Part shown: in pieces, positions 1-43,783 of the stretch
Numbering within the stretch: position 1 is the first letter of the stretch
Layout of the letters: each line of letters opens with the position of its first letter
Source of the DNA: Candidatus Woesearchaeota archaeon
Lineage (GTDB): Archaea > Nanobdellota > Nanobdellia > Pacearchaeales > GW2011-AR1
Direction of reading: 5' to 3'
Length of the DNA: 43,783 bases
Assembly: GCA_964518625.1 (NCBI GenBank)
Contig: CAZFHC010000004.1
Coordinates: 1-43,783 of the forward strand
Made by a program: the position numbers and the translations under genes
The notes under the pieces: generated by a model
What the model was told of the DNA's origin: nothing
What the model saw: the letters and a program-made list of their open reading frames with translations, nothing else
Database searches by the model: none

Positions 1-191
1 TTTACTATTATTTTATCTTCTGTTTGTTCTACAATTGGAATATGTTTTTCTCCCTTATCTGGATCTTGAGTTTTTTCATTTTCTAAAATCATCGGTTGTC
101 CACAACAAACTAATTCACCAGCTCCTTCATTTAACACTTCAATAATATTCCCACATATTTCACATCTATAGATTTCTTTCTTGTTAGTCAT
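1..191 (-). CDS. dfx: Desulfoferrodoxin / 2Fe superoxide reductase, 5' part (runs off window)
   Basis: Not in ORF track. Manual translation from ATG 191: MTNKKEIYRCEICGNIIEVLNEGAGELVCCGQPMILENEKTQDPDKGEKHIPIV. Desulforedoxin CxxC...CCG centre plus EKH motif; TATA 23 nt upstream. Confidence 0.93.
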   Translation of the reverse strand, partial: MTNKKEIYRCEICGNIIEVLNEGAGELVCCGQPMILENEKTQDPDKGEKHIPIVEQTEDKIIV

Positions 192-262
192 ATTATTGTA
201 TGTCTTTTATTGTTTATATATATTGTTGACAACTGTAATAATCCTTAAAAAAATACAAGACT

Positions 263-844
263 CTAGTAATTTTCAGCTAATAATTCATAATGTGCTTGAG
301 GATGATCACAAGCTGGACATACCTCTGGTGCTTCTGTTCCTTCATGAACATATCCACAATTTCTACATTTCCATTTTACGACTTTTGGTTTCTCAAATAC
401 TGTTCCTTCTTTTACATTTGCTAATAATTTTCTATATCTTTTCTCATGTTCTGCTTCTACTTTTGCAATCTCTTCAAATTTGTTTGCTATTTCTTCAAAA
501 CCTTCACTTCTTGCTGTTTCTGCAAATTGTGGATATAAAATTTCCCATTCTTCATGTTCTCCATTTGCAGCTGCTTCTAAATTTTCTATTGTATGTCCAA
601 TTCTTCCTGATGGATAACTTGCTGTTATTTCTAATGCATCACCTGCACATTCATTTAGGAATTTAAAAAATATTTCTGCATGTTCTTTTTCATTTCCAGC
701 AGTTTCTGTAAATATAGAAAATATTTGAACATAACCCTCTTTCTTTGCGACTGATGCAAAATATGTGTATCTATTTCTTGCTTGGCTTTCACCAGCAAAT
801 GATTTCAATAAATTCTTTTCTGTCTCTGTTCCTTTTACATTCAT
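263..844 (-). CDS. rbr: Rubrerythrin
   Basis: Di-iron ExxH motifs (GESQARNRY, EKEH, EHEE, EAEH) and C-terminal rubredoxin domain CRNC...CPAC. Confidence 0.96.
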   Translation of the reverse strand: MNVKGTETEKNLLKSFAGESQARNRYTYFASVAKKEGYVQIFSIFTETAGNEKEHAEIFFKFLNECAGDALEITASYPSGRIGHTIENLEAAANGEHEEWEILYPQFAETARSEGFEEIANKFEEIAKVEAEHEKRYRKLLANVKEGTVFEKPKVVKWKCRNCGYVHEGTEAPEVCPACDHPQAHYELLAENY

Positions 845-865
845 ATGTTATAAAGTTGGTAAAGC

Positions 866-873
866 TTTTTATA
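866..873. promoter_or_regulatory. Shared bidirectional TATA element for rbr and the Trm5-like gene
   Basis: TTTTTATA lies 21 nt from ATG 844 (-) and 22 nt from ATG 896 (+); starts are 51 bp apart. Confidence 0.65.
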
Positions 874-895
874 CATTTCGTATCATTTATTAATA

Positions 896-1684
896 ATGAA
901 AGGTGTATCTCAAGATATTATAGGAAATATTGCAATTTTACGTTTTAGAAAATGGAAATTTCTATTTGTAAAGAAATATTTAGCTTGGCAATTTATGAAA
1001 ACGAATAAAGGACTTCAAACTGTTTTGGAAAAGATTGGAGATGTTAGTGGTGAATTAAGAATTGCTAAGGTTAGACATTTAATTGGTGATAAAACTTTTG
1101 AAACTATTTACAAAGAGAATGGATGTTCTTTTCAATTTAATGTTGCTGAAACTTACTTCTCACCAAGATTAAGCAATGAGAGGAAAATTATTAGTGATGA
1201 AGTATTGAAGTTATGTTCTAAGAGAAAGAAAACAAAAATTCTTGTTATGTTTGCTGGAGTTGCACCTTACCCTGTTGTGATTGCTAAAAAATTGAAGAGA
1301 GCAGGTTGCAATTTTGAGATATTTTCTAATGAGTTGAATGCTAGGGCTAATGAGTATGCTAAGAAAAATGTTAGATTAAATAAGTTGAAGGATTTTATTA
1401 CTTTTATTGATGGCGATGCTAGAAAAATTTCTCCTAAGAAGTATGGTAAGTTCGATATCATTTTGATGCCTCGTCCTAATCTAGAAGATAGTTTCTTGAA
1501 GAGTGCTTTAAAATTATCTAAAAAGGGAACGAGTATTTTTTATCATGGATTTGGGAAAAAAGAGGAAGTATTAGACGAAATAAAGAAAGATACTAAGAAT
1601 AAGATTGGTCGAATTCAAATTCGGAAAGCTGGAGATATTGCTCCTCATAAATATCGTTGGCAAGCTATGTTTAAAGTTAAGTAA
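896..1684 (+). CDS. Trm5/Taw2 (Met-10+-like) class I SAM-dependent tRNA methyltransferase, lacking N-terminal D1 domain
   Basis: DIIGNIAI, ENGCSF...TYFSPRLSNER, MFAGVAPY SAM motif, ELN, MPRP. Confidence 0.85.
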   Translation: MKGVSQDIIGNIAILRFRKWKFLFVKKYLAWQFMKTNKGLQTVLEKIGDVSGELRIAKVRHLIGDKTFETIYKENGCSFQFNVAETYFSPRLSNERKIISDEVLKLCSKRKKTKILVMFAGVAPYPVVIAKKLKRAGCNFEIFSNELNARANEYAKKNVRLNKLKDFITFIDGDARKISPKKYGKFDIILMPRPNLEDSFLKSALKLSKKGTSIFYHGFGKKEEVLDEIKKDTKNKIGRIQIRKAGDIAPHKYRWQAMFKVK

Positions 1685-1690
1685 ATTTAT

Positions 1691-2824
1691 TTAACAAATT
1701 CCTAAGAGCATCTTGATTGGTTCTAGTAATAAATATACTGACAATACTAACATTATTATTGCTGCACCTAATTTCATCCAAGTTCTTTCATTTGTACTCC
1801 ATTTTTGTAATCTTTCTGGAGACATTCCTTTGTAAATTAATAAAGTTATTACGATTAGAGGTAGGACAAATATTAGATTGTAAATTAATAGGTAAATGTA
1901 TGAAGCTGTTACGTGTTGAGATAGCATTGTAATAATTGCTAGATAAACTCCACCTGTGCATGGTAATTCAAATAGAGCTACGAAAACTCCAAGAATTAAA
2001 ATTGCTAATAATGTACCTTTCTTTGAATATTTTTCTAATAATGGTTTTAATTTTGTTGGAATTTTTAGAATAGAAGTTTTACCTTTTTTAGCGAAGATGT
2101 AATCTCTAAATTCTACTACTGACAAACCTAACACGAATATACCAACGAATAAATAAATAAATTTTCTAATTGTTGTCATACTTTGAATTACGGCAAACAA
2201 TCCTAATCCTGCTAAGAAATATGTTATGAAAATTACTGATGTATAAATCAAACCTGCCTTAAGTGCTCTTTTTGATGATCCTAAATTTAGAAGTGATATC
2301 ATAAGAAAAATTATCACTCCAAAAGCACATGGGTTTATTGAATCAATTAATGCGGCAACTATTAGTAACGAAAAGCTTCTTGTTGAAAGTTTTCCTTGTT
2401 CTGTTACATCATGATTAAAATTATCTTCAATTATACATCGGACTCTTTCAATCATTGAGATATCTTGTTCGTAATTTATTTCATCTTCTAATAATGATTT
2501 AGAGTCCTGAATAATAGGTGTATCTCCTACTAGATATTTCAATTCTTCATCTTGTTTTATTACTAAAAGAGGAACTCCTCTTGGCATTTTTATTTGATTA
2601 TGAAAATTGGAATATATTTCATATCCTACTGGTGTTGAAATATCATATTGTTCTAATATTATATTTTCTATTTTTGCAAGTTCTTCTAGAATTCCTGATT
2701 CTGCAACATTTGCACAATGTGGACAACCTGGACTATAAAATTCATAGATATTTGTTTGAGCAAATACAGTTGTAATTGATAAAATTAAAAATATTGTCAG
2801 GAATAATCCTCTTTTTGCGTTCAT
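1691..2824 (-). CDS. ccdA: Thioredoxin-like (CPHC) domain fused to CcdA/DsbD-type transmembrane domain
   Basis: Signal peptide, FYSPGCPHC, then ~6 TM helices with INPCAF and ELPCTG cysteines. Confidence 0.8.
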   Translation of the reverse strand: MNAKRGLFLTIFLILSITTVFAQTNIYEFYSPGCPHCANVAESGILEELAKIENIILEQYDISTPVGYEIYSNFHNQIKMPRGVPLLVIKQDEELKYLVGDTPIIQDSKSLLEDEINYEQDISMIERVRCIIEDNFNHDVTEQGKLSTRSFSLLIVAALIDSINPCAFGVIIFLMISLLNLGSSKRALKAGLIYTSVIFITYFLAGLGLFAVIQSMTTIRKFIYLFVGIFVLGLSVVEFRDYIFAKKGKTSILKIPTKLKPLLEKYSKKGTLLAILILGVFVALFELPCTGGVYLAIITMLSQHVTASYIYLLIYNLIFVLPLIVITLLIYKGMSPERLQKWSTNERTWMKLGAAIIMLVLSVYLLLEPIKMLLGIC

Positions 2825-2854
2825 AATAAAAATTATAGATAAGAGTTTAAAAAT

Positions 2855-3769
2855 TTATTCTAATTTTTGCAAATATTCATGTGCTGAGTAAGCTGCTATT
2901 GCACCATTTCCTGCTGCTGTTACTATTTGTTTTAATGGTGTATTTGTAATATCTCCCGCTGCAAAAACTCCTGGAATGCTTGTTTCCATTTTACTATTAA
3001 CTTCAATATATCCTTTTCCACTACAGTTCATCCCTAGACTTGTTGAGAGTTTAACACATGGCAGAGCTCCAATTTCTACAAAAATTCCATCTGTATTTAT
3101 TATTTTTTCTTCACCCTCTACTTTGATTTTAATTTGTTTTACTTTCTCTTCTCCAATAATTTCTTCTGGTGTTGCATTATATATTATTTCTATATTATTT
3201 TTTTTGTCTATTCTTTTATAATAAATTGGCTCACATCTTAATTTACCTCTTCTATAAATCAATGTTACTTTTTTTGCTACATCTGCTAAGTATAATGTTG
3301 CTTTTGCTGCTGCATCAGCTCCGCCAATTACAACGACTTCTTTATCTTTGAAAAACATTCCATCACACGTAGCACAATAACTAACTCCTTTTCCAACTAG
3401 TTTTGCTTCACCTGGAATTTCTAATTTTTTATGTAATGTTCCATTTGCAAATATTACTGTTTTAGCTTCTATTTTTGTTCCATTTGCTTCTACTACAAAT
3501 CCATATTCTGTTTTTATTATGTTTTCAATTTGTGCAAAAACATATTCTGCTCCATATTCTTTAGAGTGATCTTGAAAATTATTAATTAATTCCATTCCAC
3601 CGATTGTCTTTGTCCCTGGCCAATTTTCTATTTCGCCTGCATTACATGTTGCTCCTAAATCTTTTCCTACTACTGCGACTGTTCTTGCGTATCGTCCTAG
3701 ATATAATGCTGCTGTTGCTCCCGCTGCGCCTCCTCCTATTACTAATACATCATACTGCTTTAGTCCCAT
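2855..3769 (-). CDS. trxB: Thioredoxin reductase
   Basis: GGGAAG FAD motif, GVSYCATCDG, VVIGG NADPH motif, GVFAAGD. Confidence 0.95.
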   Translation of the reverse strand: MGLKQYDVLVIGGGAAGATAALYLGRYARTVAVVGKDLGATCNAGEIENWPGTKTIGGMELINNFQDHSKEYGAEYVFAQIENIIKTEYGFVVEANGTKIEAKTVIFANGTLHKKLEIPGEAKLVGKGVSYCATCDGMFFKDKEVVVIGGADAAAKATLYLADVAKKVTLIYRRGKLRCEPIYYKRIDKKNNIEIIYNATPEEIIGEEKVKQIKIKVEGEEKIINTDGIFVEIGALPCVKLSTSLGMNCSGKGYIEVNSKMETSIPGVFAAGDITNTPLKQIVTAAGNGAIAAYSAHEYLQKLE

Positions 3770-3874
3770 ATTGCAGAAAAGCCACCGTACTTTAAAAATA
3801 TATCTTAGTATGGATTTTTAAAAAAGCTTTTAGCTTTTCAATAAATTTAAATAACTATATCTCCCTTTTTTGTT

Positions 3875-4963
3875 ATGGTTGAATTAAGTATAGATGAAAG
3901 ATTAAAATTGATTCATGAGGTCGGTGAAGAAATTATTGGTGAAGAGGAATTAATTGAATTATTAAAAAGTGGGAAAACACCAATTGCTTATGATGGGTTT
4001 GAACCTTCTGGAAAAATTCATATTGCACAAGGATTACTTAGAGCAATTAATGTTAATAAACTTACGAAAGCAGGAATAAAATTTAGATTTTGGGTTGCTG
4101 ATTGGTTTGGAATGCTTAATAATAAAATGGGAGGAGATCTTGAAAGAATAAGAATTGTTGGAGAATATTTTATTGAAGTTTGGAAAGCTTGTGGAATGAA
4201 TTTGGAAAATGTAGAATTTATCTGGACAAGTGAATTCATTAAAGAACATCCAGAATATTGGACTACTGTTTTGAAACTTTCTATGAATGCTACTGTTCAA
4301 AGAGTTCTTAGATGTGGTCAAATTATGGGAAGAGAAGAATCTACTTCAAACCCATCTTCACAAATTTTATATCCTTTAATGCAAGCAGCTGATATTCATC
4401 ATTTGGAAGCAGATATTGCTCAATTGGGAATGGATCAAAGAAAAGTAAATATGCTTGCTCGTGATGTTTTCCCTAAATTAGGGTTTGTTCCGCCAATTGT
4501 TATAAGTCATCATATGTTAATGGGATTGACTGAACCAAAGGTTGCGGGAGTTACTGGTGTTGATGCAGCTATTGCTAAAAAAATGAGTAAATCAAATCCT
4601 AATTCTGCTATTTTTATGACTGATAGTGAAAATATAATTCAAAAAAAATTCAAAAAGGCTTATTGTCCTGAGGGTCAAGTGGAAGATAACCCTGTTTTAG
4701 AATATTTTAAGTTTATTGTTTTTGAAAAATATAATAAGATCTTAGTTGAAAGACCTGAAAAATTTGGTGGTAATTTAGAATTTAATTCTTATGAAGAATT
4801 AGAACAAACTTTTGTTGATAAAAAAGTTCATCCTTTGGATATAAAGAATACTTGTGCTAAATATATTAATGAACTTTTGAATCCTGTTCGGAAACATTTT
4901 GAAGAGAATGAAGATGCTAAAAAATTGTTAGAACAAGTGAATAGTTTTCAAGTTACTAAATAG
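3875..4963 (+). CDS. tyrS: Tyrosyl-tRNA synthetase (archaeal type)
   Basis: AYDGFEPSGKIHIAQ (HIGH-like), YPLMQAAD, QLGMDQRK, KMSKS. Confidence 0.96.
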   Translation: MVELSIDERLKLIHEVGEEIIGEEELIELLKSGKTPIAYDGFEPSGKIHIAQGLLRAINVNKLTKAGIKFRFWVADWFGMLNNKMGGDLERIRIVGEYFIEVWKACGMNLENVEFIWTSEFIKEHPEYWTTVLKLSMNATVQRVLRCGQIMGREESTSNPSSQILYPLMQAADIHHLEADIAQLGMDQRKVNMLARDVFPKLGFVPPIVISHHMLMGLTEPKVAGVTGVDAAIAKKMSKSNPNSAIFMTDSENIIQKKFKKAYCPEGQVEDNPVLEYFKFIVFEKYNKILVERPEKFGGNLEFNSYEELEQTFVDKKVHPLDIKNTCAKYINELLNPVRKHFEENEDAKKLLEQVNSFQVTK

Positions 4964-5038
4964 TTTTTAGACCATTATCCTACATAATATACTTTTGAGC
5001 AGCATATTCTTTAAAAATAATTAGTGTATTTGATAGCT

Positions 5039-5857
5039 ATGAGTAAACGATGTGCTATTTGTAAGACTCCTTGGGATCAAACTAATCTGTTTGAAGGAGT
5101 CTATGAAAATGAAATGATTATGGTTTGTGCAGATTGTGCTAGAGAAGAGAATATTCCAATTATTAGAAAACCAACTTCTGAGCAGTTAGAAAAAGCTGAA
5201 ATTAGATATTCTGTTAGGGAGAGAATGGAAAGACTTTCTGGAATGAATAAACCTAAGAGGTTAAATAGAGAGCAGAAAATTGTTCAGAGTAATTTAGGTA
5301 AATTAAAAATGCCCGAACCTAAACAGAAAAATGATAGTGTTCTTGATAATTATTATTGGACTTTAAATATGGCTAGAAGAAGAAAAAAAATGACTATAAA
5401 TCAGGTTTCTCAACAGACTGGAATTTCTAGTGTGGTTATTAATTCGATAGAAAGAGGACAAATTCCTATTGATTTTCAAGAAGTATTTTTTAAATTAGAA
5501 ACTTATTTTAGAATTAAGTTATTGAAATTTCATAAATCTAAAGTTAATTATGTTCTTAATAGTGAGGAAGAGAATGATTTGATTGAAGAAGTTAAAACTA
5601 ATATTTCTAAAGCTGAAATATTTGATGAAGAAAAAGAGTTAGAAGATGTTGATAAATTGCGAAAAGAACGAGCTGAAAAATTAAAGAAATTAAAGAATGG
5701 GAAATTGGATTTTTCTAAGAGAAAGAGTTTGAATAGTCTTACTTTGAATGATTTGGTTGATATGAAGAAGAATAGAGAAAAAGAAAAAGTTAGACAAAGG
5801 ATTCAAGAGCAAACTGAAGATTTGTTCGGTGAAGATTTAGAACTTGATGAAGCTTAA
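5039..5857 (+). CDS. aMBF1-like protein (Zn ribbon + XRE HTH) with charged C-terminal extension
   Basis: CAIC...VCADC; LNMARRRKKMTINQVSQQTGISSVVINSIERG. Start moved to ATG 5039 (TATA 21 nt upstream). Confidence 0.75.
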   Translation: MSKRCAICKTPWDQTNLFEGVYENEMIMVCADCAREENIPIIRKPTSEQLEKAEIRYSVRERMERLSGMNKPKRLNREQKIVQSNLGKLKMPEPKQKNDSVLDNYYWTLNMARRRKKMTINQVSQQTGISSVVINSIERGQIPIDFQEVFFKLETYFRIKLLKFHKSKVNYVLNSEEENDLIEEVKTNISKAEIFDEEKELEDVDKLRKERAEKLKKLKNGKLDFSKRKSLNSLTLNDLVDMKKNREKEKVRQRIQEQTEDLFGEDLELDEA

Positions 5858-5951
5858 ATTTATATTAAAAAATTTTATTTTTACTATAGATAAATTAAAT
5901 TGATTTGCAAAATTAACTATTTTTACTTATTCTTTTGTTTCATGTTTAAAA

Positions 5952-6578
5952 TTAACCTAAATATCTTAATCTTCCTGGACGTGGTTCGTAAATTACGCCT
6001 TCTTCCAATAGTTTCTTAATCTCTGAATTTATTAAATCTGGACTTGATTCTGTATCCATTATTATTTTATCAATATCAATCCCTCCATCAATTTCAGCAT
6101 CCTTAATTTGCTTCATTACTGTGTCTTTTAATTCATATCCACCTTTTTCATCTGAATCCATATCTTTTCTTGAATTTTGAATTTCTAATTTTCTTACTAA
6201 CAACCATCTTGGATCTACTTTTTTCAGAACTTCTGGAATTAAGTATATTTCATTATTCCATTCTCTTACATTTGCGATAATTTGTAGAGTATCTCCTTGT
6301 AATATGTCTTTTATTATTTCTATATCTTCACCGAAAACTTTGATTCTTATTTGTCCTGATGCATCATCTATTGTTAAAGATCCGAACTTTCTCTCTCCTT
6401 CGCTAACATATTTATCTATACAGTTTGCTAAAAGATTCACTCTTACAACTTTTTTGTCTCCATGTTCTAAATATAAAAAACGTCCTTCTGATGTTATTGG
6501 TTTACTCTTTAATATATCACCAATTCGTACTTTGTACGCTACATTCCTTTTTCTAGATTCAGTATTTATTGCATCCAT
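5952..6578 (-). CDS. RPA2/RPA32-like OB-fold ssDNA-binding protein with C-terminal winged helix
   Basis: RVNLLAN, TIDDASGQIRIKVF, C-terminal LLEEGVIYEPRPGRL. Confidence 0.8.
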   Translation of the reverse strand: MDAINTESRKRNVAYKVRIGDILKSKPITSEGRFLYLEHGDKKVVRVNLLANCIDKYVSEGERKFGSLTIDDASGQIRIKVFGEDIEIIKDILQGDTLQIIANVREWNNEIYLIPEVLKKVDPRWLLVRKLEIQNSRKDMDSDEKGGYELKDTVMKQIKDAEIDGGIDIDKIIMDTESSPDLINSEIKKLLEEGVIYEPRPGRLRYLG

Positions 6579-6672
6579 AGATTATAGATAACAACTTCCT
6601 TTAAAAGAATTATTGGTTTTGAGTCTTACTTTCATTCTAAAAGTTTAAAAATTAGGCATGCTTGGATAATTT

Positions 6673-7143
6673 ATGAATAAGAAGGGATTGACACCAGTTA
6701 TTGCAACTGCATTATTGATTAGTTTAGTTGTTATTTTATCTTCTATTGTTTTTCTTTGGGCGAGAGGATTTGTTAGTGAACAAATTCAGAAATTTAATCA
6801 GCCTATTGATTTTTTATGTGAGAGAGTTGAATGGACTGTTAATATTGCTGAATCTGGAACAAATTTTATAGTTCAAGCTAATAATAGGGGAAATGTGCCG
6901 ATTTATGGATTTAGTGCAAAAAAAATTTCAGGTGGTACCGAAGAGAGTAAGCAATATAAATTGACTTTATCGGAAGGTCAAGCTAATGAGATTATCGTTG
7001 ATTTAAGATTGGATAATGGGGAAAGACCTGACGAAATTGTTTTTAGTCCTTCGTTACTTGGTAATGTAATTGGAAAAGAGGATTCAAAAAAGGCTTATGT
7101 CTGTTTGACTAGTGCAAAAAGATATTTTCCACAAAAATTATAA
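6673..7143 (+). CDS. Archaeal type IV pilin-like protein
   Basis: Class III signal peptide MNKKG/LTPVIATALLISLVV. Confidence 0.8.
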   Translation: MNKKGLTPVIATALLISLVVILSSIVFLWARGFVSEQIQKFNQPIDFLCERVEWTVNIAESGTNFIVQANNRGNVPIYGFSAKKISGGTEESKQYKLTLSEGQANEIIVDLRLDNGERPDEIVFSPSLLGNVIGKEDSKKAYVCLTSAKRYFPQKL

Positions 7144-7191
7144 TTTTATTTTATAGAAAAGGTATAAATATTATGAGTTCTTTTCTAGTAT

Positions 7192-7476
7192 GTGAGTGTT
7201 GAAAAAGAAAAAACTATGCTTGATTTGGATTCTATTTCTAGATTGATCTTAGAGAAAGATATTGAGACTGTTGTTTTACCTAGAGAATCTTATTTTTTGA
7301 ATCATTTGAATTTGGGGAATAAAGGAATTTTTCAGATGACAAAACAGTTTGGAAATATTAATGAGATTATTAATGCGAAACTTGATGAGTTTAGTAGTAT
7401 AATTAAATCAAAAGATATAAAAGAAGATATCATGACTTTAGTTGATCAGATATTGGATGAGAAGGTAATATTATAA
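7192..7476 (+). CDS. Hypothetical protein, possible degenerate helix-hairpin-helix
   Basis: LGNKGIFQMTKQFGNINEIINA loosely resembles XPF/UvrC (HhH)2; stop overlaps next ATG. Confidence 0.5.
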   Translation: MSVEKEKTMLDLDSISRLILEKDIETVVLPRESYFLNHLNLGNKGIFQMTKQFGNINEIINAKLDEFSSIIKSKDIKEDIMTLVDQILDEKVIL

Positions 7477-8507
7477 TGTTAAACAAAGATGAACTTCAAG
7501 AATTGCGTGGATTTTTAGAGAATTCTCAGAATCCATTGTTTCTTTTTGATAATGATGCAGACGGATTATGTTCTTTTGCTATTTTAAAAAGGGCTTTGGG
7601 TAGAGGTCGAGGAGTTCCTATTAAATCTTATCCTGATTTAAGTGCACAATACATTCGTAGAGTGAATGAATTTAATCCTGATTCCGTTTTTATTTTGGAT
7701 AAGGCTGAGGTCTCTAAAGAATTTATTGATGAAGTTACTCAGAGAAATATTCCTATTGTTTGGATTGATCATCATTTATCTCAGACTACTCAGGAGCTTA
7801 AGGATAGAACTAATTATTATAATACTTATCCTTCGGCTGAGCCTGTTACTTTTAGTGCACAGAAAATTTTTAATAGACAAGAGGATTTGTTTTTAGCTTT
7901 AATTGGTTGTATTTCAGATGTTTATATGCCTAATTTTGGAAAGAAATTTTCTAAAAATTATCCTGAATTGTTTAATTATGAGTTATCAGCATTTGATGCT
8001 TTACATGCTAGTGAAATTGGTAAATTTGCAAGGATGTTAAACTTTGGTTTGATGAATACTACGACGAATGTTGTTCGTTTGATGAGATATTTGGAAGAAA
8101 TTAATGGGCCTTATGATTTATTGGAAGAGAATAATAAAACGAGAGAATTCCATAAGAGATATCAAGAATTGAATGCTGAATTGATAAAGTTGACCGAGAA
8201 GGCTAGAAAAATTGTAGATAAAAATTCTAAAGTTATTTGGTTTTCGTATGAAGGTAGAACTTCTATGTCTGCTGTTTTATCTAATCAGTTATATTATGAA
8301 AATAAAGATAAAATTATTTTTGTTGCTTATCGTAGGCCTGATAAAATCAATTTGTCTATTCGTGGTGAGGGTGCATTGAAGATCACAAATATGATTACTG
8401 AGAATATTGAAGGTGCGACTGGTGGTGGGCATGAGGAAGCTACTGGTGCAATGATTCCGGCAATTAGTTTTGATAAGTTAAAGACATTGGTTGCTGCGAT
8501 TGGATAA
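7476..8507 (+). CDS. DHH/DHHA1 phosphoesterase (RecJ/NrnA-like)
   Basis: FDNDADG, ILD, IDHH, GGGHEEATG. Confidence 0.88.
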   Translation: MLNKDELQELRGFLENSQNPLFLFDNDADGLCSFAILKRALGRGRGVPIKSYPDLSAQYIRRVNEFNPDSVFILDKAEVSKEFIDEVTQRNIPIVWIDHHLSQTTQELKDRTNYYNTYPSAEPVTFSAQKIFNRQEDLFLALIGCISDVYMPNFGKKFSKNYPELFNYELSAFDALHASEIGKFARMLNFGLMNTTTNVVRLMRYLEEINGPYDLLEENNKTREFHKRYQELNAELIKLTEKARKIVDKNSKVIWFSYEGRTSMSAVLSNQLYYENKDKIIFVAYRRPDKINLSIRGEGALKITNMITENIEGATGGGHEEATGAMIPAISFDKLKTLVAAIG

Positions 8508-8570
8508 TATTAGAAAAGTGGAAATATTTTTAGATAATTTAATAAGTTCTATCTTCTTTGTGAATTTAAT

Positions 8571-9173
8571 ATGGTAATTAAGTTAGAGACTGATAGATTG
8601 ATTCTGAGAAAGCCTAGAATGAGTGATGCTAAAATATTAACAAATAATTGTGATGATGTTGCAATTAAAGGATTTTTTATGCCATATCCTTCTAAGAGTG
8701 AGGATTTTAAAAAATTGATTGAAATATGTATTGAGGAGTGGATTGAAAAGATAAGGTATTGGTTTATTTTGGAGCGTAAGTCTGATGGAAAGGTCGTGGG
8801 ATTTTCTGGGGTGAGAGATGTTGATAATTATAATAATACTGGTTATTTATCTTACTGGATTTTTAGAGATTTTAGAAGAAAAGGATATTTGATTGAAGCG
8901 AATATTGCAATAAATGATTTTTGTTTTGAAACATTAGAATTGCAAAAATTAAAAAGTGAAGTCGCAACTTTTAACAAATCTTCTATTTCTTTTCTATTAA
9001 AACTTGGAATGACAAAAGAAGGACTTTTGAGAAGAGATAATTATAATCCTTATTTGAAAGAATATACTGATATGAAATGGTTTGCATTGTTTAAGGAAGA
9101 TTGGGATAATGTTAGAGGAAAATTAGTGAGAGAGTTAAAAGTAAAAATTGATTTTCTAAATAAGAATCTATAA
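8571..9173 (+). CDS. GNAT N-acetyltransferase, RimJ/RimL family
   Basis: LETDRLILR, YW...FRRKGY, NKSSISFLLKLG..EGLLR. Confidence 0.88.
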   Translation: MVIKLETDRLILRKPRMSDAKILTNNCDDVAIKGFFMPYPSKSEDFKKLIEICIEEWIEKIRYWFILERKSDGKVVGFSGVRDVDNYNNTGYLSYWIFRDFRRKGYLIEANIAINDFCFETLELQKLKSEVATFNKSSISFLLKLGMTKEGLLRRDNYNPYLKEYTDMKWFALFKEDWDNVRGKLVRELKVKIDFLNKNL

Positions 9174-9179
9174 ATATAA

Positions 9180-9260
9180 CGCCCACGCCAGGAGTCGAAC
9201 CTGGGCGCCCAAAAGGGCCAAGAGTTCCAGTCTTGTGCAATACCGTTATGCGACGTGGGC
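9180..9260 (-). tRNA. tRNA-Ser(GGA)
   Basis: Acceptor GCCCACG/CGTGGGC, G73; anticodon arm CAAGA-CTGGAAC-TCTTG; variable arm GCCC-TTTT-GGGC; T arm CCAGG-TTCGACT-CCTGG. No CCA, no intron. Confidence 0.96.
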
Positions 9261-9329
9261 TTGATAATCCAAAGTCTAATCCATTTTTAAAATTAATTAA
9301 ATTTATTAATACAAAAGACATCTTCTTTT

Positions 9330-9677
9330 ATGGCAACATTAATGACAAACGATGAAAGAGAATATTACAGAAGCCAAGTTAAACTAGCAAAAGCTCAAAA
9401 AAAATCTCTGAAAAATCAAGATGCCATTTTAAGAGAACAAGTTAAAATATCAAAAGAACAAACGGAATATTCAAACATATTAATGTGGGCCACAGTGGTT
9501 TTGGCTTTAGCAGGAAGTGCTCAAGTTATATATTATTTTGAAATTTTTAGTCAAGAGATGATTAAAGACATTTATGATGTTATTGCACTAATTATTCTTG
9601 GAATAATTTTAATATCAATAGTATTCATTTTGACAAGATTAATTTCTATTTTAAAGTTAAAATCTAATAATGAATAA
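9330..9677 (+). CDS. Hypothetical protein, coiled-coil N-terminus and two TM helices
   Basis: 115-aa ORF; codons look A/C-rich compared with neighbours. Confidence 0.65.
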   Translation: MATLMTNDEREYYRSQVKLAKAQKKSLKNQDAILREQVKISKEQTEYSNILMWATVVLALAGSAQVIYYFEIFSQEMIKDIYDVIALIILGIILISIVFILTRLISILKLKSNNE

Positions 9678-9756
9678 AGTTGTATTAATTTATTTTCAAA
9701 TTCATTTAAATATAAATCTCCAAAACTTTTATAAATTTTAATAACTTTTTTAGGAC

Positions 9757-10359
9757 ATGGAATCAAACAAAACATCTTCAGATTTTTTCTTTTATGAGGC
9801 TGCACTTGTTAAGAAGACATCTCTGTTTAAGGAATGTACTAATATTGTTGTTGGGGATGGAGATTTGAACGCGAATATTGTTTTTGTTGGTGAAGCTCCT
9901 GGTAAAAACGAAGATTTACAAGGTGTTCCATTTGTTGGTGCTGCTGGGAAAAATTTGGATAAACTTTTGGATAGAGTTGGTTTAAAGAGATCTGATATTT
10001 ATATTGCTAATATCTTAAAATGTAGACCACCTGAGAATAGAGACCCGTTACCTGATGAAATAAAAATGCATACTCCTTGGTTATTAAAGCAAATTAGAGA
10101 CATCAAACCGAAAGTAGTTTGTTCATTAGGTAATTATGCTACAAAATTTTTTCTTGCTGGTGGTGAGGTTAAAATGATGATGAAGCAAACTGGAATTACT
10201 AATGTTCATGGGAAAGTTCAAGAGATTGAAATGGAGGGTGTGAAATTTAGATTGATTCCATTATTTCATCCTGCTGCTATTATTTATAACAGAACAAAAT
10301 TGACACCTTTGTGGGAAGAGGATATGAAAATTGTTAAGAGGGAGACGGCTAGCGTCTGA
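9757..10359 (+). CDS. udg: Uracil-DNA glycosylase family 4 (Fe-S ligands substituted)
   Basis: VFVGEAPGKNED, PFVGAAG, NILKCRPPENRDP, PLFHPAA. Confidence 0.92.
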   Translation: MESNKTSSDFFFYEAALVKKTSLFKECTNIVVGDGDLNANIVFVGEAPGKNEDLQGVPFVGAAGKNLDKLLDRVGLKRSDIYIANILKCRPPENRDPLPDEIKMHTPWLLKQIRDIKPKVVCSLGNYATKFFLAGGEVKMMMKQTGITNVHGKVQEIEMEGVKFRLIPLFHPAAIIYNRTKLTPLWEEDMKIVKRETASV

Positions 10360-10410
10360 ATATGCGATGTCGGACAATAAACATAAATAGTATATTGAAT
10401 CTCTTTTGTT

Positions 10411-10662
10411 ATGAGTAGAAAAGATGATTTAATTATCGAAAATTCATTTCTTGTAAATAATGATAAGAATGTAAACATTATTGGTCATGTAAATAGAAAA
10501 GACATTATAAAAGAACTTAAAGAGAATAGTAGAAAACCTACTGAAGAAGAAATTAGAAAACAAAGTAATAAAATAATCTTGAAAAATATACCAGACAAAG
10601 ATAGAAAAATATTAAAAAAACTTCAAAAAGAAATGGATGATTTTGAAATGAATGGCTTTTAA
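10411..10662 (+). CDS. Hypothetical basic protein
   Basis: 83-aa ORF, A-rich codons, no recognised motif. Confidence 0.5.
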   Translation: MSRKDDLIIENSFLVNNDKNVNIIGHVNRKDIIKELKENSRKPTEEEIRKQSNKIILKNIPDKDRKILKKLQKEMDDFEMNGF

Positions 10663-10747
10663 TCATTTTCTATTATTTTGTTCTTCAATTTAATTTATTT
10701 CTTAGAAGATACAAAACCCTTATATATTCTAAGTTATATTAAATTTT

Positions 10748-10906
10748 ATGAATGAAGAAGAAAGAGATTTAGCTAAAGAACATATTAATCTTGCTGAAGA
10801 GATTGTTGTTAAAGAAGCTGGTCAACTTGATGGTGAAGCTAAAAAAGTCTTAGAAGATGCTGCGTTTGCTTTGGAAAAAGCTGAAGCTGATTTGGAAGAT
10901 GCGTAA
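10748..10906 (+). CDS. Small acidic helical protein (52 aa)
   Basis: Not in ORF track. MNEEERDLAKEHINLAEEIVVKEAGQLDGEAKKVLEDAAFALEKAEADLEDA; host-like codons; TATA-like element upstream. Confidence 0.7.
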   Translation: MNEEERDLAKEHINLAEEIVVKEAGQLDGEAKKVLEDAAFALEKAEADLEDA

Positions 10907-10970
10907 AACTATATACAATTTATGATGTCTGAAAAATGGTAGACTTTTGTAATTGTAAAATGTTATTTTT

Positions 10971-11219
10971 ATGGTAGAAAAAAAGTGGTGTGTATATTTG
11001 TTAGAATGTTGTGATGGTTCCTTCTATACTGGTGTAACTAATGATGTTGATAAGAGGATGAAAGCGCATGCTACGGGTAAGGGAAGTAAGTATGTTTATA
11101 GAAAAGGTTTTAGACAATTATTAAAGACTAAAGATTGTTTGGACAAGTCTGATGCTTGTAAGGCTGAGTGGAGAATCAAGCAGTTGAAACATGATGAAAA
11201 ATTGAACTGGTTTGATTAA
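10971..11219 (+). CDS. Stand-alone GIY-YIG nuclease (UPF0213/YhbQ-like)
   Basis: WCVYLLECCDGSFYTGVTNDVDKRMKAH..GKGSKY; ACKAEWRIKQLK. Confidence 0.9.
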   Translation: MVEKKWCVYLLECCDGSFYTGVTNDVDKRMKAHATGKGSKYVYRKGFRQLLKTKDCLDKSDACKAEWRIKQLKHDEKLNWFD

Positions 11220-11312
11220 TGATAATTTTTGTATTTTAGAATTTATGACGAATTATTAAATTTACTAAAATGTTAGTAAATAAATTAATCCTTTGAATTA
11301 AAAGAAAAGAAA

Positions 11313-11393
11313 CGCCCATACCCCGAATCGGACGGGGATGCCCGTGAGGGCCCGGTTTTCTAGACCGGTGCAATACCATTATACGATATGGGC
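11313..11393 (-). tRNA. tRNA-Ser with AGA (A34) anticodon
   Basis: Acceptor GCCCATA/TATGGGC, G73; anticodon arm CCGGT-CTAGAAA-ACCGG; variable arm GCCC-TCAC-GGGC; T arm CCCCG-TCCGATT-CGGGG (C55). Confidence 0.9.
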
Positions 11394-11428
11394 TTATGTT
11401 TAAAGAATATAATTTAGCTTTTTAAATT

Positions 11429-12268
11429 TTACTTGAATGTTCTTTTAAGTAATTTTCTTATTTTTCCATATTTGAATGCTGAGATTATCTCTTTTGAATA
11501 TTTTGAGACTTCTTTTTCTCCGACTTCTATTATTTTTTTATATTTATGAAATTCCATTAGATTATAATTTCTCAGATCTGGATTGATAAATATGTCTGAG
11601 TTTTCTTTGGCATATTGTACTATATGATCGTTGGATTGCATTATAAGTAGAGCTTTTGAGAGCGTTTTTATTGTTTTATCTGTTTTTATTGTTCCTGTGT
11701 TTTCTCCGACTGATTCTATTGTAGTTCCTTTTAACTTGGAGCTTCCTACGTTTAATGTTATTATTTTATCTAAATTTTCTTGTTTTAGAATATCTACTGG
11801 TATGTTATTTCGGACTCCTCCATCTACTAAAATTCTATCGTTGATTTTCATTGGTCTAAATATTCCGGGGATTGCAATGCTTGCTCGGACTGCTTTTGAA
11901 AGATTCCCTTTATTAAATATTATTTCTTCTCCGGTGTTTATGTCAATTGCATTTACATAAAGTGGAATTTTTAAATCTTCAAAATTTTTATTTTCGAATA
12001 GATCGTTTAGATAGTTTTCAATTAAATTAGAATTCACTTTGTAATTTAGTGGGATACTTAGAATTTTTTTTAATGTGAATGTTTTCATTATTCCTTCAAT
12101 TTCTTGTCCTGTATGTCCTAAACAATATAGTGCACCAATAATTGAGCCCATACTACAGCCTGAAATACAATTTGGTTGTAAATTGTGTTTGTCTAAAAAC
12201 TTTATTAACGCTATATGGGCAAATCCTTTAGCTCCACCACCGCTTAATACTAATCCTACTTTGTTCAT
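11429..12268 (-). CDS. Patatin-like phospholipase
   Basis: LSGGGAKG, GCSMG nucleophile elbow, LVDGG. Confidence 0.93.
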   Translation of the reverse strand: MNKVGLVLSGGGAKGFAHIALIKFLDKHNLQPNCISGCSMGSIIGALYCLGHTGQEIEGIMKTFTLKKILSIPLNYKVNSNLIENYLNDLFENKNFEDLKIPLYVNAIDINTGEEIIFNKGNLSKAVRASIAIPGIFRPMKINDRILVDGGVRNNIPVDILKQENLDKIITLNVGSSKLKGTTIESVGENTGTIKTDKTIKTLSKALLIMQSNDHIVQYAKENSDIFINPDLRNYNLMEFHKYKKIIEVGEKEVSKYSKEIISAFKYGKIRKLLKRTFK

Positions 12269-12322
12269 ATTATATATATATTTTAGTAGTATAAAAATAT
12301 TGGTAAATAATTTTGACTAAAT

Positions 12323-12631
12323 TTAATCAATCATTTCAATCTTAATCTTAACTGTTCTTGGAATAGAAATACGCATTATGTTATGTAATACTTTATCGTT
12401 AGATTGAATATCTATAATTCTTTTATGAATTCTCATTTCGAATCTATCAAATGTAGCTGTTCCGTCACCACATGGAGATTTTCGAGTTGTAACTTTAAGT
12501 CTTTTTGTAGGTAATGGGATTGGTCCTGATATTGTAATACCTGCAGCATTAGCTATGTCCTTTATCCTATCAATAACTTGGTTTAATTTATCGATATCCA
12601 CACTTTGTAACTTAATTCTTACCTTGCTCAT
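12323..12631 (-). CDS. rpsJ: 30S ribosomal protein S10 (uS10)
   Basis: SGPIPLPTKRLKVTTRKSPCGDGTATFDRFEMRIHKRII. Confidence 0.98.
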   Translation of the reverse strand: MSKVRIKLQSVDIDKLNQVIDRIKDIANAAGITISGPIPLPTKRLKVTTRKSPCGDGTATFDRFEMRIHKRIIDIQSNDKVLHNIMRISIPRTVKIKIEMID

Positions 12632-12653
12632 AAGAATATTATAAAAAAATATG

Positions 12654-12661
12654 CTTTTAAA
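12654..12661. promoter_or_regulatory. Shared bidirectional TATA for rpsJ and the nuclease gene
   Basis: CTTTTAAA lies 22 nt from ATG 12631 (-) and 21 nt from ATG 12683 (+); starts are 51 bp apart. Confidence 0.6.
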
Positions 12662-12682
12662 TCTTGCTATTGTTTAATATTG

Positions 12683-13378
12683 ATGAATGGAAAACATATT
12701 TTAATTTTGATATTAATAATCGTTTCTGGAGCTTTGTATTATTCTTGGGCTGATTCAAAAATGACCAGTTCTTATTTGGAGGTTATTCGTATTATTGACG
12801 GTGATACAGTTGAATTAGAAGGAAATATTAGAGTTAGGTTATTGGGAATTAATACGCCTGAGAAAGGGATGTTAAAATCTGGTTTGGCTATTGAATATTT
12901 GGAAAATAATATTTTAAGTAAAAAGGTTAAAATTGTACATTTTGGAAGTGATAAGTATGGGCGAATTTTAGGGTATCTTTTTGTTAATGAAATTAATATT
13001 AATGAAGTTCTATTGGAGAAAGGTTTTGCGCATTTGTATTATTACGGGAAAGACAGGTTCTATAATGAGATGTTTGAGGCTGAAAAGTTTGCTAGAGAGA
13101 GTAAAATTGGAATTTGGGAAGAGTCTGTTAATTATGAATGTATTCGTTTATTGGAATTGAAATATAATGATGATATTTATGGTAAGGAAACGTTGACTTT
13201 ACAAAACGTTTGTCAAAAGGATATTGATGTTGTAATTAAAGATGATGCGACGCATATTTACAAAAGGACTTTATCAACTGGGATTTATGAAGAAAACTTT
13301 AATCATATTTTTAATCAAGATGGAGATAGTTTGTATGTTTGGGATGATTTTGGATTAGTTGAGTTTTATAGATATTAA
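12683..13378 (+). CDS. Membrane-anchored/secreted thermonuclease (SNase) with C-terminal beta domain
   Basis: N-terminal TM; IIDGDT, VRLLGINTPE, DKYGRILGY, KIGIW. Confidence 0.9.
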   Translation: MNGKHILILILIIVSGALYYSWADSKMTSSYLEVIRIIDGDTVELEGNIRVRLLGINTPEKGMLKSGLAIEYLENNILSKKVKIVHFGSDKYGRILGYLFVNEININEVLLEKGFAHLYYYGKDRFYNEMFEAEKFARESKIGIWEESVNYECIRLLELKYNDDIYGKETLTLQNVCQKDIDVVIKDDATHIYKRTLSTGIYEENFNHIFNQDGDSLYVWDDFGLVEFYRY

Positions 13379-13830
13379 TCTCTTGAATAAACTCCTCTGA
13401 TTTCTCCTGCTTCTATTATGTGTGCTTGAAATTCTTTTTTGAGTTCTTCTGGTTTGGCTCCTTCTTCTAGATTTAATACTTTGTCTAATGCTATTATGTA
13501 AAAATAATAGTTATGTATTCCGCTTCTTGCTGGTGGGCATGGACCGTCATATGATATGTTCCCATCTGAATTCAAAGCTCCTAAGCCTAATTGTTCTCCT
13601 TCTTTGATTATAACATGGCTATTTTCTGGCATTATGTTGAATCGTGCCCAGTGTATCCATGTGAATCCTACTATTTTTAGAGCATCTGGATCTTCGCATA
13701 AAATTATTAGGCTTTCTGTTCCTCTTGGTAAATCTTCTATTATTAGTTCAGGCGAAAGATTTTGACCGTCTGCAGTGTATTTTTCTGGAATTCTTTCACC
13801 ATCTTTGAAAGATGTGCTTCGAATTATCAT
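13375..13830 (-). CDS. YbhB/YbcL (PEBP) family protein
   Basis: NLSPEL, EDPDA, WIHW, YDGPCPP...GIHNYYF. Confidence 0.92.
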   Translation of the reverse strand: MIIRSTSFKDGERIPEKYTADGQNLSPELIIEDLPRGTESLIILCEDPDALKIVGFTWIHWARFNIMPENSHVIIKEGEQLGLGALNSDGNISYDGPCPPARSGIHNYYFYIIALDKVLNLEEGAKPEELKKEFQAHIIEAGEIRGVYSRD

Positions 13831-13862
13831 AATATTAATAAGTAAGATGTCTATAAATAATT

Positions 13863-14726
13863 ATGGAACATTACAAAATAGGTACATTGGAGTTAAAAAA
13901 TCGATTTTTGCTTGCACCAATGCTTGAACCTAATGATATTGCTTTTAGATTGTTGTGCAAAGAGGCTGGTTGTGGATTGACATTTAGTGGAATGACTAAT
14001 CCTTTGAGTGAGGATAGGCAATTTTTGGATGATAAGCCTATATTGCAGTTGTTTACGAGTTCTAATGAAGGTGTTAAGCTTTTTATTGAGAAGTATGATG
14101 AATTTGTTTCTGGTTGGGATTTTAATTTAGGTTGTCCTTCTAAGCTTTCAAGGCGTCTTGGACATGGAGCCTTTTTACAGAAAGATTTGGATAGTATTAA
14201 TGCTATTTTGAGAGATATCCGTGCTTCTACTAAGAAAGCTTGTGTTGTTAAATTAAGAAAATCACCTCATACTATTAGTATTGCGAAGCTTGCTGAACTC
14301 ATTGGTTTTGATGCTGTTATTATTCATTCTAGGACTATTTCTGAAGGTTATTCTGGTGAACCTGATTATGAGTTTGCGCTTGAATTGAAAAGAAATTTAA
14401 AAATTCCTGTTGTTTATTCTGGGAATGTTGGATTAAAAAATTATGAGAAGATTTTGGAAGATTTTGATTTTGTAATGATTGGACGTGATGCTATTGGAAA
14501 TCCGAATATCTTTGCTGAATTACTAGGTAAAACGAGTAAAATCTTGTTTAGTGATTATTTGATGTTAGCTAAAAAATATGGGTTGTATTATCGTCAAATT
14601 AAGTTTCAAGCAATGAATTTTACAAAAGGTGCAAATAATGCAAAGGATTTGAGACGTGAATTGATTAAAGCGAAAAATATTATAGATGTTGAAAAAGTTT
14701 ATAGTTTGTTTTCCAATAAACCTTAA
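13863..14726 (+). CDS. tRNA-dihydrouridine synthase family protein
   Basis: LAPM, DFNLGCPS, GAFL, HSRT, VMIGR..IGNP. Confidence 0.9.
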   Translation: MEHYKIGTLELKNRFLLAPMLEPNDIAFRLLCKEAGCGLTFSGMTNPLSEDRQFLDDKPILQLFTSSNEGVKLFIEKYDEFVSGWDFNLGCPSKLSRRLGHGAFLQKDLDSINAILRDIRASTKKACVVKLRKSPHTISIAKLAELIGFDAVIIHSRTISEGYSGEPDYEFALELKRNLKIPVVYSGNVGLKNYEKILEDFDFVMIGRDAIGNPNIFAELLGKTSKILFSDYLMLAKKYGLYYRQIKFQAMNFTKGANNAKDLRRELIKAKNIIDVEKVYSLFSNKP

Positions 14727-14750
14727 ATAAGCAGGGCGTTTTTTATTTTG

Positions 14751-16595
14751 ATGATTAATAGAATGATTGATGGTGATTTGGAATATTTGTATATTATCAA
14801 AGCTATGCAGGAGTTACCATTCTCAGTTGGAAAGAATCTTTTAGCTGATTTTATTATTGGAAGTTATAAGAATAAATCAATTTCAAAAAATCGTTTAGAT
14901 GAATTGCATCATTTTGGTATTTTAAATTGGGAGAAACAGAAAGTTTTGGATTTTATTGAAAAATTAAGAAGAGCTAAGTTAATTGAGGAAAAATCGCCTG
15001 ATTATAATAAGTTTGTAAAAATTTTTGAATTGACTTTGAAAGGACAAAATGAGTTGTTGAATCCTACTTTAAATGAGAAAAAGAAATTTTACACTGAAGG
15101 TTCAAAAGTTAATGATAAAGATCGAGAAATTTTTAATGTATATAATGATTTTCTTAATATCTATAATGATGAACAAAAAAAAGCTATTATTTCTAATGCT
15201 GAGAATATTTTAACTATTGCTGGTGCTGGTTCTGGAAAAACAACGACTTTGATTAAGAGAATTGAATTTCTTATTAGATATAAAAATGTTAAGCCAGAGG
15301 AAATTTTGGCTATTACTTTTACTCGTAAAACTAGGCAGGAAATGACTGCTAGACTTTCTGCTACTGGTATTGATGGTGTTAATATTCATACTTTCAACTC
15401 TTTTGCTGAGGGAATTTTGAGAAAGTATGAACAGGAAATTTATGGTAAGAGAATGAGAGTTATTAGTTATCCTGAAAAGCTTTTGGCTGTAAATATGGCA
15501 GTTTCGATGCTTGGATTTGATATGGAGTCTATTTTAAGAGAATATTTTTCTTCTAAACAGAGAGAAAATAAGACAACTTCACAATTATCAAATATTTTTA
15601 TGAATGATTGTTTTTCTATTATTGAATATTTTAAAATGACAAATCAGGATTTTTATGATTTTAGCGAAGAAGCTGATGAAAAACATAGATATAGTGCATC
15701 TCAATTATATAAGATTATTAATATTATTCTTGAGCATATGGATACTAATAATTTGAGAGATTATGCTGATCAAATTGTTGATTCTACGATTTTCTTCAAG
15801 AGAAATCCTTTAAAGATTCCTAAATATAGTCATGTGCTTGTTGATGAATATCAAGATGTTAATGCACAACAGGTTGCTTTGATGAAATTGTTGAATGCTG
15901 AAAACTTTTTTGCAGTTGGTGATCCTCGTCAGTCCATTTATGGTTGGAGAGGAAGTGATATTAATTTTATTTTAAATTTTGAAACTGATTTTGATAACCC
16001 TGAGATAATTCATTTAACTAAAAATTATAGAAGTAAGACTGAAATTGTTGAGTTAATGAATTATTCTATTAATGAGATGGAATTGCCTGGTTTGGAATCT
16101 GTTGAGGATTATAATGGTGCGGAAATTAAGTTGTTTAGTTTTGAAAATGAGAATGCTGAGATTAATTTTATTTTAGAGTATATTAAAGAAACTGATACTC
16201 CATTAAATGATATTTTTGTTTTAGCTAGAACAAATAAGCAATTGATTAATATTTCAAATGTTTTGAAACAAAGAAATGTTAAACATATTTTGAAGACAGA
16301 GAATGTTGGTGGTGATGTCAAAAATGATTATTTGACTTTAGCAACTGTCCATGCAATTAAGGGTTTAGAAGCTAAGATTGTTTTTGTTATTGGTTGTAAT
16401 ACTCAGAGTTTCCCTTGTAAGGCATCAGATCATCCTATTGTTGAGATGATTAAGGATGATAGATATGACAAGGAATCTGAGGAACTTAGATTATTTTATG
16501 TTGCAATTTCTAGGGCGAAGGAAAAATTATATATGACATATTCTGGGACACAAACTAATTTTATTACAGATGAGATGATGAAGCAACTGACATAA
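14751..16595 (+). CDS. UvrD/Rep-family SF1 helicase with N-terminal RQC-like winged helix
   Basis: AGAGSGKTT, LVDEYQD, VGDPRQSIYGWRG, NYRS, TVHAIKGLE, RLFYVAISRAK. Start moved to ATG 14751. Confidence 0.93.
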   Translation: MINRMIDGDLEYLYIIKAMQELPFSVGKNLLADFIIGSYKNKSISKNRLDELHHFGILNWEKQKVLDFIEKLRRAKLIEEKSPDYNKFVKIFELTLKGQNELLNPTLNEKKKFYTEGSKVNDKDREIFNVYNDFLNIYNDEQKKAIISNAENILTIAGAGSGKTTTLIKRIEFLIRYKNVKPEEILAITFTRKTRQEMTARLSATGIDGVNIHTFNSFAEGILRKYEQEIYGKRMRVISYPEKLLAVNMAVSMLGFDMESILREYFSSKQRENKTTSQLSNIFMNDCFSIIEYFKMTNQDFYDFSEEADEKHRYSASQLYKIINIILEHMDTNNLRDYADQIVDSTIFFKRNPLKIPKYSHVLVDEYQDVNAQQVALMKLLNAENFFAVGDPRQSIYGWRGSDINFILNFETDFDNPEIIHLTKNYRSKTEIVELMNYSINEMELPGLESVEDYNGAEIKLFSFENENAEINFILEYIKETDTPLNDIFVLARTNKQLINISNVLKQRNVKHILKTENVGGDVKNDYLTLATVHAIKGLEAKIVFVIGCNTQSFPCKASDHPIVEMIKDDRYDKESEELRLFYVAISRAKEKLYMTYSGTQTNFITDEMMKQLT

Positions 16596-16613
16596 ACTAA
16601 ACTATTTTATACA

Positions 16614-17105
16614 TTATTTTGGAAATTGAGATAATGCTTTTACTACATTAATTTCTAAATCCTGATTTTTATCAAAAAACTTTGCGAACAATTCTTGTAC
16701 TTTCTCATCCCTTTTTTTTATTTGACCTTTTATTCCTAGAAGTTTTGCGTATAGTTCGGTTTCTTTGTCTGAATTGTAGTACAGTGGTCTCGCTATTGAG
16801 TCTTTTGGAAATGGTCCTGTAAAATTTCCTTGTAAAATGTTTTTGAATGTTTCTTCTGCAACGTCGGATAGATTGTCATCTGTTATATTTGGTTTGTTTG
16901 AGAATTCTACTATAAATTTTTGTTCTATGATTTTTTTTAGTATTATGGTATTTATATTCTTTGATTCTTTTATTTGGAATGTTCTTGATTCTGAGAGCAT
17001 TTCATACTTACGAATTGTTCTGAAGACTTTCCTTTCAAAGTAGGCTATGAATTCTTTTTTTGTTAGTTTTCTTTGATTGGTAAATTCCCATACGTAGTTT
17101 GTCAT
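16614..17105 (-). CDS. Reduced TtcA/TtuA(Ctu1)-like protein lacking PP-loop and Cys motifs
   Basis: KKEFIAYFERKVFRTIRKYEML and IARPLYYNSDKETELYAKLLGI match the family ends; intact TATA 21 nt upstream. Confidence 0.6.
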   Translation of the reverse strand: MTNYVWEFTNQRKLTKKEFIAYFERKVFRTIRKYEMLSESRTFQIKESKNINTIILKKIIEQKFIVEFSNKPNITDDNLSDVAEETFKNILQGNFTGPFPKDSIARPLYYNSDKETELYAKLLGIKGQIKKRDEKVQELFAKFFDKNQDLEINVVKALSQFPK

Positions 17106-17176
17106 AATATGAAATGCTTTTTTACATTTTTATATCTTCCCAAAAACTTTATTAATTAATATTGATATCTTTTATT

Positions 17177-17344
17177 ATGAAAGGTGGTCTAGTTGTTCGT
17201 AGTAATGTTCGTAAGTCTACTAAGTTGCCTGTTAGTGATGAGTTTTTGAATGAATTTGAGAGAAAGGTTGATGAAATGTTAAAGAGGGCTGAGGAAAGAG
17301 CTAGAGGAAATTTTAGAAGGACATTGTTTGCAAGAGACTTGTGA
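17177..17344 (+). CDS. Small histone-fold protein (DUF1931-like)
   Basis: VSDEFLNEFERKVDEMLKRAEERARGNFRRTLFARDL, with histone RxT...D motif; ATG 17177 is 21 nt after TTTATTAA. Confidence 0.82.
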   Translation: MKGGLVVRSNVRKSTKLPVSDEFLNEFERKVDEMLKRAEERARGNFRRTLFARDL

Positions 17345-17425
17345 TTTTTGAATAATATAAATTACGGTTGATAATATTTGCTTTCTTTCCAAAACTTATA
17401 AAAGGATTTATTGTTTTAGTTTTGT

Positions 17426-17920
17426 ATGAGTGATGATGTTGAGCATAAGATTGATTTTGATGATGAAGGGAATATTGTTCTAAAAAAGAAAGTTAATATT
17501 AAGCGTGGTTCAACAAGTCGAGCGAGTGGTGGTCAGTTCGAATTAAGAGTTCGTCATGATTTAATTGATAAAGGTTGGATTGTTGACAAATGGAGCAATA
17601 ATGTTGATTTGGAAAATAATAAGGTTATTCCTGCTAGGAGAGTTTTTAGAAGATTCAAGGCGAATATGGGTGTTATGACTATTGGCACTGGATTCCCAGA
17701 TTTTATTTCTTTTCAATTGATGGATGATAAGTATAAAATTGTTGGTGTTGAAGTTAAAATGAATAACAAGTTATCTCGTGAGGAAAAAATAAAATGTGCT
17801 TGGTATTTGAAAAATAAAATTTTCTCTGAAGTATGGATTGCTAGTAAATATAAGGATAAAAATCGAGTTATGATTAAATATGAAAATTTTGTTGAAACTT
17901 ATCCTAAATTTTTAATATAA
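17426..17920 (+). CDS. PD-(D/E)xK nuclease, Hjc resolvase-like
   Basis: SGGQFELRVRHDLIDKGWIV, GFPDFISF, VGVEVK. Confidence 0.7.
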   Translation: MSDDVEHKIDFDDEGNIVLKKKVNIKRGSTSRASGGQFELRVRHDLIDKGWIVDKWSNNVDLENNKVIPARRVFRRFKANMGVMTIGTGFPDFISFQLMDDKYKIVGVEVKMNNKLSREEKIKCAWYLKNKIFSEVWIASKYKDKNRVMIKYENFVETYPKFLI

Positions 17921-17949
17921 ATTATAAGTTTTTCTATTTTTAGTTTTAA

Positions 17950-18639
17950 ATGTTGAATAGATTGTTGCTTATTTTTATTTTTTCTATTTGTTTTTGTAGT
18001 GCTATTGAGTTATCTTCTATTTCTTGTCCTGAGATTGTTTCTTTTGAGAAAGATTTTATTTGTGAATTGGATTTTGATAATGTTGAGGGGGCATATGATG
18101 TTAAAATACAAATTTTAGGTGATGGACAAACAATAAATAAGATTTGGGCAAATTCTTGGCAGAGAGCTGATTGGTATGTTACAAGATTTGTTGACAGAAG
18201 CGATATTTATAATGCAAAATTGATTATTAGTAAAGATTTTGATGGTATTGCTAATGGATTAGTTCGAGTTAGAGAAAGTGGAACAAAAGAGTATATTGTT
18301 GAGGAATCTTTTGAGATTGAAGTTGGAGAACAAAAAGAAATTGAGGAAGACTTAGAGGATGAAAAAGATGAGGAGAGTGTTAAGAGAATTGGCGTAGTTA
18401 GTTATAAGAATGAGTCTGTTGTTGAGAAAAATGTTGAGAAAACTGTTTTTGAAGTTATTAAAATTAATAGTAATAGTGTAATTGAAACTTCCAAAAAAGT
18501 TATAAAGCTTAATGCAGATGAAGATTTAGAAGAAGTTATTTATGAATCAATAAATGAAAAAGTAAAACGGATTGCGTTTTTTCTTTTTATTCCTTTTTTG
18601 ATTTTGGCTATACTCCTTTTGATATTCAAAAAATGGTAA
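17950..18639 (+). CDS. Secreted protein with C-terminal membrane anchor
   Basis: Signal peptide, beta-rich domain, acidic linker, C-terminal TM + KKW. Confidence 0.7.
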   Translation: MLNRLLLIFIFSICFCSAIELSSISCPEIVSFEKDFICELDFDNVEGAYDVKIQILGDGQTINKIWANSWQRADWYVTRFVDRSDIYNAKLIISKDFDGIANGLVRVRESGTKEYIVEESFEIEVGEQKEIEEDLEDEKDEESVKRIGVVSYKNESVVEKNVEKTVFEVIKINSNSVIETSKKVIKLNADEDLEEVIYESINEKVKRIAFFLFIPFLILAILLLIFKKW

Positions 18640-19109
18640 CTGCAATAATGATTGTTGAGATGATGGGAAGACCAGGACCCCATATCCAAGACAAACTTAA
18701 AGAACATATTGGTAAATTAGATTCTATTAAAGGTACTAAGATTATTAAAAAAATGTTTAGTGATTTGAAAGACATTAAGGATCAGAATATGTTTTCTTGT
18801 TTTTCTGAGGTTGAATTTGAATGTGATAGTTTTAAAACTTTAGCTGAAATTACAATTGGATTTATGCCTGCTTCTATTGAGGTTGTTGATCCTTCTCAAG
18901 TAAAGATTAATTGTAAGGAATCTACTGAAGTTTTGAGTGCATTGGTTGATAGATTACATCAATATGATAATGTTGCAAAACAAGCACAAGGAAGAATTTA
19001 TCAGTTACAAAGAGAGATGACTGCAGCTACTAAAATGTTGGAAATTCATGGTTTGATAAAAGATGGTAAGTTAACTGAAAAAGCTATAAAAAAAATAAAG
19101 AAAAAATAA
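18633..19109 (+). CDS. Conserved hypothetical archaeal protein
   Basis: 158-aa ORF overlapping upstream gene; EMMGRP, FSEVEF, FMPASIEV. Confidence 0.7.
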   Translation: MVTAIMIVEMMGRPGPHIQDKLKEHIGKLDSIKGTKIIKKMFSDLKDIKDQNMFSCFSEVEFECDSFKTLAEITIGFMPASIEVVDPSQVKINCKESTEVLSALVDRLHQYDNVAKQAQGRIYQLQREMTAATKMLEIHGLIKDGKLTEKAIKKIKKK

Positions 19110-20363
19110 TTATTTTTTTATTCCTACTTTCTTATATTTTTGAAATACTACATAACCAATTAATCCTATTATAATAAAAATTACTATTCCCCATACCCAT
19201 GTATTTTCTGATTGATTCTTTTTATTATTTGGATTATATTCAAGATCTTCTTTACATTCTACTCCAGCAGCACAACATAATGTAACTTCTTCATCTATTG
19301 TATCATACCATTCCCCTAAACAAGTCCCAACACATAATTCCCCTCCTAATTCTGTACATGTTTTACTTTGAATGTGTGCAGAATTGGCTTCTGGATCTGT
19401 TAAAATCGCTTTATCCAATACTTTTACCATTAGTGGAATAATTAGTTCTTTTTCATCTTCATTTTCTGTATAATATATTGTTACATTTCCTTTTGAAAAA
19501 CTCAGTGTATTATATTCTGAATTAATTGTTAAATTAATTATAGCTTTTGCTGCTGATATTGATGGAATATCTAAAAAAATGAAAGGTATTGTTGAGTTTA
19601 CTCGTATGTTTGTTAATTCATTTTGATTTAGATTTAATAATTCAAAAGTATTATAATATGGAGTGTTGGTATACATGTCTACTACCACTTTTTCATGTCT
19701 AGATGTTAAGTCCCCAACCTTTTCTACCTTAGATACTGTTTCTTCTTCTAATGTTTCTCCTTCTGGAACTACAATATCTGAAGAATATATCATTGGAATC
19801 TTGAAAGTTTTATATGTTGATATTTGAATCATTTCGAAATTTAATAAAGGTTCTAAGTGTAATGTCCTTGTACTTCCTGCATCTATTGAGAGTGTAACTT
19901 CTCTGTATTTAACTGTTAGTTCTTTGTCCCCTTTATTTGTCAATTCCACTTCTGGTTTTGAGGCTGTAGATATTACTCCTGGTTTTATTTGTAATAAGTT
20001 TCCTTTGTTTTCAACTATTGTTATATTTTTATCAAGAGTTGTTGAAAGGAAATCTCCACCTACTTCATAACCTATTTCATCTGAAACTAGAGTGTAATCT
20101 CCTGCATTTTTGAATATTGCATATAAGTAAAATACATTTCTATAATAATATATATTATGTTCTAATAAAACTTCTTTTCTTCCTTCATAAAAATGTATAC
20201 TGTCTTTGGTTAATGAATCTTTGAATTCACCATCTGTTGTAATTTCAAATACGACTGTTTCATCTATTGTTGGATTTGGTGTTAAGATCTCTACATTTGG
20301 TGCTGCATTAACAAATACTAATAGGAATAGTGTTAAAAAAAATAGAGAATATTTTTTACTCAT
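19110..20363 (-). CDS. Surface protein: signal peptide, beta domains, Cys-rich module, C-terminal TM
   Basis: CTELGGELCVGTC...CCAAGVEC; TM WVWGIVIFIIIGLIGYVVF + KYKK. Confidence 0.8.
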   Translation of the reverse strand: MSKKYSLFFLTLFLLVFVNAAPNVEILTPNPTIDETVVFEITTDGEFKDSLTKDSIHFYEGRKEVLLEHNIYYYRNVFYLYAIFKNAGDYTLVSDEIGYEVGGDFLSTTLDKNITIVENKGNLLQIKPGVISTASKPEVELTNKGDKELTVKYREVTLSIDAGSTRTLHLEPLLNFEMIQISTYKTFKIPMIYSSDIVVPEGETLEEETVSKVEKVGDLTSRHEKVVVDMYTNTPYYNTFELLNLNQNELTNIRVNSTIPFIFLDIPSISAAKAIINLTINSEYNTLSFSKGNVTIYYTENEDEKELIIPLMVKVLDKAILTDPEANSAHIQSKTCTELGGELCVGTCLGEWYDTIDEEVTLCCAAGVECKEDLEYNPNNKKNQSENTWVWGIVIFIIIGLIGYVVFQKYKKVGIKK

Positions 20364-22132
20364 TGTGGTCTCTGTTGTTGGGACATTGGCATTCTTTGTG
20401 GTGGCATTCTTCTTGGTGGAGCACGATATCTACCTGGAGGCATTGGTGGTCTTCCGCCATATCCTGGTGGGACACTCCCATTAGATGGATTATTTGATAC
20501 TGGACCTTTTCCCATTTTTGATTTAGATTTAAATAATAATAATTTTATTTGTTCTCTATACACATAAACAATTATTCCTAATGCTACGACAATTGCTATG
20601 ATTAGAACCCAAATCCACCATGGAACAGAGTCTTCCTCTGGATCTGAACTAGGGAATCTTTTACAACAAACACTATTCCCATCACAAGCATAACTAACTT
20701 CTTCATAATATTTACTATCACAACTTGTTAAACATTTAAATCCTGCTGTAACGCATTCCTCTTCTGGGTCATCTGAATCTACTTCTGGATTATTACAACT
20801 GCCTAAACAACAAGAATCTGTATCTTCAGTTTTTTTAACTGTTGTTGAACAAACTTTTCCTTCTTCACATATTTGTCCACCAGATTCTTTACAAGTAACA
20901 GGTCTTTTATTACAACAAATATTAGCCGTTCCTTCACAAAAATATTTATCGCCTAAATCATCGTCAACACTACATTCAAGACTTGGTACACAGATAAAAC
21001 CGGCATCTTCACACTTAGCTGTTGTTGGTTCATTTAATCCTTGCCTTTGTTCTGTTGCCCATAAAATCATTGCTGTATCTTTAACACTATTTACCCAACA
21101 TCCGTTATCTCCTTGATTAAACCAAATTGCATTTTCTGCATTTCGTGTTTGTTCTTGATTTATTCCTAAAACCAATAATACTAATGATGTATCATAATAT
21201 TTGTCATATGCTTTTTTATGCCAAAACCCAATTTCTGTATTTGTATCTGGTTCAAGTATATTTATTGAATTTAAAGGATTAAGCAAATATAAAAAAACAT
21301 ATGGTGAAAATCCTTTATTATCTTCTGCCATTGCAGTTATATATGGTAAAAATGCAGAAGTATCCTTATTGAGTTCTGATAAAACATAAGCTCCCCATAT
21401 TGTATCTTCAAATGAACATTCTTTACTACTTCCTGAAGTGAAACATTTTGAATTTACTTTTAATTTAACAAATTCATTTGCACCTCCTTCTTGTGTGTTA
21501 TCTGATACGAAAACTACTTCTGGATTCTTTTTATTAAAATATAATAAATTTGCTATGAACCCTTTATCACATCCTATCTCAAATTCTTTTTCATAACATT
21601 TAGGAATTACTTCCAACCAAAACTTTGAAGATGTTGGACTAAAACATTCTCCTAATGATACAGATTCTATTTTTTTTGTTTCTTTTACTTCAAAAAAAGA
21701 AGTAGTTGAATTATATTTTAAACTACACTTAGATGCTTCTTCTGAATCTTGTTGTAAATACCATATTATATCATTTGAATTTATTACTTGATCTTCTAAC
21801 CATTCTACTAATTCATCATAATCTTTTCCTGCATGTTTAAGAGCCAATACTCCTAATGCTGTATCTCGTACTGAGCCTAAGTTATCATTTTTTATTTTTG
21901 TTTGTAATTTTTTTACACATCCATTATAAACATTATCTGGCTTTGCTAAAATTGTTAGTGCTATTTCTCTTACATTCTCAATTTCTTTACAATCCGGTCC
22001 AACTTTTTCTTCTAGACAAGCAAATGCTCTCTCTACATTACTTGTCTCGTTTATTATTGTGTCGTCTGCTAATGTAAAAGATACACTAAAAATTAGTAGA
22101 GTAATCAACGCTAAAGACCAGATTCTTTTCAT
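20360..22132 (-). CDS. Large surface protein: helical-toroid-like repeats, three Cys-rich modules, TM, Pro-rich tail
   Basis: Signal peptide; repeated 'DT..ALLAL'-type helices (RDTALGVLAL, EDTIWGAYVL, YDTSLVLLVL, KDTAMILWA); Cys modules; TM; PPGYGGRPPMPP tail. Confidence 0.82.
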   Translation of the reverse strand: MKRIWSLALITLLIFSVSFTLADDTIINETSNVERAFACLEEKVGPDCKEIENVREIALTILAKPDNVYNGCVKKLQTKIKNDNLGSVRDTALGVLALKHAGKDYDELVEWLEDQVINSNDIIWYLQQDSEEASKCSLKYNSTTSFFEVKETKKIESVSLGECFSPTSSKFWLEVIPKCYEKEFEIGCDKGFIANLLYFNKKNPEVVFVSDNTQEGGANEFVKLKVNSKCFTSGSSKECSFEDTIWGAYVLSELNKDTSAFLPYITAMAEDNKGFSPYVFLYLLNPLNSINILEPDTNTEIGFWHKKAYDKYYDTSLVLLVLGINQEQTRNAENAIWFNQGDNGCWVNSVKDTAMILWATEQRQGLNEPTTAKCEDAGFICVPSLECSVDDDLGDKYFCEGTANICCNKRPVTCKESGGQICEEGKVCSTTVKKTEDTDSCCLGSCNNPEVDSDDPEEECVTAGFKCLTSCDSKYYEEVSYACDGNSVCCKRFPSSDPEEDSVPWWIWVLIIAIVVALGIIVYVYREQIKLLLFKSKSKMGKGPVSNNPSNGSVPPGYGGRPPMPPGRYRAPPRRMPPQRMPMSQQQRPQ

Positions 22133-22251
22133 ACTAAATATAGTTATTAATTATTTATAAAGATTTGGAGTTTTTGACGAGATATTGTGATTATTATTAA
22201 CAGAATATTGAATACCTAAATCTCTAAAAACTTCATCTTCTTATTTTTTTG

Positions 22252-23775
22252 ATGGAGAAAAAAGAGTTAAAAAAGGTTCAGGCGATCGCTAAATCTTATT
22301 ACGTAAGGAAGGATATTCAAAAAGCAATTTTTGAGTTTTGTAAAAATCGTGAAACAGTTGCTAATTTTAATAATGAATATTTTGCGAAGAGACCTGATTC
22401 TTTAGATTATCCTAATGATGTTGGTAATTTAGCGAAGAGTGGTGCAACTTCTTTCCATTGTTCTGAGGAAATTTGGTCAAATCCATTGGATATAAATACA
22501 AACATGACACCGGCTGAATACAATGAAATTAAAATTGGTTGGGATTTTTTGATTGATATTGATTCTAAATATTTTGATTATTCTAAGTTGGCTGCTCGAT
22601 TATTAATTAAGGCACTTGAACATCATGGTGTTAATAATGTTGGAATAAAATATTCTGGGAATAAGGGTTTCCATATTTTGATTCCTTTCAAAGCTTTTCC
22701 TAAAAAGATTGGTGAACATAATACTAAAGATATGTTTCCTGAATGGCCTCGATTAGTTGCTGCTTATCTAACGGAACTTACTCATGATCAATTAACTGAT
22801 GAAATTTTGGAATTGTCTACTGAGGCTGAAATTGAGGAAAAAGGTAAAAGTATTTTTGAAATTAAATGTAAACAGTGTGGGAATAAAGCTATTGTTAAGA
22901 AAATTGGAAAATATGTCTGTCCTAATTTAAAATGTCGTTCTGTTGTAAACTCTATGAAGTCTAATCGAAAACAGATGATTTGCCCTTCTTGTAATGGTAA
23001 AATGAATCGTGTTGAGAGTGAAGAAGTTTACTTTTGTGATAGTTGTAAAATTAATTCTAAAAAAAATCCTAATAGTTTTGAAAGAAAAGCTAGTGCGAAA
23101 GAATTGATTGATGTTGTTGATATTATTTTGGTGGCTTCGAGACATTTATTTAGAGCACCGTATTCTTTGCACGAGAAGACTTCTTTGGCTTCTATTGTGA
23201 TTGATAAAAAAGATTTGAGCATATTTAAGCCGTCTGATGCAGATCCTTTAAAAATTAAAGACACTAAATCTTTTATGCCAGATTGTGTTGAGGGTGAGGC
23301 TAAATATTTATTATCGCAAGCTTTAGATAAAGTTCAAAGAAAGGTTGAAGAGGTTAAGACTAAAAAATATGATAAAACAAACTCAATTGATGTCAAAGGT
23401 CTTGAAATTACTGAGGACATGTTCCCTCCGGTGATTAAAACTATTTTGAAGGGATTAAAACAAGATGGTAGGAAAAGAGCATTATATTTGTTGTTGTCGT
23501 TTTATAATGCGCTTGAGTTCCCTCAGGAATATATTAAAGAAAAAACTCTTGAGTGGAATACTAAGAATTATGTTCCTTTAAAAAATGGATATTTGCAATC
23601 CCAGATTCTTTGGTTTGAAAAACGTAAACCATTACCTCCTAATTATGATAAGCCAATTTACAAGGAATTTGGTATAACATCTCCTCCTGAGCCTGGAATT
23701 AAGAATCCTATAAATTATACTATTAAGAAAGCTTTACAGAAGAAAGGGAAGAAAAGTAGAAAATCTAAAAAATAA
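22252..23775 (+). CDS. DNA primase, fused PriS-PriL (DPANN type) with double Zn-ribbon insert
   Basis: SFHCSEE, GWDFLIDIDSK, KYSGNKGFH, RHLFRAPYSLHEKT; PriL-like C-terminus FPP...DGRKR...PPN...IKNP. Confidence 0.93.
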   Translation: MEKKELKKVQAIAKSYYVRKDIQKAIFEFCKNRETVANFNNEYFAKRPDSLDYPNDVGNLAKSGATSFHCSEEIWSNPLDINTNMTPAEYNEIKIGWDFLIDIDSKYFDYSKLAARLLIKALEHHGVNNVGIKYSGNKGFHILIPFKAFPKKIGEHNTKDMFPEWPRLVAAYLTELTHDQLTDEILELSTEAEIEEKGKSIFEIKCKQCGNKAIVKKIGKYVCPNLKCRSVVNSMKSNRKQMICPSCNGKMNRVESEEVYFCDSCKINSKKNPNSFERKASAKELIDVVDIILVASRHLFRAPYSLHEKTSLASIVIDKKDLSIFKPSDADPLKIKDTKSFMPDCVEGEAKYLLSQALDKVQRKVEEVKTKKYDKTNSIDVKGLEITEDMFPPVIKTILKGLKQDGRKRALYLLLSFYNALEFPQEYIKEKTLEWNTKNYVPLKNGYLQSQILWFEKRKPLPPNYDKPIYKEFGITSPPEPGIKNPINYTIKKALQKKGKKSRKSKK

Positions 23776-23976
23776 TTATTTTCTTGGAACTACTATCCAA
23801 AATATTAAATAAGCTAGAATTCCGCCGCCAAATGCTAAAGCAAATGCAACCCATAATAATCTTATTAATGTTGGATCAACTTCGAAATAATCTGCAACAC
23901 CTGCACAAACACCTGCAATTATAGAATCTTTTTCACTTGCACGATAAAGTTTTTTTACTTTTTGCGCTTTTGCCAT
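23776..23976 (-). CDS. PspC domain protein
   Basis: [33 protein letters not shown]...YLIFWIVVP; ATG 23976 directly follows rpl15e stop. Confidence 0.92.
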
Positions 23977-23977
23977 T

Positions 23978-24547
23978 TTAATTTCCTTTTCTATCATTAG
24001 CTCTTAATGATGGATATGCTTTTGGAACTTTATCATGAGAATATCTATGACCTCTTGCTTTTTTACCAGCTGAAGTTAAACCTTTGAATGCTCTTCCTCT
24101 ATTTGCCGGCTTTGTTACCCAACTTAATTGTTTATCAGATTTGATTTCTGGAGCTACTCTATCTACTAAGATAACTTCGTGGAAATAGTGCATTCCGTCC
24201 TTTCCAATTTGATAAGAATTCAATACTTCCATATTCTTGTATTTTCTTGCTACTCTTTGTTCTGCTATTTCTCTATAATTCATACGTAAATTCTTTCTAA
24301 TATGTAATCTTTTTGTTTTTCTTCCTTTGTTTGGTCTAGTCCTTTTATGACCACCACGTTTAACTCTAACTCTAACAACTACGATACCTTTCTTTGCTTT
24401 ATATCCTAATGCACGAGCTCTATCTAATCTTAATGGTTTTTCAACTCTTACAATAGATTCGCCTTTTCGCCACTCAATCATTCTTTGTCTAAGAACTTTT
24501 ATATCTGGCTTTTTCCAAGCTTCTCTTAAGTATTTGCTAACTCCCAT
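23978..24547 (-). CDS. rpl15e: 50S ribosomal protein L15e
   Basis: [34 protein letters not shown]. Confidence 0.98.
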
Positions 24548-24633
24548 GGAAGTTTATTGAAAAATCAGTTTAAAAAGCTTATTGTTGGGTGGAAAATAAA
24601 TTTTTGATAAAGATATTATTTACTTGAGAATAA

Positions 24634-24755
24634 AATGAGCCCGCTAAAGTCGCATGAAATTGTAAACAAATTTCGACTTGCTCCAAGCTATATAAATTAA
24701 AGATTTCTTTGCGTTAGGGAATTGAACCAAGGTTCAAATCAAGAATGAGCCCGCT
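24634..24755. repeat. 12-bp direct repeat of tRNA-Ile 3' end bounding a ~110-bp hairpin-rich element
   Basis: AATGAGCCCGCT at 24634-24645 and 24744-24755; internal inverted repeats at 24647-24679 and 24722-24737. Confidence 0.8.
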
Positions 24756-24819
24756 GGGATTTGAACCCAGGACCCCCGCCTTATCAGAGCGATGCGCTAC
24801 CTGACTGCGCCACGGGCTC
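24746..24819 (-). tRNA. tRNA-Ile(GAT)
   Basis: GAGCCCG/CGGGCTC, A73; D stem GCGC/GCGC; TCGCT-CTGATAA-GGCGG; CTGGG-TTCAAAT-CCCAG. Confidence 0.96.
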
Positions 24820-24987
24820 GCTAGTATAATTAAAATGGGTTTTGTTGCTTTATAAGTTTTTTTAATGTTTGATAGTTACTTGATTTCTCTCTTTTTTCAA
24901 AAAATATTGTTTTTGTTATCCTTTTGTCGGTTTAAGAGTTTTAACTTTGTTTTTGGTTGGTTTTATAATGGTGAAAGGAGGTGATTT

Positions 24988-25458
24988 ATGAAAGCAAATA
25001 TATTATATGGTATTTGTACTATTGTTCTTTTGTTCGGTATGAGTAATGTTTTGGCGTTGGATAATGTTAGTAATTCTATGACTGTTCGTGTCAATGTTAT
25101 TGAATCTAGTATTGGGATTTCTGTTCCTGATTTAATAGAATTTGGTGATGTTGCATCTGGTTATATTACTGAAAGACAAGATTTGGATATTAATAATAGT
25201 GGAACTGTTGATATTAATGTTGTACCTGAATTAGCAGCTGATTCAGCTGATCTTTTTCAACATATTTCTTTTAGAAGTGTTTTGGCTGATCCATTGTATG
25301 AGATTGGAAATTTTTCTATTGAAATTTTAAAAGCTAATTCTGTTGGGGATATTCGTACTGAAAGAATCTATATGTATCTTGATTTAACAAATGTTCTTGA
25401 TGTTGAGAGCGGAGAAAATATTGAATCTGATATTGTATTTTGGGCATTACCTTTGTAA
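24988..25458 (+). CDS. Secreted hypothetical protein (Ig-like beta sandwich)
   Basis: Signal peptide; GGAGGTGA SD-like motif before ATG; IEFGDV...INNSGTVDINV. Confidence 0.7.
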   Translation: MKANILYGICTIVLLFGMSNVLALDNVSNSMTVRVNVIESSIGISVPDLIEFGDVASGYITERQDLDINNSGTVDINVVPELAADSADLFQHISFRSVLADPLYEIGNFSIEILKANSVGDIRTERIYMYLDLTNVLDVESGENIESDIVFWALPL

Positions 25459-25459
25459 G

Positions 25460-26011
25460 ATGAAGCTAATTTATTTTTTTTATTTTTGTTTTCTTTTTAT
25501 TAGTTGTGTTTCTGGATTGGAATTTAGAGCTAGTCCTGAGGAAATTATTTTTGACTGTTTCGTTAATGAAGTTGTTTGTAAAAATATTAGTTTTTATGCT
25601 TCTGAAAATGTTGATGTAAAAGTTGAAGATAGATGGGCTAGTATAGATTTTATGGAAAGGAATTTGGTTAAGCATTCTTTGAGTGTAGAGGATTTAGATA
25701 TTGAGATTGATTATTTGAACGAATTTAATATTGATAAAAAGAATATAATTGAGGTTTGTGTTGTTGGAGAAAATGTCGGATTGTATCATGGGGTTATGTT
25801 AGCTAGAGTTAATGAAAGTCAGACTGGGATTGGTATTTGGTTAAAAATAAATATTAGTAAAAATTCTGATTTGATTAATTTGATTAGTTCTAATGTTGTT
25901 AAGAAGATTAACAGTAATAATTTTGTTAATAAACATCTTTCTTCTCTCGTTGGTTTTCTTGTTTTGATTTTAGTAATTCAATTTTTTATACTTTTAAAAA
26001 GGAAATTATAA
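25460..26011 (+). CDS. Secreted protein with C-terminal TM anchor
   Basis: Start moved to ATG 25460 just after upstream stop; signal peptide MKLIYFFYFCFLFISCVSG; C-terminal TM + KRK. Confidence 0.7.
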   Translation: MKLIYFFYFCFLFISCVSGLEFRASPEEIIFDCFVNEVVCKNISFYASENVDVKVEDRWASIDFMERNLVKHSLSVEDLDIEIDYLNEFNIDKKNIIEVCVVGENVGLYHGVMLARVNESQTGIGIWLKINISKNSDLINLISSNVVKKINSNNFVNKHLSSLVGFLVLILVIQFFILLKRKL

Positions 26012-26329
26012 ATTTTTGTTTAACCAGTTTTTGATTGTCTCTTCTGGTTGTGCACCATTGAATTCGTCAACGATTTTCCCATTTTTGAATAATTTTACTG
26101 AAGGAATACTCATAACTCCATAATCTGTTGCATATTTTTTATTTTCATCTACGTTTACTTTTGCTAGAATCATTTTCCCTTCAAATTTTGTTGAAATTTT
26201 CTCTAACACTGGTTTTAACATAAGACATGGTCCACACCATGGTGCCCAGAAATCTACTAATACTGGTAAATCGTTTGATTGTTTTAATACATCATTTTCA
26301 AAAGAATTATCCGTTGTATCTATTGCCAT
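26006..26329 (-). CDS. trxA: Thioredoxin
   Basis: VLVDFWAPWCGPC, GVMSIPS. Confidence 0.97.
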   Translation of the reverse strand: MAIDTTDNSFENDVLKQSNDLPVLVDFWAPWCGPCLMLKPVLEKISTKFEGKMILAKVNVDENKKYATDYGVMSIPSVKLFKNGKIVDEFNGAQPEETIKNWLNKNL

Positions 26330-26418
26330 AAATTAATTAAACATTCTTTGTTTATAAATTTTTTTAAAATACTTTTTGAAATCGTCAACTTTTTAACTTC
26401 ATACTACCTTTTTATTGT

Positions 26419-26784
26419 ATGAGTAAAACTGATTTAATTCAATCTTATAAGTTTGCATTAAAAGGGATAGCTGTTGGTTTTCATAAAGAGCAAAATATCA
26501 AAATACTACTTGTATTTGGATCTATTGCTACTTTCCTTTGTATTATTTTAAATGTATCTCTAATAAAAACATTAATTGTTTTTATTTTATCTACATTAGT
26601 TATAATCTTAGAATTAATTAACACTGCGATAGAAAAATTATGTGATAGAATAACTTCTAAAAATGATTCTGAAATAGCAAAAATAAAAGATATTTGTGCA
26701 GGTATAGTCTTAATTAGTGCTCTATTGGATTTAATTGTTGGATTAATTATAATATCAGAACCTCTCATTGAATTAATCTTATAA
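26419..26784 (+). CDS. dgkA: Prokaryotic diacylglycerol/undecaprenol kinase
   Basis: SYKFALKG...KEQN, LELINTAIEKLCD, AKIKDICAG; three TM helices. Confidence 0.9.
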   Translation: MSKTDLIQSYKFALKGIAVGFHKEQNIKILLVFGSIATFLCIILNVSLIKTLIVFILSTLVIILELINTAIEKLCDRITSKNDSEIAKIKDICAGIVLISALLDLIVGLIIISEPLIELIL

Positions 26785-26818
26785 TAATTAAAATTCTAAT
26801 CTTTTATTACAACAAAAG

Positions 26819-26914
26819 TTAAAATTTATTTTTTATGGATAAATATATTGAAATTTTATTTGATTGTTTTAATACTTCTTTTTTAAAATTTTCATCTGTT
26901 ACATCAATTGCCAT
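26819..26914 (-). pseudogene. Truncated thioredoxin paralogue (N-terminal remnant, 31 codons)
   Basis: MAIDVTDENFKKEVLKQSNK vs TrxA MAIDTTDNSFENDVLKQSND; shares GTATTAAAACAATCAAA with trxA; stops before WCGPC. Confidence 0.8.
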
Positions 26915-26948
26915 TCTTTGACTAAATATTTATTCTTTATAATTTTTT

Positions 26949-27076
26949 AAAAAAAAAGAAGAGAAGAAGACCGAAATCTTCTAAACTTCATTTGAACAAA
27001 ATAACCGAAGTTATTAAATCCAGATGAACAAACAATCGAAACCGAATGCTCAACATGTTAAACCGAAATTTAACAT
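26949..27076 (-). ncRNA. Candidate structured ncRNA, four hairpins carrying UUCGGU, ending in a U9 tract
   Basis: Hairpins ATGTTAAAT-TTCG-GTTTAACAT, GTTGAGC-ATTCG-GTTTCGAT (weak), AATAAC-TTCG-GTTATT, AGAAGAT-TTCG-GTCTTCT; own TATA 21 nt upstream. Confidence 0.6.
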
Positions 27077-27097
27077 ATTATACTTAGGACTCTTTAA

Positions 27098-27105
27098 TTT
27101 AAAAA
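27098..27105 (-). promoter_or_regulatory. TATA box of the candidate ncRNA
   Basis: CAATAAC-TTTTTAAA on minus strand, matching the rpl15e promoter (CAATAAGC-TTTTTAAA); the plus-strand gene at 27163 has its own TATA at 27134-27141. Confidence 0.65.
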
Positions 27106-27162
27106 GTTATTGTTTTACTTGCTACTCAAAATATTTATATAATCTGGGTTTCTTTTAGTTTT

Positions 27163-27435
27163 ATGAGAAGTGTTCCGTTTACTACGGAATATTTTTTGAT
27201 TTTATTGGTTTTTACTTTTTTAGTTTCGGTTGCTGCTATTATTCATGGTATTTTCTTCGACATGGTTTTTTCACAAATTGCTAGATTAAGTTTGGAAGGA
27301 TTGGTTCTTACTTTTTTTATTTTGTTTCCTGCTGTATTATTCTTGGAATGGGTTTATGATCTGAATAATGAACAGAGGTTTGAAGGATTGGAAGCAAGAA
27401 TAAAGAAGTTAGAGAAAAGAAAATTAACCAGATAA
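27163..27435 (+). CDS. Small membrane protein (2 TM)
   Basis: Hydrophobic ORF with TATA 21 nt upstream. Confidence 0.7.
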   Translation: MRSVPFTTEYFLILLVFTFLVSVAAIIHGIFFDMVFSQIARLSLEGLVLTFFILFPAVLFLEWVYDLNNEQRFEGLEARIKKLEKRKLTR

Positions 27436-27768
27436 ATATTTTTTGAAAAGTTTTCCCATTCTTTCCCATTTATAAAAAGTATCTTTTCTATAATGTTTCC
27501 TTTCTAATCCTAATTCTTCAGCGATAGAGAATGCTCCTTCTAATATAGAATCAAAATCATACTCAATAAAATTAGCAATTATATAAGAAATTTTTCTAAT
27601 TGAATCTTCATCTTTAGGTTTGTTTTGCATTAAGCTCAAACAGAATTGAGTAACTTCTTTTTCTAAATTTATATATTCTTCAGAATCTAAATCTCCTTTA
27701 AAAGAATTTAGCTTTACATTAATACTTTCTAATTCTTCTTCCGTTTTTTTATCTAGAAATTCGTTCAT
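27424..27768 (-). CDS. Hypothetical helical protein
   Basis: 114-aa ORF with upstream TATA-like TTATATAA; no motif recognised. Confidence 0.6.
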   Translation of the reverse strand: MNEFLDKKTEEELESINVKLNSFKGDLDSEEYINLEKEVTQFCLSLMQNKPKDEDSIRKISYIIANFIEYDFDSILEGAFSIAEELGLERKHYRKDTFYKWERMGKLFKKYLSG

Positions 27769-27855
27769 TTAATATTAATTAGAATGTAGCTTATATAACT
27801 TCGTTTACTTTAATTTCTTAAAAAGATTTATTAACACTAATAGCTTTCTTTTGTT

Positions 27856-28608
27856 ATGGTATTAGAAGCCTTTATTCCAATAATAACAATTGTAGGTCTA
27901 TACATCTTGTCAGGATTAAAAATTGTTAAAGAATATGAAAGAGGAGTGAAATTTACTCTAGGAAAATTTTCAGGATTGATGCAGCCAGGATTAAATGTTG
28001 TTATTCCAATAATACAAACATGGCAAAGAGTAGACATCAGAATAAAAGCAATTGATGTTCCAGATCAAGATGCAATAACAAAAGATAATGTTTCAATAAA
28101 AGTTAATGCGGTTCTTTATTATAAAGTTTCAAATGCTAGACATGCTATTATTGAAGTTGAAGATTATAATTATGCAGTTTCACAATTAGCTCAAACAACT
28201 ATGAGAGATGTTGTTGGTGAAGTTACATTAGATCAACTTTTGAGTAAAAGAGATTCTGTTTCCAAAAGAATTCAAGAGATTGTTGATAAAGCAACTGATC
28301 CTTGGGGAATTAAGGTTTCTTCTGTTGAATTAAAGCATATTGAATTGCCTGAGCAATTAAAGAGAACTATTGGGAAGGAAGCTGAAGCTGAAAGAGAACG
28401 TAGGGCTGTTATTATTAAAGCTAAAGGGGAAGTGGCTGCTGCAGAAGATATGGCGAAAGCTGCGAATACTCTGGCTAAATCTGACGGAGCACTACATTTG
28501 AGAACTTTACAAACTTTGAATGATTTAAGTAGTGATCAGAGCAATACTGTTGTTTTAGGAATTCCTTTAGAACTTTTAAGGGCTTATGAAAAAAAGGGAA
28601 AGAAGTAA
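27856..28608 (+). CDS. SPFH / stomatin (band 7) protein
   Basis: VKEYERGVKFTLG, ITKDNVSIKVNAV, AQTTMRDVVG, TDPWGIKV, QAEAERERR-like, LRTLQTL. Confidence 0.95.
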   Translation: MVLEAFIPIITIVGLYILSGLKIVKEYERGVKFTLGKFSGLMQPGLNVVIPIIQTWQRVDIRIKAIDVPDQDAITKDNVSIKVNAVLYYKVSNARHAIIEVEDYNYAVSQLAQTTMRDVVGEVTLDQLLSKRDSVSKRIQEIVDKATDPWGIKVSSVELKHIELPEQLKRTIGKEAEAERERRAVIIKAKGEVAAAEDMAKAANTLAKSDGALHLRTLQTLNDLSSDQSNTVVLGIPLELLRAYEKKGKK

Positions 28609-28653
28609 GTAAATTACAATAATTTCTATAAAGAAACTTGGTTTTTTATTATC

Positions 28654-29859
28654 ATGGATAGTTTATGTATTAGATGTAAGGGGAAGGGACTTTGTGGAAA
28701 GCCATGCAAAATTTTAGGTCATTTTGTTAATAATGCTCCAAAGCCTACTACTCATTTTTCAGGTCCTTCGCCACCTGAAGTTTTCGTTGGTAGAGTTGGT
28801 TATCCTAATGTTAATATGGGTATATTAGCCCCTACTGATTATGATAGTAAACATGAAAAATTTAACAATGCCGAGCAGTGGGCTAAGAGTAATTTATCTA
28901 TTGCTAATATTTTAAGATTACGTGGTCAATTGATTTATGGTAGAGGAATCGCTAATATTAAAACGAATAGCCAATTAAAGGATGTTACTCAGGAACTTGC
29001 TTTAACTCATAAAGCTACTTCTACTGAATTTTTCTTGAGAAAAATACCTATTGTTCAATTAAATTCTTCTGCTGTATTTAAACCTATGACGAATCCTGCT
29101 CCTATTCAAAAAGTCTTGTTGCAAGAAAATACTAAAATCCATAAAAAGATTGATTATTTGACTAATGATTTTGATGCTAAATCTGTTACGGCAATTAATG
29201 AATTGTATAAGTCAAATATTGGAGTGGATCATTTACAAAAGATTTTATCAGTTGGAATGTTGGGAAAGAAAATTAATCGTAAAATGATTCCGACGCGTTG
29301 GAGTATTACTGCTATTGATGATACAATCTCTAAGGGATTATTAGAAAATATTAGATATTATAAAGAAGTTGATGAAATAATGTTATTTAGTGGGAATTAT
29401 TTAGGAAATTATATTGCTATTTTGTTGTTACCTGGTCGATTGGCATTTGATGCGATTGAGGCTTGGGATGGTGAGAGTGTTTTTGGACAGGAACATCATA
29501 CTGTTTTTGCTGAAGATTATGAGGGATTTATAGGTAGAAAAAAGTATGCGTCTAATATTACTGGTGGTTATTATGCGATGAGATTGCCTGTAACAGAGTA
29601 TTTGACTAAAGCTAAAAGACAGGCTAGTGTTTTTGTTTTTAGGAGAATTACGAACGAGTATTATGCTCCACTTGGTGTTGGAATTGTCAGAGAAACTACA
29701 AGACGTGCAATGAATAGTAAACCTATTATTTTTAATGATATGAACATAGCATTGAATAAAATGGGAGAATATGTTAAGTTGGAAAGTGATATATTAAAGG
29801 ACAAATCATGGTTGTTGCAAAATTATGGTAAGCAAAAAGTTTTGAAGGAGTTTTTTTAA
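28654..29859 (+). CDS. nreA: Archaeal PCNA-interacting DNA repair protein NreA
   Basis: N-terminal CxxC..C..C, SPPEVFVGRVGYP, PTRWSITAID, ITGGYYA, C-terminal PIP box QKVLKEFF. Confidence 0.92.
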   Translation: MDSLCIRCKGKGLCGKPCKILGHFVNNAPKPTTHFSGPSPPEVFVGRVGYPNVNMGILAPTDYDSKHEKFNNAEQWAKSNLSIANILRLRGQLIYGRGIANIKTNSQLKDVTQELALTHKATSTEFFLRKIPIVQLNSSAVFKPMTNPAPIQKVLLQENTKIHKKIDYLTNDFDAKSVTAINELYKSNIGVDHLQKILSVGMLGKKINRKMIPTRWSITAIDDTISKGLLENIRYYKEVDEIMLFSGNYLGNYIAILLLPGRLAFDAIEAWDGESVFGQEHHTVFAEDYEGFIGRKKYASNITGGYYAMRLPVTEYLTKAKRQASVFVFRRITNEYYAPLGVGIVRETTRRAMNSKPIIFNDMNIALNKMGEYVKLESDILKDKSWLLQNYGKQKVLKEFF

Positions 29860-29867
29860 ATATTAAT

Positions 29868-30443
29868 ATGGTAGAAGAGATTGGACCTAAAATTTACAAG
29901 ATTGTTGGTAATGGAAATGTTTATTTGTATTTAGAACCTGAACCATTTTTAATTGATAGTTCAGATCATATTGATAGTGAATATATTAAATCTGAAATTT
30001 CTAAAATTATCTCTCCTAATAAAATTAAATATATTTTATTGACACATTTACATTATGATCATTGTGGTAATGTTGATTTATTCCCTAATGCTAAAGTTTA
30101 TGCTTCTAGGAAGGAAATTAAAAATTTTAGGAATTCTTTTGATGATTTTTTTATTTTTGATATTTCTAAAATTGCTTTTGAAAAGTTGGAACACTCAATT
30201 GCTTTTTCGAATGAAATATTTGGATTAAAGGTTGTTAAAACTCCTGGGCATACAGGTGGTTCTGTCGCTTTTTTTGATTCTATAAATAAGATTTTATTTT
30301 CCGGTGATACTTTGTTCCATAAGGGTATAGGTAGAACTGATTTTATTAATTCTGTTCCTGAGAATATGGAAGAATCTGTTAAAAAATTGAAAGTTATTTT
30401 AAGCGATGAAGATATCCAGTTAATGCCTGGGCATGATTATTGA
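29868..30443 (+). CDS. MBL-fold metallo-hydrolase (glyoxalase II-like)
   Basis: THLHYDH, TPGHTGG, FSGDTLF, PGH. Confidence 0.92.
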   Translation: MVEEIGPKIYKIVGNGNVYLYLEPEPFLIDSSDHIDSEYIKSEISKIISPNKIKYILLTHLHYDHCGNVDLFPNAKVYASRKEIKNFRNSFDDFFIFDISKIAFEKLEHSIAFSNEIFGLKVVKTPGHTGGSVAFFDSINKILFSGDTLFHKGIGRTDFINSVPENMEESVKKLKVILSDEDIQLMPGHDY

Positions 30444-30488
30444 TTGTTTCCCCAATATACTTATAAAATAATTTCTGTTGAATTTATA

Positions 30489-30713
30489 ATGGAAAAAGTA
30501 ATTATTTTATTGAAGATTTTTGTATTTATATTACTAGTTGTTGGATTAATCTATTTTAATAATTCTGAAAAAAATTATATTGATACAGAAAAAATTGACA
30601 ACGTAAATGACTTATATGGTTCGTGCCCTAGTAGTAGAAGCTGTATTAGCCCGAGTTGTGGATTATGGGTTGACAGTGATAATGATGGTTCTTGTGATCG
30701 AGGTGTTTTATGA
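30489..30713 (+). CDS. Small membrane-anchored Cys/Asp-motif protein
   Basis: Start moved to ATG 30489; TM then CPSSRSCISPSCGLWVDSDNDGSCD; overlaps downstream gene. Confidence 0.65.
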   Translation: MEKVIILLKIFVFILLVVGLIYFNNSEKNYIDTEKIDNVNDLYGSCPSSRSCISPSCGLWVDSDNDGSCDRGVL

Positions 30714-31390
30714 AAAAAATTCAGATTTTTAGATCATTATTACAATTGAGTTATATTACCTTGTTGTTTACTAGTTTTTTTATTGATTTTAAATCATTTC
30801 TTTTGGTTATTTTAATTAGTACTGTTTTGGGTGGTGCGTTCTTTTGTGGTTGGTTATGTCCTTTTGGTACTTTACAAGAAATTCTTGGGAATATTAGTGA
30901 TTTATTTAATATAAAGAAAATAAAAATCTCTAATAATATACATAAATATTTGAGATATATGAGATATATTATTTTAATTCTTGCTTTGAATGGTTTGATA
31001 TTTTTATATAGATTTGATGCTAGAATTTCTTTTTTGGATATCTTAAATGGTTCTACGATTGCAATAATCGCATATTTATCTGTTGGATTCTTTGTTCTTT
31101 TATCTTTATTTGTCGATAGACCTTTTTGTAATTATTTTTGTCCTCAAGGTGCTCAATATGGATTGTTTAGTTCTTTGAGATTGTTTAGGATTAAGAGAAA
31201 TAAAGATTTGTGTATTAATTGTAAAATTTGTGATTCTAAGTGTCCTATGAATATCAAGATTTCTGAAGGTGATGATGTTAAAAGTTTACAATGTATTAAT
31301 TGTTTTGAATGTATTGCTAATTGTCCTAAGAAAGGTGCATTGAAATATGGATTTAGTGATTTTAGAAATTTGTTTAAGTTTAAAAATTAG
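30710..31390 (+). CDS. Membrane 4Fe-4S binding protein (NapH/MauN/YccM-like)
   Basis: FCGWLCPFGTLQE, RPFCNYFCP, CINCKICDSKCP, CINCFECIANCP. Confidence 0.9.
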   Translation: MKKIQIFRSLLQLSYITLLFTSFFIDFKSFLLVILISTVLGGAFFCGWLCPFGTLQEILGNISDLFNIKKIKISNNIHKYLRYMRYIILILALNGLIFLYRFDARISFLDILNGSTIAIIAYLSVGFFVLLSLFVDRPFCNYFCPQGAQYGLFSSLRLFRIKRNKDLCINCKICDSKCPMNIKISEGDDVKSLQCINCFECIANCPKKGALKYGFSDFRNLFKFKN

Positions 31391-31845
31391 TATTTTTTAC
31401 CTTTATATTTTGAAAGAAATGTTGTGAATTCTTTTTTTATTTTAGGTTGTTGTGTTTTTGTTGTTTCCAGCATTCTTTTGTTTTTACCTTTATAAAAATC
31501 ATAATATTTTGCATCATCAAAACCAATTTTCTTTACATCGTTTGATGTTGTTAGGTAATACATTGCCTCTATCCCTGACCAGAGGATTGCGCCGAGACAC
31601 ATTGGACATGGATATGTCGTTGTGTAGAGTTGACACTTTTTTAGATTGAATGTTTCTAATTTTTTGCAGGCTTTTCTTATTGCGTTCATCTCTGCGTGAT
31701 TTGTGCAGTCGTTTGTTTTTAAAACTGTATTATGTGCTTTAGAAATTATTTTACCATCTTTAATAATTACACAACCGAAAGGGCCACCTTCTTTCTCTTT
31801 TGTTCCTTTTTTCGCTTCTATTATTGCTTCTTCTATATAATTCAT
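31387..31845 (-). CDS. guaD: Zn-dependent nucleobase deaminase, GuaD (guanine deaminase)-like
   Basis: GGPFGCV, NHAEMNAIR, PCPMCLGAI, GFDD, C-terminal Tyr as in Bacillus GuaD. Confidence 0.8.
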   Translation of the reverse strand: MNYIEEAIIEAKKGTKEKEGGPFGCVIIKDGKIISKAHNTVLKTNDCTNHAEMNAIRKACKKLETFNLKKCQLYTTTYPCPMCLGAILWSGIEAMYYLTTSNDVKKIGFDDAKYYDFYKGKNKRMLETTKTQQPKIKKEFTTFLSKYKGKKY

Positions 31846-32085
31846 GTTTGTTAGAAGTTAAAATATTTATTAAATGTTAGTATTTTAATATTAAATCTAA
31901 GAAAATAATTTGTGAAAATAAATATTTTTTGGTTAATTTTAAACTTTTTAGAGATCCCATTTATAAGATATTTAGAATAAAAAATTACTCTGGTTGTAAA
32001 ATTATAAATTTTTATGAAGACATATTTCTTTTTAACAGTTTTTAATTCCCAAAAGCCTTAAAACCTTTTGTTAATTCTAATATTT

Positions 32086-33783
32086 ATGGTTGAAATTAGC
32101 AATGAGACGATTAAAGCTTATGCTTTAGAAAATGCAATTAACCATAGTGGGAAAGCAGCTCAAGGTTCTGTTTTAGCTGGTCTGTTTGCTGAAGGATTAG
32201 AAAAATCTGAAATTAAAAAATATCTTTCTATTATTCAAGAAATTGTAAATGAGGTTAATTTTTTAGATATTGAAGGACAGGAGAAACAATTTGATTCTTT
32301 GAGTAAGAAAGTTTCTAAAAGAGAGACTAGAAAGGGATTGCCTGAATTACCTAATGCTGTTAGAGGTAAAGTTGTTATGAGAATGGCTCCATTCCCGTCT
32401 GGTGCTTTACATTTAGGAAATGCTCGTCCTTTAATTTTGAATGATCAATATGCCCAAGATTATAATGGAACTTTTTTGTTAGTTATGGATGATACAATTG
32501 GTTCTGAGAAAAAATCTATTCACCCTGAAGCTTATGAGTTGATCGAAGATGCTGCTAAATGGTTAGGTTGTAAAATTAATAAGGTTTTATACAAATCTGA
32601 TAGAATTTCTCAATATTATAGGTATGCTGAAGAGTTGTTGCGGAAAGGTTATTTGTATGTTTGCTCTTGTCCTGCTGAAAATTTTAGAGAACTAAAGATT
32701 AAGAAACAAAATTGTCCATGTAGAAAGAATAGTGTAGAAAAAAATTTGGAACTTTGGAAAAGTATGTTTGATAAAACCAAAACTAATGAAGGAGGTTTAG
32801 CTGTTCGTTTAAAGACTAATATGGCTGCTCCTGATCCTGCATTTAGGGATAGGGTAATGTTTAAAATTTCTGATAGAGTTCATCCTCGTGTCAAGAATAA
32901 ATTTAGAGTTTATCCTACTATGGAATTTTCTTGGGCAATTGATAATCATATTTGGGGTATTACACATATTATTCGTGGTGTGGAATTAGAAATTGAGGGA
33001 AAGGTTGAAAATTTTATTCGGAATATTTTTGGATGGACAAATCCTATTGTAATCAATAATGGTCATCTCGGTTTAGAAAATGTTAAATTTTCTAAATCTA
33101 AAGGATTGCAAGAAGTTAAATCTGGGACTTATAGAGGTTGGGACGATCCTAGATTATGGTCTATTCAATCTTTAAGAGCTAGAGGGATTAGAGCTGAAGC
33201 TATTAGAGAATTTATTTTAGCGAATGGTGTTAAAAGGTCTAGCACAATCGTTCCTGTTGATGTTTTATATAAATTTAATAAAAAATTTATTGAACATTCT
33301 CCTAGATACTTTTTTGTTGAAAAGCCAAAGAAAATTAAAATTGGTGGAAGTCCTGTTTTAACTGCTACTTTACCCTTTCATCCTGATAACACAATTGGTT
33401 CTCGTAAGTATAAAACTAGTCAGGAATTTTTGATTAGTGGTGACGATTATGATAGTATTGAGGAAAGAAACTATCGGTTAATGCATTTATTAAATTTTAA
33501 GGCTTTTAAATTGGATAAGACATTTAGTGAACCTAGTTTTAGTTATGTTAGTGAAAAACCTGATGCTAAATTGAAAACAAAATATATTCAATGGTTGTCT
33601 GCAGATGGTGATAATGTTAAAGTTGAGGTTGTTATGCCTGATGCTGTTGTAAAGAAGGGATTGGGAGAGGCTGAGATGAAAAAATTGAATATTGGTGATG
33701 TTGTTCAGTTTGAAAGATTTGGTTTTGTTAGATTAAATAAGAAGCAAAAAGATAAATTAGAATTTTTTTATGCACATAAGTAA
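32086..33783 (+). CDS. gltX: Glutamyl-tRNA synthetase (archaeal)
   Basis: RMAPFPSGALHLGN, YPTMEF, KFSKS, VQFERFGFVR. Start moved to ATG 32086. Confidence 0.96.
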   Translation: MVEISNETIKAYALENAINHSGKAAQGSVLAGLFAEGLEKSEIKKYLSIIQEIVNEVNFLDIEGQEKQFDSLSKKVSKRETRKGLPELPNAVRGKVVMRMAPFPSGALHLGNARPLILNDQYAQDYNGTFLLVMDDTIGSEKKSIHPEAYELIEDAAKWLGCKINKVLYKSDRISQYYRYAEELLRKGYLYVCSCPAENFRELKIKKQNCPCRKNSVEKNLELWKSMFDKTKTNEGGLAVRLKTNMAAPDPAFRDRVMFKISDRVHPRVKNKFRVYPTMEFSWAIDNHIWGITHIIRGVELEIEGKVENFIRNIFGWTNPIVINNGHLGLENVKFSKSKGLQEVKSGTYRGWDDPRLWSIQSLRARGIRAEAIREFILANGVKRSSTIVPVDVLYKFNKKFIEHSPRYFFVEKPKKIKIGGSPVLTATLPFHPDNTIGSRKYKTSQEFLISGDDYDSIEERNYRLMHLLNFKAFKLDKTFSEPSFSYVSEKPDAKLKTKYIQWLSADGDNVKVEVVMPDAVVKKGLGEAEMKKLNIGDVVQFERFGFVRLNKKQKDKLEFFYAHK

Positions 33784-33785
33784 AA

Positions 33786-35624
33786 TTACCAGCCTGTTCT
33801 TTTGAACTTTTTTTCTAATTCACTAATTGTCAATTTGATTATCGTTGGTCTTCCGTGTGGACATGAATATGGATTTTCACATCTTTCTAATTTATTCAAT
33901 AAATTTTTAATTTCATCTTTTGTCATTTCTGTTCCAGCTTTTACACTTGCTCGACAAGATGTTTTTATTATTTTTTCTTCTATTTCTTTATTTATAATTT
34001 GATTTTTATTTTTTAATAATTCATTCAATATATCAATAAATAAGATTGAACGTAACTTACCAAAAATTTCTGGTACTGTTGAAAGTTTTAGACTATTTCC
34101 TCCAAAATCATCGAATTCAAATCCCATTGATTCTAGAAATCCTATATTGTTCATTGCAATTTGCTTTTGTTCAGGATTTAGTTCTACTATTTTACTTTCT
34201 AGTAATCTTTGTTTCTTTATTGCTCCGCCGTAAAATTCTTTCATGAACCTTTCATAATTTACTCTTTCTTCTGCTGCATGTTGATCAAACATTACAAGCC
34301 CATCTTCTCCTTCACAAATTACAAATGTTTTATTGACTTGTCCTAGAATGTTGAATTTTCCAAATTTAGATTTACTTGTTTGTCGATTTATCACTTCATT
34401 GATTTTTAGAATATGTTCATCACCGACTGTAGGCTGTATATCATTTTGTTTAGTTGATGTTGGGATTTGGTAAGCAACATCTATTGGAATTTTATTTGAT
34501 GTTGTAATTTTTTCTAGTGGAATTTGTGTGTTTGATTCTTCTTCTAGAAATAAATTTACTTGTTTATCTGTTGTGAATTCATAAACATGTGTTGGTTTTA
34601 ATTCGTTTTGTTCTTCTAGATTCGCTTCTGGTATTAGGTCAGTTTCTTTTAGTGATTCTTTTATTGCTTTGTAAACTATTTCTTTAACTTGTTTGTTATT
34701 TTGAAATTTTATAAACTCTTTATTTGGATGAACATTTACGTCTATTTGTGATGGATTAATTTCAACATTGAGTACGAAGATTGGGTTTCTATTTATGAAG
34801 AGCAAAGTTTTATATGCTGAATAAATTGTATCTGAAATTGATTTGTCTTTTACATATCTTGAATTTACGTAGAGTGATTGTTCTGTTTTATCTGCTCGTG
34901 TTAGGTTCGGTTTTGAAATATATCCTGTTACTTCTATTCCTAATTCTTGATAGTTTACTCCTATTAAATCTTTTCCGACTTCTACTCCTAGGACAAATAT
35001 TATATTGTTTAAAAATGAATTTGTTTTTTGTGAATTGATTATTTCTCGTCCATCATGTATTAGTAAGATTGATACATTGTTTTTTATTAGAGCATATTTT
35101 GAGACTATTTTGAGTATGTGACTAAATTCTATTTCTCTTGATTTTAGATATTCTCTTCTTACTGGTACACTAAAAAATAAATCATTTATTTCTACTGTTG
35201 TTCCTTTGCTACATGCTACTGATTCTATCTTTTTCACTGTTCCTGCTTCGATTAAAATTGAGGTTCCGAGTGCATCGCAATCTCTTTTAGTTGTGATTTT
35301 TAGTATTGCAATTTCTGCAATGCTTGCAAGTGCTTCACCTCTAAATCCAAATGAATATATGTTGAATAAATCTTTGTCGCTTTCTATTTTTGATGTTGCA
35401 TGTCGTTCTGCACATAATAATAAATCTTCTTTACTCATTCCCATCCCGTTATCGCTTATTTTTATTTTTGCAATTCCACCATTTTCTATTTCTATTTTTA
35501 TATCATCTCCTCCTGCATCGAGAGAGTTTTCTAAAATTTCTTTTACAACACTTGCGGGTCTGTCAATAACTTCTCCTGCTGCTATTTTGTTTATTGTTGA
35601 GTTGTTTAAAATTTTTATTGGCAT
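33786..35624 (-). CDS. mutL: DNA mismatch repair protein MutL (endonuclease type)
   Basis: IAAGEVIDRPASVVKE, GFRGEALASI, DQHAAEERVNYE, SCRASVK, CPHGRP. Confidence 0.97.
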   Translation of the reverse strand: MPIKILNNSTINKIAAGEVIDRPASVVKEILENSLDAGGDDIKIEIENGGIAKIKISDNGMGMSKEDLLLCAERHATSKIESDKDLFNIYSFGFRGEALASIAEIAILKITTKRDCDALGTSILIEAGTVKKIESVACSKGTTVEINDLFFSVPVRREYLKSREIEFSHILKIVSKYALIKNNVSILLIHDGREIINSQKTNSFLNNIIFVLGVEVGKDLIGVNYQELGIEVTGYISKPNLTRADKTEQSLYVNSRYVKDKSISDTIYSAYKTLLFINRNPIFVLNVEINPSQIDVNVHPNKEFIKFQNNKQVKEIVYKAIKESLKETDLIPEANLEEQNELKPTHVYEFTTDKQVNLFLEEESNTQIPLEKITTSNKIPIDVAYQIPTSTKQNDIQPTVGDEHILKINEVINRQTSKSKFGKFNILGQVNKTFVICEGEDGLVMFDQHAAEERVNYERFMKEFYGGAIKKQRLLESKIVELNPEQKQIAMNNIGFLESMGFEFDDFGGNSLKLSTVPEIFGKLRSILFIDILNELLKNKNQIINKEIEEKIIKTSCRASVKAGTEMTKDEIKNLLNKLERCENPYSCPHGRPTIIKLTISELEKKFKRTGW

Positions 35625-35680
35625 ATTATAATTAATGCTAGGAAGTTTAAAGGGGTTATTGTAGTTGAATGTATATATTA

Positions 35681-38314
35681 TTAAAACAACTTATTCCAAT
35701 TTTTCTTTTCTTTATTTTCTTCTTTTGATTGATTAAACTCTTTATCTATTTTTTCTTTTAGTTCTGCTAGTATCTTTTCTTGTAAATCTTTCATCATTTT
35801 TTCTTTTATTTTATTTATATCTACTGGCTGAATTTTAATGTTTGATTGAGAATGATCTATTTTGGATAGTTGAATTTCGTTTTTTTTATTTTGATGTTCT
35901 GATATTTTATCTCCTAGATTATCTTCTAATTCTATTAAGCTCATCACATTTTTTGCGCATGTAATTACTTTATCTGGTAATCCTGCTAATTTTGCAACTT
36001 GGATTCCGTAACTTTTGTCCGTTCCCCCTTTAACTATTTTTCTTAAAAAAAGTATTCTATCGTCTTGCTCGTCTACTGCTATGTTATAATTATTTATTCC
36101 TTTAAATTTTTCTGATAATTTATTTAGATGATGGTAATGTGTTGCAAAAAGTGTTTTACATTTTGTTTCGTTGTTTAGATATTCTGCTATTGCCCATGCT
36201 AAACTTACTCCATCAAATGTTGATGTTCCTCGTCCTATTTCATCTAGTATTACAAGACTTTTTGATGTTGCATTATTCAGGATATTTGCAGTTTCATTCA
36301 TCTCTACCATAAATGTAGATTGATGGTTTACTAAATCATCATGTGCTCCAATTCTACTAAAGACTCTGTCTAATACACATAAGTTTGCTGATAATGCTGG
36401 TACAAAACATCCCATTTGAGCCATTAGGCATGATAGTGCAATTTGTCTTAAATATGTAGATTTACCTGCCATATTTGGTCCTGTGATTATCATTGTTCTA
36501 CTTTCTGTGTCTAGAATACAATTGTTACTTATGAAATCCACATCACTGAAAACTTCAATTACAGGATGTCTTGATTCTTTTAGTTCTATTTTCGATTCTG
36601 AGTTTATATTAGGTTTGCAATAGTTTCGTTCTTGTGAAACTGTTGCAAAAGAAATTATACAATCTAATACACTAATACATCTTGAAACATCTTGTATTTC
36701 TATTACATATTTTTTTAATTTTTCTAGTAGTTCCATAAATAAATTATATTCTATTTCATATATTTTCTCTTGTGCTCCAAGTATTTTTACTTCTAATTCT
36801 TTTAGTTCTTCTGTTACAAATCTTTCACTATTTACTTGAGATTGTTTTCTTATGAAGTCATCTGGAACTAAATGTAAATTTGATTTTGTGACTTCTATAA
36901 AATATCCTATAATTCTATTGTATTTTATTTTTAAATTTTTAATTCCTGTTCTTTCTCTTGCTTCATTTTCTAATTCTGCTAGATATGTTCGTGCACTACG
37001 ACTTATTATTCTAAGTTCGTCTAATTCAGAATTATATCCCTGTTTTATTATATTTCCCTCTCTTACTAATGTATTTGGTTCATCTTTTATTGCATTTAGA
37101 ATTGTTTCTGTTGCTTTTGTTAAATCTGGAATATTTGAATATTCTTTGAAGATTTTACTTGTTGATTTTTCTAGCAGTTTTTTTATTTTTGGAATATTTT
37201 TTAATGATGTTCCGAGTGAAACTAAATCTTTTGGATTTGCATTCCCAAAACTTACTCTTCCAATTAATCTTTCTATATCATAAACATTTTGTAGATATTC
37301 TTTGAACTCATATCTTAAAATTAAATTGCTTTTCAATTCGTCAACTCCTTCTAATCTTTCTTCTATTTCTTTTTTATCAATTAGTGGTGAAACTACCCAT
37401 CTTTTTAGTAATCTTTTCCCCATTGGTGTTATAGTTTTATCTAGGACTGATAATAGTGTTGCGTTGTCTGTTCTTGAAAATATATTTTTTGTTAGTTCTA
37501 GGTTTCTAACTGTTGCACTATCTAGAAACATAAAATCGTTTATTTGATAAACTTTTATTTTATTTAAATGAGTTAATGGGTTCATTTGTTTTTCTTTTAT
37601 GTAGCTTATTAATCCGCCTGCTGCTTCTGCTATTATTTCATCGGTTATGCCAAAGCCTTCTAGATTTAGAACATTGAAATGTTCGTAAAGTGTTTGTTTT
37701 GCTTTTGTTGAATAAAAAAATCTATCTTCGTACTCACTTATTATATAGCCATTTTCTTTTAATTGTTCTATTCGTGGTGATTTTATTCTTGACATTGGGA
37801 CAACTATTTCTGATGGTGAAAGCCTACTTATTTCATTCCAAAACTCACTATCGCTTACTTTACAAGATGCAAATTCTCCTGTTGAGATATCACAATATGA
37901 TAAGCCAATCTTTTCTTGTGAGAATGATAATCCGACTATATAATTATTTGAACCTTTTTCTAAAATCATATTTTCTACTATTGTTCCTGGAGTTATTATT
38001 CTTACTAATTCTCGTTTTACTAATCCTTTTGCTAGCTTGGGATCTTCTACTTGTTCTACTATTCCTACTTTGTAACCTTTTCTTACTAATTTTGCTAGGT
38101 ATGGATCGAGAGCATGATATGGTATTCCTGCTAGTGGGGCTTCTGTTTCTCCTTTCCCTCTAGATGTTAGTGTTATTTCTAGTTCTCTTGAGACTGTTTT
38201 TGCATCTTCAAAAAATGTTTCATAAAAATCTCCCATTCTAAAAAATATAACACAATCTGGATGAGCATTTTTAATGTTCATGTATTGTTGCATCCCTGGA
38301 GTTAGTTTTACCAT
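35681..38314 (-). CDS. mutS: DNA mismatch repair protein MutS (MutS1)
   Basis: TPGMQQY, FFRMGDFYETF, GPNMAGKSTY, STFMVEM, DEIGRGTST, FATHY, SYGIQVA. Confidence 0.98.
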   Translation of the reverse strand: MVKLTPGMQQYMNIKNAHPDCVIFFRMGDFYETFFEDAKTVSRELEITLTSRGKGETEAPLAGIPYHALDPYLAKLVRKGYKVGIVEQVEDPKLAKGLVKRELVRIITPGTIVENMILEKGSNNYIVGLSFSQEKIGLSYCDISTGEFASCKVSDSEFWNEISRLSPSEIVVPMSRIKSPRIEQLKENGYIISEYEDRFFYSTKAKQTLYEHFNVLNLEGFGITDEIIAEAAGGLISYIKEKQMNPLTHLNKIKVYQINDFMFLDSATVRNLELTKNIFSRTDNATLLSVLDKTITPMGKRLLKRWVVSPLIDKKEIEERLEGVDELKSNLILRYEFKEYLQNVYDIERLIGRVSFGNANPKDLVSLGTSLKNIPKIKKLLEKSTSKIFKEYSNIPDLTKATETILNAIKDEPNTLVREGNIIKQGYNSELDELRIISRSARTYLAELENEARERTGIKNLKIKYNRIIGYFIEVTKSNLHLVPDDFIRKQSQVNSERFVTEELKELEVKILGAQEKIYEIEYNLFMELLEKLKKYVIEIQDVSRCISVLDCIISFATVSQERNYCKPNINSESKIELKESRHPVIEVFSDVDFISNNCILDTESRTMIITGPNMAGKSTYLRQIALSCLMAQMGCFVPALSANLCVLDRVFSRIGAHDDLVNHQSTFMVEMNETANILNNATSKSLVILDEIGRGTSTFDGVSLAWAIAEYLNNETKCKTLFATHYHHLNKLSEKFKGINNYNIAVDEQDDRILFLRKIVKGGTDKSYGIQVAKLAGLPDKVITCAKNVMSLIELEDNLGDKISEHQNKKNEIQLSKIDHSQSNIKIQPVDINKIKEKMMKDLQEKILAELKEKIDKEFNQSKEENKEKKNWNKLF

Positions 38315-38482
38315 TATATTAATGGTGAATTTTTATTTAAAACGATTTATGTGTTATGTGGATAATGGAGCAATCTAGAAGTTATTGATTTTATGAGAGT
38401 TTTCTTCATTAGAAAAATCTTTTTTCAGAGAATTAAGTCCTAATATTGTTATTAATTATTGTTTATTTAGATAATAATAATT

Positions 38483-38881
38483 TCAACAACAATAAAGCTT
38501 TCCTTGCTCCCCATCTTTGATTTTTCCCATTGGTGTTCCATATTTTCGTATATTTTCTATCATGTCTTTATTCTGTTTAAGTTCTTTTCCCATTAGTACA
38601 CTTGCTTCTCTTGCTTTTAAAAATGAATCGCACAATTTTATGTTTAATGGGCATTTCTGTTCACATGCTTTACAAAGATTACATTTGAATATTATGTCGC
38701 TGATTAGTTTTTCTGATAATATGATGGATTTTCCTCGTGCTGAAACTCCTTCTTCTCTTAATGTTTTGAATACTGGACAGATATTCTTACACATTCCACA
38801 TTTGATACATTTTTCTAACTCTACAGATACTTCTTCAAGTAGATTTTTTGCTTGAATTTTATTTTGGTCTTGGTCTTTCAT
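38483..38881 (-). CDS. Stand-alone 2x[4Fe-4S] dicluster protein (GlcF/HdrC N-terminal-like)
   Basis: CIKCGMCKNICP, SARG, CNLCKACEQKCP; ends LYCC. Confidence 0.85.
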   Translation of the reverse strand: MKDQDQNKIQAKNLLEEVSVELEKCIKCGMCKNICPVFKTLREEGVSARGKSIILSEKLISDIIFKCNLCKACEQKCPLNIKLCDSFLKAREASVLMGKELKQNKDMIENIRKYGTPMGKIKDGEQGKLYCC

Positions 38882-38921
38882 ATATAGTAGAAGTTTCTAG
38901 AGTATAAAAAAGTTTGTTGGA

Positions 38922-39224
38922 TTAAGATAATTTATGAAAATTTTTTTTGAAATCTACAATTTTACCCTTTTTTACTTCAATATTTTCTTCTTTTAAAATT
39001 TTAATTTTATTTGCTGTTCCTGATGCAAACCCTCCGATGTTGCCGTTTGAATTTACGACTCTGTGACATGGAACGATTGGTGCGTTGGGATTTTTATTGA
39101 GTGCAGTTCCTACTGCTTGATACGCTTTTGTGTTTAGTACTATTGCAATTTCTTTATATGTTGAAACTTTACCTTTTGGAATAGTTTTTGTTGTTGCATA
39201 GATTTTTTCACAGAATTATAACAT
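38922..39224 (-). pseudogene. ogt: O6-methylguanine-DNA methyltransferase (MGMT/Ogt) with TAA at codon 3
   Basis: ML*FCEKIYATTKTIPKGKVSTYKEIA...AVGTALNKNP...VPCHRVV...GGF; otherwise intact 100-codon frame; TATATATA 21 nt before ATG 39224. Confidence 0.88.
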
Positions 39225-39255
39225 AAATTTTGAAATGATTTTGAATATATATAGA

Positions 39256-39930
39256 TTACGCTATGTTTTTAATTTCTTCTATTTCTTTTTTTGAAACTGC
39301 TGTTCCTTTGAACTTTACAGCATACAATAATGCGTCTAAATTATCTTTTGTTTTTTCTATCCCTGTTAAGCTTTTTTTATAAGCGATATATAAAAATTCT
39401 GCTGATCTCATTACTTTATGTGGTTTTATGTCTTTTATTACTTCGTTATTAAAATCTAAATCTGTATGTAATTTTCTTTCGATTATTTCTTCAATTTTTC
39501 TTGGATTTTCTATTAGATATCTTGTTGTTCTTTCATCTACTACAATCATTGATTGACCTTCTACTAAATTATCAAATGCTAGACAATCTGCTTCTCCTTC
39601 TTGAATTATTGTTATCTTTTCTCCATTTCCGTGATGTCTTAACACTCCATTTGCAATTTTTAATATTTTAGCTGACTCTTTTTTAAGTGTATTATCATCT
39701 ATTATTTCAGTTGACATTTTTAGAATTCCTGTCTTCAAAAGGTGTTGAACTTTTATTGCTTCTAATTTATATTTTTTTATTTTAATTGGTCTATCTATCA
39801 CTTCGTATTTTACTGCGGGTGTTAAAATAAATTCACCATTAAAATTCTCTTTCATTCTTTCTACTACATCTAATAGTCCATTCATTGTTAACGCGATTAA
39901 TGGTCCTGCATCAAAAATCAAATATTTCAT
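39256..39930 (-). CDS. PIN-domain protein, COG2405/DUF3368-like (putative toxin)
   Basis: IFDAGPLIAL...GLLDVV, EVI, GEADCLAF, VVDERTTR acidic tetrad. Confidence 0.7.
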   Translation of the reverse strand: MKYLIFDAGPLIALTMNGLLDVVERMKENFNGEFILTPAVKYEVIDRPIKIKKYKLEAIKVQHLLKTGILKMSTEIIDDNTLKKESAKILKIANGVLRHHGNGEKITIIQEGEADCLAFDNLVEGQSMIVVDERTTRYLIENPRKIEEIIERKLHTDLDFNNEVIKDIKPHKVMRSAEFLYIAYKKSLTGIEKTKDNLDALLYAVKFKGTAVSKKEIEEIKNIA

Positions 39931-40514
39931 TTAAAAAAATCCTCAACCTCTTTAATCCTTTCAACTTCTGATTTACTATCTGAGATATTCATCTCGTGTA
40001 CTTTTGATTGTCCAATATAAGATGCTAAATCCCAGAGATTAATTCCTAGTAGTTGTGCTGTTTGTGCGCTTGATAAACCATGTTCATATAGTTTAAATGC
40101 TTTATTTATTTCTGCTTTCCTAAATATATCTTTTATATATTCTCCTAAATGTCCTGTTATATTATTTAATGATGCTCTTATTTCTCCTGCATATCGAACT
40201 GTTTCGTTATAATCATTTTTTTCTGATGCTTTTGTCATTAATGCCCAGTTCGAAATTAATTGTTGGTAAAAATCGTCCCAACCTTCTAATCTTCTATAAC
40301 TTTCCCTTTGTAATATTTTACTTATTGAATAAATCAAAACTGCTACTATTATGTTTGCTGGATCTTGGTGAATTGTTGCGGAATGGATTGTTCTTTCTGA
40401 GAGTTCTTTTAATTTTTGATGTTTTTCACTTTTAATTGCTGCTTGAGAAAGTTTTAGAACTTCTGTAATATTTGTTAAGTCTTTATAACCTTCGATAAAA
40501 TCTCTTTTATTCAT
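39927..40514 (-). CDS. Helical protein with C-terminal UPF0175/COG2886-like HTH (putative antitoxin)
   Basis: KLYEHGLSSAQTAQLLGINLWDLASY; 4-nt overlap with the PIN gene. Confidence 0.6.
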   Translation of the reverse strand: MNKRDFIEGYKDLTNITEVLKLSQAAIKSEKHQKLKELSERTIHSATIHQDPANIIVAVLIYSISKILQRESYRRLEGWDDFYQQLISNWALMTKASEKNDYNETVRYAGEIRASLNNITGHLGEYIKDIFRKAEINKAFKLYEHGLSSAQTAQLLGINLWDLASYIGQSKVHEMNISDSKSEVERIKEVEDFFK

Positions 40515-40535
40515 ATAATTTTAAATATCGGAGAA

Positions 40536-40543
40536 TATTTAAA
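40536..40543. promoter_or_regulatory. Shared bidirectional TATA
   Basis: TATTTAAA lies 21 nt from both ATG 40514 (-) and ATG 40565 (+). Confidence 0.65.
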
Positions 40544-40564
40544 CCTTCTTAAATATTTAATTTT

Positions 40565-40945
40565 ATGAAAATTTTATTGGATACGAACTTTATTTTGACA
40601 ACTATGAAACAAAAAATTGATTTTCCTAATTTAGCTGATGAAATTTTTAGTGAGCCAATTGAGTGGGTTGTTCCGCAACAAGTTTTGAATGAATTGGGTA
40701 ATTTAAAAGACCGTAATGGGATGAAAAGAAAAGATAGGGCTGCTGCTGGATTAGGATTTGATATATTACAAACTATTAATCCTGAAATTGTTGAGCTACA
40801 GAAAAATAGAAATGTTGATATTGGAATTGTTAATTATATTGTTGGGAAAGATATTATTCTTGCTACTTTAGATAGAGATCTAAAGAATAGAATAAAAAAT
40901 AAGATCTTGACTATTAGGAATAGAAAAATGCTTGAAATTATATAA
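40565..40945 (+). CDS. PIN-domain protein, Fcf1/Utp24 (COG1412)-like
   Basis: ILLDTNFI, VLNEL, VDIGI, LATLDRDLK. Confidence 0.85.
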   Translation: MKILLDTNFILTTMKQKIDFPNLADEIFSEPIEWVVPQQVLNELGNLKDRNGMKRKDRAAAGLGFDILQTINPEIVELQKNRNVDIGIVNYIVGKDIILATLDRDLKNRIKNKILTIRNRKMLEII

Positions 40946-40991
40946 AATATAGTACAATAATTCTTAAAAACATCTTCAGTAGATTAATATT

Positions 40992-41555
40992 ATGGAGAAT
41001 GTTAAAGATCATACTATTGAGAAAATTAAGTCTAAACTTATTGAAATGAACACTGATTTGAATAAAATTTCCTATCTTGAGAATGTAATTAAGGAGAAAA
41101 ATTTTACTTTGGAGGTTAAGCGTTTTATTCTGGGATATTTATCTAAGTTATATGAGAATCGTAAGATGTATAGGAAAGCTGCTAAGGCGATTATTAATAA
41201 AGCTACTATTGAAATTTCAATGAAAGATAAAATTGAATCGTTTTTATCTGCTGCTGAATTATATGCTAAACTTGGAGATGTTGATGAGGCTGAACATATG
41301 TTTAACATGGCTTCTAGAAATGTTGATGATATACAAAAAGCTAGAATTGATTTAGCTAAGAAAAATATTTATTCGGTTTTTGCTGAAGAATTGGATAGAC
41401 AAGGGAAAAAAAGTTCTGCTATTAAGTTTTATGAGAAGTTAATCAGAATGAGTTTGGATCCTTTGGAAAGGTCTGATATTAAAGGAAAATTAAAATCTAG
41501 ATATCAATCTTTGGGATTATTTAGAGAAATTAACTATTTGGAAGGTTTGAAATAA
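40992..41555 (+). CDS. TPR-like helical hypothetical protein
   Basis: Repeated AAELYAKLG / AIKFYEKL-type helices. Confidence 0.65.
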   Translation: MENVKDHTIEKIKSKLIEMNTDLNKISYLENVIKEKNFTLEVKRFILGYLSKLYENRKMYRKAAKAIINKATIEISMKDKIESFLSAAELYAKLGDVDEAEHMFNMASRNVDDIQKARIDLAKKNIYSVFAEELDRQGKKSSAIKFYEKLIRMSLDPLERSDIKGKLKSRYQSLGLFREINYLEGLK

Positions 41556-41623
41556 TTTTTTTTGCATAGTTTTTTTAAGTTGAAAAATAAAAAAAAATAA
41601 AGAAAATATGTGTGTTTGAAAAA

Positions 41624-41719
41624 TTAAACAACCTCTTCGTCCATATCGAAAAGACCGTCATCGTCTTCTTCTAATTCAAGTTTGTTTTCATCCATTTTAG
41701 GTATCTGGTATTTAGTCAT
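41624..41719 (-). CDS. Acidic micro-ORF (31 aa)
   Basis: MTKYQIPKMDENKLELEEDDDGLFDMDEEVV; ATG overlaps the end of the upstream micro-ORF. Confidence 0.45.
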   Translation of the reverse strand: MTKYQIPKMDENKLELEEDDDGLFDMDEEVV

Positions 41720-41831
41720 TTTCCATTTCAAACTCATCGTCAAAATCTTCTTCGACTTCTTCTTTGAGTTCAGCATCAAACTCTTTTTTGAGTTCTTTTC
41801 TTGAATCGGAAATATTTTCTATTTCTACCAT
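41712..41831 (-). CDS. Acidic micro-ORF (39 aa)
   Basis: MVEIENISDSRKELKKEFDAELKEEVEEDFDDEFEMEND; AAGATTTATATA promoter upstream. Confidence 0.55.
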   Translation of the reverse strand: MVEIENISDSRKELKKEFDAELKEEVEEDFDDEFEMEND

Positions 41832-41920
41832 GTTTACTTAGAGAAGTGAATTTTATACTGTATATAAATCTTATGATTCTCTAATATACATAGATTTTAA
41901 CCAAAATATTTAAAAGAGAA

Positions 41921-43540
41921 TTACTTACTTGATTTAATAAATTCTTTTACTAATTCTAAAATTTCTTTTTTCTTATATGGTAAGAATGTGATTGAACCTG
42001 CATTTTTATGTCCTCCACCCTCTACGAATGAGTTTGGAATTTTTTTGTTAATATTTTTTATCATTTCATGTACTGAGAAGTTTGCTGAATCTGTTGCTCT
42101 AAATGTCATTGCTGTATTCATTACTCCTACTGTTACTAATTTGATATTCTTTTTTTCCTGCTTCAAATTGTCATGAACTAATCCTACTGATCTACCTGGT
42201 TTTGGAAAAAATCCAAATCCTGGGAATGTTTCTTCTATGTTAATTATTTGTAATGTTTTATCTCCATACTCTTCAATTATTCTATTACTTTTTCCCATTG
42301 CAAGTCCTTTCGCATCTAAATTTTTAATATAGGGTGCCATTAAATCTACTAATTTTCTTTGTTGTTCTCTTGGTTCTCCGAATAGAACTTCTATATATTC
42401 CCTTGCTTCTAAAAATCTTAATTTTGCTGATGTATAATCTATTACTAATGAGATTTCATTTAGTAATTTTTTTGAATAACCTTTCTTTTCTGCTAATTCA
42501 CAATATTTGTCTACACCTTCTTTATTTTCTAAATCTATTCTATCTGCTAAACCTGCCATTGCTGGTATTGGTTCCATATTTTCTACTTCTGGATTTATTA
42601 AACGAGCTAATTCTGAACAAAGCATTCCTGCTGAAAATTTTGAACCTGATTCTCCCACTAAAAATGGATTTATATGTGATAATACTTGCTCACTAATTAC
42701 ATCTTTTTCAAATGGATGATGATCTACTACGATTATATCTGAACCATGGATTTTTGCTTGTTTTATTGCAATTAGATCCTGTTGTGTTGAACCATTATCT
42801 ACAATTAAGATTAGTGGCATTTTGTTTGAGAACTTTGCAGCATTTCTTAGTGAAGTTGCTGTATCTCTGATTGAATCATCTATTTCATAATATGGTGCTG
42901 AACATGGTGATCTCATAAAAAATTCCCAAGCTGCTTTTGGATTAGAATGTTGTCTTTGAATTAATGGAATAATTGCTTTTTCTAATGCAAATCCTGAAGA
43001 ATATCCATCGGCATCATTATGATGTCTTACTATTATTGGTCTATTTTGAAATACTGCTAATCTGATTTCTTGTGCTGCGTTAATAAAACGTGGTTTCAAT
43101 TTTTCTAAAATTTGAGATTCTATTAAAAATGATTTAAAATTAACTTTAGCTTTTGCCCTTAATTTATCTTCAATTATTTCTTTGATTTTCCTTGCATCTT
43201 CTCCTCTCTGCTTTGATATTTTTGCTATATCTCCTTCTAGTTCTCCATTAAATTCTGATATTGAAACTAATGCTAAAATAAAGTCACCTGATTCTATTGT
43301 TGGATAAGCTCTTTCTCCTGCTACAATAAATGCTTTTAATGATAAATTACCTGTTCCATCGTTCACTTCGAATATAGTTGGTCCTCCTGTTTGGATTACT
43401 CTATCAATTTGTCCTTGAATAAAAACTTTCTTTCCAGACATTTTTTTATCAACATCTTCAATGTTGCATAGCTCTGGCTTCTCATTATAATCTTTAAATT
43501 TTCTGTCTTTCATTTTTTTATTGTCGTAATTTTTTTTCAT
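41921..43540 (-). CDS. RecJ-like DHH exonuclease with N-terminal OB fold
   Basis: OB fold (QTGGPTIF..NDGTG), HHNDADG, IVDNGS, VDHH, GLADR, GGGHKNAG. Confidence 0.9.
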   Translation of the reverse strand: MKKNYDNKKMKDRKFKDYNEKPELCNIEDVDKKMSGKKVFIQGQIDRVIQTGGPTIFEVNDGTGNLSLKAFIVAGERAYPTIESGDFILALVSISEFNGELEGDIAKISKQRGEDARKIKEIIEDKLRAKAKVNFKSFLIESQILEKLKPRFINAAQEIRLAVFQNRPIIVRHHNDADGYSSGFALEKAIIPLIQRQHSNPKAAWEFFMRSPCSAPYYEIDDSIRDTATSLRNAAKFSNKMPLILIVDNGSTQQDLIAIKQAKIHGSDIIVVDHHPFEKDVISEQVLSHINPFLVGESGSKFSAGMLCSELARLINPEVENMEPIPAMAGLADRIDLENKEGVDKYCELAEKKGYSKKLLNEISLVIDYTSAKLRFLEAREYIEVLFGEPREQQRKLVDLMAPYIKNLDAKGLAMGKSNRIIEEYGDKTLQIINIEETFPGFGFFPKPGRSVGLVHDNLKQEKKNIKLVTVGVMNTAMTFRATDSANFSVHEMIKNINKKIPNSFVEGGGHKNAGSITFLPYKKKEILELVKEFIKSSK

Positions 43541-43709
43541 AGAATAAAATAATAATTTATTTCCACTTTTTTATTAATACTTAATTGTTTAAATTTGTAT
43601 TGGTTTAAAAATGTTAGCATTTTCTAAAATCTATGGATGAGATGTTTCTAAAATTCTTCTTTTTATTAAATAAAAAAGGTTGTCCCCTCAAGATGCACAA
43701 AAGGTCTTA

Positions 43710-43782
43710 TGCTCCCGCCGGGATTTGAACCCGGGTCACTGCCGTGAAAGGGCAGCATCCTTGGCCACTAGACTACGAGAGC
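43710..43782 (-). tRNA. tRNA-Glu(TTC)
   Basis: GCTCTCG/CGGGAGC, A73; CTGCC-CTTTCAC-GGCAG; CCGGG-TTCAAAT-CCCGG. Confidence 0.96.
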
Positions 43783-43783
43783 A

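What the first reader, a model, noticed from the sequence alone, without database searches (positions are those of the whole stretch)
11313..11393. tRNA-Ser with A34 (AGA anticodon) coexisting with tRNA-Ser(GGA)
Seen: loop CT-AGA-AA in a perfect CCGGT/ACCGG stem (anticodon 11359-11361), with Ser identity features (G73, long variable arm) and intact acceptor, variable and T stems. Known: archaea generally lack A34 tRNAs and TadA/ADAT2-3, and A34 and G34 isoacceptors normally exclude each other in a codon box. Inference: either unmodified-A34 superwobble replacing Ser(UGA), fitting heavy TCT use, or an unknown archaeal A34-to-I34 editing route.
Basis: partly seen in the sequence, partly recalled or inferred. 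Interest (0 to 1): 0.8.

Follow-up and report, generated by a model that had tools for sequence, protein, structure and literature searches.

The report
Conserved archaeal serine tRNA with A34
A tiny-genome (DPANN-type) archaeon carries a genuine serine tRNA whose anticodon starts with adenine, a type that reviews say archaea never have; the gene is kept in half the species of its genus alongside all the normal serine tRNAs, most likely as a dedicated reader of the very common UCU codon.

Summary
Window 11313-11393 (minus strand) is a well-formed class II tRNA-Ser with anticodon AGA, 2 kb from tRNA-Ser(GGA).

- **Not an error or pseudogene.** The same gene is in 24 of 49 species of the genus and in 46 metagenome contigs. 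The loop CUAGAA is invariant, 10 of 24 stem pairs show compensatory changes, and the gene has the promoter box and oligo-T stop of the other tRNA genes.
- **Old but dispensable.** A GluRS tree places it on both sides of the deepest split of the genus, with several lineage losses.
- **The "replaces Ser(UGA)" idea is wrong.** The genome also holds Ser(TGA), Ser(CGA) and Ser(GCT), which share the same tRNA body.
- **No A34 deaminase is evident.** The only cytidine-deaminase-fold gene (31387-31845) is a guanine-deaminase homolog.
- **Codon use fits.** UCU is 35% of Ser codons, eleven times UCC.

My best reading (about 0.6) is an unmodified A34 that reads UCU by Watson-Crick pairing. Published work shows that AGA is the most efficient and most UCU-specific of the A34 anticodons tested. 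Wobble inosine is not excluded (about 0.12).

Reviews state that archaea lack ANN anticodons, so this is a new variant of a known kind.

The parts
11313..11393 (-). tRNA-Ser(AGA) gene, 81 nt, class II, no encoded CCA, T-loop UCCGAUU (C55)
   Evidence: ARAGORN. Rfam RF00005 gives 43.5 bits. Orthologs occur in 24 of 49 genus genomes, with covariation.
11359..11361 (-). Anticodon A34-G35-A36, within loop C32 U33 A G A A37 A38
   Evidence: Read directly from the sequence. Loop CTAGAA is invariant in all 16 aligned orthologs and in the 24 pattern matches.
11418..11430 (-). Archaeal TATA/BRE-like box AAAATTTAAAAAG, 25-37 nt upstream of the mature 5' end
   Evidence: Most other tRNA genes of this genome carry the same kind of box at about the same distance, as do the orthologous AGA genes of relatives. 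Function is inferred; transcription was not shown.
11300..11312 (-). T-rich tract (TTTCTTTTCTTTT) directly after the discriminator; likely archaeal terminator
   Evidence: Sequence. Similar T tracts follow other tRNA genes. Inferred.
9180..9260 (-). tRNA-Ser(GGA), the G34 isoacceptor of the same codon box, 2 kb downstream on the same strand
   Evidence: ARAGORN and Rfam at 54.9 bits. In relatives and in 23 metagenome contigs, GGA lies just upstream of AGA on the same strand.
31387..31845 (-). The genome's only cytidine-deaminase-fold gene (152 aa). It is a guanine-deaminase (GuaD) homolog, examined as a possible A34 deaminase and judged unlikely to be one.
   Evidence: PF00383 and PF14437 each find one hit in the genome. 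The best solved relative is B. subtilis guanine deaminase 1TIY/1WKQ (E = 1.4e-31, 47% identity over 114 aa); TadA structures score lower (E = 3e-21 and weaker). The NCBIfam TadA model gives 64.9 bits against a cut-off of 150.

Best explanation
This is a functional, vertically inherited tRNA-Ser gene with anticodon AGA, in a DPANN-type archaeal genus.

- It is transcribed from its own archaeal promoter.
- It is charged by SerRS, which reads the long variable arm and G73 and not the anticodon.
- It works in translation with A34 left unmodified, pairing A34:U3 by Watson-Crick geometry.
- It is therefore a dedicated reader of UCU, the commonest serine codon of these AT-rich genomes.
- It works beside Ser(GGA) (UCC, and UCU by G:U wobble), Ser(UGA) and Ser(CGA).
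- Because UCN is a four-fold box, any sloppy reading by A34 is harmless.
- The gene arose once, at or before the root of the genus, from a Ser(UGA)-type gene. It helps but is not essential, so several lineages have lost it.

**Shown:** the gene, its structure, conservation, covariation and distribution; coexistence with all other Ser isoacceptors; absence of a TadA/ADAT homolog; and codon usage.

**Inferred:** transcription, serylation, lack of modification, and UCU specificity.
For: **Real and under selection.**
- 24 of 49 genus genomes each carry one copy; the reversed-pattern control gives 0.
- 46 metagenome contigs hold a full Ser(AGA) gene, in 28 distinct sequences.
- 99.7% of stem cells pair and 10 of 24 pairs are compensated.
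- The loop is invariant while the acceptor stem, anticodon stem, variable arm and T stem all vary.

**Old.** GluRS identity within the genus is only 53-74%. AGA-bearing species lie on both sides of the deepest split, and the window's own clade is 7 of 7.

**Expression signals.** They match those of bona fide tRNA genes.

**Ordinary chromosomal setting.** The neighbours are UDG, patatin and ribosomal protein S10. IMG/VR viral contigs give no hit.

**No need for inosine.** Ser TGA, CGA, GGA and GCT are all present in this genome, and all five anticodons occur together in four other species.

**No A34 deaminase.** The only CDA-fold protein is GuaD-like, and PF02137 is absent. The 340-aa PF00383 proteins of the genus read as a fusion of a P-loop kinase-like N-terminus (my reading of its GxxGxGK motif) and a dCMP-deaminase-type domain.

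**Codon demand.** TCT occurs 4095 times (35% of Ser) against TCC 359 times.
- AGA-bearing species are more AT-rich in the sampled loci: 33.8% against 38.0% GC, p = 0.0016.
- They also use TCT more: 31.6% against 25.7% of Ser codons, p = 0.055.

**Literature.**
- An archaeal-body orthogonal tRNA with anticodon AGA was the most efficient of 15 A34 tRNAs tested. It read UCU at 19.7% and UCC at 1.4%, with UCA and UCG below detection (PMC11066159).
- Bacterial A34 tRNAs outside the Arg box are mostly not converted to inosine (PMC8879553).
Against:
- U-ending codons dominate every four-fold box of this genome, yet only Ser has an A34 tRNA. Codon demand alone therefore does not explain why Ser.
- The gene has been lost in several well-supported clades, so any benefit is modest.
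- The link with AT-richness rests largely on one clade, and the phylogenetically paired test is underpowered, with 5 pairs.
- Archaea do deaminate m1A57 in tRNA with an enzyme that has not been identified (my own knowledge), so a missing TadA homolog does not prove a missing activity.
Confidence: 0.6

Rival explanations
1. A34 is deaminated to inosine by an unrecognised archaeal enzyme. Candidates are the GuaD-like deaminase at 31387-31845 or the unknown m1A57 deaminase. The tRNA would then read UCU, UCC and UCA as IGA.
For: Nearly all A34 tRNAs known in eukaryotes, and Arg(ACG) in bacteria, are converted to I34 (PMC11066159). The genome does hold one TadA-related CDA-fold protein, which hits the MafB19/TadA-type profiles. 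Six of the 7 species of the window's own AGA clade carry it.
Against: - That protein is much closer to guanine deaminase than to TadA.
- The small (about 150-aa) protein was not found in AGA-bearing G011, G013, G015, G019 and G062. G004 and G028 had no PF00383 hit at all. It is present in AGA-free G002 and G033.
- I34 and G34 isoacceptors normally exclude each other (PMC8879553). Here GGA coexists with AGA and is usually adjacent to it.
- Ser(UGA) is present, so I34 adds no decoding capacity.
- Bacterial TadA needs a UACG loop context (my own knowledge), which this loop lacks.
Confidence: 0.12
2. It is a neutral, redundant paralog. An anticodon-shifted copy of Ser(UGA) is tolerated because SerRS ignores the anticodon and the UCN box is four-fold. 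It would bring no particular decoding benefit, and it might be poorly used by the ribosome.
For: There are multiple independent losses and full redundancy with the other isoacceptors. Genes with the same CCGGT anticodon stem carry TGA in G011, G016, G022 and G029, and CGA in G013. Anticodon shifts on this scaffold are therefore easy.
Against: A34 and the whole loop are invariant in 24 species whose GluRS is only 53-74% identical. All stems show compensatory change over the same span. A neutral copy in genomes of 0.5-1.2 Mb should decay or drift among anticodons. All 7 species of the most AT-rich clade retain it.
Confidence: 0.15
3. It has a non-translational or mobile-element role. The gene would serve mainly as an attachment or target site for the small hairpin or partial-tRNA units found next to it, or it would be spread by such units.
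For: Partial 5' copies of the tRNA and ~55-170-nt repeat units lie upstream of the AGA gene in several relatives and metagenome contigs.
Against: - The window's own gene has no such unit.
- In every species the acceptor 5' and 3' strands match perfectly.
- Close species have near-identical genes in the same context.
- Viral contigs give no hit.
- The same units occur before the genome's own Ser(CGA) gene, so they are not specific to AGA.
Confidence: 0.05
4. It is an assembly error, binning contamination or a dead pseudogene.
For: The genome is a 39-contig MAG. The T-loop has C55 and the Rfam score is lower than for the other tRNAs. Reads could not be checked.
Against: The same base is found in 24 species genomes and 46 metagenome contigs. 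The C55 T-loop is shared with the genome's only Ser(TGA), Ser(CGA) and His tRNAs. Covariation is strong.
Confidence: 0.01

Closest known systems
Eukaryotic cytoplasmic tRNA-Ser(AGA), read as IGA after deamination by ADAT2/ADAT3
   Same: Same amino acid, same encoded anticodon, class II body with a long variable arm, four-fold UCN box.
   Different: In eukaryotes the G34 isoacceptor is absent and ADAT2/3 is essential. Here Ser(GGA) coexists, usually next door, and no ADAT/TadA homolog is found. Inosine is therefore unlikely.
Naturally unmodified A34 tRNAs of bacteria and organelles (Mycoplasma tRNA-Thr(AGU); extra A34 tRNAs such as Leu(AAG)/Thr(AGU) of Leuconostocaceae and some Firmicutes)
   Same: A34 lies in a four-fold box of AT-rich, reduced genomes. 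It is tolerated because misreading within the box is silent (PMC11066159, PMC8007984).
   Different: In those bacteria the A34 tRNA usually stands in place of the G34 one (PMC8007984). Here it is an addition to a complete G/U/C set, and the host is an archaeon, a domain for which reviews list all ANN anticodons as missing.
Engineered M. jannaschii-derived orthogonal tRNA with AGA anticodon (Schmitt, Tittle and Fisk 2024, PMC11066159)
   Same: An archaeal tRNA body with unmodified A34-G35-A36. It is an efficient and specific UCU reader (19.7% UCU, 1.4% UCC, UCA/UCG not detected). This is the behaviour proposed here.
   Different: It is a synthetic Tyr-accepting class I tRNA tested on E. coli ribosomes, not a natural Ser tRNA on archaeal ribosomes.
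A34 tRNAs noted earlier in this scan in other DPANN genomes (Ser(AGA), Leu(AAG))
   Same: The same kind of anomaly in the same broad group of archaea. These are AI notes, not independent evidence.
   Different: That note's boldest reading was that Ser(AGA) replaces Ser(UGA); in this genus both are present. This genome has no Leu(AAG).

Membership tests
tRNA (Rfam RF00005) | Cloverleaf that scores above the family's gathering threshold | tested here: met
   43.5 bits against 29, covering model positions 1-71. ARAGORN also calls it. The filtered whole-window search missed it.
tRNA (Rfam RF00005) | Conserved T-loop T54-Psi55-C56 (U55 in the gene) | tested here: not met
   The window's gene has U54-C55-C56 (TCCGATT). 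The genome's Ser(TGA), Ser(CGA) and His tRNAs share this, as do the AGA genes of G036 and G006; most other species have TTCGATT. It is a lineage quirk and not decay.
Class II tRNA-Ser (archaeal type) | Long variable arm with its own stem, and discriminator G73 | tested here: met
   4-bp variable stem GCCC/GGGC with a 4-nt loop, and G at position 81 of the gene. The variable stem covaries.
Class II tRNA-Ser (archaeal type) | Aminoacylation with serine by SerRS | not testable with these tools
   Inferred. The body is nearly identical to the genome's Ser(TGA) and Ser(CGA), and SerRS does not read the anticodon (established knowledge).
I34 (wobble-inosine) tRNAs | A TadA or ADAT2/3 deaminase encoded in the genome | tested here: not met
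   The one CDA-fold protein is GuaD-like. The TadA model gives 64.9 bits against a cut-off of 150, and guanine deaminase is the best solved relative. PF02137 gives no hit. The genome is 91% complete, so absence is not absolute.
I34 (wobble-inosine) tRNAs | The G34 isoacceptor of the same box is absent | tested here: not met
   Ser(GGA) lies at 9180-9260 in the same window. It is adjacent to AGA in many relatives.
I34 (wobble-inosine) tRNAs | Inosine actually present at position 34 | not testable with these tools
This needs tRNA-seq or LC-MS.
Unmodified-A34 decoders | A34 in a four-fold degenerate box, so that relaxed pairing is silent | tested here: met
   The AGA anticodon reads the UCN Ser box. 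No ANN anticodon occurs in any other box among the 36 tRNAs.
Unmodified-A34 decoders | A34 stays adenosine in the mature tRNA | not testable with these tools
   Inferred only, from the lack of a deaminase and the coexistence with G34.

The most novel reading that the evidence does not exclude
Archaea of this lineage make wobble inosine. A34 of tRNA-Ser(AGA) would be deaminated by an enzyme not recognised as a tRNA deaminase, either the GuaD-like CDA-fold protein or the still-unknown archaeal m1A57 deaminase. I34 would then exist in all three domains, here beside a G34 isoacceptor.
Probability: 0.12. Interest if true: 0.9.

Novelty: new variant of a known kind. Interest (0 to 1): 0.66.

Why it matters
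Reviews state that archaea lack all ANN anticodons, that no A34 deaminase exists there, and that A34 and G34 exclude each other in a codon box (PMC8007984, PMC11066159, PMC8879553). Here a natural archaeal A34 tRNA has been kept over deep divergence, beside G34, U34 and C34 isoacceptors of the same box.

- It is a counter-example to the "excluded purine" rule.
- It offers a natural system for asking how an unmodified A34 behaves on an archaeal (eukaryote-like) ribosome.
- It makes the question of whether wobble inosine exists in Archaea directly testable, by tRNA-seq of environmental samples that hold these organisms.
- It warns annotators that such genes are real. The filtered Rfam search missed this one.

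Tried and rejected
- **Genome-contig scan.** The pattern GGTATYGCACNNNNNCTAGAA was too degenerate.
- **TadA-like enzyme.**
  - The only CDA-fold gene is a guanine-deaminase homolog.
  - The 340-aa PF00383 proteins of the genus read as a fusion of a P-loop kinase-like N-terminus and a dCMP-deaminase-type domain, and this genome lacks them.
  - PF02137 (ADAT1/ADAR) is absent.
  - The small deaminase does not track the presence of AGA across species.
- **Two extra "Ser(tga) with intron" calls by ARAGORN -i.** On reading the sequence they are class I tRNAs: Ile(TAT) on C3 and Thr(CGT) on C8. They are not serine tRNAs.
- **Search for Ser(AGA) outside the genus.** Most hits were D-arm false positives (CTAGAGC). 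The class II hits I fetched and folded in other genera were intron-bearing Ser(TGA) genes whose intron ends in CTAGA(A/G). No intron-less Ser(AGA) was seen outside the genus. The pattern demanded a canonical T-loop, and the phylum list was cut.
- **Viral origin.** No match in IMG/VR.
- **Phylogenetically paired test of AGA presence against AT-richness.** Only 5 supported pairs, so it is inconclusive.

Full report
**1. The observation**

ARAGORN finds four tRNA genes in the window. Two are tRNA-Ser(gga) at 9180-9260 and tRNA-Ser(aga) at 11313-11393, both on the minus strand.

Read on the minus strand, the AGA gene is GCCCAUA-UC-GUAU-AAUGGUA-UUGC-A-CCGGU-CUAGAAA-ACCGG-GCCCUCACGGGC-AU-CCCCG-UCCGAUU-CGGGG-UAUGGGC-G. 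It has these features:
- a 7-bp acceptor stem and a class II D arm;
- a perfect 5-bp anticodon stem and a 7-nt loop with U33, so the anticodon is A34-G35-A36 (+ coordinates 11359-11361);
- a 4-bp variable arm, a 5-bp T stem and discriminator G73.

The Rfam tRNA model gives 43.5 bits against a gathering score of 29 when the region is searched locally. The filtered whole-window search missed it. The likely cause is the odd T-loop, UCCGAUU, with C55 where U55 is usual.

**2. The host and its tRNA set**

- The genome that holds the window is a 673-kb, 39-contig assembly with 29% G+C, rated 91% complete.
- It has an archaeal initiator tRNA (AGCGGGG...) and intron-bearing tRNAs.
- Earlier notes of this scan call it Woese-/Pacearchaeota-like DPANN. 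I did not verify the name.

ARAGORN finds 31 tRNAs without introns and 36 with them. None besides Ser(AGA) has an ANN anticodon.

There are five serine tRNAs:
- GCT, CGA and TGA on contig C2;
- GGA and AGA in the window.

The AGA, TGA and CGA genes share almost the same body, including the acceptor stem GCCCAUA and the C55 T-loop. All therefore belong to one genome. The idea that AGA replaces Ser(UGA) is wrong.

Two further "Ser(tga) with intron" calls by ARAGORN are class I tRNAs on inspection: Ile(TAT) and Thr(CGT).

**3. Conservation**

- A BLAST of the 81-nt gene against 60 relatives, followed by ARAGORN on the fetched loci, showed Ser(AGA) in many species of the genus.
- An exact IUPAC pattern for the D arm plus anticodon arm finds one copy in 24 of the 49 species genomes. 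The reversed-pattern control gives no match.
- The same arm occurs in 48 JGI metagenome contigs. Of these, 46 give a full Ser(AGA), in 28 distinct sequences.
- It occurs in no IMG/VR viral contig.
- In an alignment of 16 orthologs the loop CTAGAA is invariant, while every stem varies with compensation.
- 99.7% of stem cells pair. Ten of 24 pairs change on both sides. No shuffle out of 500 and no slid register comes close. Examples are anticodon stems CCGGT/ACCGG, CTAGT/ACTAG and CCAGT/ACTGG, and at least seven acceptor-stem variants.

This excludes an assembly error and a decaying pseudogene.

**4. Age and losses**

GluRS (window 32068-33783) is only 53-74% identical across the genus. On a GluRS tree of 48 species, AGA-bearing species lie on both sides of the deepest (midpoint) split.
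- The window's own clade is 7 of 7.
- Several well-supported clades have none: G018/G033/G024/G027, G034/G023/G032/G070/G026, G069/G010 and G072/G022.

The gene therefore predates the radiation of the genus and has been lost several times. It is useful but dispensable. MAG incompleteness (69-100%) blurs single absences, but not whole clades.

**5. Context and expression signals**

The neighbours are ordinary chromosomal genes: DHH phosphoesterase, GNAT, UDG, a small GIY-YIG protein, patatin, ribosomal protein S10 and SNase.

Upstream lies AAAATTTAAAAAG, 25-37 nt before the mature 5' end. Most other tRNA genes of this genome show the same type of box at about the same spacing, as do the orthologs. 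A T-rich tract follows the gene.

In relatives and in 23 metagenome contigs, Ser(GGA) lies just upstream of Ser(AGA) on the same strand, as close as 37-41 nt. In another sub-group tRNA-Met lies upstream. In this window the order is reversed: AGA is 2 kb upstream of GGA, with four plus-strand genes between them.

**6. Is there an A34 deaminase?**

- PF00383 and PF14437 each find one gene in the genome, at window 31387-31845 (152 aa).
- Its best solved relatives are B. subtilis guanine deaminase (1TIY/1WKQ; E = 1.4e-31; 47% identity over 114 aa) and plant guanosine deaminase.
- TadA structures are weaker (3e-21 and worse).
- The NCBIfam TadA equivalog model gives 64.9 bits against a cut-off of 150.
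- The small protein sits next to GluRS in the three own-clade genomes where I compared coordinates (G000, G035, G017).
- It was not found in AGA-bearing G011, G013, G015, G019 and G062. G004 and G028 had no PF00383 hit at all. It is present in AGA-free G002 and G033.
- The genus's 340-aa PF00383 proteins read as a P-loop kinase-like N-terminus fused to a dCMP-deaminase-type domain (my reading of the sequence), and they are missing from this genome.
- PF02137 (ADAT1/ADAR) is absent.

No recognisable A34 deaminase exists. This argues against inosine but cannot exclude an unknown enzyme.

**7. Codon demand**

In 553 long ORFs, TCT is the commonest Ser codon (4095 occurrences, 35%). TCA is 24%, AGT 30%, and TCC and TCG 3% each. 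With only G34, more than 90% of the UCY codons would be read through a G:U wobble.

In the DNA sampled around GluRS, AGA-bearing species are more AT-rich (33.8% against 38.0% GC, p = 0.0016). They also use TCT more (31.6% against 25.7% of Ser codons, p = 0.055). The signal comes largely from one clade, and the paired phylogenetic test has too few pairs.

U-ending codons dominate all four-fold boxes, so demand alone does not explain why only Ser has an A34 tRNA. Two facts may:
- SerRS ignores the anticodon, so anticodon shifts are free. The same CCGGT-stem scaffold carries TGA in G011, G016, G022 and G029, and CGA in G013.
- In a systematic test of 15 A34 anticodons on an archaeal tRNA body, AGA was by far the most efficient. 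It was also highly specific: UCU 19.7%, UCC 1.4%, UCA and UCG below detection (PMC11066159).

**8. Mechanism**

The best-supported reading (about 0.6) is an expressed, serine-charged tRNA whose A34 stays adenosine. It reads UCU by Watson-Crick pairing and adds capacity for the commonest Ser codon in a box where misreading is silent.

Rivals:
- I34 made by an unknown enzyme (0.12);
- a tolerated, neutral anticodon-shifted paralog (0.15);
- a role tied to the small repeat units seen nearby (0.05);
- artefact (0.01).

**9. Origin (speculative)**

Scans of 401 genomes of the order and 401 of the phylum for CTAGA(A/R) followed by a T-loop gave no intron-less Ser(AGA) outside the genus among the listed hits.

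The class II hits I fetched and folded in other genera are intron-bearing Ser(TGA) genes. They read CTTGAG | intron...CTAGA(A/G) | A.

Two of them, G094 and G395, are from other genera of the same family. They share the anticodon stem and, nearly, the variable arm (GCCCTTACGGGC, GCCCTTTGGGC) of the AGA genes. By my reading of the bulge-helix-bulge rule, the intron's CTAG is the partner of C32-U33-U34-G35, with a U:U mismatch.

A deletion running from position 32 to just before that CTAG would create exactly CCGG(T/C)-CTAGAAA-(A/G)CCGG. A simple T34A change in an intron-less copy is equally possible. I cannot decide between the two.

**10. Comparison with what is known**

Reviews state that all ANN anticodons are missing in Archaea and that no A34-specific deaminase is known there (PMC8007984; PMC11066159; PMC8266599). 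They also state that I34 goes with loss of G34 (PMC8879553).

My literature searches found no report of A34 tRNAs in DPANN archaea.

Earlier AI notes of this scan describe Ser(AGA) and Leu(AAG) in other DPANN genomes. They agree that the phenomenon is real, but they are not independent evidence. One proposed that AGA replaces UGA, which does not hold in this genus.

I class the finding as a new variant of a known kind: an A34 tRNA, known from eukaryotes and a few bacteria, now in an archaeal lineage and coexisting with G34.

**11. Limits**

- There are no read-level, RNA or modification data.
- The organism name was not verified.
- Genomes other than the window's own could be sampled only through searches and short fetched stretches.
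- The GluRS tree is a single-gene quick tree.

Noticed in passing
window 11326-11332 (T-loop of Ser(AGA)); also genome contig C2 45022-45102, 45277-45357 and 54871-54942: Four tRNAs of this genome have C55 in place of the near-universal U55 (T-loop TCCGATT): Ser AGA, TGA and CGA, and the only His tRNA. The AGA genes of G036 and G006, the CGA gene of G006 and the TGA gene of G007 share this; most other species have TTCGATT. It implies no Psi55, and possibly a G18-C55 pair.
   Followed up: partly
L002, L003, L005, L012 (upstream of Ser(AGA) in G036, G007, G004, G019); genome contig C2 just upstream of Ser(CGA) at 45022: One or two ~55-75-nt hairpin units precede the tRNA. Each unit starts with a direct copy of the tRNA's first 13-17 nt, contains an inner hairpin, then the complement of that copy, and ends in CTAAA or CTGAA. 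In G007 and G004 the TATA box sits before the first unit. They could be a leader structure or a mini-insertion with target duplication.
   Followed up: partly
L331 3200-3790 and L293 (metagenome contigs Ga0075122_10003775, Ga0208904_1004491): Two truncated Ser(AGA) copies lie upstream of the intact gene, cut after the variable arm or inside the T-loop. They are separated from it by ~100-nt units that end in a TATA box. The truncated copies have a different acceptor 5' strand (GCCCACA) from the intact gene (GCCTGTA). This looks like serial small integrations or replacements at this tRNA.
   Followed up: partly
L272 (G395), L273 (G046), L286 (G094), L287-L289: Intron-bearing tRNA-Ser(TGA) genes of other genera and families all end their intron in CTAGA(A/G), a near-copy of the anticodon loop with A in place of U34. 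It may be the source of the AGA anticodon, through a deletion.
   Followed up: partly
genome contig C3 3-123 (-) and C8 16686-16773 (-), outside the window: ARAGORN -i calls both Ser(tga) with an intron. The sequences read as class I tRNA-Ile(TAT) with a 44-nt intron and tRNA-Thr(CGT) with a 15-nt intron. Reviews describe Ile(UAU) as lost in archaea.
   Followed up: partly
window 31387-31845 (-) and 32068-33783 (+): A guanine-deaminase homolog lies divergently next to GluRS. The pairing is the same in G035 and G017. It is an unexpected purine-salvage enzyme for so small a genome.
   Followed up: partly
L218 910-1950 (G013) and many genus genomes: A ~340-aa protein whose N-terminus carries a P-loop (GxxGxGK) motif, by my reading a nucleotide-kinase-like domain, fused to a dCMP-deaminase-type domain. 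It is common in the genus but absent from this genome.
   Followed up: no
Ser genes of G011, G016, G022, G029 (TGA) and G013, G012 (CGA); The AGA-type scaffold (CCGGT stem or the AGA-type variable arm) also carries TGA or CGA anticodons in some species. In the clade G011/G016/G022 (plus G029, which is not on the tree) no ordinary CTGG-stem Ser(TGA) was found. This points to anticodon shifting among Ser paralogs.
   Followed up: partly
AGA genes of G003, G004, G065: The anticodon stem reads CCGGA...CCCGG, which gives an A31-C39 mismatch next to the loop. Three species share it.
   Followed up: no
L105 2200-2380 (reverse strand), Woesearchaeota MAG CAYWWS010000053.1: A Ser-like sequence, GCCACGATCGCATAACCTGGTATTGCACAAATTCTAGAAAATAG..., with a long insert and a run of N. 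I could not resolve whether it is an intron-bearing Ser tRNA.
   Followed up: no
window 11313-11393: Method point: the default filtered Rfam gathering search of the whole window missed this tRNA, although it scores 14 bits above threshold when searched locally.
   Followed up: yes

What the first reader, a model, noticed from the sequence alone, without database searches (positions are those of the whole stretch)
26949..27105. Candidate new ncRNA: own TATA, four UUCGGU hairpins, U-tract
Seen on the minus strand: TATA (27098-27105) exactly 21 nt before the first base of hairpin 1; hairpins at 27055-27076, 27035-27054 (weak), 27000-27015 and 26965-26982 all present UUCGGU; U9 at 26949-26957. Hairpins 1 and 4 close with U-G pairs that would be A-C mismatches on the plus strand, favouring a minus-strand RNA. 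The only ORF is 8 codons. Known: UUCG is an extra-stable RNA tetraloop. It does not resemble 5S, SRP, RNase P or tRNA by eye. Inference: a stable ~128-nt RNA, possibly a multi-site protein sponge or scaffold (CsrB-like layout) or an antitoxin RNA.
Basis: partly seen in the sequence, partly recalled or inferred. Interest (0 to 1): 0.8.

Follow-up and report, generated by a model that had tools for sequence, protein, structure and literature searches.

The report
UUCG hairpin-array small RNA gene
The four UUCG-capped hairpins are a real stand-alone small RNA gene, a divergent copy of an apparently undescribed family found only in one group of tiny-genome (Pacearchaeota-type DPANN) archaea. The family is conserved in shape rather than sequence, is dispensable, and has no known job.

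Summary
On the minus strand there is a TATA box at 27105-27098, four UUCG-capped hairpins at 27076-26965 and a T9 run at 26957-26949. The fold scores z = -5.96 and is 12 kcal/mol better than the plus strand.

The element is single-copy in its genome and matches nothing in Rfam 15. It is not an orphan. Relatives in the same GTDB family carry small RNA genes with the same plan:
- A BRE/TATA promoter sits about 23-34 nt before the first paired base.
- Usually 3, and up to 7-8, back-to-back C(UUCG)G hairpins follow.
- The last hairpin has a purine-rich 5' arm and is followed by a T-run.

The stems covary strongly: 95% of cells are paired against 78% in shuffles, and 15 of 19 pairs show double changes. 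A model built from 24 members hits the window at 43 bits (E = 7e-9). Typical members score 75-89 bits, so this copy is divergent and possibly decaying.

The family is patchy: 34 of 49 genomes in the genus have it, and the 100%-complete genome G042 does not. It sits at several genomic sites and is sometimes tandemly amplified. The closest relative for this locus lacks it.

My best reading is a very stable RNA that acts in trans through its shape, probably by binding protein. That mechanism is inferred. No transcript data could be obtained.

The parts
27096..27110 (-). BRE/TATA promoter (ATAAC-TTTTTAAAT)
   Evidence: Sequence. In 26 family members the upstream profile shows AAA at -34..-32 and TTTATAA at -29..-23 from the first paired base. 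The window fits this register if A27076 is the first paired base. A separate TATA at 27131-27140 serves the divergent gene that starts at 27163.
27055..27079 (-). Hairpin 1, starting at or next to the predicted transcription start (about 27076). The stem is 9-12 bp, the loop is UUCG and the closing pair is U-G.
   Evidence: It aligns to hairpin 2 of model R1.
27029..27054 (-). Hairpin 2 (weak): GAGCA/UGUUC outer pairs around CGGU-UUCG-AUUG
   Evidence: RNAfold minimum-free-energy and centroid structures. It aligns to the apical part of model hairpin 3 within a 25.2-bit partial match.
26994..27022 (-). Hairpin 3: AAUAAC-UUCG-GUUAUU with the canonical C-G closing pair, inside a GGAUU/GUUCA... 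outer helix
   Evidence: It aligns to model hairpin 1.
26958..26990 (-). Hairpin 4, the terminal hairpin, with a purine-rich 5' arm (GAAG..AGAAGAU) and a pyrimidine-rich 3' arm (GUCUUCU..CUUC)
   Evidence: It aligns to model hairpin 3. The same arm polarity is seen in 63 of 68 family members.
26949..26957 (-). T9 tract, the predicted oligo-T terminator and U-rich 3' tail
   Evidence: Most family members listed have T-rich tails right after the last hairpin.
26819..26948 (-). Neighbour, not part of the RNA: a duplicated thioredoxin promoter plus the first ~25 codons of trx, giving a 31-aa truncated ORF at 26914-26819
   Evidence: Alignment to the true trx start at 26329 and to the trx of relative G285. 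ORF list.

Best explanation
**Shown.**
- Window 27105-26949 (minus strand) is a stand-alone small RNA gene.
- It is a divergent four-hairpin member of a lineage-specific family of UUCG hairpin-array small RNAs.
- In my searches the family occurs in only one GTDB family of Pacearchaeota-type DPANN archaea.

**Inferred from sequence and family comparison.**
- Transcription starts at about A27076, roughly 24 nt after the BRE/TATA box, so the 5' end is already base-paired.
- The RNA folds into four consecutive capped hairpins.
- Transcription ends in the T9 tract, giving an RNA of about 120-128 nt with a U-rich 3' tail.

**Inferred mechanism.**
- Stems change freely but stay paired, linkers are 0-3 nt, and no internal loops or single-stranded seed are conserved.
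- The RNA therefore acts through shape, not through base-pairing to targets or binding a ligand.
- The most likely role is an abundant, nuclease-resistant RNA that acts in trans and binds protein at several sites, as a decoy or scaffold.
- The Sm-like protein encoded in this genome is a plausible binder of the U tail.
- Dose would be tuned by hairpin number and gene copy number.
- The family is dispensable, so the role is accessory.
For: **The fold and its strand.**
- The minus-strand fold has z = -5.96 and beats the plus strand by 12 kcal/mol.

**Related genes exist.**
- A pattern search in 301 genomes of the order found arrays in 36 genomes, all in family f1.
- Most of the listed matches have different stems under the same UUCG caps.

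**Covariation.**
- RNAalifold on 24 members found 11 of 19 pairs with compensatory changes.
- On 68 distinct members, 95.2% of cells are paired against 77.6% in shuffles (0 of 500 shuffles reach it).
- In that set 15 of 19 pairs show double changes, and slid controls give only 21-46% paired.
- 67 of 68 members fold better on the given strand, -29.4 against -18.3 kcal/mol on average.

**The window belongs to the family.**
- Model R1 hits the window at 43.4 bits, E = 7e-9 genome-wide.
- The promoter motif sits at a fixed distance from hairpin 1 in 26 members, and the window is in the same register.
- Most tails after the last hairpin are T-rich.

**Acting in trans rather than in cis.**
- Members sit at at least three different conserved sites: before a PC4-like gene, before aIF5B, and divergent from DUF424/aIF1A.
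- Of the 19 arrays with a downstream ORF within 400 nt, 5 face a gene on the opposite strand.
- One genome has about three tandem copies in an ORF-free stretch, and those I read each have their own promoter.
- Arrays of 4 to 7-8 hairpins arise by internal duplication.
- Here the downstream gene is only a truncated trx copy.

**A possible tail binder.** An LSM/SmAP gene is present in G000 and in 46 of 49 genomes of the genus.
Against: **No partner identified.**
- No protein partner was found, and no gene is consistently adjacent.
- SmAP presence does not track RNA presence.
- UUCG tetraloops are classically inert thermodynamic caps rather than protein sites. The same cap occurs in a tRNA-Ser variable arm of relatives, so the shared loop may reflect a lineage habit and not a binding site.

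**Ascertainment bias.**
- The family set was gathered with a UUCG-based pattern and a model built from it, so loop invariance is partly built in.
- Alignment A2 is fitted to the model.

**This copy is atypical.**
- It scores 43 bits against 75-89 for typical members.
- Three of its four caps lack the C-G closing pair, which is present in 81 of 82 family hairpins.
- Its second hairpin is weak.
- The closest relative for this locus (G285, whose neighbouring protein is 82% identical) has no array in the corresponding spacer.
- The copy could therefore be decaying.
Confidence: 0.55

Rival explanations
1. The window copy is a decaying or non-functional relic of the family. On this reading it was once a working hairpin-array RNA gene in front of trx. 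It is now drifting under AT pressure after the local rearrangement.
For: - The R1 score is only 43.4 bits against 75-89 for typical members.
- Three of four caps are U-G or U-A closed, while 81 of 82 family hairpins have C-G.
- The model sees two partial units, and hairpin 2 is weak.
- The family is dispensable: 15 of 49 genomes in the genus gave no R1 match at E <= 0.001 under the stricter filters, among them the 100%-complete G042.
- G285 lacks the array at the corresponding site.
- The region carries a trx 5' duplication and an inserted dgkA.
Against: - The promoter is still in the family register and the T9 tract is intact.
- All four stems still pair, and the fold has z = -5.96.
- The changes at the closing pairs are C-to-U, which keep a wobble pair rather than break it.
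- Four-hairpin composites also occur in other genomes.
Confidence: 0.25
2. It is a cis-acting transcription module. On this reading the short unit exists to influence the promoter immediately downstream, and the RNA product is incidental. It could act as an insulator or terminator, or by handing off polymerase.
For: - In 14 of the 19 arrays with a downstream ORF within 400 nt, that gene is co-oriented.
- In 8 of the 12 closest PC4-like loci the array lies directly upstream of the gene, ending a few tens of nt before its start.
- In several members the T-run overlaps or abuts the next TATA box.
- In the window the T9 abuts the duplicated trx promoter.
Against: - Five of those 19 arrays face an opposite-strand gene.
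- Tandem copies each with their own promoter occur with no gene between them.
- Stems covary and use many G-U pairs, which points to selection on the RNA fold and not merely on termination.
- An oligo-T run alone is enough for archaeal termination (established knowledge).
- Here the downstream ORF is a truncated fragment.
Confidence: 0.13
3. It is an RNA antitoxin or defence-associated decoy. It could be type III-like, or a decoy for a loop-specific RNase such as a PIN/VapC toxin.
For: - The layout is an array followed by a terminator.
- The family is patchy, variable in copy number and tandemly amplifiable.
- According to an earlier first-stage note that I did not check, PIN-domain genes lie elsewhere in the window.
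Against: - The hairpins are not identical tandem repeats.
- Downstream genes are housekeeping genes (PC4-like, aIF5B, trx), not nucleases.
- I found no genuine copies in viral contigs.
Confidence: 0.04
4. It is a DNA-level element: a REP or MITE-like repeat, a cruciform, or repeated binding sites for a DNA-binding protein.
For: TTCGGT recurs four times within 98 nt.
Against: - It is single-copy in the genome.
- Each copy in relatives has its own promoter.
- The stems differ while the loops stay the same, which is the reverse of what a DNA site would show.
- Frequent G-U pairs make the structure strand-specific: 67 of 68 members fold better on one strand.
Confidence: 0.02

Closest known systems
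CsrB/CsrC and RsmX/Y/Z protein-sponge small RNAs (bacteria)
   Same: - It is a stand-alone small RNA gene.
- It is a string of hairpins that all present the same apical motif.
- Hairpin number varies between homologs.
- It has a terminal hairpin plus a U-run.
- It has no conserved single-stranded seed.
   Different: - The loops are UUCG, not GGA.
- No CsrA/RsmE homolog is present.
- It is archaeal, with a TATA promoter.
- UUCG is normally an inert cap.
- No partner is known, so the resemblance is one of layout only.
C(UUCG)G extra-stable hairpins in phage T4 intercistronic regions and rRNA (Tuerk et al. 1988, cited from memory)
   Same: It uses the same tetraloop and closing pair, which nucleate and stabilise short stems and protect RNA.
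   Different: - Those are single hairpins inside mRNAs or rRNA.
- Here arrays of 3 to 7-8 hairpins form a separate transcription unit with its own promoter and terminator.
Type III antitoxin RNAs (ToxI, CptI, TenpI)
   Same: It is a repetitive structured RNA array followed by a terminator and a co-oriented gene.
   Different: - Those are identical 34-36-nt direct repeats processed by the adjacent toxin.
- Here the stems all differ and the downstream genes are not nucleases.
Orphan archaeal small RNAs found as GC-rich islands in AT-rich genomes (HgcC-G class, Klein, Misulovin and Eddy 2002, cited from memory)
   Same: - It is a GC-richer structured island in an AT-rich archaeal genome.
- It has its own TATA box and T-run.
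- Its function is unknown.
   Different: - It has no sequence or Rfam relationship to them.
- Its architecture of back-to-back tetraloop hairpins is different.

Membership tests
UUCG hairpin-array sRNA family of Pacearchaeota-type DPANN (unnamed; defined here by model R1) | Significant match to the covariance model built from 24 members | tested here: met
   The window scores 43.4 bits, E = 7e-9 over the whole genome. This is well below the 75-89 bits of typical members, so the copy is divergent.
UUCG hairpin-array sRNA family of Pacearchaeota-type DPANN (unnamed; defined here by model R1) | BRE-like AAA at -34..-32 and a TATA box at -29..-23 from the first paired base | tested here: met
   The profile comes from 26 members. 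The window reads A-T-A-A-C-TTTTTAA at -34..-23 when A27076 is taken as the first paired base.
UUCG hairpin-array sRNA family of Pacearchaeota-type DPANN (unnamed; defined here by model R1) | Three or more back-to-back hairpins with short linkers, each capped by UUCG | tested here: met
   The window has four hairpins with linkers of 0-3 nt. In the family, linkers are mostly 0-3 nt.
UUCG hairpin-array sRNA family of Pacearchaeota-type DPANN (unnamed; defined here by model R1) | C-G pair closing every UUCG loop | tested here: not met
   In the family 81 of 82 hairpins have a C-G closing pair. In the window only hairpin 3 has it. Hairpins 1 and 4 are U-G and hairpin 2 is U-A. This is the main reason to call the copy divergent or decaying.
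UUCG hairpin-array sRNA family of Pacearchaeota-type DPANN (unnamed; defined here by model R1) | Last hairpin with a purine-rich 5' arm and a pyrimidine-rich 3' arm, followed by a T-rich tail | tested here: met
   The window reads GAAG..AGAAGA / UCUUCU..CUUC followed by T9. The same polarity holds in 63 of 68 members, and most tails are T-rich.
CsrB/RsmZ-type protein sponge | Multiple GGA motifs exposed in the hairpin loops | tested here: not met
   All loops are UUCG and none contains GGA.
CsrB/RsmZ-type protein sponge | A CsrA/RsmE partner encoded in the genome | tested here: not met
   PF02599 gives no match in G000, while the control genomes do respond.
Type III antitoxin RNA (ToxI-like) | Identical tandem direct repeats directly upstream of a ToxN/AbiEii-type endoribonuclease gene | tested here: not met
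   The four stems all differ. The downstream ORF is a 31-aa thioredoxin fragment, followed by dgkA on the other strand.
Known Rfam families (tRNA, 5S, SRP, RNase P, C/D and H/ACA sRNAs, and others) | Match at or near the family's gathering score | tested here: not met
   - At gathering threshold the window yields only three tRNAs elsewhere.
- With E up to 10 on 26700-27300, the best overlapping match is Lnt at 17.6 bits against a cut-off of 55.
- A canonical member gives at best 19 bits against 45.
- 20 related loci yield only tRNAs.
REP or MITE-like repeated DNA element | Many promoterless copies per genome | tested here: not met
   There is one copy in the 673-kb assembly. The 26 parsed copies in relatives show a promoter motif at a fixed distance.
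Terminator or 3' UTR hairpins of an upstream gene | A co-oriented gene ending just upstream | tested here: not met
   The upstream neighbour (27163-27435) is on the plus strand and divergent. It has its own TATA box at 27131-27140.

The most novel reading that the evidence does not exclude
The family is the RNA half of an unrecognised archaeal titration system. A still unidentified DPANN protein would recognise cUUCGg-capped short helices, or the GGAG/CUCC terminal helix with its U tail. That helix resembles a Shine-Dalgarno/anti-Shine-Dalgarno duplex. The protein would be buffered by a hyper-stable multivalent RNA, with dose set by hairpin number and tandem gene copies. This would be the first CsrB-like protein sponge in Archaea and a natural protein-recognition role for the supposedly inert UUCG cap.
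Probability: 0.2. Interest if true: 0.75.

Novelty: new variant of a known kind. Interest (0 to 1): 0.5.

Why it matters
Very few non-coding RNAs are known from DPANN archaea, which are uncultivated, have tiny genomes and mostly live as symbionts.

- **A compact new family.** Here is a small RNA gene family with a clear promoter, terminator and covarying structure that is absent from Rfam 15. I found no description of it in two full-text literature searches.
- **An unusual design.** It has a paired 5' end from +1, only maximally stable caps, almost no single-stranded sequence and a variable number of modules. This points to an RNA selected for persistence and shape, which is rare among characterised archaeal sRNAs.
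- **Practical use.** A model of the family would let annotators label these loci in the MAGs that carry them.
- **Limits.** The family is narrow and dispensable, its function is unknown, and this window's copy is an atypical member.

Tried and rejected
**Searches that found nothing useful.**
- BLAST of the element against the own genome and 40 relatives gave no homolog beyond chance-level 15-30-nt matches. Sequence similarity alone does not find the family.
- Rfam at gathering and at permissive E-values, run on the window, on 26 related loci and on a canonical member, found nothing.
- Two literature searches found no description of the family.

**Collection scans.**
- In all GTDB species genomes the pattern gave 64 hits. 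About half are DPANN archaea. The bacterial and other hits are simple tandem or coding repeats, not arrays with distinct stems.
- In viral contigs there were 5 hits, none convincing.
- In metagenome contigs only 8 of the first 80 rows are true members, and all are DNA contigs that give no transcript ends.

**Conserved sites checked in the own genome.**
- The DUF424/aIF1A, PC4-like and aIF5B sites that hold the RNA in relatives hold no array in G000.
- G285, the only close match for the neighbouring 114-aa gene, has no array in the corresponding spacer.

**Partner tests.**
- LSM/SmAP is present in nearly every genome of the genus, so it says nothing about co-occurrence.
- CsrA is absent.

**Other.**
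- A pattern search for the loop of a second RNA type was uninformative outside the own genome.

**Ideas considered and rejected.**
- 5S, SRP and RNase P RNA: no Rfam match, wrong architecture, and the family is absent from the 100%-complete genome G042.
- H/ACA or C/D guide RNAs: no boxes, pockets or K-turns.
- Riboswitch: no conserved junctions or loops.
- Antisense sRNA: no conserved single-stranded seed.

Full report
**1. The observation**

- TTTTTAAA lies at 27105-27098.
- Twenty-one bases later comes hairpin 1 (27076-27055, AUGUUAAAU-UUCG-GUUUAACAU).
- A weak second hairpin follows at 27054-27035.
- Hairpin 3 is at 27015-27000 (AAUAAC-UUCG-GUUAUU).
- Hairpin 4 is at 26982-26965 (AGAAGAU-UUCG-GUCUUCU, inside an outer GAAG/CUUC helix).
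- Nine T's lie at 26957-26949.

RNAfold gives the four-hairpin structure as both the minimum-free-energy and the centroid structure. The energy is -34.6 kcal/mol with z = -5.96, and 0 of 200 shuffles do as well. The plus strand reaches only -22.4 kcal/mol with z = -4.84.

The clustering is not chance.
- TTCGGT occurs 14 times in the window against 7.15 expected, and four copies lie within 98 nt.
- In the whole 673-kb assembly I count 33 UUCG hairpins with stems of at least 5 bp. This is the only place where they cluster.

One detail is wrong. A 22-codon ORF (ATG at 27056) and a 44-aa plus-strand ORF also overlap the element. I did not test either for conservation or coding potential.

**2. What it is not**

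- Rfam 15 gives only three tRNAs elsewhere in the window at gathering threshold.
- With E up to 10 on 26700-27300, the best overlapping match is 17.6 bits against a cut-off of 55.
- The element is single-copy in its own genome, so it is not a REP or MITE-type repeat.
- The gene upstream (27163-27435) is divergent and has its own TATA box at 27131-27140. The hairpins are therefore not that gene's terminator.

**3. Relatives**

BLAST finds no homolog in 40 relatives. A pattern that asks only for three TTCGGT words 10-40 nt apart hits 36 of 301 genomes of the order. All 36 are in the window's own GTDB family, f1. The reversed control pattern also hits about 30 genomes, so the count alone proves nothing. 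The content of the hits is what matters.

Once extracted and folded, most hits show the same plan.
- A BRE/TATA box (for example AAAGCTTTATAA) comes first.
- About 24 nt later there are usually three back-to-back hairpins, each capped C(UUCG)G, with 0-3-nt linkers. Some arrays have four hairpins and a few have up to 7-8.
- The last hairpin is longer (about 12 bp), with a GGAG-type purine arm and a CUCC-type pyrimidine arm.
- A T-run or the variant ACTTATATTC follows.

The stems differ from genome to genome while the caps stay the same.

NCBI titles of matching contigs are Pacearchaeota, Woesearchaeota or Nanoarchaeota MAGs. Hits to the same pattern in bacteria, other archaea and viral contigs are simple tandem or coding repeats and do not belong to the family.

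**4. Structure conservation**

- A MAFFT alignment of 24 three-hairpin members gives an RNAalifold consensus of 19 pairs, 11 of them with compensatory double changes.
- I built covariance model R1 from this alignment and used it to align 68 distinct members.
- On that alignment 95.2% of cells are paired against 77.6% in column shuffles (0 of 500 reach it). Fifteen of 19 pairs show changes on both sides.
- Sliding the partners by 1-3 columns drops pairing to 21-46%.
- G-U pairs are frequent. In line with this, 67 of 68 members fold better on the given strand than on its complement (-29.4 against -18.3 kcal/mol on average).

Caveats apply. The set was gathered with UUCG-based queries, so loop invariance is partly built in. 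Alignment A2 is fitted to the model. The stems were not part of the query, however, so their covariation is independent evidence for an RNA-level structure.

**5. Promoter and ends**

In 26 parsed arrays the upstream profile has peaks of 0.8-1.4 bits against a background of 0.1-0.5 bits. These peaks are AAA at -34..-32 and T-T-T-A/T-T-A-A at -29..-23 from the first paired base. That is the geometry of an archaeal BRE/TATA promoter whose start site falls on the first nucleotide of hairpin 1.

The window fits in the same register if A27076 is the first paired base (ATAAC-TTTTTAA at -34..-23). It also has a T-A initiator-like step at 27077/27076.

Most of the tails listed after the last hairpin are T-rich. 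The predicted RNA therefore starts base-paired and ends in a hairpin plus a U tail. Here that gives about 120-128 nt.

**6. Where the window copy stands**

R1 hits the window at 43.4 bits (E = 7e-9 for the genome), while typical members score 75-89 bits. The alignment reads the element as two partial units.
- Hairpin 3 matches model hairpin 1.
- Hairpin 4 matches model hairpin 3.
- Hairpins 1 and 2 match model hairpins 2 and 3, in a 25-bit partial match.

Only hairpin 3 keeps the C-G closing pair, which is present in 81 of 82 family hairpins.

The genome has no other copy, and none at the sites that hold the RNA in relatives. G285 is the only close match for the neighbouring 114-aa gene (82% identity). 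It has the same order of 114-aa gene, 90-aa gene, spacer and trx, but no array in its 420-nt spacer.

In the window the T9 is followed at once by a duplicate of the trx promoter and first ~25 codons. Next comes dgkA on the other strand, and then the intact trx. The original arrangement was therefore probably RNA gene, T-run, trx promoter, trx. This matches the layout of RNA gene, T-run, promoter and leaderless gene seen at other family sites. The copy is divergent and could be decaying. Even so, its promoter, stems and terminator are all intact.

**7. Distribution and context**

- Within the genus, 34 of 49 genomes have 1-5 matches at E <= 0.001.
- Fifteen have none at that threshold under the stricter filters used for more than 40 genomes. 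They include the 100%-complete G042 and the 91%-complete G012. The RNA is therefore not housekeeping.
- A phylum-wide sample of 401 good genomes gave matches only in family f1. That screen scored only 11 candidates per genome, so it is insensitive.

Members occupy at least three conserved sites.
- One is directly upstream of a PC4-domain gene. It holds the RNA in 8 of the 12 closest homologs, and the other 4 have tRNA-Ser(GCU) in that slot.
- One is upstream of aIF5B.
- One is divergent from DUF424/aIF1A.

Of the 19 arrays with a downstream ORF within 400 nt, that gene is co-oriented in 14 and opposite in 5. One genome carries about three tandem copies in an ORF-free stretch. Trf finds a 292-nt period, and the copies I read each have their own promoter. 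Others carry two adjacent copies or arrays of up to 7-8 hairpins.

**8. How it most likely works**

Shown:
- It is a conserved, strand-specific RNA structure.
- It has a promoter and a terminator at fixed positions.
- It is modular, variable in copy number and dispensable.

Inferred:
- Stems vary freely, linkers are minimal, and there are no conserved internal loops, junctions or single-stranded seed. The RNA is therefore unlikely to be an antisense regulator, a riboswitch or a ribozyme.
- What is conserved is a row of short A-form helices with maximally stable caps, a paired 5' end and a U tail. That design suits persistence against exonucleases and recognition by shape.
- I therefore favour an abundant RNA acting in trans that binds protein at several sites, as a decoy or scaffold. 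The Sm-like protein is a plausible tail binder, since it is encoded in G000 and in 46 of 49 genomes of the genus.

I put about 0.85 on 'real RNA gene of this family' and about 0.3-0.35 on the protein-binding mechanism.

Counter-points:
- UUCG is normally inert.
- The same cap appears in a tRNA variable arm in relatives.
- No partner was found.
- CsrA is absent.

Rivals, in order of weight:
- The copy is a decaying relic.
- It is a cis module acting on the adjacent promoter.
- It is an antitoxin or defence decoy.
- It is a DNA-level element.

**9. Comparison and novelty**

The layout is closest to CsrB/Rsm sponges, but the defining features (GGA loops, CsrA) were tested and not met. The similarity is therefore one of how it might work, not of family membership. 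It is not a type III antitoxin and belongs to no Rfam family.

Two full-text literature searches found no description. Earlier notes of this scan describe the same family in other genomes. I treated them as leads and re-derived the family, its covariation and the PC4 link independently. I also add new results:
- the promoter register;
- the restriction of matches to family f1;
- dispensability;
- the tandem gene copies;
- the comparison with G285;
- the divergent state of this copy.

I rate it as a new RNA family of a broadly known kind, a multi-hairpin stand-alone sRNA. Interest is moderate.

**10. Limits**

- The genomes are uncultivated MAGs.
- The family set is biased toward UUCG loops.
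- E-values from R1 are rough.

Noticed in passing
window 26819-26965 (minus), 26419-26784 (plus), 26006-26329 (minus): The thioredoxin promoter and first ~25 codons are duplicated, giving a 31-aa truncated ORF at 26914-26819. A dgkA gene lies between the fragment and the intact trx. Relative G285 has trx directly after the spacer with no dgkA, so this is a recent local rearrangement.
   Followed up: yes
own genome G000: C1:54036-54118 (minus), the end of C17 (about 17390-17467, minus) and the start of C26 (1-67, plus): A second small RNA-like element is present in three near-identical copies, two of them at contig ends. It has one UUCG hairpin (GUUUGGU-UUCG-GCUAAGC). A GAGAG/CUCUC hairpin follows, with the conserved loop AGGUAACGUAAAAA, and then a U-run. 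Related units lie just upstream of the canonical three-hairpin RNA in loci L174 and L176. There is no Rfam match. It overlaps or adjoins an earlier first-reader note on this genome.
   Followed up: partly
L024 (G188:C10) about 1345-1611 and L058 (G240:C15) about 300-530: A larger RNA-like locus has seven UUCG-capped hairpins. It does not end in a T-run but continues into a conserved stretch (GAUGAU..CUCUUGUAG..GAUCAGG.CUAG). This may be a different, longer structured RNA. There is no Rfam match at E <= 0.01.
   Followed up: partly
L169-L173, the ~230 nt upstream of the PC4-like gene: In four relatives a tRNA-Ser(GCU) gene occupies the slot that holds the hairpin RNA in others. Its variable arm is capped by a tetraloop, CCC-UUCG-GGG in three of them and CUCC in L171. 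The cap is therefore a general habit of this lineage.
   Followed up: partly
L124 (JBNMFJ010000023.1, titled 'Patescibacteria group bacterium'), 545-1296: The contig carries about three tandem archaeal-type hairpin-array RNA genes with TATA promoters. It appears to be the same contig as G321:C23, which GTDB places in the window's archaeal genus. The NCBI label is probably wrong.
   Followed up: partly
own genome G000: C24:1-70 (minus): At a contig end, after a long T-rich tract, the sequence UAUACUCAUAAUCUC-UUCG-GAGAU resembles the start of the L176 unit (UAUACUCAAAUCUC-UUCG-GAGAC). It may be the truncated start of another member, cut off by the assembly.
   Followed up: no
internal positions of multi-hairpin arrays in L026, L027, L028 and L031, and after the last hairpin in L018, L045 and L046: A conserved motif, CCAC-TTATATTC, follows GGAG/CUCC-type hairpins, both at array ends and inside long arrays. 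It could be a weak terminator, a TATA-like box or a conserved single-stranded site. I have not resolved which.
   Followed up: no
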